DNA from: Ophelia neglecta | Taxonomy: Eukaryota | NCBI GenBank assembly: GCA_965285935.1 | Contig: OZ260666.1 | Location: 47,430,001 to 47,494,000 of the forward strand | Length of the DNA stretch: 64,000 nt | Direction of reading: 5' to 3' | Shown here: positions 1-64,000 of the stretch, in pieces | How positions within the stretch are numbered: position 1 is the stretch's first letter | How the letters are laid out: every line of letters begins with the position of its first letter | Notes under the pieces: model-generated | What the model saw: the letters and a program-made list of their open reading frames with translations, nothing else | Databases searched by the model: none | What the model was told of the DNA's origin: nothing | Position numbers and translations under genes: made by a program

Positions 1-1969
1 TTTAATCTATATGGTACTTTGACCATCACATCGGAGCAATTGAATGGATTATTCCAGTTTAGTGATTTTTCTTTGTCTGCTGGGTATTCATTCTCGTCTT
101 TCCCCTCTGTTTCTATGTATATTTTGTTTCCAATTCTATTTCTTGCTTCATGCATATTATATGGGATATTTTGCGATTTTTGTGTGTGTGCCTAACATTG
201 TGATATTTTGAAGCAACACATCGTTTGTAATTGAATTTAGAGGTGTTTAAAGTATCCTGACACTGCCTCAGCAGCTAATATTGTCATGGCAACATCCAAT
301 ATATAAAGTACCTTTATCAGCGAAAGCATGGCGCATTGAATTCCTGTACTTATGAATAATTGACCAGGTTTTGGCACCAGCTTCGGATTCTCACAGCTTA
401 TTTACTATTGATAGTCTCATGGTGAATGTCAATGTAAAGCAGGATGAAGGTAAATTGAACACCAAATAGCCAATTTTCCTGCAGTTTTCTTTGATACTGT
501 TTGCTTTTTGACAAAGCTCTCCTGTACTTGGTCTCCAATTACACCTGATAATTTCATATTTTACATATCACAATAGTATATGTTCAACGGCATTGTTAGA
601 AAGACTCGGGCCATGAAAATATTTTCAAGTGTGTATTATCTTATTTAATAAGCAAAAACACACGAAGCGCTTTTAGCACTCGGCCTTCTGATATGTACTA
701 TTCCACTATAAGTAATCTTTGACTATCGGGGTGTTTATCAGTGAGTATTGGCCTATTTACAACGTAAAAACAAAAATAAAAATAAGTTACTAATTACCCA
801 AACACAAGTGCTTCAAAAGGTTCTTTTCAAGGTCAATTCACTACAAGCAATAAGATGTTTATCATAAATATTTTGATATTTTAACCAAATGGATAATCCT
901 AAATTCAAAAATACAGCTGTTAGTCCATCTTAAAGGGTCTGTGATATTTCTTACCCTGATAAGAACAAATATGCCGAGAATCACATGTATACGTCAAGAC
1001 TATATGTTGCAAATAAAGCAGAGCCATGCCAATGAATTGTATCGTTTTTAAAGTGGCCATGTTAAGTAAGCCGTCGTTTGGATGTTAATGAGACGAATGC
1101 AATGGCAGACACAGGGTATGTCAACGGAGGCGGACGCCAATTAACCATCAAAGCTTGGACGTCTATACAGAGACTTGTTAAAAATAATCATTAATTCGCT
1201 CGGCTCTTGCTAATGGACATAGAGTGGCGTCTACTTTCCATGGTCATCTTTAGAAGGCGCCATGCTGTTGCATCGCTTGTCCTTTCACGTACATATAAAA
1301 CGCCACCGAATAGCGTACACAAAAGACGTCATCTTGCCTAAAGACCAAGGTATGTTGGCGCAGCTGCAAAGTCGCTATCTTCAGGCTATGGCTCCTGTTC
1401 TATAAATTGTCATATACCACGTGACCATTCGTAATGTGGCAGGGTGTCTAGCAGAGGGCCTGGTGACTCCATTTATTCTTGGACTTCCGGCTCTGGTTTA
1501 TCAGTCATGTGATCAAATTGTGTCGCCTATACATAGACACAGAAGATCAAGAAACCGGAAGACAGCCTTTCGATTTCTTTGAATGGCAGCTATGGCAACA
1601 CCCCAATGTGTGAAGGAAAACCTAGCATGCTTATGGAGTTAAGATTGGTGAGCTATAATAAGTGTAAGACAAGATTAAACGCTTTGGCAGCAGGCATACT
1701 ACGCAGGAGAGATGCGCCTTAATGACAAGTTTAACTAACCAGAGTCCGTACAGTGTCAATGAGGGTGTATTGAACGATGATTATAGGAGAACTCACTGTC
1801 TGATGTGCCGCTTTGAAGCCATGTCCGGGGCCGTATTTATTTACAAGCGTACGCTCGGGCAGGGCTGTGCGTGATGAGAAAGGAAGTGGCTGTGTGCGAC
1901 GAGAGTCGATAGTCGAGCAATCAATATTGGTGGCAGTATGGCTGTGTAAGGGGCGCAGAATGGCCTACA

Positions 1970-2000
1970 TATAAATATACACACAGTATCGGCTTCAGAA
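1970..2000 (+). promoter_or_regulatory. Candidate core promoter of the ebony-like gene (TATA box plus Inr-like TCAGAA)
   Basis: TATAAA at 1970-1975 and TTCAGAAT with A at 1997 (about 27 nt downstream), roughly 820 bp upstream of the ATG. 5'UTR introns are possible (GT donors at 2131 and 2401; AG acceptors ending 2252 and 2699) but unverified. Confidence 0.3.
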
Positions 2001-2816
2001 TCCTGCAATCGGAAGTACTGTCAGACACTGCGCCCCCTCATTTCACGCAAAAAGCAGTCTCTGCGAGCAAGACACGAAGGCCCAAGGAGATTTGCTGCCA
2101 TCGCTATAAACAGAACAACCGTGTGAAACTGTATGAGATGGAATAACGGCCCCGACATAGAAATATACGGCGTGGTGTTATTAAAGGATGCTTTAATATT
2201 GGTCTTTCCCTTTACCAACGCCTTGCAGCATTCTTGGCTTTCTGCCTGTCAGGTCGACTTAGCTTGCGTGTTGACATATTGGTCTTGCACAGTCTCGGAT
2301 GTTATCTGGAAACACACATAAGGTCATCTCAAGAGATTTGTCAGTCCGACGGAACGCTACAGGACTCGAGTTGGCCAAGCGCCGAGGAGATGCAGTGACT
2401 GTAAGGAGGGTTTTATTTTTCCCATCTGCATGAGGCGTGGACTTTACAATTAAATTAGTTTGACTATAAACACGTTTTATTCCAAAAACTGGTAATATTG
2501 TTATCTGCTGTAGATATATTGCTGAACCCAACAGCATTCGCATTCATGAAATGACTGTCCTTTCATTAGTCCACACAGTGGCATCGAATTCAGCCGGCGT
2601 CTCCATTACCGGAAATTAAGGCAGGAAAACACAGTTGACAGCCTTGTTGCATTGCTAGCAATCTCGCCACACTAAGCAGTCAATAGGGCTACATTTCAGG
2701 ATAACATTATTTATTAATTTGTCCACATTGGACACTGTGTGGGTGTCTCAACATTCGGCTTCTACAATTGTCAATAATAATTTTTTTAAATTCTGACTTT
2801 CCCTTGACATAAAAAC

Positions 2817-5357
2817 ATGGATATACGGAACAGAGTAAGCAAGGCGAGAAGGAACATTGCCGGAAAGATTTCAAGATTCCTGGACACCATTAACAATATC
2901 AGCATTTTGAGGGGTGAGGAGTTGGAGATCCCGGACGCATCTATTCCTGACTACTGGCGGGCCTGGCTCGATGAGGTCCGAGCATGGGAGAAAGTGGCAG
3001 TACTGGCTGGTCATCGTTCCTATACCTACCGCGCACTTGATCAGGAATCAGACCGAATACTGACAGTTTGCAGGCAGAAATGGCAGATGAAAACAGTTAT
3101 TGATGACTGTGTTATCGCCCTTTTTATCCCGCCATCATTTGAAAGGATTGCTGCGCTCATGGCCATATTGAAAATGGGATGTGCCTATATGCCTCTCGAG
3201 GAATCATTGCCAACAGCTCGTATAAGTCTTATGGTGGGCGAGGCGGAAGTGAAATATATTCTCACAACTTCCGAGCTAGCCAAGACATTTGCTGACGAGG
3301 ACTTCCTGGATTTGCAATTAAATATATTAAGTTATGCTGAAATAAAGGATCTATACGTTGAACCGAAAGAAGATGAGGTAAAAGATGAAGAGGTTCCCGA
3401 AGAAAAGAAAACAGATGTGGACAATGTAAATGAGATAAAAACCAATGGAACCAGTAGCAATCTTAACAAGCTGGTATCTGTGGTGTACACTTCCGGTAGT
3501 ACTGGAATATCTAAGGGAGTAAAGCTACGCACGGGCAATATAATGAACCGTCTCTTCTGGTACTGGAAAACGTTTCCATTCGGCGAGAACGAGGTTGGCT
3601 GCCACAAAACGTCATTCTTATTCATTGACTCTTTGACTGAAATTTTAGCTTGTGTGCTTCATGGTGTCCCGTTAGTAGTTCTTTCTAGTGAAAAGGCCCA
3701 GAACCCCTGTCAACTTCTGAAATCCATAAATGAGCACAAAGTATCTCGCCTCGTCCTCGTTCCTTCTCTCCTTCATTCGATGTTAGATATATGCGAAATG
3801 GAGAACTCTTTCGATCTGCTACAGCATCTAGAACTAGTCATCAGCAGTGGAGAACCACTGCCAGTCAATCTGGCCCACCGTTTCTTTGCACATGCGCCTG
3901 GAGCGTGCGTACTGGCAAATTTCTACGGCAGTACGGAGACAACTGGAGATGTATTCGCCAAGGTTTATTTCAACGATGGCGATGTTGACTATTTTCAAAT
4001 AGATAATAGTTTGTGCGTCGGGGCACCAATATCCAACACCAACGTGGTCATACTGAACAGGGAGGAAGAGCCGGTGAGAGAAGGAGAGCTGGGAATGATC
4101 TACATAAGCGGCCAAAACGTAGCAGACGGTTATGTCCGCAGTGGCTCAGACACTTTGTTTATTGATAACAAGTTCGACAACAGGCCAGGCCATGAGTTCC
4201 TATTTAACACGGGGGACATTGGTCTTGTCAAAGATGGCAAATTGTTTCTCTTCGGCCGGGCAGACGACATCATGAAAATCAGAGGCCATCGAGTAAATAT
4301 GTTAGAAATAGAGAAAGTAGTAGACAAGATCAAGTCAATTCAGCGCCGAGTTATTATTCCATGTCACGTCGGGGACCAGACCATGCCAGTTTGCTTCTGT
4401 CAGCTAGAGAAGGACAGCAACACAAATAAAGAGGATATTATACAAATTTTGCGTGGAGTTCTCCCAGCTTTCATGGTTCCTAGAGTTTTTATCATAGAGG
4501 AGTTCCCCTCTCAACCGTCTACAGGCAAAATCGACCGACAGGCCCTCAAGGAAATATTCTATCTGAAGCACGCTAACTCGCAATCCATCAAAGATGTCAG
4601 CGTTTGGGAAAGCATTCTGAACACTATTGTCCGTAACCTAGGAATCAGCCAATCTGACATCAAAAGTGACGACAATTTTATAGCACTTGGCGGAAATTCG
4701 CTAAGTGCTGTATCCACAATTGTCGAACTGAAAAGAATGGGATATTGCGTTTCCTTGGAACATTTTCTTCAGGTTTCAGACTTTCCAAAGTTTTGTAAAG
4801 ACCTAGCATCTAAGAGAAACTATAAGAAAAAACCGACAGTAGGCATATCAACTGATATAGAAAACTACAAACTAGAACAAGTAACCAGTCTACATGACGA
4901 TGACAGCAAGAAGACGATCCAGCTGCTGGCGACTGAATTCTCGAGGAAGAACCCACTAGATATCCTTGCTGGTTCAAGCCCACAACAAGTCGAGCGCCTC
5001 GTTATGAGTATCTGGAATGAAGTTCTTCACGACGACCTGTCTTTCGTGGTACGTGATGTCGCCAAAGGTAAAATAGTGGCCGTTACAATCCTTCTAGATG
5101 CCAATACCAATATAAACCCGGAGTTCGTCATGTATCATGTTGGAGCCATCAATGACGAGGTTGAACGCCCGGTAAAGGAACGTCTGCTCCGAGAAGGCGG
5201 TCATTGGGCGGACTCGATACTGAACGCAGTCGACTCCGGCGTGGCTGGAGACGAAGCCTTGATCATTCTACAGTTCATGGAGGAAGAGGTTCTCAGAGTG
5301 GCAGAGAGAAGAGGCTATGATGGAATTGTCACAGTCAACTCTCACCCTGTTACCATG
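2817..5357 (+). CDS. ebony: Ebony-like NRPS (beta-alanyl-biogenic-amine synthetase), coding exon 1: adenylation domain, thiolation domain and most of the C-terminal aaNAT-like domain
   Basis: 847 codons with NRPS A-domain core motifs YTSGSTGISKGV, SSGEPL, NFYGSTE, FNTGD, GRADDIMKIRGHRV and STGKIDR. Ebony-type NRLFWYW and HKTSFLFIDS. PCP motif DNFIALGGNSL (Ser628, 4698-4700). Ebony-like C-terminal blocks DLSFVVRD and FMEEEVLRVAERRGYDGIVTVNSHPVT. Ends at the donor ATG|GTTTGA (5357/5358). Confidence 0.93.
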
Positions 5358-6360
5358 GTTTGAATTTATCATAATTTCGCTCCGAATTCGTATGCCATAT
5401 ATATTTAAAGTAACAAGTGGCTTGTTTGGAAACTCTTCAAAATGGAATTTTTAAAGATTTTGTCCACAGTATGGGAGCCTAAATTGTATGGGCAGTAACC
5501 AAACGTAACTGGTAACCCATCAAATACGATTACGTCTACGGGTTATTTTGAATCACCAGACTGGGTTATTTCTGGGTCAACATGGATTTTGTCTTACTGT
5601 GCGTTATTGCACAGCTGAACACTGTACAAAAGCTCTGTACTGTGTTGTCATTGAAGTTCACAAGCCTGGATGTTTAGTGTGCGTCCTCTACATGCCAGCA
5701 AGCTGCAACGTTAAAGTATTGTGTACTCCGGGCTAATATTAAAAAAGACAGTTATATGTTTATATTATAATTATAATACTATCACACATTTCATATCCGT
5801 TCAATATCTGCCGCAACATGGTTATACTTGGTCAAGTGCACAAGTCGCTTGAGGGAAGATCGACGGCAGGTTTGAAGAAAAACAACTGCTTGTCTTGACA
5901 TAGCATGTCATAAACGTATTAGCAATTTCCGTCAAACAGTCAGAATTGACGGTTGCCATAGTCCAGTGATGCGTATGTTATTGAAAACGCAGATTTTGCG
6001 CCACTGGTACCATGATCATGCGCACAAAAATAGTTCATTTAAGGGAAACATATACGCCCTCAATCCATGTCCAAATTCCATGCGTTTGATAATGCTAGAG
6101 AAAAGTGGAATTGATTGGAATTGTTTAATGTTTACTTCATCAAAACATCCCATATGTTAATTGTTATACATACTACTAAAATAGATGCCAAAAATGTAGA
6201 AATTGCAGAAAAACATTGATACTGATCTGCTCTCTCATATGCGATCCTGTATGACTAATTACTCAATACGAGAACTTACGGATACTTATAAGGTCTGTGG
6301 CATTCTTCAGACCTTTATCATACGTATAGTATACAATATACGTCTTTTTTTAACTTTCAG
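5358..6360 (+). other. Phase-0 GT-AG intron of the ebony-like gene (1003 bp)
   Basis: Starts GTTTGA and ends with the polypyrimidine tract cgtcttttttttaactttcAG. Removing it joins two in-frame Ebony-homologous segments. Confidence 0.85.
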
Positions 6361-6498
6361 GCTATGGACGAGCATTATTTTGGGTACTCTGTAGAAAACG
6401 AGATCCAGGTGAAAGAATGGCAGTACCAAGGCAAAACACCCTTTGACAAGGCAGACGAAGATTACGTCATCAAGGCTATGGTTAAGCGATTGACATAG
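6361..6498 (+). CDS. ebony: Ebony-like NRPS, terminal coding exon 2 (AMDEHYFGYSVENEIQVKEWQYQGKTPFDKADEDYVIKAMVKRLT*)
   Basis: Strong acceptor at 6360. The 45 codons plus TAG are in frame with exon 1 and match the Ebony C-terminal pattern (Y..GY.....QV..Y...G..PF..A.D.......K). Not present in the supplied ORF track in this frame. Confidence 0.88.
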   Translation, partial: AMDEHYFGYSVENEIQVKEWQYQGKTPFDKADEDYVIKAMVKRLT

Positions 6499-6712
6499 TA
6501 TGTCAAATGTTTAAACACTTACATGGGTATCAGTTTGATTTGAAAAATAATTATAAGAATGTCTGTTGTAAATTACTTATAGTTGTATTAATTCAACCTA
6601 TAACCTTAACAAAGGTAGAGTAGATGAAAACTATTAGAATTCTATAGAAATACTTTACTGTGGCCAACTACAGTGGCCGTTATTGTGAGGTGAGTGCATT
6701 CCCTTATTTTAC

Positions 6713-7386
6713 TACATTAAGCAAATAAGGACCGCCAATGTGGGCAACATGATGAATTATGATCCCCGAGGGAATATGCCTGCAGTTATAGCACGCTGAG
6801 GCATATTCCCGAGGGGATCATAATTCTTCCTGTTGACCGAAATATGGCATTCATTATTTGTTTTATTATACACCCAATATGTACTCTAAGAGCCCTTTGC
6901 TGAATATCATATCAACATGTTGCTATGGCAATCACCGATTTGTTTGTCTCGGCGAATGTTTCGAAGAGATCGCTGGATTTGTTCTTTCGTTTTTTGTCCT
7001 ATTGGAATCGGCATAGTTCCCTAACTCGTTCAAAAAATCGAAAGACACTAGTTGAATTTCAGAAACCTTGTATCGTCTGCTATGTTGAGGAAAAGATTAT
7101 ATCTGTGCTTTGTGATGCAGATTTCAATCCCGGAAGTGCTGTATCGGTCCATAACCGAGAGAATTGTAGCGTTCTACACTTGCTCCACTTGAGCGAGAAT
7201 AGGTCGAAACTGTTAAGAGGGCGGGCGCATTTTATTGCTTCAAAACATACGTTACAAACAGTTACTATTGATCGGTCAGAAGTACTAGACTATCAACAGT
7301 GGGGAAGCAGTGCTTGATCAGACATCCCATGTGACCATTTGTTCAGGACGAATGAGGACCCTCTTAACATATAAGGTATATAATAA
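6713..7386. mobile_element. Non-autonomous fold-back DNA element (possibly Crypton-type) just downstream of the ebony stop codon
   Basis: Inverted repeat with core arms 6745-6781 and 6799-6835 (33/37 complementary), extending imperfectly to about 6713-6870. A second IR pair TTATTATACACC (6863-6874) and GGTATATAATAA (7375-7386) closes the element. Class assignment is inference. Confidence 0.55.
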
Positions 7387-8540
7387 TGATAATTATTATT
7401 CGATGGGAAGTTGACGCCGCGCCTAGAAATTAACACACAATTATTTTCTTGAAGCACGCTCTAGCGTTTTGAACAACATCCAATTAGCTGCTGAAACCTA
7501 TACATGGATACACAATATTTGTGGACCACGGGACTCTTCCAGGTTGATGTTATAATTTTTTAAATAAGAATGTGTGCAGGTCTCTGATCTGTACTCGGTG
7601 TGGTGAAATCGATATAGCGATTGGTCTGAAACAGTAACTTTGTTACCGTCTGTTAATACGCTAACATGTCTGTCAATCTGTGTCAATATTTTTATTCAAA
7701 TCGTAGTCATTAGGGCCGGAAAGAGCACAACCGTGCGTGTAAAGGTCACATCTCGTACCCTCACTTCAGTTGTAGGATGAACACGCATGCTCATTCTTGA
7801 TTTCTTGGAGAAGAGATTATTGTGGTACAATTTCCACATTCCGAGATTGCAAATCTTCGCAGATAAACAAAGCTAGGTAATTTATGATGACCAGACTTTA
7901 GACTCTACTTTTACTCAATTATCCCTGCCATTGGTGCGACAAACGTTCTTCAGGGAACCAGTGCATATAAACTGCACCTGAAAATGTTGTTTTCCTTATG
8001 CACAAAAAGGGCACTTGTTTCTTCTTCTTGAATTTAAGCGAAAAGCGCTTAATCACTTTTCTCATTTCCTGCCAGTTGCTTTTCAAAAATTGGTCAGGGT
8101 GACACATTGGTCTTTTCTAAATTGCGATCATGTTTTGGGAAACAGAAAAGTAAGATTTGTGCATGATTGGCAACAATGATAGAACGTAATGTATGTTAAG
8201 ACAAAATTATTAAACGGGATTATAACCTTACATATTAATATGTAGCCAAGTTAATATTCACGGTTCTTGCAGACTCTTAGCACGCGCAAAAAAGTAAATT
8301 ACATTGTCATTTGCATGTATGTTAATGTTAAATGAAAAATATATTAATCGTTATTACCTGTTGATTCACCTCATTGTTATTATATTGTTATTGGATATTG
8401 TGGTATATTTTAAAAAGTACTTTCAACACGTATTGAACGTATTTATGATACTGTCACTTGGCCGTGGTAACATCTAATCAGTGGACGTGATGAGGCTCTC
8501 AAAACTATATGTGAAAGTACAATGTTTATTCATTTATGTT

Positions 8541-8546
8541 AATAAA
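8541..8546 (+). terminator. Candidate polyadenylation signal of the ebony-like gene
   Basis: First AATAAA I found after the stop at 6498, at the end of an AU/UGUA-rich stretch (about 8200-8550). An ATTAAA variant lies near 8209. Confidence 0.35.
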
Positions 8547-11500
8547 ATTGATAAAAGACAGTTAAGCTTTGGGCCAATTTTATTCTTAAATTTGATTCAA
8601 TAACAATATACTACTATGACCTCTGGTTGCCAAATAGAAATCAGATTCCACAAGGGTTGTCAGTTTGAGTCTTACCGAAGTCAGTAAACTCCTTTGAATT
8701 TTCAATTCAAAAAATCAAATGTGAAATCAAAGTTTTCCTTTTTTTGTGTCCATGGGTGTGTGTACATATTATACTATATATAAAAATTAGCAGCAACATT
8801 TTTCCTCTAAAAAGCACACAAATTGTGAGAAAAGTGTTTAGTCCTAAAGAATCAAGGTAGTCCATATATTCATACATAAAAGAAGGTTTTAATCTTAATA
8901 GGCCTACTACTAAAGGATTTCTTTTTTTGCCATTCTGCAGCCTGATTTCATAAATGTATAGTAACCGAAATAAATTCGCTGTACAAAGTTGTCATTCCGC
9001 GAACCTCTTCCAGACCGGAAAGGATCCTCAGAATCCACAAAGGCCGTCATTATCGACAAGATATGTATGCCTCTTATCTCCCCATACACGTATCTCTCAG
9101 TGGCCCGAGAGATGCTACCATCACAGGTATATTGTCATGTTGCCAACTTTTAAGATTAGCATATAATATCAAAAGGTTACACGAAATTTTGAATTGATAA
9201 ATTATGTTGTGAGGATATCTGTTGATAACAGGTTTATTTCATTTCATATATAAGACATAATAACCATGTAACTTAACATAAGATTTGGCATTATTGAGGA
9301 AATACTGCTTTATGTCAGAATTATGAGGAGGTATTGCAGAGGCATTTGATTTACTGAACAATGACTCGACCCCTCTTCACACACAAAAAAGGAATCAGTC
9401 CAATTCACACACAGACCAAATCTCCAAGCGTGGTGGCAACAGGAATGAAGTGCTTTTTCATTTATCACACTTCCTCATTCATTAAAACGATGCTTTAACT
9501 ACAGACGATACATGAACTGCAGTTGATGCATCCTAAAAGAACTACGGCACAAGCCAGAGAACAACCGTGATTTTTAAATCCGGTAAGAGGTAAGGTGTGT
9601 AGATCTATCATGGAATCATACCGGTGCCAAATGACTGTCCGCATTCTGAGAGTATCCCGGACACTCATTTCTAAGGAATTAGTGTCCCGGACAGAGGAAA
9701 GACAAGGTCGGTTTAGGAGATTTTTTTCGTCTAAGTGTGTTGTTGCATACATTGTAGTTCTTTTTTTTTTGGAATTATCGATGTGAAATTCATCCTTATT
9801 GGCATTAACTTATATATTCGGCATGTCCGGAGTGTACATTTATTTTTCAAGGTCATTGCTCAAAAGCAAGGCCACAATAAAAATACCTTGCATCCCTTTG
9901 AATTTAATTCTATTACTATACCCTACCATGCTTGGGGGCTAGACATTCTTTCCATGGTCAAGGTTAGGAAAAAAATCACTGTCTACTTACAGACTTTTAG
10001 GAAGTAGTTTCGCCATCGTGATGGGCTGAAACTGTTGAGTGAAATGACGAATGGAGGCTTTTAGATGAGCGGAAGGGGATGTTCGCCACATTCTTTCAAA
10101 GGTTTATGCTTGGAAACGCTAGCATTTCGATGGCAATATGCTGTTATTGTTTTATTACTTTCATGCAGGGGTCATTGCATGATAAGCATATATAAAATGT
10201 AGTCAAAAAATGATCCCTCAAATGAAAAGCTGACCTCCTTGTAAAGTGCGCGTTCTGAAAGGTCAGAGAAATATCCACCGGATGTGCTCCTGAAGAAGAA
10301 ACGACCTTTTTGCCCTAGTCAAATTTTGTTGTATTTTTTTTGACTTAACGTTGAAACTTGCTGAGATAAGGCTATAGTGGTATTAATCTGACAATAAGAA
10401 ACCGTAGAAGTATACTGTACAGTCTTTTTCACATTTTCCGAAATGCTGTTATAACTTCACCCTGATGTTGTGATTCATCCAAGGCCAGTTTCCTCTATTC
10501 TGCGTATGCAGGAACTATAGTAGTTTCCAGACGCCAAAAGAGATATACTTGCGCACATTCGACAGATAGATTTTTAAAGGAATATTACCACTTTCCAACT
10601 TGGCCCTACAGTGCTTCAATAAAGCAGACATGACAGTTGTCGCACTACTGACGGCCAATAGGCCTATATTATTACAGAAAACATCAATACCAATCATATT
10701 TGCAGTCATTATAATATTGCAGGAATTGTAGTCTGCAAACTTTGTTGAAGATTAGAGTTGAATTTTTCTTGATTAATCGAATAGTTACCTGACATGAAGA
10801 AAAACATACAATATCTAGTTATTTTTTTGGGATATTAAGCTGAATGGCAGTTAGGTTGCATGTGCTATAGCTCATTCTCTCTTCTAGAATTGCCAAACTT
10901 TTTTGTTCAAATTTGTTGTCGAAGTTTGTCGCGACAAACTTTTTGTTGTTGAAAAAAACAGACCTATTTATTTAATGTTGTCGCGATAGACTTTTGTTTA
11001 TGAAAATACATCTCTTTTTTCTTTGATTAAATTTGACCCAAACAACAATTTTCTTCGAAATAGGCCTATGGCGACCTACTTTTTTCGCTTAACATTACAA
11101 TACTATAGCTTGGCGTTAATATTGGTTTCAGTTGGATGTCGCTATGAGGTTACGGGCCAACGAGACTTAAAACGGGATTTGGTCGATATCTCGAAATACC
11201 ACTCTCCATCGAGCGCGCGACAGGTTACGTCAACGCAATAGCATCTCTGATGTGTGGAGTGAGTTGAAATTTCATCCTTATTAACTGGGATTTGAACACA
11301 CATATTTAAATCAATCAATCATCGAAGAAAATCCAAACAAACAAATCTGAAAAAAAAGCTAAATAAAAACTGCATGGGCAAACAATTATGCCCGTGGATG
11401 CTTATTTCCATCCTCACACCAACAAACTGCATCGCCTGGCGCTCCCCTAAACTGAGACTTACAGGGTATTCTCAGTCTGACAATGATTCTTATATGGTCA

Positions 11501-12522
11501 TGGTCTTACTCTGGATTAATTAATCGTGTTCGTTTCCATGTAGGACAAGTTGTGGCGTTTATACTCACGATTGCCTTTAGTTTCCAGCAATATTTACACC
11601 ATTCAAGCCGCTCCTCTGACTTGCACAAACATTCATTTCTTGATAATGATAGGTAATGGGCGATGAAATATCACTAACCCCTCGCGTTAACAGCTCTTAG
11701 CAGATTAATTACTTTAAGTGTTAGTAGGGCTATTGTGTTCAGCACGTGTAGCATGCAAGAAGGAGAAAAACAAACAAAAGGCATGTCTGTCCACATCTCA
11801 ATACATAATGGGCCGTGGTGTAATTTCCTGGGCGAGTGCTACCTCTAGGAAGTGACCTGGTACCGAGTTATGGCGCATTCAATCCACTGTTTGGTAAGGA
11901 ACATCTGAATTAAACACTTCCGACCCTAGCCATTAGGCTGCTGATGAAAGGGACCGCTGCATTGAATTGTATCATATCTTAACTCCACCATTTGTTCGAC
12001 AAATGCAAAGTGAAGTCAAAGCCGAAACGACTGGTCGTGATTTTTCTGGAGCCGTGCATAGACAGACACATGTCTGGGTTAATTGGGTCATGAGTAAGAA
12101 CGAATGGATTCATAATGGTCCATAGATAATCGAACATGTAGTGTAGAACATGTCTCACATCGTTACCGACAAAAGAAATGCTTTTACACCACATTTCTGT
12201 CTACCTCATCGTGAGGAAGAAAACGGATTTAAGAGCATAACACGCACACAAAAAACTGAGATGGAATTAGGAAATAGGAGCGTGAATTCGGGTGATACTT
12301 TCGGGTGTCGTGTCAATTTCTCGTATTAAATTGACCCGTGTTGTAGTTAAAACAATGGTTAACTCAATAAGACGAATGTCTAACAGGAACGAAGCCCTTC
12401 AACGTAACGGCGTCTCTGATGAGAGATGGCAGCAGTCTTTATCAGCAGGCGAAAAGGGCATTGTGACTCGATACATGGGTATACGTTTAATATTTTCTAT
12501 CCAAATACTGCTATGGGGCACA

Positions 12523-12525
<3 letters not shown>

Positions 12526-12568
<43 letters not shown>

Positions 12569-12609
12569 AGAGAGAGAGAGAGAGAGAGAGCGGGGGGGGG
12601 GGGGGGGGG
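12526..12609. repeat. (GA)n microsatellite followed by a poly-G run
   Basis: About 32 GA units with one GTGG interruption (12526-12590), then a G18 run (12592-12609). Confidence 0.97.
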
Positions 12610-14379
12610 TCCGCTTTCGATAGCTTTATATTTATAGGGCAAACCTTCGAAGACTGTCCATGGTACTAGCTACACAAAAGCAGAAGGGCGGGGGTCCTGC
12701 CCTCGTCCCATTGAACTGCCTTAATAATAAAGAGACCTTTTTGAATTTATTTACCAGCGAGATGCAATACTCTGTACATTTAGGTACCTGCAATGGCTTA
12801 TATGAGGAATTTACAATGCAGACCAGATAGCGTCACCTTGCTCCGATATCTGTCAAAAGGGCTAAATACTCCTGAATAAACTGAAGACATCTGGTAATAA
12901 AAGTTTGTGGAGGTCATAGATATCTCTTGGCATGACTGCTGATAAATATGTTATTTATTCTCAAAACCTGGTTTACGTTCAGTGAATTAAATATTAGTTG
13001 AGTACAAGCAATTCTTCTATTCGTGTAGTGACTCTGATGAATTATTAAAAAAAGTGTATCGCATCTCTGTGTACTGCTGACTCTTAATTTTCTAAAAAAT
13101 TGGCCATTATTATGTTTGCTAACAATTTTCTTAAAAGTCTGGTGAATATTTAACGTTAAAGAAAATACGATATCTCAATGTCAAGTAAGCGGCTGGCATT
13201 GATGTATTTCCTGCACGTACATCATGAGGTGGGTGCACCGACTGTTATTCCAGGCCTATATAATTTTGGCAAGCACACTTTCCAGTACCAGATCATTTAC
13301 ACCTTTTTGTACCACTTCTTAAGAAAACTTAGATAGACGATGAAAGTAATTATAGGCTAGTGTGTTATCTGCCATTTATGACCAAAAGTTTGGACAACCC
13401 TGTCTAAAACTAATCAAATATTTATTAGTCTGATAACAGCCTCTTCTGCACATGTCAGGCAGGTTTTGACATAGCAAATGACAGACCCTTCTCTGGGAAC
13501 CTTTCCGACACAATCAGATTGAATTGCTGATATTCTGACCGTGGTCTATTGAAAGGTATAATCCTTTGGACGGGTAACATTTCACACGGTAAATCGTAAC
13601 GTTATGCGGCAAACTTCATCATCAGGAGATGCCAGTAAAGATTTGTAAATGGAGGTAAGTCTAGCATTGAAATGAGCAACAGCAGGTGGCCATCAGGCAT
13701 GCACATTGTCTTGCGCACTGACTTAGGGTAAATTATAGCGGTTATGTAGCCCACATTGTCCTAGACATGCAGAGTTCCAAGGCGCTTCACACTCATTGTG
13801 AATTGACGCTTAATTCAGAAAAATTCAAAAATATCCATACAAATTGTTGACTGGATAGTTCATCTATTTATACAAGTTGTTGATAGTCGAGAAATTCCCA
13901 AGAAATACCCATACTTTGCTTCTATATCGGGAAACAACAATTCTCCCTCTTCACGGTATTTCGTGCTGAACATGCATACTTTGATTTATCCGTTTTTAAT
14001 GGTGCTTTCCCGGGGGTTGTATCTAATCTATTAAGATTTAATACAGACTCACACAGTTATGATTATGTGTATATGCGCGGATATGAATTTAGGCAAAGAT
14101 CTGTCTGTATATACTTTCTCATTTACAATAATTCGCACTGCATGTATTTTCTTTCATAATTTTTCCGTGCAGTTTTCTTATGGAAGGTACAAATAAGCCC
14201 TTAGCTTGCTGTCATTTTGAACAAATTATATACGTACTATTTTTGTTTTTTGCAGTTTTATTAATTATAATCTTACGAAGTATTATAGATATACAATATT
14301 TATATTAGGACACTTGAATAAAATGGGATTGAATTGTATTGAACTTGATTTAAAATCAGTGTCTTGCTCTATTTATTAA

Positions 14380-15290
14380 AAATAGCAATTACAGTGATAC
14401 CAGATAATTTTATCAGCTTCATAAGTTGGTAAGAGAAAGCCAGAAATTGAGTCTTAAGCTGTGTTTTGAATAAGCCTACAGACTCAGCGGATCCTACATA
14501 CGTTGGTAAGAGAGTTCATACTCTGTGGCCGCAGGGAGTAAAATGTCTTAAGCAATTCTAGATATTGTTGTTCTTGATGCAACGACATGGTCCTTGACTG
14601 AAATCGCATTGGTGGGTTGGTTCGTATCTCTTCAGCAGTAGAGTCAAGTCAATTCGATATTTCACTGGAAGCTCAGGTCTTAGAAGACCGATGTAAAGCT
14701 GTCACGTGTAAACTGGTATGAGTAACGAGCGGCGAATTAAGTTCTGCGCCTTGACCTCTCTAGTCGTCTGCGTATTCCTGCAGAGACAACACACCTCTGA
14801 TAATTACAATTGTCAATACAGCATGTCCCTAGCGCAACTGATGCGTCCAATATTCCGTAGACGCTTTGTAACGGACCCGACAACAGAGGTCATCTGAAGT
14901 GCAAGTGTCAAAGACAGACGATAAATTGCTTCCATTTTTTCACAGCTTGTTCTTAACAGTTGCCAGCGTCCCAGATACTGATATGTGCCAGACATTATAG
15001 TGCTTTTGGAAGCATTTGGCGCACGTGAGTGCACAGACCAAGATCCTCTGTTAGATTATTTACTTCATCTTACCTCCAAGTGGCACTCATCCAGGTGTGC
15101 AGCGTATATATGGAGGCGAATACCAGATTTCCTGATGAGAAATCCGAGAGGGCGAATGTACACGAGAAGCAGCAGTGGTCCAAAAACCGAGCCTTGCCGC
15201 CCCCCCCCCCTTAGAGTACCTACAGTGCTATCTCTGTAAGTCTTATCTGCAAGATACGCCAAGGAAAACTGCTAGCCCCGACTGTTGGCT
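14380..15290 (-). mobile_element. Decayed 5'-truncated L2/CR1-group LINE (RT and C-terminal part of ORF2)
   Basis: Minus-strand translations give LAYLADKTYR, QGSVFGPLLLLVYIRPLGFLIRKSGIRLHIYA (the RT QGSVLGP..YADD region, YADD destroyed), LRNIGRI, LPVKYRID, NSL/P and FKTQLKT in colinear order, interrupted by frameshifts and stops. Confidence 0.85.
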
Positions 15291-15579
15291 GCTGTAGCTG
15301 AACTTCTTTGTCTCTACCCTGTTATCTCGGTTTTGTTATGGTAGAGATGTGTGCCACAGTTATTGAAAATATTTTTAGCAAGAAACTTCATGCCACAAGA
15401 TGTGCATGACAGTGCACATTTAGAAATATTTTATATATTTAGAATATATATGATATGAAGATGGTACAGCGCTCAGGTATGTCTTCTTATCATTAAACGT
15501 AAATGGCCTACCAATATTCTGGAAATTTAAAACGCAAACCTAATTCCAACTGAAGCATATCCAACTGAATTTAGTTTGA

Positions 15580-15990
15580 CGGGGTGACTCAGGTAGGATG
15601 GGGTTGCACTAGGACCTGGGTGGCCTGGTCGTCTGATGCATTGTGGCATTACTAGTATCGTGGTGACCGTATACAGGAAGATCAAAATGGTATTTGGTTT
15701 TGCGGCGGGACTACTATCGGGGTGACAGTATAAAGAATGGGATCCGGAGGGTGGCATTGTCGTTCGATGTGTCGTGGCGGGGTGACACTTTACAGGAAGG
15801 GAGGGGTAGCATTGTCGTCTGGGGTATTTTGGCGGGAGTAGGATCGGGGTGCCATAATACAGGAAGGAAGGAGTGGCATTGTCGTCTGATATCTTGTTGC
15901 GGGGCTAGTATCAGGGTGACTGTATTCAGGAAGGGAAAAGTGGTATTGCCGTATAAGATCTTGTTGCGGGGCTTGTATCGGTTAACTACT
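15580..15990. repeat. Degenerate GC-rich minisatellite, unit about 60-67 bp, about 6 copies
   Basis: The motif gtggcattgtcgtctg...gcgggg.tagtatcggggtgac....tacaggaagg recurs, with GGTGAC-like anchors near 15662, 15721, 15781, 15848, 15915 and 15980. Confidence 0.75.
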
Positions 15991-17549
15991 GTTCGTGTGA
16001 GGTGTCAAGCTGGGGGCGTGGGAGTTGGCGCGGAATAAAATTATCACAGAAGGTGAAGGCGATGACGCGAGTGAGGGTGATAATTAACCTGACACGAGTC
16101 GCAGAACAGAGATAGGTGGGGGTTTGCGTGAACGCTGGGTGACACAATTCAAGTGGGAAGGCATGACATGAGCCGGTATTGACGAATATATTTTGTCTAA
16201 AGCCAGGTGCGTTGCGCCGACGTCATTTCTGTTGATCGACACTTCTTTTTAAGTGTTAATTTAAATCTGACCTGTTTTACACTTCCAATATGCTCATGAT
16301 GCCTTGCAATTCTTTTTTAAATAGGGTTTCCCAGTAAAATGCTACGTTTATACTTTCATTTAGAAGACAGACATTGTAGAAAAATCAACATAATTGCTTT
16401 TATTTACATGTTTACTAGCTAGATTCTGAAAGTACATATTGGGAAAGGCAAACGACTTTTATTCAATGTTTTGGCTTGTTTAAGAATACATTTTAGAAGC
16501 TATCTGATAGTCTGGTATTCATAAACGTATAATATTAATATATCCGGAAAAATATCTTTGAATATCAGCCAAAAAGAACATTTTTCTGCAGAATCTGATT
16601 GGCTGTTTTTCATTGATAATTCTTCTTACTTAAATACAAAACTAGTAGCGATTCGTTTTCATTGCGTACCGTGATAACTACAATAAGATCAGTATATCTA
16701 TTAACAGCTATTTTACACCAGAAGGAAGTTTACAAAATAGATTATGATATTAAGCCTGCTATGGCTTACAGCATACAATGATACAAAATGTGCTATATCA
16801 TATCCTTTGTTATTGGACTATTTGGACAATCAATGATATATTTGAAAATAGAAAAGGAAAAACTAGTTACCAATTATGGTGCAATTAACTGAAAGGTTAT
16901 ATTATAGGCCTATGTGCTTTAAGACGGACCTTGAAATATTTCTACAGAAATTTAATATGTGTTTCGCATTAAAACTATCACTGAAATCGTGCTTAATCTT
17001 ATGACGTTTCCAGAAAAGTATTGCACCATGACTTTTGACACAAAGATTTAATCTGAATGCCTGACAGACCAACAATCTAAGTGGTTGGTATGTGCAGACG
17101 CCCGTGGGCCCAGACATAGAATAGCTCGTGCGGCAGAGTTTAGAGGATAATTTCGATGGCAGTTTCGGTGTTGAGTGATTAGCGGTCGATGTAGGTACAC
17201 ATTAGGGTGTATATGAATGAAAAGGAGGGAAACTCATCATATAGCCTCGTGGCTACTCCTCCAAGTCTCGTAGCCTCGTCTGTACCTCTCTAAGTCACGT
17301 GGTATCCTACTCCTCCAAATCACCACTATCTGAAAGGACACAATGCTAAATTAAATGCTAACTGATTTTTCTCGAGTATTGCACGTAAATTTATGTTGAT
17401 AAGATTTTTTTTGTATGTTACTTTTTTCCTTTATTTATTTCCTTGTTTGCCTCCATGAATAAGGAGAGAATATATTTCATTTAATACACTAAATTAATAA
17501 ATTTACAAATTACAGTAATAATAATTGCATTAAGTAACAGTTGGAATAA

Positions 17550-18320
17550 ACTTTATACATGCTTTAACAAAAGTAGTTTCCTTGCACTGATAATTTTATG
17601 GATGACCCATGGTATGTGAAGGTCTTCACAGGTAAAAACGTTATTAAGGATATCAATGTAGTTAGCTCCATCGGTTACCCGGCGTATGTCCGATTTTATC
17701 TCTGCTGTGCTATCACTTAATGCATCAAATTCAAACACAACATGTTAAACTAGCACCTCACAGCATTGACACAATGCACAAATCCTTCAACCAGGTTTCC
17801 ATGCGACCGGTTATATATGGTATTTTGAATTTATTTGTTTTTGCAGGGTTTGAAGGAAAAAACTATTTATCACAGCAATTAATTTCTATGTCCTGACTAA
17901 GACCTTCCTCTAGATAAAGCCCAGTTTCTGCGGGAATTTTTCACTTTCAGCCATTCGAATTCAACGATTTATTGCCGTCTTACAGTCTTTGAAAGTGATG
18001 TCTTCGGCAATAAATTCTATTTGAGCAATGGTAGTAAAATTTCATTTTCTCTTCTATTCATCACGAGAACTGGTTGCCAGTCCAAGGCAGCTGTTAGAGA
18101 CCATTGTTGGGCATTTGTTGTTAAATTACTTTCTACGACGGATGTCTATTCTACCGGAAGGTATCCAGAACACGGCTGCAATCTTTTCTTCGATAAACCG
18201 CACTTTAAAGCCCTTCTATCCCCTACTTGTCGATATAAGGCTAAGAGAACTCCAGAAATTCGATGATGCCTGCCACAAAAGAATTCGCCGTTTCCAACCT
18301 AAAGCATTAAAGGGCCTCAA
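17550..18320 (-). mobile_element. Heavily decayed non-LTR retrotransposon 3' fragment (RTE-X-like C-terminus)
   Basis: Minus-strand fragments ITGR...LC and ICALCQ..E...HVVFEFDALSD resemble the ETGR / CxxC...H..xxC zinc-knuckle end of RTE-X-type ORF2. Many stops and frameshifts. Confidence 0.35.
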
Positions 18321-20309
18321 AAAATTCTGAGAGCGTTGCGACTAAATTTGGCGGAAAACTCACAGTACCATTGAGACCGTGAAAGGGATATTCCGGTGAT
18401 GTGAGATTGACAAGAAAAATAGTTGATCACGAACCGCGGTTTCCTACGCTTGCCTCCCTGAGATTCGTTTCGGTGCATGTCTGAGCTGATTAATTGAATT
18501 GGCTGCCTGTGGAAATGAGGAAATCTATTCCCTAAGTCGAATGGCTCACGTCGCATACCATGCAGCTACCCACCCAGCTAGTCCTATACTCAATAGGATT
18601 CCTTCGCCCCCTGTCGGCATCTCTCGCCATCGGTGAATGGCACATTACTTTTTTAGAATAAGCTTTGCTCGTATACTTCTCGGTAACACTTCCGGACAAT
18701 TAGAAATAATGAAGGCGATATTATATGGAAATGAACATTTGGAAATCAAGACTTCAAAGCTGATGGTGAGCGGCATTCATATCCATAAATGGCAGACGGC
18801 TTTGTTGTGACTCTTGACACAGGTCGTTCTGTGATTAAGATGAGAGCCTGACGATCACGCCGTTATGAACGTCGATCCCCATCGATTAACAAAGACGAAT
18901 GGTATTAAGTAAAGGAACAGTTCGATGATATAAACTTCCAGCCGGCCGCTTTGTGGCTTAAGTTGAGAATTGAGTTGCAGGCATTCGGCAAAAGAGCCAA
19001 ATGTGCCTTGTCTCTTCGTCAGCAATTCTCAGTTTTTTGGAAAAATGTTTAAGTTGATTCGAGCAAGAAGCTTTATGAATAATCCATTACTTTTATGGCT
19101 GTTTAGAAGACGAATTCGCAATACGATATTATCTATCGATCTTACTATGATAGCCTATTACAACGGAAATGGCTGTATTTCATATAATACATACGAACCT
19201 GACAAACACAATTTTCTTTAACGAATATATTTGTGATCATTGCCGACTGTTCTCAACAAAACTTACGCGAATATGCAACATGGTGACACGGGCATTGCCG
19301 CCGAGTGTCTACTTAGAACATGTACCCTTTTAGCTCGCTGTTCCAAGAATCTCCATATTTGATACGCATGCGCATTTCTTACAGTTATTTTTGCATTATT
19401 GCTATATAGGCCCTATATCGCCAGAAATAATAGCCAAGTGCGTGACTGAAAATTCTGAACTTCTGCATGATGAAAAGTACGTGGCACATAGTTTTTATAA
19501 AATAGAATCGGCGGTTGCATGCTGGTTAATATAGCTCGAGGATTCGCAGAAAACTTAGATGGTGAAAAAAGATGGACAAAAGAACGAGTATCCATAAATC
19601 CTTTGCTCAAGGCTTTTATATTAGTCAGTGGCGTAGGTGACGCTCAGAAAATTGGTTTATTTGCTGTCAACTTCTCTCTTTATTCAGTTTTAAAAGAAGG
19701 ACATCTATGCTTTTATTACTTGTCCGTTTTTATGACATAGCTTTAGATGTTTATCTTATCTCGAAAACACATTACAATTATGAACAAGATCATTAAAAGA
19801 ATGCTCATTTCCTTCATCTATGGCGTTAATTTAGCTCATAACGACTTTTTATTAGAAAGGCAACTTTCCGAAATATTCACACAAATGTTCAGTGTATAAT
19901 ATGGCTTTCAAGAAACCATACCTTGCGAAAAAATAATTTGTCCGCGTCCATGTGACATTGTGTCGTTTGTTTCTAGAATATAACTAAAAGAATTGTGTAC
20001 AAACTTGCACCTTGGACTTCACATAGTTGTTCAATATATGAATAGTATGGTCCAAATACTAAGTCGCGAAAACTTCTCAAGTTCAGGATAGTGGAAGACT
20101 GAACGCGGTTTTATTGATTCACAGAGAAGCTAGATGGAAACCTTATGCCCCAAAACACTATGTTAACGATTTATCCGGAGTTAAGCATATCGAGGGGGTA
20201 ATGTGTGTTCTCGAAATCATTGCTGGTTGAACGCACACTCGTTCATCCCTAATTCCACTAAGATTCCAAAACGTGTTGTTGACAATAGCTCCCAAGTTGT
20301 TTTATGCTC

Positions 20310-20371
20310 TCAAGACAGCGAAAAGGGTGAGTTAAAAAGAGGTCCTTCTCTGAAGGATGTGACGAACGAGC
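20310..20371 (-). CDS. Candidate terminal coding exon of the DLamide precursor ((G)SFVTSFREGPLFNSPFSLS*)
   Basis: Minus-strand acceptor ttgacccaatacaaattttctcccAG is phase-compatible with the phase-1 donor at 22345, and AATAAA lies about 200 nt further (about 20110). Other acceptors (e.g. near 21750) are also possible. Confidence 0.25.
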
Positions 20372-21230
20372 CTGGGAGAAAATTTGTATTGGGTCAACCA
20401 TTAGCACCAAACATACAGACGTGCTGAACATAATTATAAGCGCTTACAGTTCTTGTAAATGGATACATCCTTATTTAATTGAAAGCATGTAAGCATACAT
20501 GCAAAAACAAACTTAAACCGGGAAAAATACATCCATTAAAGTTTATCCTAAATCAATGCACTTCGAAAGTATGTCCGCCACTTCCTTAATATGTACAGTA
20601 CAAAAACACCAATGGGATAGTAGCTTTTAAATATACAATATTTCCTCCCTGTGTTCAAAAAGGAGAAGGCATTCATATGAAGAGGCTTTATCGGTGAACA
20701 CAAGGCCAGGCAATGGAACTAGCGTATGCCTAACCTTTGAGCAGTCCGCTTGTGTGTGTAGAAGGTAAAAGGTTTTATTGATAGACCTACGTTACTTTAA
20801 TATTACCCGGTTTAGGTTATTTGTGGGCGTTTCTAGATTGATCCGGTTCCCCCTGAACAACACACATGCATCTGAATAGTCTACATTTTCAAGCACTGAA
20901 TTAGTTAATATCACTCACAGTATGTGTAATGATTTGGCATGTCTCAATTTTACCAACAAAAGACATATGGCTATGCCCAGTGCATGTACCTGAATGTTAA
21001 GATTAATATAATTATGCGCTTAATAACCGCTTTCGTAACTTTGCGTTTTCCAAAATGAAAATCATTTCTAAAATTGAATATCCAAATATCTACTCTTGTC
21101 TTGCTGAAACCGGAAACGATCTTGATGATAGGCTCGTGACAGGAAGAACGTGACCTCGGGCAAAAAATTACCGGGTAGCTGACGCGCTTTATATACCATT
21201 TGAAACAGTGCCTGAGCGAATGAGTCAATT

Positions 21231-21535
21231 CCGGGGGCGGGGCGGGGGGGGGGGGTGTTGTGGCGGGGAGGGAGATAAAATGTAATGGAAGAAGTGGTCG
21301 TCATCTAAGTTTACTAGGCGGATCTCCAGTTTGTAAGTCCGAAACTCAAACAACTGTCAATATTTACAGCAAATAAAAAGTCGAGAGCGCGAAGTCCCAG
21401 ACAAGGTCTTGAGGTCTTTACTGTCGAGTATATGAGCGCGGGTTTGAGCGATCTATATAAGCTGTGGCCTACCCTGCATCTATATCGTGTATGCTCGAAC
21501 TATACCCGTGTTCAATATCATCCCCCCCCCCCCGG
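21231..21535. mobile_element. Putative MITE with CCGGGGG...CCCCCGG termini
   Basis: ATTCCGGGGG(G-run) at 21228-21255 and (C-run)CCGGAAT at 21522-21538 are inverted. Flanks AATT/AATA could be a degenerate TSD. Confidence 0.4.
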
Positions 21536-22344
21536 AATACCGTAATTTGTACCTATCAGCGCACCCAAAACCTTACCAAAATACTCGTAATATTAATTTA
21601 AGAAGTCGACCTACAGAAGTGCTTAATGGCCAAGTTAGTTGAAAAAATATTTGATAAAATGCCATTACTAAATTTCCCGCGTAGAGAAATCAAAGTATTT
21701 AACGGCTATATCATCGCCCCCCAGGACTCAGTCTAGATTGAGACAGAGACCTGAAAGTCTGGAAATTTGTCAGAATGGGTGACTCTGTATACTGTAATTC
21801 TTAGATACTGACAAATTGTAACACTTTGACAATGGATTTTTTCTGGTACTCACTTTTTTTTCTGTTTATATGTTAAAGCTTTTATTGACTAATATACATG
21901 TATCAATTAAGATTAATATTACAAATAAAAGTGTTACGTTTAGCTAGGAGAACTTAGTTTTGATATCATCTCCACGTCATGGACACCCATTGACTTTGAG
22001 TGTGCGATATTTTCTCTCCAAAATAATAATTTATCGCTCAGTTTTACTTCATAAATATCCCGACTACAATGTTCGGTGACACATTGGAGACAAATTTCAC
22101 AAGTCGTTCGTGTCACCGTCACGTGTGGGTAGGTAAAATATATGCAACACAAGAGCCTGTTGACATTTACGTAGGCATCCTGCTTATCACTACTCGTGTA
22201 TCAATTCGCTTACTTGTCCCTTCATTATTACGCGGCGGACTAGTTTGTTATCATTAGGACTAAAGCCTGCTTAAATGACGTGTCGTTTTGTTACTTTTTC
22301 AATATTTAGGCCTATATACCTTGAAGAGAGGCAAAGGTTCTTAC

Positions 22345-23017
22345 CGTCTGCCCGCTTCCCGAGGTCGGTTCGAAACATACTTCTTTTCCCCAGATCGGTC
22401 CGAAACATACTTCTTTTCCCCAGATCGGTCCTAAACATACTTCTTCGTTTTTCCTCGTCGTATTTTCCTCCCAGATCTGACTTGAAGCCGCTGAACCGTT
22501 TTCCGAGGTCTGCTCTAAACATCGCTCGTTTCTGCTCGTTGTCACCAAGATTAAGTAGGTTAAGTAGGTCTTGTTCGTCCATGTACAAGTCGTCATCATC
22601 TAAATAAGTCCGTTTACCCAAATCTGCCCTGAAACTGTTGAAGCGTTTCTCAGTGGAATCCATGCCGGATCGCTTGCCCAAATCCGTACGAAAACTTTGG
22701 AAACGTTTCCCTAGGTCGGCTCTGAAGGCGTTGAGACGCTTCAAAAGTTCCCTCTTGCCGAGGTCAGCCCGGAAGGAGCTGAGCCGCTTGTTCTCTGCCC
22801 TCTTACCGAGATCGGCGCGAAAGGCACTAAATCGTTTGTCATCGTCCCCGTCACTGCGCTTGCCCAGATCGTTCCGGAAGTGGCTGAAGCGTTTTTCATT
22901 GCTGAGCGCCACCGCGTCGTCTTCTGGGAGTTCCGACGCTATTACGTGATTCCATTGCATACATACCGTCACAACTGCCGCGACACAAATTCTTTGGACA
23001 AGCGTGGCACAACCCAT
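22345..23017 (-). CDS. DLa: DLamide (FRxDLamide) neuropeptide precursor, main coding exon
   Basis: N-terminal hydrophobic signal peptide (MGCATLVQRICVAAVVTVCMQWNHVIA) and acidic spacers. KR-flanked Gly-extended peptides: FSHFRNDL, FSAFRADL, LSSFRADL, LNAFRADL, FQSFRTDL, FNSFRADL, AMFRADL and 3x SMFRTDL (each followed by GKR), plus the variant FSGFKSDLGGK. The FRADLamide motif is characteristic of spiralian DLamides. Acceptor tttttcagcag directly precedes the ATG and the donor GACG|GTAAGA is at 22345/22344. Unspliced, the ORF runs to 22271. Confidence 0.92.
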
Positions 23018-26000
23018 CTGCTGAAAAATAGAAGTAACAAGGCTTAAAATAAGTTATCCCTTGTAATAAACTATTGAAAGCACACATATAATTAGGTGTC
23101 ATTGAATGTAAAATAGGCCACTTATCACTAAAGTCCATGTTTTTGTGTATAGAAGTATAAGCAGAAGGTATAAAATTATTACTGGAAAGCTGAAAGTAAT
23201 CAAAACATTGTTTGGTTTTGAAATCAGCCTACTATTGAGTTGTTTCTTATTTTCTTGCAATGAAACCAAAATGCTACTGATTGCCGGCCACCTATACAGA
23301 GACATAATCAACGAGTCAGTGGAGTATCCTCGATATCATCTAAGTCAGAGACACATAGAGAGCTCAAACGTTATCGAAGAATGAATTCTTTATCATGCTT
23401 AATACTTAGTGATATTCCTTTTTTTTGTTTTAGAAAGCGCAAATTGCTTACATTGCAAGCAATACGTATTATTGAAGCGAATCACTAGGGCTTGCAGAGG
23501 GCCTTGAAGCATTTAACTGGACCTGTATGGTTCTATGGTTCAGAGGAAGGTAAATTTGAGACGGTAAAATAATATAGTAAAATATTGCTTCAAAGCATGT
23601 CTTTTTTTTCTTGGAACAAAGATAATGGTGATTATTTTATGATGTAACGGTTTTAGACGTAACTATCAAAGCAGAAAGGCCATAGCAGGTTGTCCAGAAA
23701 CTGCACAAAACAGAGACCTGCATTGAGAGAACACGGCAGCTAAAATGCCAGGTATATCGGTGCTCAGTTTACAAGTTTCCATCTTTGTCGGGAGAAGATA
23801 CCTACCAAATGTCTCACAAGAGCCCCAATAATGTATATAAGGACTGCGTTTAATGGGCCCGGTTGTGCGTACAGGACAGTTTTGTACCTCCACACACATT
23901 GTTTATCTTTATCTGGTGCTGGATGAGTCATTCGTAAGAACCTAAATACCATAATTTGTCGGTTTGTTCTTTTTCGCCAAATTGTTCTGATCCAAAGGTG
24001 CCTGTGCTATTCCTATGTGATGATAGAATCGTTCTTGGTAGCACTCCCCAGTTATACTTTCTTAGTGGTTTCATTTGTAAAATTGACTATTTTTTTTTCC
24101 GGGATGGATCAAGCTGGCTTTCTTTTCAAGCAATGGATAGTGTATGCAGAAACAGATATTTCAAAACACGATTGCATATAAAGCAAAAATCGTTACGGAG
24201 CTGTGCAAGGTATAATTTGAAGGAAGTTTAAACTAAACCTATTTTATACCGAGTTCTTACATCATTGGCCGCACCCTCTCTATGATTGCTTAGAAGTGAT
24301 AAAAGTCTATAAAATAATCTCAACAATAAACAAGTCTGTCTTTGTTATGACATCAGAAAGATGTTAGTAATGTTGACTGTCTATAATTTGTAATATGGGA
24401 AATCTACTGTTAAGATAGTTTTATGTCCTTCTAATGGAATGGAATTTATTGCTAAACTCTCAATTCGTGAACATTGGAATTCAGAGATTTAATTGTCCAC
24501 ACTTAAGGTGCATTACACTGGGGCGCATCCATATTTTTGGCTTGATAAGCAGATTGATCTTGTCTGGCCTTATTACCATTGCCCGGATGATCACCACTTG
24601 TATCTTAAACCTGGGACGTCTTTGCTGACATTTTCGCCACAAAATCCTGCAAGTACGTTCGTAAATACTAAAATTACCATTACCAGCTTTTATTTTGTCA
24701 ACTTTCGGAATAACATTGCTTATTCAGAGATATATATTAAGGGTAATTCAGATTGAGTCGTTGTCTGCAATATAAGACAGATTGGTTTATTTTGGTCGAT
24801 GCCACTGCAATACCTTATAATCGGACTGAATGTTGAACAGACTACTAATAAGAATAAACTACCTATACACGGAACGCTGTTAAAGCCCGAATGACTATTT
24901 ATGAACTTATGTAAGTCTAACCAGCATTAATTGTACAGAAATGATAGGCACTGTTGGATGTTTCCGAACTTTTGCGTCAATCGATAGAAATATCAAGAAT
25001 AAATTAAACTATTTTAGTGGCAATCTCTCCTGTTTCATTAACACCTAATTCGTTCGAGACCTGTACCTTATGAAAATTCAGATTCTAGGGCTAGGAGAAA
25101 GCTCTCACCTTGGACGTTATAGGAGCATCTACTTGGCATACGATTCTGATTGCTTTGAAATGCTCTATAATGCAGATACTGGGGCGTTTTCAAAGCCTCG
25201 GGCAGCATTGATTGATTTTTTGAAGAGGGTTACTCTAGGGAGTAGACAAATACATTAACGCATGCGGTTCAATGGAAATCGGTTTTCACATTTGGGTAAC
25301 TTTCACCTTATGTTTGACTTACTGCAAAAAAGTCAGTACCCCTAGGACCAAGGCCAGTCAAATCATTTTACACAACTGGTAAGCAGTTTTTCGCAGTTGC
25401 ATTTCAAAGGTTGAACCAAATGGCTATGCCTTTGCCGAAACAACGCCATGCCACTTAGGATATTACTACTGGTAAAGATTGTGGTCAACTAGGTCGGGAT
25501 TTCTTTCCGCCTTTTTAAATTTGAAAGCTAACCTACGATTAACTAGATAAAAACCTAAGCACACAAAGAGGAATTTGTGCGCCAGAGGAGCCAATGAATA
25601 AAGAAATGGGGAGGCCCCCTTTTTGGAGGTTTTTTCTTCGGGCATGACAAAAACATCAACATTGACTTATTTGTTTATTTACCCAATTCCACCATCTTTG
25701 GGTATAAACATTCCTCCTAAGCGATATTCTTTGGGACCCAACATACAATGAACTTGTATAATGGGAACATTAATTAACATTAATAGTCATATATTCATTT
25801 CATTTAGTTAAATATGAAGCACCGTTGCATTTCACGTTAGTAGGAAGCCACTGCGACATCGCGTTCACTAGATCTAACCGGTCTTTTTTGATTATTAAAA
25901 CCACTCTCGAATTTAAAAGGGCATTTTTATCAAATTTGGTTAACCCCTTAATACCATAGAGTCATTTACAATTGCATTAAAAACGGCAAAATGCTACGTT

Positions 26001-29000
26001 TGCTTGCCACTTCATTTATTTCGTTCTAAGCTTACATGCGGTTCGATATTTTGTACATCCAGCCTCTCTCTTTGTTTTACTAACATGAAAGAGGTTTAGT
26101 TGGCTTAGGAAACTACTCAGGCAAATATGTTTTCTTAAAGCCGGGCCAAAATAGTTGACATTCATTTCAATTTACATTATCCTTTGACAGTCGCGTCTAA
26201 ATGACCGACGGTGTCTAAAGAAGTGGAGTATGGCCGAATTTCTTTCTCAGTTGTTTGAAGTACGTTACTGATATGAAATATAAATGAATTAAGCCAGTGG
26301 TTCCGCCGTGGTACTAAAATTGGTTGAAAATGGACTGTCCATTTTGAGGGATACTATGTCGAAGAAGACAAGGGGTTTCTAGGTTGATCCATTAGAGATG
26401 TAAGGGCGAATATTCAGTGAGTCCAATACACTGCACACGGGTAAATTATTCATGACGACACTTAAGGAAGACAATGTGGGTTATAAATGTTATATCAGAC
26501 TTAATTTGGCCATCGGTTTCCATGGTAACCATAGACAATGCATGTTAAAATAACTGTAAATTGCAGCGTGACAGTAATACGTGATCAACTGGGGGTTTCT
26601 GAGTCTTGTCGTACATAGGTTCAGTAGGCACACTGATACTTATAACAATCTACATGCCTGTGTATTGTCATATTGGTCAAGGACAGACTGAAATTGCCTG
26701 ACCGCTATAGTTACACAGGCGATGATCGTCTGTTCATAATCTTAATGTGGAAGTTTTGTATTTTCATCCAATTGCCAAGTTCTATCGATTGTCCGTCTCA
26801 GGAACTTCTAAGATTACATACTAATCTTGCACTGTGAAGGACCTGACAGAGACACTTCATGTGAACCCATACGAACTTATTTTTTAGTGCGTCTTGCCCT
26901 TGTTTATCTTGTCAGTTGATCAAGTAACATGAACTGGGCATGCAGTAACAATTGGCACTGATTAAGTAAGTAAATTTGAATACACATCAGTGCAATATTA
27001 CCCTTAGAATTCCCTGAGTACTGTGCCATTTCAAAATGATTTAGGTCATGATGAGCTCTCTGGCAGGCCTATAACCAACATCCTTTTGCAGCTGCAACAG
27101 ACCAAATGCATTTCACAGATAAATTATTAGGATCAAAAGCCTTTCGCTTGGTTTGAAATCCACCAATGTCCCCAAGAGGTCAGTCTTCAAAGGATAAAAA
27201 AAAACTGTTGTGAAAAATGTACAGGCCCTGATTTAGGCATGCGTGTTTCCTAACCTTTCAATATGGGACTAATGAATACAACAGTTATGATATTGAACAA
27301 TAACAATAGTTTTCTCGGCAGGTATTAGAAAGCTGTATTGAAAAAAACTGGAGGAACGATGCACCTTGCTCGTAAGAATGTCAGGCATCAGTGTTGTCCT
27401 ATATTAAGAGGAAGATTCAGAGTTTTAAATTGACTTTTACATTATAGATAAAATATTAACGATCCCAGGGTAGTCCCTGCACACTAAAAAGTGACTTTGT
27501 ATAATAAATGCTTCTAAATGCTCTCTTGGGAAACACGTAATTTTATGTGCATTCTTGATTGTCGAATTTGTTTTGTCTGCGCGCGTATCCAGTTCCGTTT
27601 TTTGATTGGCCATATGCTCAAACTAAACAGTAAATTCAGATATACTTTGCTATTTGCCAAATCTCCTGCATTAGAGTGGTCATATTTTCTATCTGAAAAC
27701 ATTCAAAATATTAATGTTTGAACGGAAAGAGGTTTTTCATATTCATTCCTTATTCATGCCTATAAATGAGATAGGAAATTTAAGTTGATATGAAGAATGT
27801 ATAATTAAAGGTTAATCAGAGCACGACTGTGAAACACTGTGAAACAAAATGCTCGACTACTTTAGAAACATCTACTCTATACTTAGCTCTATTGTTCACT
27901 TACTCCCACAACGTTCTAGTTGGTAACAATAGAATATAAGATAGACTTCTCAGAAATGTTTTATCCATATTACATCTATTACAATTTGATATCAATATGC
28001 AATAACCATTTGCTAATATCCGTTACGACATTTTCATCTTCTAAGAAATCGTAGCCCAAAGTGTCTCAGCCATTTGCAATATGAATGTTGTCAGAGCTAG
28101 AAACACCTCTTTAAATAAGCCAGTAATAGCCAAATTGAAGATATATTACTGCTTACATAAACTCTCGAAAAAGCAAATTAAATAAGCAACCAGGGTCTAC
28201 ACAGTGCATAGCTATTGCAGATACTGAAAAATCATTGCATTGGGCTGTTAGGTCCGTAATGGCAACTGTTTTAATGGCTCCACTATAAATTATTATTGCC
28301 CCATAAATATGACATTTGGGCGGTTGATTGTGACGGCATTGTACGAAGAGTAGTTTACTTGCGAAACTAAAATTCATCACATTGATTGTCAACGCTTTAC
28401 ATAGTCATTTGAAATAGCATATTTTAAAGAATGGGTGATAAAAAGTCTCTGGAAATAGTGTTGAGTTTCGTATTTATATAAATTGAACGCTATACAAATA
28501 AATTGCCCGAGTTTGTAACAAATCGCAAATCTTACATTTGAATACCTCATTCGTCTTGCTATTACTCCTCCCTATACTGGCATACGTTAATTATCTAAAA
28601 TTGCAGGCATCCCAGATCACCTTGGAGGAGATTTTGGTCATAAGTTATTGTCTTCGCCAAACATCTCGCCTTTGTATAATTTCACAGCCCCCGAATGGCC
28701 AAAGGCATCAATTATGACATATAACTGTTATCTTGCTTATATTTTGCTTGATTTTTAGTTATTGCGTTTTGGATAAGATGGAAATCTGTGGACTATCAGA
28801 AACCTTTGGTTTTCAGCATTTGATGGGGAAGGATCTATCCACATTTATCTTTGCAATGCGACAAGTAGAGATACGATAATTTTTAGTGTTTCAATAATTT
28901 ACATTGAGATTTATAAACTAATGAAATGGCTTATAACAATAATATGTTTAAGATAATATTTTGATGCTGTTTAATTGAATAAGTATTACCCCTACCCTTG

Positions 29001-32000
29001 TTGAATAATGTCACCAGTACAACAGTCGTGTATTTATTGGTTCTCATTCTTTGTTAAATAGTTGTATTTTATACAATTACTAAAGAGAAAAATTATAAGT
29101 AGAACTGATTACGTAAAGGCCTACCTGCTTTTATAGTCGAACCATAAGGGAGAGAACAGTAGAGCGGTCAATCGGTTCAGAACAACACCTCCTTACTTGA
29201 TTGTCAATCAAACTTGTTCTATCACGATTACTTGATTGATGTCTGCATATTCATTATTTTAATCAGCGAATCATTCTATAAGTCCGACATTAAGAGCAAT
29301 CTTCCTCTGATCTCATCTTATATATATATATACCATTTATTAACGCGACAAATTTATGATGATCAAAGTTAAATTGTTCACTTTACAAAATGATTCCCAA
29401 TGGCACAAATGAACGACATTCTGCTTTGCAGTGGACGTCCGGATGTGCGTGGTATTCTATTCTGGGCTTGTAAATTCTATAACAAGTTGGTGGTAGGCAG
29501 AGTATCGCACTCGTTTTCTACCCAGACTTAAGCTTAGCTTACATGATCCTTCGGGTGCCGTCGATACAATGACGAAATTGGAACCATAAACACATTGAGA
29601 ATAGGAGCGTGTGTTCGTTTGGATCAATTGTGAAACCTTCAATCGTCATTGACAGATTTTGCTCGCGAAATTGGGCAGCTACCATTGCGTATCATCCCAT
29701 ATGTCAGGATAATACCTAAGATGAAGTCACTCAACGTTAACTCGCTTGTTGACTGAAAGCGGCCTTTGTACGTCCTGTGGGAGTTAGTGGAAATACTGAC
29801 TTGATGAAAAACAGAGAAAATTGAGTTAGTTGCCTTTAAGCACATCAGATGATTCCCTATCACACGTCTAGAGATTCCCATAACACGCTTCAGATTGATT
29901 TTGAGTCGAGTAGGGAAGACTCACACCCCACACTATCATAGACGAAAGGCTATGCAAACAGCTTCAATAATAAAAGATTGTTATAGCCCTGACATAGATA
30001 CGCAAGCATTCAATGGTTTCCTGACTAATTGAGATGCATTTATTACTGGAAGTGACAGAGACAATTTACAAAGTTGCAGATAGTCCTCTTTGCGAGGAAA
30101 CAATGACACTGGTGAGTCAGGGGTTGACGCTTTTCAATCAAGCCTACATGACAAAATATTAAAATTATTCAAATTTGCAACACAGAGCGGGACAGTTTTA
30201 TCAAGAAATACAATCCAGGCATTGTTCCTTCGACGAGTTGTTCCATTATACCCTTGTGCTAAACAGTTTACTATTGGTTGGATCCGGAAGGTACTCTTTT
30301 GTGAGCCCCCACCTGTGTTAACATTTTTTCTGAAGACACAGGATTACTGTCGAAACTAGTATAGAAACCTTACTGATTCATTAGGTGTCTCAACTTATTT
30401 TTAATACTTATATATATATAATATTACATACGAGTGTAGAGAAGAGATGGTATCAAATTTGATCAAAATAATAATATATCGATGCCACTTGTAAATGATA
30501 CATGTGAGTTTCCATAGCCAATCGTTTAGTGCCAGATCTCTCAGCCAAACACTCCTATGTAGCACGAACACCACAACCAAAATATTTCGAACACCCTAAC
30601 AGCAAACATGCGGTTAATATAACCGGACGTTCTCATAATCTTTATTTGAAAAAACTAAATATTTTCAATACCATTATAACCATTAATTCATTGCATATGC
30701 TAAAACGCTTTTTTTTTCAGAAAAAAACGTGTTCAAAAGCTCTGTTCAGTAAAACAATGAATATCTAAAAGGACACAATATTAACATGATTACATGGATA
30801 ATATATAATACTTTGATATTACCTGCAGAATATATGCATTCTAATAAAAGGGAATAATCAACACACAACAATTATACATAAGAAAGGTAAATTAATATAC
30901 TGGGACTCCGTAGAGCTTCAAACACCAGTGAACATTCAATTTGGCAATGAATTGATTAGTGGTACAAATACAGATTTAAATAAATAGTAACATTATTTCC
31001 AAGTTATGCACGGAATCAAACTGATAAATCATATCGTGACGATTGTTTCCTGACAGTCATAATCAAAGATAAGCCTACTTGGAAGAAATTAAGAACCATG
31101 AAATTTGGTTGAAATAAAAGAAATCGATTGAAAGGTGAGGAAGCTGTCGGTGTGATAATACCCATTCTTTTTTTTAGGGAGCATTAGATTTAGATGTACT
31201 CAGGAGGCTTTTACCTTTTGCTTTTCCAGCCGTATGGTCCCTTGAATTGGTTGTGGTGCCATTACAGTTCAATCAATATGGCCCAAATCATTAAGGAGGA
31301 ATACATATATTACCAAAATTGTATACTTCAGTATACAATTATATACACGTAGATTGCTTTGGTAATGATATTTCGAGCAAGGACCATTTTTTATCATTGA
31401 CTTGACTTTTATCATAAGGAACGTAATTTAACCCGGAAATTATACCCTAGCATCTTAAATAATCTGAAAACGGCATTTGATTAGGTTATACGGATCAATT
31501 ATTTCAAATAGTATTACAATATAAGATAGCTGGCAGATTGCATGTGGTTGTGACGTATTAATAGATACAGTAGATATTGTATTAAATTGATGAGCAAATC
31601 TGTTCTGATTGGTTTGATACATGTTGTTGAGTTAAATAAGGGGATAATCACTCTCCAAATCTGTCTTGTCCATTTCTCAACGAATTACCAAATGTCACTC
31701 GACACTCGCTGTCAGATTAAGAGTAGGTAATTACAACATTAATATTTGGATGTATCGATCCCAATGATCAGGTTCTCTTCATGGAAATGAGGCGGGTTTG
31801 CATTTATCTGGATCGTTTGGTGGAAATAGACAATTAATAATTTCAAAATCTAAGGTTGTGCATTACAAATCCAGAGGACATTATATTGCTTTTGGACATT
31901 GAGTACTATTAAGGTGGCTTTTATTGTCGTTTGGTTTTCTTGTTTGCCTTTCACTTTTGTTTTTAATTTTTTTCGTTTGTTTGTTTTTGCATTGTATCCG

Positions 32001-35000
32001 TGTAAACATTTAGGTGACAATAAAGTAATAATAATTATGATTATGATCATTATCAATAAAACATTTACTCACTTTTTAAAACGTTTGATGCTAGAACTAT
32101 CACAAACGATATGCTCTATAGGGTATTTTAGAGTGTGTATGATTCGGTCTAGTGGCTCCTTCCTGTCCTATTGATAGTATTACACTAACGATATACTGTT
32201 TTACCGAGGTCCTGCGACAAGAAATGGAAGTTATGTAATTTTGATCAGAGAAAAAAGAAAATTGGCCTGGTAAGTCCGGCATTTTTTCTCCTAAAAGAAA
32301 TAGTTTTACTCAAAACTCACCAAGTTGCAAGGGCCAGAAACGTGGTATTTTTCTTGCAGGAACCGATGGGTGAAATAGTTGGCTATGAATAACAACATGG
32401 CGTTACGGTTGTTAGTAAGGCAACATTCAACCTTTGTTCTTAACACTTTCTTACGTCTAGCTAATGCTTGTTGTCTCCTTAGCAAGCCATTATTTTTATT
32501 ACGTTATTTAATAATAATGCGTATCTATAACCAGGTAGCGAACTCCTTTGACTTCTAGACAAGACTTCATCAATACAAGTGCAATCAGCTGTATAGTGTT
32601 AGTGGGTTTTGCTCTTCCGTTGTTCTGTTAGGGTTGTTTACAGGAGATGAAAAAGCCCACCTTTATCTTCTTCCCGAGTATATTTGCGTTTATTTATCTT
32701 TGTGCAAAAAAAGGATGTCACAAGGTTTGTGAACTAAAGACCAAATTGACAAGTGAAGGGCCAATATAAAATCCTCTCCCACTAAATAAAGCCTTTGGAA
32801 GTAATCTAGATGCGCTCACGTGACTCCCGGTGTATGTTTGCTCGTTTTCAAGGAATAATTGGGCATTGCTTGTTAAAAAGTCTGTTTGAATGTAAGTATG
32901 GGTCTACATTCAACTAAGTCCTGACTTGCCAAGTTGAAACCAATCTCATGCTGGCTAAGTCTTATGGTACTAATGATACCACTCCACAAATGCAAAATGA
33001 AGTAGACCAGAAAACCTCACGTTTCCTGGGGATCCAATACAGGAAATCGCAAATATGTTTCGAAGTGCAACCGATTGCTTGGGCTGTACGTAGATGGAGC
33101 GTGTTACAGTTAATGTAACATCCTTGATCTCTGATTTGGTTGTTTTGCAGATTACTCAGTGTCGGCTTTCAAGTCATAAGGCCGGAACACCTTACATTTT
33201 TGACGTGTGTTAATTTATGTTCTTTAAAAAGTTGCCAATGCGACACTGTACCCTAATTTGACTGGGCGCTATACCACTGGTTACTTGCACCCAGCTAGTT
33301 TTATCGCATTGGACGTGAATATTGTTTTCTTCTCAAATTATTTGTAATAGGCTGATCAAGAAAATGTTAATGATACATTAACTATACATCCGAGTATAGC
33401 ATCTGTTTTAAGGAGATGTATTACTACAATTAGGACTGTTCAATATATGTGTGTACATAGCAATAGTGGGAATATAGGCCTAACTTGGCCATTAATATAA
33501 TAATATGTGGTCGCAGCCCTCGACACACTCAAAGACAAGCTAATGTGAATTAAACTGATGAAAATAAAAAAAGAACTATGGATCAGAGACTTGCCAATAT
33601 CCCAGATAATCCCATTCGATATCCCATTGATCAAATTATTTGATCCATAGTTAACATCGCTCGAATGTACAAGGTATTCGTTATGGTGTTTTTTATTGCC
33701 TCTCCTCTATATTTCGGTGGAGCTTTGTGCAAATGACGAATGCCAAAGCTTTGGCAAACGCTACATCTGCTACTAAATACTGTACAATATTAATCATTTT
33801 TTAACAAAAACCAAACCCTTAAAGCTCAAGTTGTACTGGGTATATTGAATTGGGTTTTGATACGATAAACATTATGTTCATTTTAGCCGAACCTAAAAGG
33901 CCATTGTAGCCTTTGCACAGCTGTACACATTTTATTATTTCCGGTATATATAAAGTATTATTTTGGGCTTAAAAAGGGGAATATTCACTTTTTATTATTC
34001 TGACGAGTAATAGTTATTATTCTTATTTATCAATCTTATGAATGTGACTCATGGATCATAAAAATTGATTTATTCTCTTGAGTTTAAAATAATCGAATGA
34101 GAGAGACAAAACTTCATGAATTCAACTCAAATCGATATTTCCTGTTTTAATGAACCATGCATGGGTAATGGCTGTATGCTAGTTTTGCAGCAAAATACTT
34201 ATTCATCAGACTTTGATATGTCATAACTTTGGCCATCCGTCTTACTATTATTATTTCTTGCGGTTCCTAAAATGCAGTAGCCACTCGCATTCTAATCAGT
34301 CTCCGCCATCAGAAATAACCGAATACAGGCCATCTCGCGAGATGGAATTTGGCGGCTTGACACTGCCTAATAAACAAATTATAATTCATATCTGTTTACT
34401 TTTCGGTGCTCGGTGGCGTGCTGTAAGACCGCATGATGCAGTGATTTATTTAGATAAGCATATTTGAAAGTGAATGTAAACACCGACATAGGCCGATAAT
34501 GATTGCTACCAGTAAAACACGGTATTTCTCTTGATAACGTACGTAAGATCCTCGATTCCTGCAGCTTAAAGTGCAATTATCAAATCGAAGCTCTGGTAGT
34601 TGGCAATGCTTTGGAGACGGTTCCGGGGCCGGCATGTGGGGCTTCTATCACAATACAAACTGGTATGAATAGAACTCCTTATAAAAATAACATCATTGCA
34701 CATTATTTTTATTTAAGAAAAAAAAAACATCTGTCTGTTGACGAGTTAATGGCTGTTGCCTCGGTTCACTTGCCTGCTATTGCTATTTACCTGGATATAT
34801 TGAAATTAACTGCACTCTCTATGTGTAAAACTCGTTTAATTCCGGCATACAGCATTAAACTTATTTAAAACCGATCGCGGCTAACAAGATTAACATAAAT
34901 TATTGAACATCCTAAGGACATCAAATTAAACGGCTACTCATTCAGACAATAAAGAACTTCATTGCAAGAGTAGTATCCAAGAAAAGGTGGCGAGGTCAGG

Positions 35001-38000
35001 CGATTCTTTCTGTACTTTGTTTTTCGTGTTTAATTTTAGTTTAACCACAAAGCGATGGGTTTTTTTAATCGTTGGGGATTTCCTGCCAGTTGCCCAAGTT
35101 AGAGCTGTCGCTCTGCTTATATGTGAAAGACAGGGGGCAATCATGGAATTATAATTAATATCCCACTCTTCCAATTAATTAAAGAAGAAGTAATAACTTC
35201 AATGCATTGATGAGTCTATAATAGTGCTAAAACATCGCCGGAAAAAAAGCGTCGAAGAGGATAATAATTTACTCTTTCCGCTTCGTGAAAGCTAATCTCG
35301 GAAAGAGATTACAGCTATAGCAGTTTCTGGTCTCGGTGTCTTCCAGAAACACCTGACATTGAAACAAATCCGCAATCAGCCATAGTGCTGCTGTAATCAA
35401 TTAATACCTGAGGCGTCTATGTGTGACATTTCTGGTGACAATATATCTGAATGATGCACGGCACCGAGATATTCGCCAAAGGAAATATTAAATGCATGAG
35501 GTAAGTGAATCATAGTCCTATGATTCACTGGTATATTGAATTTCTTTCGCATTTTCTCTAATCAAATCACTACACTCGAACTTCCGTTTATCGGTTTGAA
35601 AAACTATTAAGCACGAGTATTGTGAGATATCGTACGTCGTATATATGAGAAAAAAGAAACGGAAGCCAAACGACGATAGACAAAATAAGAGTGCGTTTGT
35701 TGAGAATCTAGTATGACATATTGAAAAACAAGTTGTGCAGGAAGCAGACTGGATACATTTTATAGAATGCTTCCATAATCAATGTACTTATTTATGTTCG
35801 CAAATAATGTAATAACAAATAACCAGCAATTCGCATTGTGGGTTGGGCCTCTCCAGGTCAAAAATTTAGTTTATTACGAAACCGGTGGATTAACGACCCA
35901 CGGCTTTCCATTACCAAGAAAATATGGTAGCAATACCGTGTCGCTTAATGGCAGGTTCTGGTAAAGGCCTGTGATTAGTTCCGATTGAATCTGTCAACAT
36001 ATGGCCAGGCTGTATACATCTTACGGGTGGCACACCCTTCCAAGACATTACATAAACTATCTGCTTGCATAGCAAATTGAAGCTAGCCAAATCGCGAGGT
36101 GAGGCGTGATGCTTTATCAACACTCGAGGAAAACTCAGTAATACTCATCTATTATGTTCGACGGGTGTGTGTTCGTAAATTCAGGAAAACTCTCTATAGT
36201 TTCCTATTATGGACATTATAATTAATATTACTGTCTGTACCCTGTGAAAACTGCTAAGGCAAGGGCGGGGCTATGGGGGTAAGGGTGCGTCCGGTTTTCA
36301 AGGGTCTCTCTTCATCCCCTTGTTTTGTAAAGGCAAATCGGATGGTTTTCAGGGGGAAAGTGGCTGGCCCCATCCCCGTCAGCCCTCCCCCTGCCCCCTG
36401 CTCCCCCCCCCCGCTTCCCCTTAGGTTCTCTAACCAATTCCTGGATCAGCCATGTTTAGACTAAACACGATACCGCATACAAATTACATTCTGTTGGTCC
36501 CGCGAGGACAACAGTCATCATCAGATGACATCTAGGTAAGACCAAAAGAGTCAGGGAAGAATACTTATCGCTCTAGCTGGTCAATCCAATATGTTAAGAT
36601 CAACACTGTTAATAACATGGCAGCGGAGAGTAAATATTTCTGCCGCCGATAATTATTCTAGTCAAAGACAATATCATGTAATTTCACAACAATTATTGAC
36701 CAAAGAAATCGTTGTTGCAATAAATACTGATTTTGATATCGTGGCCTTTTTAGTAATATATTAGTTGGGAGAACGGGGCAAAACAGAAGCTCGGAAAAAT
36801 AAATCTATTTAAAATCGGGAATAACTTACGGTACAATGAAACCCTTCAAAATAGTATGATCGTATAAACGAAACCATAGACAGATACCAAATAAAAATAT
36901 AAAACAGCGATATAAAAAAGGTGTTATGAAGACTTATGCCGGGCCATGCATAGGCAGTACCATCCATTCCAAATGTAAATAAACTCTATTTAAAAAGTCC
37001 TTTCTTGCCCCCGTGTGGCCATTTACAAATACGGCAATAAATCAGACTTGGTTAAGACTCATCCTATGTGATAATTATTATTGCGTTTTGCCTCTTTGGC
37101 AAACTATCAAATATCATGATTGGCGGTGCCTTTAGACACAACAACTAGTTTTCTAATACGACACGAGCTCTTCAAAATAAACGTAATGGAGACAAGAAAT
37201 TGGTCGTGCTCCTTCTTGTCCCGTGACCCCCTTTGTCCGCGCCATGAGTTACTGGAGAAAACGATGTACGCACAGTACAGATAACTCCAGTTCATATTGT
37301 AAATGATTGAAGTTTCTTGGTATAATGTCGAATTTTCTGAAGAAATGGGTAACTTATTTTTGTATTGCACACTGGGCGAAAAAGAAAAAAAGTAGATGAT
37401 TATTGAAGTTGACAAATAGTTGATAGAGGACATAGCTATGCAAATTTCGAATGGCTTTAGTGCTAAAAGTCGCATATACGTGTTGAATCGCCAAGTTTGT
37501 CGACATAGCAAAATAAATACGACATCCGTCAGTCGAATTATTAATGCTGTTCAATTACCAAGAAAAAGACAGCCTAGAAATTAGCTAAGCGATTGCATTT
37601 TTTGAAAGTAAAGCTAGCATGGAAAATGCTTAACTAAAAGTTTTGTCGCTGTTTCCCGGAGACGTTTACCGAGGAGATCCCTCTAAAACCGACCTCTGCG
37701 CCAAGCAGGCGAATTGGTGATCAAAAGCACCAAATCGACAATGTTGTTCACGTAGGCTTTTACAAAGTAAATGCCAATCGCATACCGCTGCTGTCTGTTT
37801 AGGAAGATATACGAGGTCTGTGCCGGGTGTGTCGCCGCTTGGCTCCTATCAAGGCCTATGCTCCCCGACCTGGGACTAGCTAGGATTGGTGGCCCAGGTA
37901 GATCGCTTTGTCGCTGAGTAACCCGGCCTCAGCGACAATCCAAAATAATTGATGAGGTGATGAGTATTTTTCCAGACGAATAAACTGGCAATCATGGTAA

Positions 38001-38109
38001 TATTTGATAGAAAGTGTCCCTTTCTTGAAACGAACTAAATCTTAACAAGAGACAATAGGGAGATAAAGGCTCGAGAAATAATAAATAATAAATATAAGTT
38101 AGTAATTAC

Positions 38110-38231
38110 CATCTCCTAAACCGCCCAACCGAGAGGCCTAAAGTATCCGTTCAATCTCTGTTACCACGGGGATTATTTCTAGACTACAAGTAACTTGGGT
38201 CTCTCTTGGTATAATTTCTTCGAGCTAGTGT
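38110..38231 (-). other. Candidate first exon of the DLamide gene (5'UTR ending in ATG)
   Basis: Starts about 25-30 nt downstream of a TATA box and contains no upstream ATG. Ends ggagATG|GTAATT. Splicing to either AG at 23021 or 23018 keeps the precursor frame (M-Q-M-G-C or M-M-G-C). Confidence 0.4.
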
Positions 38232-38249
38232 GGAAGGTGGGTATGTGCC

Positions 38250-38422
38250 TTTATATGGTCGAGCGCTGTCTTTGGCATACGCGCACAGTGGGCGAGTGAT
38301 TGATACGGACAGGCTCCACGTCATAACTGCTTGGGCCAATGGCTGCCGACCTTTCAGTAAGCCATAGAAAGGCCCATCGACTCTGTCAATCTTCCAAGGA
38401 AGCGTGTTGACAACAATGACGG
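38250..38422 (-). promoter_or_regulatory. Candidate DLamide promoter: TATA box, CRE-like TGACGT, CCAAT box and PBX-like TGATTGAT
   Basis: Minus-strand CATATAAAGG (TATAAA 38255-38250), TGACGTGG (38323-38316), CCAAT 38336-38340, TGATTGAT 38297-38304 and a second TGACG at 38417, in a locally GC-richer island. Confidence 0.4.
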
Positions 38423-41400
38423 CCCATGAAGGTGGCATGAGTCTCAGCAACTTTAGATTGTCAGATCGTTCCTCCTGATTGCCTTCAGGTTGCCAGCCAA
38501 AAAAAGCCTGGCATAGGTTTTTCCTTCAAATTACATGTAGGCCAAACGGTATTTATAATGAGGAACTAAAATCGGTTATCTATAATCTGCTTTGAAATTG
38601 TACTTTTATCCGATCACTTTCTGCTTTCTATTCCTATCTGCGGCTTAACAGGAAAAAAACTTATTTATAAGACCCTGAGTACCGCTTGTATGTGCCATTT
38701 TTAACGTTTGCCGCAATTGCAAAAACATGGTTATAAAACCTAATCTTAATATTGTATTCATATAAACCTATGTAACAACGGGCAGTTTATAATTAGAGTT
38801 CCCAGTGTCTGGACGATGGCCTGGGCCATTAGAACCAAATAAACGCGTGATGTGGGCACGATATTATACACCCGGGAATTCTTGCTTCATTGCTGAATTT
38901 GTAAGAATCTGTATAATAAACCAATGATGTAGAAAAGCATCAACACAGTGTCTTATCATCCCATGGACGGCAAAGCTGGCGTCTTGATCAACATGTGTCA
39001 TGGAGGTTTGTGGTGTCGAATTATTGATTTAATGCCAAACGATTTGGAAACGTCGATTATAAGGTAATCGGTGTCCTGTGTGACACCCTTTTGTCATTGA
39101 GGCACAGTTAATCCTGAGACAGACGATGAGATTTACATGAAACTTACAGAAAATACAGATCAAATGTGTGCCCACATCGTACAAATATTACTCAATGATT
39201 AAAATAGTTTTAGGTTTCGGATGCAAAAATTACAATCTTTAAATCATAAATCCTCATTGGGCAAGGCAAAAAATTGGAAAAAAAGGTTACGGTATGCGCA
39301 ATCAGTTTTGCTATTGGAGCAATGTCTACTACTTTGCCCGGCACGACACAATAACACTGGGCTTGAATTCGCTTAATTAACCTCTTTACACATACCTGAA
39401 TCTCAAGAGCGATTTCATGCTAATTCATTTCTCGATCAAGTTAATGGCCTTCGTTACTACATTTAACAGTGGATATCCAACGCGGTAGGTTTGGTGTGGT
39501 GGCAGCTACACGGAAATAAACGTGGGCGTTGTGATTTTGCACTAAGTGTCTTCTGTCTGCCAGAGATGTTTCCACCCTGCGGGTGTCTCCGAATCTTGCC
39601 GCCAAGAAAATGTGATCTCGGCTTGATTAGGCAGGTATTTTCAACCATGAACTCTAGTGGTGTTTTTTCTATCATGAAATACCCTACTGCTGTTAACTAT
39701 TAAAACCACCCATATATGTTCTATTAGTACTCTCTCACATTAATTCATTTATGATTTACGCTAAAATGTAGGCCTATACGAGTAATACAAAATCCGGTCT
39801 TTTTTTGCATGTAAAATGGGGGCCACTGAACGCGTGCCTGTTGCTTTCTTTAGGCCTACTCTTGCCCTTTACATGCAATGAAGAACAACTCTGGTGACGG
39901 AGGACAACCCCACAGTAAGTGAGCCGTTTCATAGAAATGGCGATACACAGAGGAACCGCATCTGGAGGGGGGGGGGGGGGGGGGAGGGGGAGGGGCATTT
40001 GCACAGTAAGGCCACTCGCATATAAGGGGCCAGTCCATGGAGCACAGTGAATGAGAACAGACAGCATTTGAAATTCATTCCTAAGCGGTTGGAATCCCTC
40101 GAATTTTTCTGCGGATGGCACAGTTAGTCGATTAATCATTTAAAACGGTTCGGCGTTTGTGATGTTCCCTAATGGATTGTCATAGTATTGTTTATTATAA
40201 AAATTATTGCGTAGTTAAAAAAAAGTATTATCGTATGTTACTTTTATACCTAGGCCATATATCGCCAGAGGCGTTATATGCTTTCCGGTTGTCCTTATAG
40301 GAAGGAACTTATAAGACTATTAGTGCGAACAAGATAAACCAAATCCGATTGGGCACTCTTTCCGAAAAAACTTGTGATACTTTATCCAAAAATACAAAAT
40401 GGCCACCACAGCCGCGAAACCCGCTCCTATTTGTTAGCTCAATAATTTGTTTAACCGAAGCATGTACGGGCTTGTCCTTGAATAACACAAACCAATGTCA
40501 TGCTGGAATGAGGTTGTACGATTTTGAACGCGGTCAGAGTAGCCAAATTGCCTGCACGACTTGTTTTCTGTAAAAATTCAAATGGGAAAATTAAAGATTG
40601 GCCTAAAGACTAATCTCGCGTCTAATTATCAAGTTAAATGGCTACAAACCATCTCTTATCACGACCCCAAGATTTATTTCAGCTCAACCTCATAGGTTTT
40701 CTCATGGTCCCATTGAGTGGGGTGTAAGTGGGAAAAAACCGATTGAACACTGGCTTTATCCCGCAACCAATTTTGATGAAAAAGAAATAAAAGTAAACAT
40801 TTGATCCTTATAGCGTATAAGGATTTTTCTGCTATCGAAAACTGTTAAATTAACGGAAAACTCCGGGAACTAAGACATTAACTGTAAATAATTAATAAAA
40901 GCACCAGTCTTCCTATGCTCTGGTGATAATTATAATTTTACAGCTTTTCATGAGCGTTTTACACGTTGTAAAACCACTGTCAAACAAATTCTTGGCTAAA
41001 TTTATGTTTCTTCAGCTTATATTCCCATATCACAATACTAATTGACTGTTCACATGCACCGTCCTGTTTTCATCGGCGAAATAGTACATTCCCGGCTTCC
41101 CTGGGTGAATCCTATCTGGGTTTCGTGACTAAAGAAAGACAAGGAGGCCCAGAAACGTCTTAGCTACGTTTTGTGTCGGAAACAAGCCTTTCTTGGTTTT
41201 TGTAAGACTAAAGTAAGCAAGCAACCTAACGTGGGCAGCCAATTAAAAACGTAATCTAGATATTTTTTTAGCTCATGGGAACAGATTTTGCAAATTTGAA
41301 CAGGTGGGTCTTTGAATGGCTGTTTAGCCGGGAAAGGCAGAATCGTATTCAGTCGTTGGCTTTTCACGGTTTGCACTTAAACGTTAACACAAAAAAATGA

Positions 41401-44089
41401 CGCAGTGCTGAATTAATGACGATTCCGTCACCAATGACCATTCAAACGAATCTCCTTTATAACGAACAGTAGGTCTATCAGCATAGCATTCATTAATCAT
41501 TTCGTTGCTGTTACGTTTCACGCTTAAATAATCAGTGTATTGTAAGAATGTGGTTGGCATCATAAGGAAACTAACATCGTGGTTCTGAATGGGAGATCTT
41601 CATACTTTGACATATCCTAATCCTACCAATTATCGCTCGGCACCGTCATTAACACCCTTAAATATATCGTAGGCCTACAGGTATATGATATAAGATACAA
41701 CTTGATTTGGCTAAATAAGATAATCGTTTTACCAACCCAATTTACCTTCCAGGGCAAATAAATCTGTGAATGCTAAAAATCAATGGTGTTTACCTATAAG
41801 AACAGGTATTACACTCGGAAATGGTTGAACATTTGTAATGATTGATTCCATAGCCTTTTATTTTTATTAGGTTATATATCTTCAAGAATGCATCATTATT
41901 CCTTATTTCTTCAGGACAGGGACAAATAAGCAATATGTGGTTATGGTCATGTATGCAATGGTCAAAGAGTGGACATGACTCCGTCACTTCTGCGCAGCGC
42001 AGAGTTATTAATATTTACTGCTAATTATCCCTGTTTAGAATTAATAATACTGGTTTAATGAAAAGCCCACGTCATTGTATCAGAGTTAGCGCCCTCGATA
42101 ATTTTATGATTCACTTTGATATATCAAGTTACCCAGATGACATGGATGCGCACACAGTACAAATATAAATGTTGACATTTCTAAATTGGAACTCAAATTG
42201 TTTGTGAAAATCCACTCTGTTTAAAAGTGGTTTTTTTTTTCACTAAAAAAATTCTTATCCAAATTACGTTATATTATGGAACATTATGAAGTGCAGTATA
42301 TATTTTCTACACAAACTTCTCCTTGCCCCTCTAAATGTTCTTCCTAAATTTTCGAGTAATGTTCCATCAAAACACGTGACCTCTATGCACCCAGGTGAGC
42401 TTGGGGTTCCTGGGTTATCGCCCAGTCTTCCCTAAAAACAAACCGATCTATAACAATTGTCCCAGATTATGGGGCATTGTGTATCAGCATTTTTAAAGAT
42501 CATCTTCTTCAGAAACCGTGTAAAAGAAAAAGGGTCAATAAATACGAAAAAAAATAAAGCTCAGAAGCCTCAACATTTTTAAATGTGCTTTCATCTTCGA
42601 GATATGGAAACACAGAGACTCAAAACGTGACAATCACGGGAATACACACAGCACAGACGATGGTTGGAATACTAGTAATTTTCGGATAAAAAACCAACTC
42701 ACAAGATGTTAAGATAGTACACTTCATTTCATTAGCGGTTGTTTTAATGATAAAATGGTAGAAATCAGTCCAATCCTAAAAAGATGAACAAAAAAACAAA
42801 TGGTACCGTTTTTTAATACATCCGATTAATCGAAATAACTTGCTTAACGTGAAGTTATATTTAAACAAGAAATATATTCTATATTGGCTTTTTGAATATT
42901 CTAGAAAATGCCATCCTTTACTAATCAAACCATAAGTGGCCTCTAAGTATAAACATGCAGTGATTCGTGTATCATGAAGTCAAGTTTCCGATAGGCATGA
43001 ATATTATGTCGCGTAAAATTAGTATTTAACCTTTCTACATTGTACTTTTAACACGCTAAAGGTCACAAGTTTGCCGGAAACGTACATGAATTATTTATTC
43101 AATAACCAGTTATAAAAGTCAGTCTTTAAAACATAGTAGTAGTCGTTAGTTTGACGAAATATTTCAAATATCTATTATGGTAACACAGAGAATAAAATCA
43201 AATCAATTAAATATAAATAAATTTAATAGCATGGTATTTCGACTGATGGTAAATCACTCAATCCAGTATCATTCGGATTATCCTGCAGGTCATCAGCGAC
43301 ATCATGTTTCGTTTCGCTAACCCTGGACCCGCCGCAAATATTTCTTATTTTCTCCTTCACACACACATTACATTGGAAATGGGAGTTTCTGCAAATTTAT
43401 TGTAAATGATTCGTGTTATCGTTATATGTCAGCAATTGACTATATAGTATCTACTTCGGTGTTATCACGATTCAATCCTATGTTCTATTTTTGTGTTCGG
43501 TTTTTCTCAGAAGTAAAACTACGCTTGAAACCTTTCTAATAGATTGTCAGGTTTAATTTTCGCTCAGAATCATTTCACCGGACACAAAAATTGTACGCTT
43601 GAGGAATTAGAATATGTTTGTCATAAATAAAAAAAGTCACCAAAAGCGCCAGTAACCCCTCCCTCTCAATATTAAAAGCGTCAATAAAATTGGGGGGGGG
43701 GGGGGCAATCATTAGTTATATAGGCCAACTGCTCTTGATTATTTTTACGAATTTAACTAGGCGGTATCACAAAAATCCTGATTGAATTCTCGGCCATAGA
43801 AATATAACTTAATTTATACAGATTTTAATTTCATATTTTCAGTATTTTTATTTGAGTTACAAGTTTATTTACTGTTTGGTTGCTGTATGTGTCTTTAGTT
43901 TGCCTACCGTGTCTCCTCTCCCGTTTTTTAGCGGGAGTGATCCCTGCCCATGCCTCGCATTTATTTAATTTTGTCCCTACATATTAGTAATATTGAAGGG
44001 AGTGGGGGGCTTGTTTTACCAGAAAAATATGCTTCAGAGACTGACGACTACTGATTAGGTTCAGACTGCACGGAATAGCCAGACCGATA

Positions 44090-44380
44090 TGGCAGTATAG
44101 GTTATATACGTCAAATAAATGCCCCATCCTCAAAAAAGTGTGGAACAGGCGACACCAAACTCGGCCTCCTGACCTTACCTGCTTGGCACCCCACTCAAAG
44201 GTAAAACAAATGCACATATTGGATTTCTCAAAAAACAGTTGAGGTATTTGCCATAGAAGAACAAGCAATTTGCGGACAACTAGAAAAGTAACTAACGAGT
44301 GCTGAACTCCGTTACAGGTTAAAACAGCTCGGCACCTATTCAAAAAAGTCCATTGATTAAAGGTTGCCTCTATACGCAAA
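44090..44380 (+). mobile_element. Decayed Penelope-like element fragment (GIY-YIG C-terminus)
   Basis: Frameshifted fragments YIRQ.., TCLAPH....HILDFSK/TVEVFAIEE and LKQLGT resemble the YIGQT...ALAxH...HxxDF...VLxxE...IKxLxT end of Penelope endonucleases. Confidence 0.3.
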
Positions 44381-44849
44381 CTTGCATTTGGTGTCCAGCT
44401 GCAGTTATCACACCTACCAAGATTTTGCCAGTGAAGCCATTGACTCATTTGGTCACTCATGCGCAGTGAGAGAAAATTGGCTCATACTTATCCCCTATTG
44501 TATTTTTTCCTTTTTCTCCATAGATAAATAAAAGTACATTCTCGATTTTTTGTCAAGAACACTTTTTGGCTTTCTCAGTTAAGTCCTTCATTCCTGAAAT
44601 ATATCAATGCGGTTCTCAAAATAAATGTACGCCATTGCTGTTTTAGAAATCGCCATCCATGAAATTGCTAAAGTCCAGATATTCGAACGATCTGGCTAAG
44701 CTTGTTTATATCTCAGATTGACTGGACTATCAAATGACCCCACATGGCAATGTAATAAAGTTATCTAGGAGGCAAACAGACACGTTGGTGATCCGGGAGG
44801 CAAGCTTCACTTATGTAATAAAACGTTAAAAAGCGAAAACCATGCATTG

Positions 44850-44888
44850 GATAATAGATAATAGATAATAGATAATAGATGATAGATG
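44850..44888. repeat. (GATAATA)n simple repeat, about 5 copies
   Basis: gataatagataatagataatagataatagatgatagatg read directly from the sequence. Confidence 0.85.
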
Positions 44889-47800
44889 TAAATGGGATCT
44901 TGAAATGCAATAAACGTATGATGCTCAAAAACTTGCGAAGTATATTTCGACATGTGGCACTGAAGAAGTAAAATAATGCAAATATGGCTCTTGTAAATGT
45001 TCATTAAACGTTAACCAAGTTTGGTGTCTTATTAATTTTGTCCTACTTCTTCACACTGATGGGGAGAATGTACCACCACATGGTGTGTTTGCTTCTAACA
45101 AGTGGTGCTCAAATTACCCGTAAATATCCATTTCCCGCGAGCACACAGCTTTTGCATATCTAAGTAAAGGATACCCTCCCAATAATCATGTCCTTTGTTG
45201 GCGTTAGGTCCTGTTTCCGGTGTTATGCCAACTGGGATCACGACCAAGCAAGACAACAACAAAAGTTGAGACCAGTTTGCCAAGTGCAATACAAATGTAA
45301 ATATTAGCTATGTAAATAAATTTGGCTGTCATCATCGACAAATCAAACTCTTAGGCTTGAATTAATATGGTCAGTTGATGGGAAAAAGAACATACACTTT
45401 ACTGATACCAAACAACTTCGTAACAGCCTATTCTTCCACAAGTAAATCGATTATATATTACAACAATGGGTCGAATTTGAAGCTTGAGATTATATATATT
45501 TGGCGTAGGGATAAATGAGTTTATGAAGTCAAAAAATCTGTACGTTCATACCGCTCTTGTTATTAACAAAAAGGGCTGTGATATGTTATGCCTTACCCGA
45601 AGAACTCAAGCGACTTTAACCAGTGACGTTAACGTTGTGATTTCTTGGCATACGTTTGCTGTGGGCTCAGTTAGGTCATTTGAGTCTGATGGGCACGTGG
45701 TCTTTATTCAACGGTAATTAAGGCCTTATATTCCGAGATCATCATTACAAAATTTCCATCGGAATTGTGCAGGCGTGCCATACATGTAATTATTCCTATT
45801 TACAGAGAATGTGTATATTTTGCCAAACTAGGTCTGTTGTAGTTATACGTTTTGAATGTCTACTTCTGATTTATATGAATTATGTATACTCCTTCATTAA
45901 AAAGGTACTTATTTTCTAGGCAATAATTCTAGAACTTGAACTTAATGTTGACTACTTTGATTCACACATTGAAGGGAACAAGAGAATTCTTCAGGCACAG
46001 AAATATTTATTAATCAACATAATGGAAGTTGGATGGTCTTAAAGCCAATGCTTTTATCAATAAAAACGAGCGCCATAGTTACTTTGATCGGTGCCATTGC
46101 TCTCTTTCGTCGCACAATCAATCATGTGACACCGGAAACCGGTGCGGATGTAAGATGGATGTTGGGGGTTGGAGTGGGTGGGGGATGTAGAAGGGCTGCT
46201 GGCAGTTAGCACAGCCCCACCATTTGGAGAATATTATTCAACATTTTAGCCTTAATGGATATTTCAGGAGTAAATCATTTTCTCCCCTAACCCTCCCTGT
46301 ACGCAGCACATCCGGTAGCTGTTCTTTACTCCAGTGTGGTACCGCCCTTACTAACCGATAGGAACGGGTTGCAGAAGAACTCGTAAGAAATCGACTAGTT
46401 TTTGAACGAGCAAAGCACGATATGTCACTGACAACGAATAAAAAGCCGTGGTTGCTATTTATTTCCAACCACCCACTGCTACACACCTTCAGATCTTTGG
46501 CCTGTCGAAAAATGACAAGAATAGTTTAGTCTTTTAGTATGTATTATGTTCTGTAAACATATTACACCAACATTGCTATAAAGGAGTTTGCCTTTCTGTG
46601 TTAAGGAATCATCACATAGTTCACAACAACATTTTAAGTACTAGCAATATAAAAATATACGACGTGCACGTCCCATTTATACCTGAAAAAAAAACACATG
46701 TTAGATTATTTACTTGAAGTCTTTGAAGATCGTGCCTACATCCTTGTTTGGCTTGCTGATCGTGATTTTAAGTTCCCACAATTGCTTTTTCTTTCATTAG
46801 GATATGCGGTAAGAGCTTGTACCATCGAGAAAATGATAGAGAGGAACTTCGTGCTTTGATAGAGACAAAGTGTCGTTCCAAGTTTGTTGAAAAAGTATAC
46901 TCGACTAACTCTTGCGTTTCTAAGGCCCGATTAAACAGCCATCGATAACAAGGTACGTGCCGTCAAGTACCCGGATATCGCGTTGAACTACCCGGATATG
47001 ACCCAATTCAAAACGTCTCTTGCTTCTCCATGACGCATTCAATTTATGATCGTGTAGTGAATAAATGTGTTTATTAGTTCTAAAAATACACGGAGGAATG
47101 TATTGTCAGACGACTCAAATCGGATATATTTTGTTCATTACTGGGTGAAATTTTTATTTATCTATATTTTCTTAATAAAATTTCATCGGTCTTATTTGGG
47201 GTAAAATTAGGAATTCTCTTCTTTCAAAAGAATATTTCAGATTTCCTTAAGTCAACTTGTGACTACAACCTTTATGAAAAGGCAGCCATCACCACTGTTT
47301 GTTTTCTTTCTTGTTGATGCGGCTCATTTTTGTTTTATAATTGTGTTCCGCCGACTATTATGTGTCTTGAGAGTGTTTTTTCCTGGGCACTAATTCTAGG
47401 TTATATTTGCTGTGATGGTACCGAGTGCTGAAGAGGCAATTACACAAATGCATAACTGCTTCCTAGTTTTCACATGGGACCATGGATCTCTAGATTCATT
47501 TTTGCCCGTCTGTGTACTTGTTAATTAACGGTCTTCTCCATTATGAGCAATTATACTGTAGCATAAATTTTCACTAAAGTAATCACTACTAGTATTAACG
47601 GTTTCTCAAGGGACATTTTAGTGTTGTCCCTCAGCCCTAATTTGGATTCTGGTCGCCAACCTTACGGATAATGACACCGAGCAGGTACAGTTTAGGAAGG
47701 TCACGGATTATCCCATTCCTTTGCTTCAATTTTTTAGGACAATTTCAAAGCAGAAAGTCATTGCATACAATGCCGTGTTATTAAAAAAACCTTATAAATA

Positions 47801-49559
47801 TTTGAAAACAATGTTGTCTTATGATATATATATATTTAAGTCAGTTTTCTACATATGATCTCAAACTTTTTCTTTTCGGATAAAATTGTTTGCTTAAAAT
47901 TGGAAGAGGATTCACTTGGTGGTATTCACAGGTGCTAACACTTCTTATGTAACAAAGCAAAAGTGCACCCGCTCACGTTTTCAGAATTAAGTTTTTACTC
48001 GATATGAGGGCAATTGGGGAATGTTTGATTCTTGGGTTCGGATATCAGGGATTGAGAAAGGTAAATAAGTGTTCTAGTAAAATAGGAGTTGCTCAATTAA
48101 GGATGATTCAAATCAAGATAGATTAGTCCCTAGATCTGAACAATGCCGTAAACACAGATGAATATCCAAAACTAGCTTATCTAAAGTGTGAGTTAATAAG
48201 TAAAAAAATGTATACATCAGGTATTATAGCTGCCAGAACTCTCTAAACTATGACCTATTTAGGTGTGCGTTTATATGCCTACATTTTCTTAGCAAGCATG
48301 ACAAAAGCCTCAACCAACGATTAAAGACGTTTAAATACATATTTAGGTACATATTTAGGGTAGGCCTAGTCGACGCTACCACTTGTTTTACCTGAGATGG
48401 GGCATTTGAAATTTCCAAAATGGCCACATATTGAAAATACGTTAACCCTTAGTATTTATGTTTAATAAAAGTACTCTTTAACTGACAATTAATGTATGAA
48501 GCATGGCTTCCTGCAACAGCTATAGGAGCATGTCAATCACTTTATAGGACGCCGTGACCTAAATATGGGAAGTGGGTCAAATGTTTCGCTTGAAAGGAAA
48601 GTACCCTTGGTTTTCTTTCTATTTCTCGAAATCGGGACATAGGCAGCAGCTGTGTTGTCATGTCCACCTAAATGGAGTAGATAGAACAGTAGTCATGGAT
48701 ACGGACAAAGGGAATCAAGAAGATACCACTCGATAAATGCCATCTGACGCACAAAAACTTGGTGCATCATAATGATGAATTTCCAGAAAGTCGCAAGTAA
48801 TAAATTAATTATATGACAGGCATATAATCATGGCTATGAGTGACGTGAAACGTTTAATTGGTTCAAAAGCTGGGTAAGAAAAAAATCCATAGTTCAGCTT
48901 GCTATGAAATAATGCTTGACAATCTCCGACTGAGCGTTGATCGATTAAGATCACTCCCAGATAAATTCTTACGAATATCTAATAGGTGAAACTAAATCAA
49001 AATGAAAACTCATCAGAAGTGAATTTTATATTGGATTTGAATGACTGATAGATGGACGAAATGCAATCTCGGTGCATTGTCTTTGGTGTTGCTGTGGCTT
49101 ATCTTGTGATTGATACTATGCAGTTCGTTTTTTGGAAAATGATATAAACGAACGCGGCCATCCAGAGATATTCACACTGCTAACCAACAGTCATTTTTTC
49201 CCGTTTAAAGCGTAATGGCGTTTTAAGAATCTATGGTCAGCAAGTTTTGAGCAGGGCTATTTTTTCAGCTGTGCATTGGAATTTAACATGGGGAAGTTGT
49301 TTATCTGGCCTTTTCTCCTCACCCTTTAAAGTAGCCGGAACAAAATGCAGGATGATTAATGCATAATGAGGCTTTACAAATATGTAATTTTCATTTTGGT
49401 CCGATGCCTACATGGACTTTAATGAACACCAGCATTGCAAAATCACAAAATTAATCTTACTAAAACTGTGGACTAATCATATGCAGTGCTGTCACCTACT
49501 GGATTAGGAGCTTAACTAGGCTTGGTGATGTCATCTACGGCTGGTAGCACTGTGTTACG

Positions 49560-49800
49560 TTGGAGACAGCATTGCTACCTGTGCTTCGCCATCAGTAGAG
49601 AAGGGGGACGGGTAGTCAAATTGTAATATTTTGAATGGGTCATTGTCTTGGTTTGAGTGCTATCAAGGAGCTGATAGACAGATCTCTATTGCGATAAATG
49701 ATGTCTGTAATATCGCTGAGTTATTGGCGGGTCGGAGGTAATTGAACTCCGTGGTGACCAATCTGGTACTGACAGGAACCATTGGGGCAGCTGGCCCGAT
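49560..49800 (-). mobile_element. Possible decayed tRNA-derived SINE
   Basis: Minus strand begins gggccagctgccccaatggtt... with a B-box-like GAGTTCAATT near 49740-49750. No intact cloverleaf. Confidence 0.25.
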
Positions 49801-50260
49801 GACCCAAGTAATCGGCTGTACAGGCAGGCTAGTCTCGTCTGCTAACGATACTAATAATCAGCATCCTGGCTGTCAATAATATGACGCACATTCGCGCTAC
49901 AGAAAATTATTCTAAATCATTTTCTGATGCTTATAAACAAGTTAATTACTTCGATTCGTCAGGTTGCCTTTCGATAGAAGTGAAATGTATTGCTTTAGAG
50001 GAAGTAAAATTGTATAGTGATAAAAACTTATTTGTGTGAAGTTAAAAAACCGCCGACGCCTTTCTCTTTGTACCAGAGTACACAGCTCCGCACTCTCAAA
50101 CTTTAGGTAATGGGGCAAATAACATTAACCTCTGGTAAGAGAGTTACCGACGCCTATGGCGATTTATAAAAAGTTAACAGTTTAGTTAAACTGAAAATTA
50201 ACCAGCAATTGAAACCAAACAAACGCATTCAAATGTCGTTCATGAATGCATACGAAGTAT

Positions 50261-50518
50261 GGGACGGACCATTTGATATCCAGGGGGGGGGGGGGGGGGG
50301 CGACAAAAGTATGTGCTACTCAGAAAATTTATTTTTCACCCAAGTCACAGACATTAATTTTGTTTCACATTATTTGCTCTCAGAGCATTTATTAATCGGA
50401 ATCAGAATATTTTTTTTTACCTATTCGAAGACAGAAAATTTATTTTCAAGCAAATCTCATACAGATTTTTTTTTTCGTCGCTTCCCCCCCCCCCCCTGGA
50501 TATCAAATGGTCCGTCCC
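50261..50518. mobile_element. MITE (258 bp) with perfect TIRs GGGACGGACCATTTGATATCCAG(G)n
   Basis: 23-bp perfect TIR continuing into complementary poly-G/poly-C runs. Flanks TAT/TAA could be a Harbinger-like 3-bp TSD with one mismatch. Internal CAGAAAATTTATTTT subrepeats. Confidence 0.9.
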
Positions 50519-51629
50519 TAAATGATTCTCACCAAAGAAGTCCGATCATTGGATCCGGGGACAAAGTGTGCCTCTGTCATGGATCTCATCATTTTGTCCC
50601 TGTCATAGATCTCAACATACAGCGAAGGGTCTTTCAATTGCAAGCTACGAGGTAGCGTTAATCAGTAGTGGGCCATGATTTATCATATACTGCGTATTTC
50701 TAATACCGAAACCGATGGTCTCCTATAACATGAGTAACCACCGGCAGGTGACGTTTACACCGACCTCCCGGTGTCTTTGACAGCGCCGCGCTAGCCGAAT
50801 TTATGGGTTGGGCAGTCAATAATGTCTGGTTGTGACATTTCGATTTATCCAACTAGTATACAGACATATAGCAGACTAGTTTTATTAACTAGTTAACATC
50901 TACATGTAGGCCCAGTTTAAAGAAACCGTGCAACCAGGTCTCTGGCTTGCGAAACAAACGAGTACACGAGTTTCATTTACAATCAAGTAGGCCTAAATGA
51001 ACATTGCTTGCAAGAAGTAAACAGGTATATGGAGCTAGATTTATAGTTAATATTCATATCCAATTTTACATTGTATGGATGCTTTTGACGGAAATTGTTG
51101 CCAGACATATTAGAGCAGATCATTCACATAGATGATAAAGAACGACGTGGACAATTTCTTACGGAATCCATCCTTGGTTAACGCGATATGTTGGCGGATT
51201 TATTGTCATCTGTCACGACCGATGTATTTGCAGTAAATTATTTTAGTCATACGGGATGGTTTTGATGGATTCTGTATCCTTGCTCAGAAAAAGGTTGAAA
51301 CATATGGGTAAACAACATTAACAGTAACCCATTATCTGTTAGGCCTATAAGAGAATAGATATGTATAACAAGAAAATGGAATACCTTGTAAACTAGAACA
51401 AGTCGAGTATACCCTCCTAACCGCAAATAACAACCCCAACCCGACTTTCAATATCATTGACATGAAAGGAATGGTACATTACTAGGTAAAAAGGAACATA
51501 AAAAGGAAATACAGGTAGCACATGCATCTGTGCATGCTCAAAGACAACAAATTGACCCCATTTCACCCCCATAAGTGACCGCAGAGCAAAATGGGTGCTG
51601 GCGATACACCCCGTCAATACTCCGTATTG

Positions 51630-52230
51630 TGGGTCAGGTAAAATAACAGGGAAGTAAAATAGGGCACATAATGCGTACAGTAAAGAAGCACGGAGGTACA
51701 GCACTGTGTACCGTGTGTCAAGTAAAATAACATGAAGCTACAGCACCTTGTATAGTGTGTCAAGTAAAATAACACGGACGTACACCATGGTGTTACATAC
51801 AATAACATGAAGGTACAACACTGTGTATCGTGTGTCAAGTAAAATAACACGAAGGTACAACACTTTGTAACGTGTGTCAAGTAAAATAAAACGGAGGTAT
51901 GGCACTGTGTATAGTGTGTCAAGTAAAATGACACGGAGGTACAATACGGTGTAACGTGTGTCAGGTAAAACAACACGGAAGTACAACACTGTGTAAAATA
52001 ACACGGACTAGGTATAACACCACGTATTGTGTGTCATGTAAAATAACACGGAGGTGAAACACTGTCTATCATGGCAGACAAAATAACACGGAGGTATAAA
52101 CATTGTTTTGCGTGTCAGGTAAAGTGAATGATTGAAGCACAACAAACCGTGTATCATGACAGAGGAAATTACACCGATGTACAACATAGTGTATCGTGTC
52201 AGATAAGATATCTCGGAAGTTCAACAGGGT
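51630..52230. repeat. 42-bp minisatellite (gtgtcaagtaaaataacacggaggtacaacactgtgtatcgt), about 14 degenerate copies
   Basis: GTCAAG/GTCAGG anchors at 51717, 51759, 51834, 51876, 51918 and 51960 (42-bp period, one shortened unit). Explains the 14-aa periodic ORFs on the minus strand. Confidence 0.92.
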
Positions 52231-52529
52231 GGAAATGTTCTCAGTCACAAAGAGAGGTACCACATGGAGTTATTGTAGCTATATAGGCTATATGTTGAAA
52301 AGAAAAGCAGATCGTAGTATGTTATTGTTAGACTAAACGAAAAGAAGCAGAACAGTAACACAGCGTAACTTATCAGCAGGTTATAAAATGATCCGTCATT
52401 ATTGATCTTATTGCCAGGAGTAAAACTAAATGTAATACAATAGCCTGTACTTTTTTGTTGAGTAAAACAAAACGTGTAACAGCGGGTATCTTATTGTCAT
52501 GTAATGCAGACTCAATACAGTGTATAATA

Positions 52530-52950
52530 TTGCCAGAGAAACATACTGAAGTCACTTGTAGTCCGATTTAAGTTCATTGAAGTAGATACACCGCCAACTA
52601 AGTTTTTTCATCCATTTTGAATCTTTAGGTGCAATTCCGTCGCCGGGAAATCTAAAAATCGTTTCAAACATATTGTAAATTTGTATAACAGTTGTACAAA
52701 AAGGGAACTGATACATTAGAACACAACCCAATAGTAGCTCAAGAATTAATGCAACCAGCATTGAGTCGATCCACATTTTTCAAGGCCCTGTCAATATTGA
52801 AGGCATGTATTTTAAATGTGTTGGTCGAAATGCTTCCAATTACACCAGTTGTCATTTATTTATTTGACGTTCTCATCCAATGCCTCATAATCACGAAACT
52901 ACCACGAATGGTAATTAGCAAGATGGACGTCCTTGTTGTAGGGCTGGTCG
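52530..52950 (+). mobile_element. Decayed Penelope-like element fragment (linker plus GIY-YIG region)
   Basis: Fragments RNILKSLVVRFK (cf. RxxNLKDxLVRAK), NIVNLYNSCTK (cf. NVIYxITCxxC), LKN.CNQH, PHFSRP and ISKMDVLV.GL (cf. WIxKLxTLxPxGLN) occur in the expected order, with many stops and frameshifts. Confidence 0.35.
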
Positions 52951-53954
52951 TTGGCAGCCCTTGATTGCTTCAATGTTTTACTTTTGAATTTACCAAATTT
53001 ACAGCCCCTGTTTTGACTGCTAAGTAAGTTTATGAGTAGCCACACACATGCTAACATAGACTCAGGGGTGTCCTATTTACTTTATGGAAGAAACGCCTCA
53101 TTACAGTTTGCGCATAATATAGATCCAATTTTCAATATTCCATCGCATGTTTCGGGAAACAGTTGGCAATATTGTGCGTAAGTGTAGTTCCAGTTTAGCT
53201 GAAAACGATTCTGTCTTCAATACCTGTCCTTTTTTTTAATAAAATGACGTGTTCTCGCCATCCCATCTTATCTATTAATATACAACTTGTGGGATAGATA
53301 AACTAAACTTGGTTAATTATCGATAAGATTTATAACAACCCATAAGCTAGGTTTAATTGTCAGGCATTAAACGAGATATGTTATGCACAGGCTGCCAACA
53401 ATCAAAAGAAGACCAAAGGTCTTTTGTTCAGTAATTGCCTATGACGAAACTTATTAAGCTGAAACCGTCCTTCTAAACGAAACACCGCACATCTTGCTAG
53501 TTTTATTTTTCGACAGGTGTAAGTAAAACGACGTTATTCATGGCCATGTAATGCTCACCCAATTTTTTACACAAGGTAGCTATAAAAAACGCAACTGTAA
53601 ACAAGAATTGACACTCGTTTTTCCTTGTGGTAATTCAAACGCACCTGCCGAAGAAGAAAATCTCCCATTAAATGGTGGGATGTAAAGGAAATGCTGGCCG
53701 CCGTGACGGCACATAACTAGATATAGCAGATATGCATCCTCGATTCCGCCAATAAGCTAGCTTTTGTGTATATAAACAAGGTACAAAGCATGCTGTGGCT
53801 TTAAAATGGTCTCATTAAGCAACAAACTATCTGTAGATATCTCCGAAAAGATGCTTATTGCGGGGAGTTTTGTCATGACAATACGCATGTAAAAGAAATG
53901 AATCAGCGCGAGGCTTATAAAGGGAGGCTGTGTATTGGATAAATGGGGATCGGA

Positions 53955-54260
53955 GGAGGAGACGTTAGCTTTATACGGTTAGTGGTGCATGAGCTCGATA
54001 TCGGGCAGGCTCATTGCTCGAGTTCCTTGTCCTCATTGCAGTTCATTGTTTCTTGCGAAACGACTAATGCCTTACATTGTCATTCTCCACCTAGGTATGT
54101 GGGATGGGATGAGGTCTCCGATCAAGTGAATTCTAATGGATGTTCATGGCGATTAGGTCTGTGGCCAGGTCTTAATACTCCCCAGAGAGAGGCGATCGTC
54201 CTATTAGAAACTTGGTCCGTTTTCCATGCTATTAATCGAATGCTCCCGGCATAGCACAGT
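53955..54260 (+). mobile_element. Decayed tRNA-derived CORE-type SINE
   Basis: A-box-like ttagctttatacgg, B-box-like gctcgagttcc, then CORE-like tctccacctaggtatgtgggatggg and atactccccagagag. Confidence 0.4.
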
Positions 54261-55311
54261 TATACCGATACACATATGTCGGGAGGCATACAAAGCTAAA
54301 TACGCGAGCATTACAACAAAAGAGTAAAACAAGAATCTTACACTCTTTCAAAGTTGGTAATAATATTCAAGCGCCTATTGTTATATTACCATATCATGGT
54401 CACGCACGCTTTTTTTCTTGTATATTGAAGGAGCGGGCGATTTATGTAAAGATTCGAGTGAGAGATATAACCCTGTTTATCGGAGGCCAGCATTGGCTTT
54501 CATGGCAACGCGGGGTCACGGATATTTTCATAACTGAATTTGGTAATGCTTTGAGGTAGGAGGCCTAAATAACCGAATGACCTGATGGCAGCGATAAATA
54601 ACAATCACAGTCATGTAACAGACGCTTAATATATATTCACTGCCCGCATTAAGGTTACTTCTAATTGAATGAGTTTTACTTGGATAGACATTTACTGAGA
54701 AGGACACAATAAAATAGAGTCCTCAAATAGTGCTTTAGCACGTTAAGAAACCTCTTCTTGGATTTGGCCGTATCTTTGGAAAACATCCGTTCAATACTCA
54801 TTTGAGAGTCATGTGGCGTCTGTCATTCTGGTGTCGCCCTCCAGGGGGCACTTCGTCGACATTTTCATATATGACGAGTACCAATAAAAGGCTGGCTCTA
54901 CTAATGCCAATTCCGAATCTGAAGTAGAGTTTTCTTTCCCTAGAAGTCCCTAAGCACCGTCCTTCAACTTAGAATAAAAGTACTCCCTGGATGCAGTAAG
55001 CTTGAATGACTGTTGGCAGGTGAACTATGAACTGGTCTGGGGCCAAGGACATCACTGGGGTGTAATCAAGACCAACTAAACTCCTTTTTACTACAATACG
55101 TCCATGTGTCCTTGAATGTTGTTCCGTTAACCAATTGCACATATTTTATTAACGACAGGGCAATAACAGTCTTAACTGTGAAGGTGCCAACTTTGATACA
55201 CTCGAGAACAAAGGTTTTGGATATTTTTTTCTAAATTTCTTCCAGGACAAAACTAGATTGTCCACTGCTACCAACTAGCATAGCCGTGTGTACATTTTAT
55301 GTGCGTATATA

Positions 55312-55484
55312 CAGTGAAACCTGTGAATTGGGACCTCCCAAAGGGACTGGAAAATACTGGTCTGATTATGGAGACAGCCTGTTTAGACAGGTTATTTTAC
55401 ATTGAAAGCAGTAGGTTCTTCAAATAAGTGATCTTAATTTCCAGGTGGTCCGCATATAAATGGTCATAAAGACAGGTTTTACTG
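55312..55484. mobile_element. Tc1/mariner-pogo-type MITE (173 bp)
   Basis: TA|CAGTGAAACCTGT...ACAGGTTTTACTG|TA: 13-bp TIR (12/13 match), CAGT termini and TA target-site duplication. Confidence 0.8.
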
Positions 55485-57407
55485 TAGACGCATTTCGGCT
55501 TTACGATTGTAAACAGCTATAGCGTACAGTATTTCTTGTTGAAACAGATTTTGATTTATTAAAATGGGTATCATAAATAAACAATGTGCCAATACATATA
55601 ATCACAATATGTCTTATACTACCACTTCAATTCGCAACATAACGTGTTTTTAGCAAAAATGTCTGCATGGTATTTTATGGCTTGCGTGTATCCAGCCTGA
55701 TCCGACAAAAACTTTTATTTCCATTTTTGACAGGGCAAAATTTTTTCTTCCGAACCCTGGGCTTTTGCATAGGGCTCAGGTCTCAGGCACATTAAGGAAA
55801 TTTTGGGGCTGCAAAAGCCACCTGCGTTTTCCTATTGTATCGTCATCAAAATTAAGGATATGATGACGTCACGCCAGGTGGCATTCGCGGATGGCTTTTT
55901 GTGGCCTTAAACTGTAAGGATAGGTTTAAAATTCAAGATTCCGAAGTAACATTCAAAATACTACCCGATAAGGGTTTGATGTTCGTCTGGGATCTCATTT
56001 TTATCAGTAAATGCCATTTGAATGTACGTGAATAGAGAGCGAGTCGATCAGCAGCGCGTCTGTGAAGATTCTGTTTATCCTTCAGTTCAACATTTCTCTA
56101 AAGAGTCTCATTTGTCACTGCCTTCTTTGCTGTTTCGCATTTGTTCTTTTGCCTGCTGGCGAATAGAAGTATTGGAAACCTCACAACAGCTTAATTAAAC
56201 TCATTCGAGAAAAGAAGGAATATAAAACAATAGCTAGACAAAACACAAAACACAAGACAGTAAAGCATTGTTTGTATTGATTTTAGCATACAGGAACGAA
56301 CATCAACCAAAATTGTATTTTCAAGAGGAAATATTGACGTGGAATGAAGGATGTAAGCAGTCTTCGAGCAACTGGGCTAGTGGTCACTGAAAAATGGTCC
56401 GAATTTCTGTAACTCCGTAATGGTCATTCATCCGTTTTCTGAGGTTTAATCGTTTGATTTTATTGTATATGGGAATAATTTGTTTACATAAAACTATAGT
56501 CATTATAATTGCGTTATTTAGGGTATTCGGGTTGTATCATACTAACATTGAAACATGTCTAATTTTCTCTGTTCTCAATATCGAAGTGGTATTTATTTAA
56601 AGGATATCATAAACAACGAGTTTTAGGTTGAATCGCTGAAACAGAAGGCACAATGCAAGGTTGTAACACGCACAGAAGTGACCAGAATCTTTCGAGGGCT
56701 ATTTACATGGTCGATAACTGGATAATTTCACCAGATTCGTTGAAAACAAGGATGATCTATGGTATTTTAAGAGCTGCCAGTCCTCGTATATTGTAAATGA
56801 CAGGACATCACACTTTAATGCAGGTTCCGACGCCCACTTCATGTCAATACGCCATCCTCTGCTTGTGTAGGTTATAAATATTTTTAAATTAGAATATACA
56901 ACCAAAACTTTGTCTAAGCTTTAATAAACGGGCATGAAAAACGGCATGTGTAGCCACATACCAAACGAAAAAACTAAAGTTGGACTAATATAGTTTTTAT
57001 AAATGAAAGTGATTAATTAATATTTTAAACATTCATAAATTTGAGAAAGTAAATAACAAGATTCATAATATACCGAGCATCATTGTGTGTTTTCCCTGGT
57101 CTATGATAACTATTCCTCTCCTCACAGTCAACCCCCCCCCCCTTAAAATTATCGAGTAGGTAACATAGTTTAAAGAGCATTGAACAGCATATTAACACAG
57201 AAAGTCCTCTTTCCCGGATTATGTTATTTACAGAAATTAAACACATTTATAAACCTTATAAAAGCTTGATTTTCCCATCAAACTGTTTTACGCGAGTTTC
57301 CACGAGCACTTGAAAATCTCATAACAGTCTGTTAATTATTGTAAAAGGAAGTCCATTGTAACATTTAACGCCTGAAAAGAATAGGAATCCTTTTGGTTAT
57401 TATCCCA

Positions 57408-57650
57408 TACAGGAAGGCGACTAGAAAGTCACATGAAACCCGATCCTTTATTTTCTTGGGGCTGAGTGCATTCTTCTTTAAGATATACGCTCATTAAATT
57501 ATTATCTCAGCCTGTCGATTTATTTCGATTTATTATGAAAGGGTAGTGCTTTTTACTGGGTGGAAGAAAAAAGAAGTCACTACCTCTTACAGGAAACGAG
57601 CAAAAGTCATCCGACATCCGAGCCTTTTATTTTGTTAGGTTTGAGTGCAC
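57408..57650. repeat. Diverged direct repeat pair (about 63 bp, period about 180 bp)
   Basis: tacaggaaggcgactagaaagtca...ccgatcctttattttcttggggctgagtgca versus tacaggaaacgagcaaaagtca...ccgagccttttattttgttaggtttgagtgca. Confidence 0.55.
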
Positions 57651-60600
57651 CTTGGGCATCAGCCTTTGTTGATATATATGACAATGTGTAGAACTCCTGC
57701 CTTGCGTGATATAGACGAATACCAGTCAAGTTGTTCGACCCTAATTTTCGCATCTATTGCATTTATGTTCCAGGTATGGTAGATATATTGAGTATGGCCG
57801 AGCCTGTCAACCGTTTCCGACATGGCAGTGGTTACTCATTTGTTTTTCTTCACCAGGTGTCAACGTTTTTTGATGCTACATAAATCTTGATTATAGGCCT
57901 ACTAGAGAGTGTCGGACTTAAATTGAAAGCCAAATTTATTAAATGGTTAGGAAGATTTCCTATATACTTCTTTAGAACCTTTAACCTGTCCCTGTTATGT
58001 TTAATAATGGAGCGACAAATGAATAGATAAGGTAAAGCAACTTGATGAACGCAGACTTTTAAGTATTACAAATCTGTTTAATTTCTGGAATCTTCAATAC
58101 GTTGATACGACTGGTCTACATTTTCTTTCGGTTTTTATTCCTTTGAGAGACAGTGAAGACTGTTACAAGTAAACGTTTTTGCAACAGTACGTGAGTATCT
58201 ATTTCCAAGTACTTGGCGATTATAGTAGAAAAGATGGGTTCCTTATATGGTATGGGTAATGACATTGTATAGTTTGGCTCTCGTTATTACCTGATTGGCG
58301 AAATGTGGTTCTAATGACAATTGCTAGTCAGAAAAAATCTTCGTAAAATATACAAATTGAGAAGTACCCCAACTGCGCTGAGCCAACGGTAGTATAGCTT
58401 TTCTGTAGCATTTTAACAAGAAGCACCTAACCTTAGTGTCCTTATACCGGGGGTTTGATCTCTGCAAGCTCTGCCTGAATTCCCAACTTAGGCCTGATTA
58501 ATTCGTGAACCTGATCAGTGATTTGGTTTGTCTGCCGGGTACCAAGCCCGTTTTCCCATAAGACAATTTGGTCATCGTATTCCTATGTTTACGAATAAGT
58601 GCAAATAAGATTTAAGGCCAGATGATCATCGTTGGTCCAATTGAGCTGTGAAAAACCTCATCCCCCCCTGCTTCACAAACATCATAATGTCTACGAGGAA
58701 TGAATGTATGTCTACGAACGTGGGTAAGATCTGTATATCATAGCTAATTACGAGTGAGTGAACGACTACGCTTATTTGTTATCGGTTAATCATGTATTAA
58801 TTTACACATACTTATTTTTTGCTGGGTCCTTCTAATAGCCAATGCTAATCAAGAGGTGTCCCCAGCCAAATTTGTACATTCTGAAAAACTGCTTTAAGAT
58901 ACTAATAAACTATATATTATATTGTGAAAAGTGTTCATATATCTAATGGTACGAGGAAAATAACATATCGTATATATATGCCTATCGCATACGGAATAGT
59001 AATTAATGTTTACGCTATTACTAGGTACACCATTGACAATAGATAATGTCACGTGGATGTGCGAATAAAAAGCTCACGTGTTCAATACGAAATACACACG
59101 CCATGAATTCCTTCCCACACTCATTTAGCAATTTGATAATGTCATCTAGAAACCACGTATTAAACATTACAATTTGCTCAACATACCCGCCATGAATGAA
59201 ATGCTGAAAGCAAAACTCCCCAAGCCGTGTTAGAAGGAATATATATTATGCTCATGTGTTAACATTTTGTGATCAAAGAAATGCGATGTAGATAAATGTA
59301 GTTTAATGATATTGCGTAGTAGTGTAATGATTTCCAAAGCATCATGGAAAGAGATTGAAAATTATTTAAAGTAATCGTTTAATATATAGTAAGATTAATG
59401 ACAGTAGTCCATGTATTCTGTTATACGTAGGATAGTAAGACAGAATAAAGGAACCAATAGTCCAACACACTATAGAACTATATAGTGAGTCTATACAAGT
59501 AAAGAAGCATGTGTCCCTTTTGAGCGACGCAGTGACTGAGTGGATAATCGCTCTGGTGGCAAATAGCTTAAAACCTATTTCTCTCTCCCCCCCCCCCCCT
59601 CCACCCATTGAAGAAAATTACGGGACCCCTGAGTTCGGTAGCACCTTAAGTGTGTTTGTGGAAATATATTTTTTGTCAATGTTCCGCCTCTATTTGGTCC
59701 AGAAAAGGGAGAAACTTAAGCCCACCAATAGGATAGACCTTGGCAACACATGCGGTGTTCTTTTCCTTACCATTATTTATATTAGTATCATTATTACCAT
59801 GCACTCCTATATATATATATATATTTATATATATATACAGGTTTGCCCAGGGTGCAAAATTGGAAGCGTTCCGGTTCATACTCACCATCCCAAATGCACT
59901 TACTCGTATGGTTTACATAAACAGCAACCAGCCAAATATGAATACTTTCGTTTTAGTTAGGGAGTAAATAATGACTGGTATACAAACAACAAGGGAGAGG
60001 ATAGCCCAACGACAGAGCAAGGTGACCACTAGTCTACGAAACGGCTTGCAGTTGGTAGCAGATCAGGGTAGCGCACTAAGAGAGACATGCTATAACGCGG
60101 CTCCAGCTGGGATTGATTTTAAAAACGATAGGTGCACTGACCCCCTCCCCTCCCTCCTCTCACTCCCCCCCCCCCCCCCATTGAATGCCGCTCATCCAGA
60201 TCATCCAGCAAAATTTGGAAGAAAAAACATGTTCTCTAACAAGCACAACGGGAAACATAATGAAATTTATCAAACGAACTCATTCAGCCCCAGAAAATTA
60301 TAAAGACTAAAGAGAATAATGAATTGAAGCATGCCTTCGGATATGACAGAATGATTATAGTTTCTTTACGCACACCTAAATGAAATTGCCTTATTTTTGC
60401 CGCATGTGTTTTTCTTGTAAACACTCTTGTTATAATGGCTAGAATTCACGATTAGACTCCCGAGTTATAGGGCAGACAAAAGCACAGACTAGATTAAGTT
60501 CAATGGTCTAAGGGACTTCTAGCAATTTGCTGTTCCACATACTATTCCATTATAACCTGGGGCTATCATTCGGAAAGACAATTTTGTACTCCCATATGAG

Positions 60601-60919
60601 AGGTTTGAAGAGACATCATTAAATATTGTTTGGCGCGTTTCTTCCCAGGCAATAAAGAGAATCGCAAAACTACTTGTCGTTGATTGATTGGCCTGAGCAA
60701 TCGCAGGATTTGATCATCAGAATTAACAGTGAAGCTTCCAGAAATTTGAATGATGCCAATACGTCTCAGTCAATATTGTCGAAAAACAGAGCCCTGTACT
60801 TATTCTAGGTTATGATATGGATATCATGAATATGTGCCATTAAATTAAAACTCCATTGAATGGAATAAGATTAATGAAGCTAAAGAGTTTTTTAATACGC
60901 GAATGATCTTGGTGATATT

Positions 60920-61030
60920 CATGTAAATGCAACAAGGTTTGGCAAGCCGCAGGAGCTGTTCAAAAGGAATCCCATCCTTATAATTAAAACAAGTTTTCAA
61001 GTAGTTTGAATGCAGTGGGCGAAAATGCTC
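60920..61030 (-). mobile_element. Possible Penelope RT-thumb remnant
   Basis: HSNYL......KDGIPFEQLLRLAKPC resembles the Penelope motif K.SIPxSQxLRLRRIC. Isolated and short. Confidence 0.25.
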
Positions 61031-64000
61031 TATTTCTGGTGACACTAAAAAAGATAATTCAAAGGGTTATGCTTTACAAGAAAGACATCAGCCTGGAAGC
61101 AAAATTGGTCAATCAATTCAGTTCATGTTCTCCGATAATAAACCTCTAAGGAATGTTTAATGGCTTCATCAAACATCGTTAAGATTGTATACGTTCTTTG
61201 ATATTTGTCTGTTCTGCTATAAATCCAACTGAATTCTGTTATTCTATTTCAGAGGCGGTTAGAATTCTCTTTAAATGTAAATATTTCAACAGCCTTTAGG
61301 CATTCCTGCTTATTTTTATCGCTAAGAAGGTTTATGGCTTACAGCAATGCGTTGTGGCTCAGTGACGTTACTTTAGAAAGAATGCAGGAGGTTAGTTAAA
61401 TAGTGCGACTCAGGAGGGCTCGGTCGCCTAACCAGTTTGTCTACAGCTCATCAGTCTCGGGGGTTGAGCAGATCCAGAAAAGATTACTTACCCATTGAAC
61501 CGGATATGTGTATCACCTGCTCTGATACATCGGCTGTCGAAACAGAATAAACTGGCAAGGAGAGGCAAACGATGATGTCCTAGATGACACAGTGCCCTCG
61601 AATTATATGTCTTTGTATGGCTGGTTAAGCCCAAAGCAAATCAGTACATTGAACATTGATAATAATTAGCCACCAAATACATGTACTTGGCACATAGGCT
61701 ATATACTTTTATCAAAACATATGGTCTTAAATTCTCGTACATAATTGAAATGTTATAAAAATTATAGCAAATTTTATAAACAAATGTTCTAAAGAAAAGT
61801 TATAATATTTTGAGGGGTTGTTTTGGACCATTGATTGACCTTTCTTCCTCTCCCTTGGCGATTTTACCCAGTGATATATATGACAGCGGCTGTATATTTG
61901 GTCTTACATGACAGCACCCTACACAGAAGTACACCTTGATATATATTTTCTTGACAGGCATCTTGATGGATATGCCAATGAAACTCTCACAAGCGGAAAG
62001 GCTACTGGTCCTGTTGTCTTACCCGTATTTTGATTCCTTTTTTAGCCTGCCAAGCCATTGCGTACGACAGCTGTTATTAATTTCTACCTATTGTTTGTTT
62101 TTGTTCATATACACATAGAGCTGAGCTGTTTACTAGTTGCTACCATGCTATGCACACACCCTCTAAAGGGAACTGCAGCAGAGACTGACAGGAGTACTCG
62201 ACAGCAGCAGACTTTCAATTTATTTCCACTTTTACCATTAGTTAACCTACTACGACAGCTGCCTTTACTTGTATTTGCCCAAAAGCAATAATACCTATAG
62301 TTTTGTTTAATTAAACTGGTGCTATGTGGGGTTTTACTAGCCTAATACTTATATATTATGCAATATAAATACATGCTTTCGCAGGAACAGCAACATATGT
62401 CGAGGGAAGTTACTCGGCAGCTGGCAACATTGTTTGTCAATTTAAAGATAATCCATGTCTTAATTCCATTCTTTATTTATAAGCTAGTGAAATTATCTAG
62501 GACGTCACTCACTAATAACAATCCATGCGGTACGACAAAACGACATTCACATTAAATCTATGTTGTAGATTTATCTCACAAAATGTTACCTGCATGTGTC
62601 GGTTAACGGATAAGTTTTACCGTAAAATTGCCAATTTCTTGACCAATCAGAATCGAAAACCAAAAATTCAGTTTTACGGTCACCATGTTCTTAATGTGAG
62701 GTACCAATCCTCAGACAAAAAAGGTTTAATTAGCGTAACAGTCTGCCGATAGTTCGTACATCTCTGGCGAGATCTAGGTAGAGAAGGGTACTACACCTAC
62801 ACTCCGCCTCAGTATTCCTTCTTCTTATAGATTTGTACTTTTAAATCTTTTTACATTCCGAAAACTAGCTTCATTGCTTTTATGCATGTAACTCCACACA
62901 ACGACGTAGTACACAGCATTTTAATTCTGCCGCTTATATGTTATACAAAATTATAATCATTAATATATTTAACTACAATTACAATCTATTGTACGTTGTG
63001 CACTGCAAGCCAAGACAACTTATACTGACCAAGTTTCTTATTTTCTATGGACAGTTGTACTCTACTAACTATAAACCAAAGGAGAAACAGCGAGAATTTA
63101 TTTTCTTATTTTGATCTAACGTGCACGAACACCTTTGTAAGTCATGTGTGCCAGTGTACTGACATGTTTTGAATAATTGTAACGACCAGACAATTAATTT
63201 TATTCAGTTTTTCCAACCAGTATATTTATGATCGTTTTGATCAGGGCCTATTTGCTCCAATTGTTCAAAATAGTGGACGCTCTTATCACTCAATGCTCAT
63301 TTTCACCTTTCTGAAGGTCCCGATTCCTATAGAATCAAACAACCCGAATAGAAGTACGAATAACAATTAACAGATATCTGATCGTGTTTTATCGTACATG
63401 TGCAAATGGTACAAACTCATTAATGGTTACGAAAACTAATGAAAATGGACGGAACTAGTTCCACTATTATTGTGAGTTTAAGGTCAAGTAATTAACATAA
63501 GTCAATATGGCCTTCGCTGATAAATCCATTTACAAACCATTCAAATGATTGAGTGATGTGAGTGAGGAACACATGATAAGCGTACTAATGTCTAAATAAG
63601 CCCAATAAACACATTCAACTGCCAATCAGCCATTATCTGCGGTCCTATTCCGAGCTCGGACGGGCAGGCCCTAAGGAATTTGACGTCTGGTTCCTGATTG
63701 ATTGCCATTCGTGCCTTTATGCAGTAAGAGTTGTCAGCCTCTAAGTGATCACCAATTGACTTTTACATAAGATCGCAGTAGCCAACGCGAATTGGGGAGT
63801 GGCTGGTGGCCAAACAAACACCAGTCACCAGTACAGATATTACCAAAATTGGCAGACAAATGGCCCCTCGGATGATAAATGGGATTCAATATCACTTATT
63901 CTGACCAGCTTCTGTTGATTAAACCACATTATCCACGAACCTTGATTGTATCAACAATTTGTTAACAGTAATTTACTTCATTTGCTATAGAAACTTGGAA

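Follow-up and report, generated by a model that had tools for sequence, protein, structure and literature searches.

Does the Ebony-like gene at positions 2817..6498 of the window, which is the whole 64,000-nucleotide stretch of Ophelia neglecta DNA analysed here, encode an enzyme with the same amine preference as insect Ebony, or does it make another beta-alanyl conjugate? Drosophila Ebony is a beta-alanyl-dopamine/carcinine synthase, and the structure of its C-terminal domain is known (PDB 6DYM). The reading that we favour, with about even confidence, is that the gene encodes an intact adenylation-carrier-aaNAT-fold enzyme of an annelid-centred Ebony subfamily, which would make a beta-alanyl-amine from an acceptor of more polar or cationic character than the catecholamines that insect Ebony uses.

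Gene structure and domain architecture

The gene comprises two exons separated by one intron (Table 1). The predicted splice joining 5357 to 6361 is backed by homology and gives a product of 892 aa with a single terminal stop. The start of exon 1 is common to P0003, a relative with 65% identity. The intron opens with GT at 5358, its pyrimidine-rich acceptor ends with AG at 6360, and its position is identical in the paralogue on contig C8 and fits the read-through tails seen in relatives from the database. An annotated Owenia protein ends in a stretch that shares 25/43 residues with exon 2 (E 5e-17). Alone, exon 2 gave no BLASTP alignment with Drosophila Ebony, with which it was aligned in the multiple alignment. 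Three runs of one sample, which may be the source sample of the assembly and hence not independent of it, provided contigs that span the 2817..6498 stretch with exons free of frameshifts. These contigs show two indels, both intronic, and three coding differences, of which one falls in the acidic insert and the other two are synonymous.

Table 1 Features of the Ebony-like gene and its product (positions in the window)
Feature	Position	Strand	Basis
Exon 1, coding, residues 1-847	2817..5357	+	Stop-free frame from ATG 2817; 847 codons
Intron, phase 0, GT-AG, 1003 bases	5358..6360	+	Homology
Exon 2, final 45 residues of the C-terminal domain and TAG	6361..6498	+	45 codons and stop
Basic amphipathic N-terminal helix, residues 1-27	2817..2897	+	26/27 residues as in P0003
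Adenylation (A) domain, about residues 58-580, catalytic Lys571	2988..4556	+	Pfam, LgrA alignment, model
Acidic low-confidence insert in the A domain, residues 184-213	3366..3455	+	pLDDT <50
Carrier (T) domain, residues 599-651, GGNS motif, Ser628 at 4698-4700	4611..4769	+	Pfam PF00550
aaNAT-fold (amine-selecting) C-terminal domain, first part	4863..5357	+	6DYM match, alignment, model
Pocket-region residues of the C-terminal domain: Asp715 (4959), Asn779 (5151), Asp799 (5211), Thr839, Asn841			

Pfam assigns AMP-binding to residues 58-439 (E 6e-59) and PP-binding to the carrier domain (E 3e-6). The carrier serine and the catalytic motifs of the A domain are all present (GGNS628, YTSGSTG, YGSTE, TGD, and K571), and Ser628 is invariant in 11/11 rows compared. 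The A-T-C-terminal plan includes neither a canonical condensation domain nor a thioesterase domain. By sequence, the closing 165 residues of exon 1 are matched best by the C-terminal domain of Drosophila Ebony (6DYM; E 1.4e-9). The structure model of the C-terminal part (pLDDT 94.7), which covers the exon 1 part only, without the 45 residues of exon 2, also retrieved 6DYM first, both by Foldseek (E 3.6e-10) and by VIA-align (Z 20.0, rmsd 1.9, 164 aligned), and the ESM Atlas returned Ebony clusters at 0.99. The frame, the splice, the Pfam matches, and the 6DYM match bear out the intact A-T-C-terminal architecture of about 892 aa proposed in the initial annotation.

The next fold matches by VIA-align were the polyamine acetyltransferase A654L of Chlorella virus (3QB8, Z 18.2) and insect aaNATs (Z 14-15). 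The C-terminal domain resembles insect aaNATs and agmatine/polyamine N-acetyltransferases in fold, and a shared fold does not mean a shared substrate. Unlike the protein described here, these acetyltransferases are stand-alone acyl-CoA enzymes; identity to them is 12-20%, and the Glu of the aaNAT EPL motif corresponds to Asn712.

The N-terminal helix carries a net charge of +5 and has a hydrophobic moment of 0.64, against a 95th percentile of 0.48 within the protein; it is possibly a targeting element or a membrane anchor. Basic extensions resembling it are found in P0005 and P0103, and most other relatives are without one. In the region of the acidic insert (161-200), 12/40 residues are identical to P0003.

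It is very improbable that the gene is a silent or decaying copy, although introns are few and the canonical polyadenylation hexamer is absent in the 1.1 kb downstream. Against such decay stand the intact 892-codon frame, the canonical intron at a shared position, the complete catalytic motifs, the restriction of read indels to the intron, and the retention of 21/21 family-conserved columns in the C-terminal domain.

Phylogenetic placement

A profile search against 1.84 billion representatives had 311 matches at E <= 0.001, and the best 150 of these 311 were listed. IQ-TREE, run on 47 chosen rows and 623 columns under LG+G4 with two fragments excluded, placed the gene within a 15-row clade with support of 100/99. 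Five of the 14 database members of this clade are named, all of them annelids: Owenia (2), Paralvinella, Capitella, and Dimorphilus. The clade nests in a 23-row side (100/96), which also takes in the paralogue of contig C5 and additional proteins of Owenia and Tubulanus; the C8 paralogue clusters with Lineus (98/93). As nemerteans are present on both sides of the tree, a duplication before the annelid-nemertean split is suggested.

In an A-domain tree of 43 rows, which included seven bacterial outgroups and one plant outgroup and from which 15 family rows were left out, the Ebony family forms one clade of 35 rows (100/98) and the A domain of the gene is nested inside it. By sequence, the gene is placed as a member of the Ebony/SmNRPS family; this placement and the annelid names in its clade agree with the initial description of an Ebony-like enzyme from an animal that is neither an insect nor a flatworm. 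No flatworm-named sequence (SmNRPS, planarian NRPS) occurs among the 30 proteins looked up or the 120 rows, and the unnamed rows might include some. Two further rows, P0185 (myxobacterial, Pendulispora rubella) and P0381 (metagenome), nest within the Ebony family and exhibit a beta-alanine-type code.

The initial annotation had named 1:1 orthology with insect Ebony as the ordinary alternative. A constraint placing the 15 clade rows and nine arthropod-side rows alone together was rejected (p-AU 0.0003, LG+G4; the group was picked after the tree had been seen), and the genome encodes three paralogues with different pockets, so that the gene is not a 1:1 Ebony orthologue. The C8 paralogue was considered as the true Ebony orthologue and dropped, since in the rooted A-domain tree the three paralogues share a 26-row group (98/95) that contains no insects.

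That annelids possess the family agrees with earlier work. According to Suring 2023 (PMC10531068), A domains of Annelida, Nemertea, Priapulida, Hemichordata, and Cnidaria fall within the Ebony/SmNRPS clade, and Table S5 of that paper lists 19 loci from seven annelid species, including Capitella ELU18796.1, taken from Chen 2022. This listed protein falls in the 15-row clade of the gene. Along with Owenia CAH1789321.1 and P0102, Paralvinella LSH36_3g07019, and Dimorphilus DgyrCDS11976, Capitella teleta ELU18796.1 has largely the same C-terminal signature as the Ophelia protein. NCBI names nemertean relatives ebony-like. The beta-alanyl-tryptamine synthases Schistosoma SmNRPS and Schmidtea NRPS are described as having the same three-domain plan and belonging to the same family (PMC11214079, PMC10531068). 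A literature search covering few subscription papers found no published characterisation of an annelid member or of the pocket signature described below.

Acid pocket of the adenylation domain

Read in the register that the LgrA alignment sets, the pocket comprises I270, D271, T274, V313, I342, S344, F369, G377, D378, and K571, that is, IDTVISFGDK. These are the same ten residues that had been read by eye in the initial annotation. Code positions are given in GrsA numbering. All insect rows (6/6) exhibit VDxVVSFGDK, the closest relative, with 73% A-domain identity, exhibits VDTVISFGDK, and a scorpion protein annotated ebony exhibits IDTVISLGDK. The comparison with the insect rows upholds the earlier assignment of a beta-alanine-type code, and beta-alanine is likely to be the substrate acid.

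The residues D236, G330, D331, and K517 are kept in 12/15 clade rows. The clade is not uniform, because three members have lost the beta-alanine code: P0104, P0121, and P0118 have rebuilt acid pockets (VEHGANMGDK, VEVGITVGDK, and VDFVFEGANK, respectively) and retain much of the C-terminal signature. Unlike the Ophelia gene, Paralvinella LSH36_3g07019 has the rebuilt pocket VEHGANMGDK. Elsewhere among the relatives, P0189, P0209, and P0210 (about 760-795 aa) combine an Ebony-type C-terminal domain with a degenerate A-domain code and are without a carrier motif in the alignment.

The A domain could in principle take another small acid, such as glycine, GABA, or 3-aminoisobutyrate, which would lead to a different aminoacyl-amine. 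Ile235, Thr239, and Ile299 are three code differences from the insect rows, Phe380 follows Asp331-Val where relatives have Thr, Ser, or Cys, and pockets are rebuilt in some clade members. However, the code differences are conservative and all of them occur in relatives as well, one of these being annotated ebony, and D236, G330, D331, and K517 are intact in the protein, which makes this alternative quite improbable.

Predicted amine pocket of the C-terminal domain

The amine-selecting domain had initially been described as divergent. This description holds for a conserved subfamily signature at the predicted pocket positions, but not for the distance from insect Ebony, which is not special. 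On average, the C-terminal domains in the clade of the gene share 24.1% identity with those of insects (90 pairs), and those in the C8 paralogue's clade share 23.8% (30 pairs); as the latter clade is equally distant, the distance is generic. The protein itself differs from insect Ebony with an identity of 37-40% in the A domain and 25-29% in the C-terminal domain (six insect rows). Among the nearest relatives, conservation is higher in the C-terminal domain than in the A domain (54-59% vs 42-47%). As a trend for the whole clade this was rejected, because it fails over all pairs, with 37.6% vs 39.3% and a higher value in 33/105.

The ligand contacts of the Ebony amine pocket, a list reportedly stemming from Izore in 2019, are taken here to be F689, E696, V760, F761, L764, H785, S786, T825, and N827. 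The numbering was checked on the Drosophila sequence for F689 and E696, these two positions only. The Drosophila row comes from the e4 mutant, part of whose A domain is deleted, and therefore served for the C-terminal domain alone. At the nine contacts, the Ophelia protein is identical in five (the equivalents of F689, V760, S786, T825, and N827), conservative in one, and changed in three. The substitutions are E696 to Asp715, F761 to Gly776, L764 to Asn779, and H785 to Asp799.

The distribution of these residues was examined in a C-terminal-domain alignment of 130 rows, in which a 22-row clade containing the gene has a FastTree support of 1.00. Asn at position 764 is present in 14/22 clade rows and 1/107 others, and Asp at position 785 in 16/21 clade rows and 1/108 others; both are found in 0/33 arthropod-side rows. 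Since the clade rows share ancestry, these counts indicate long conservation rather than independent repeated events. The change from Glu696 to Asp is conservative, with Asp in 4/30 arthropod-side rows. Among the conserved columns, 21 have the same residue in the clade and in the 33 arthropod-side rows, and the gene matches 21/21. A further 14 columns are conserved within each group yet different between them, and there the gene matches its own clade in 14/14. An Owenia protein has the same residue at 12/12 selected pocket-region positions, at 54% domain identity. On these sequence comparisons, the C-terminal domain is classed as a conserved subfamily type, common to proteins of Owenia, Paralvinella, Capitella, and Dimorphilus. 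The Asn/Asp signature might also be common to the tryptamine-using enzymes SmNRPS and planarian NRPS.

Paralogues and genomic surroundings

Two A-domain searches of the 762 Mb genome gave three family genes: the window gene, one at C8:84.95 Mb, and one at C5:58.91 Mb. The C8 paralogue (C8:84947918-84952531; L006 3918-7412 and 8397-8531) has the code VDVVVNYADK, a hydrophobic amine pocket, and an aaNAT-like EPL motif, and near its N-terminus a long insert of low complexity contains short peptide repeats in tandem. Upstream of it, on the minus strand, lies a frame (L006 149-655) presumably akin to the C-terminus of a LINE reverse transcriptase. The C5 paralogue (C5:58908386-58910842; L009 5386-7842) is more unusual than the 2817..6498 gene. 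Its acid pocket is rebuilt to IALFGGICYK, without Asp236 and Asp331, and judging from this code it likely activates another acid. Its C-terminal domain is 20% identical to that of the window gene, and its sister is P0168 (100/100). An exon 2 was looked for in the C5 paralogue and not found.

No pathway gene was recognised nearby: 0/126 frames pass the Pfam cut-off, the set comprising the 110 longest of the window and 16/18 from the 10 kb upstream, from which short exons escape. The sole weak match, to a Galaxin repeat and below the cut-off, comes from one frame in tandem short repeats at 51420-52220 of the window, likely a non-coding repeat. In the genome, an exon-by-exon search, which shows no absence, gave no match to a Tan-type hydrolase (PF03417) or a PPTase (PF01648). 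PLP decarboxylase loci are many, with 44 exon matches, 0 of them on the contig of the window (C9). The window also contains, on the minus strand at 22274-23053, a DLamide-type neuropeptide precursor: its N-terminal stretch is hydrophobic, and ten amidated xFRxDL-Gly peptides lie between dibasic sites. This neuropeptide class has been described from annelids (PMC3503879), which is in line with an annelid host.

Proposed function

By analogy, the enzyme is very probably a beta-alanyl-amine synthase. With the Ebony-type mechanism (PMC11214079, PMC10510592) as a model, the A domain would adenylate beta-alanine with ATP, the beta-alanine would then be loaded as a thioester on the phosphopantetheine of Ser628, and a primary amine brought in by the C-terminal domain would attack the thioester. 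The three paralogues would split substrates among themselves. The product may be a signal, as the initial annotation proposed, or an inactivated amine. The protein shares with Drosophila Ebony the A-T-aaNAT-fold plan, the carrier serine, the beta-alanine-type code, the C-terminal fold, and the five retained contacts. It differs in E696D, F761G, L764N, and H785D, in its separate clade, in having three paralogues, and in its basic N-terminal helix.

The replacement of Leu764, His785, and Phe761 by Asn779, Asp799, and Gly776, together with that of Glu696 by Asp715 and the conservation of the other five contacts, points to an acceptor with a second polar or charged group. We consider it an evenly balanced prediction that the acceptor has shifted to a polar or cationic amine, which may be histamine, giving carcinine, or a diamine or agmatine.

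Ebony is promiscuous, and two polar swaps may therefore leave the amine class unchanged. The enzyme would then be a broad beta-alanyl transferase for aromatic monoamines (dopamine, serotonin, tryptamine, histamine), with the product set by the amine of the cell. The retained equivalents of Phe689, Val760, Ser786, Thr825, and Asn827, the acid kept at 696, and the widening of the pocket that Phe761 to Gly would bring are all consistent with such an ordinary acceptor, and with tryptamine the enzyme could make BATT, a reproductive signal of the flatworm type. Planarian BATT, as reported in PMC11214079, depends on co-expression with AADC, and PLP decarboxylase loci are plentiful in the Ophelia genome. 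On the other hand, Asn764 and Asp785 are fixed clade-wide and nearly absent elsewhere, the C8 paralogue, with its hydrophobic pocket and EPL motif, could take this role, and the contig of the window has no decarboxylase match. We regard an ordinary acceptor as somewhat less probable than a polar or cationic one.

A more far-reaching version of the polar-acceptor reading is unlikely, though conceivable. The acidic pocket of an old annelid Ebony subfamily would here yield a beta-alanyl conjugate new for animal NRPSs, for example of a diamine, a polyamine, or agmatine, and with the two paralogues, each tuned differently, it would provide a small range of non-ribosomal dipeptide signals in annelid reproduction or development.

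Significance

That the family occurs in annelids was already known; the gene adds a member to it, with a subfamily-level pocket signature that leads to a testable prediction. In flatworms, beta-alanyl-tryptamine is a reproductive signal, and a commentary urges that genes related to nrps be tested in other animals (PMC11260119). The locus answers that call with a near-intronless, intact enzyme that is typical of a subfamily found across annelids, whose pocket signature is fixed, and with two paralogues that exhibit other pockets. This set makes accessible the question of whether the products of animal Ebony enzymes have diversified by retuning of the acceptor domain.
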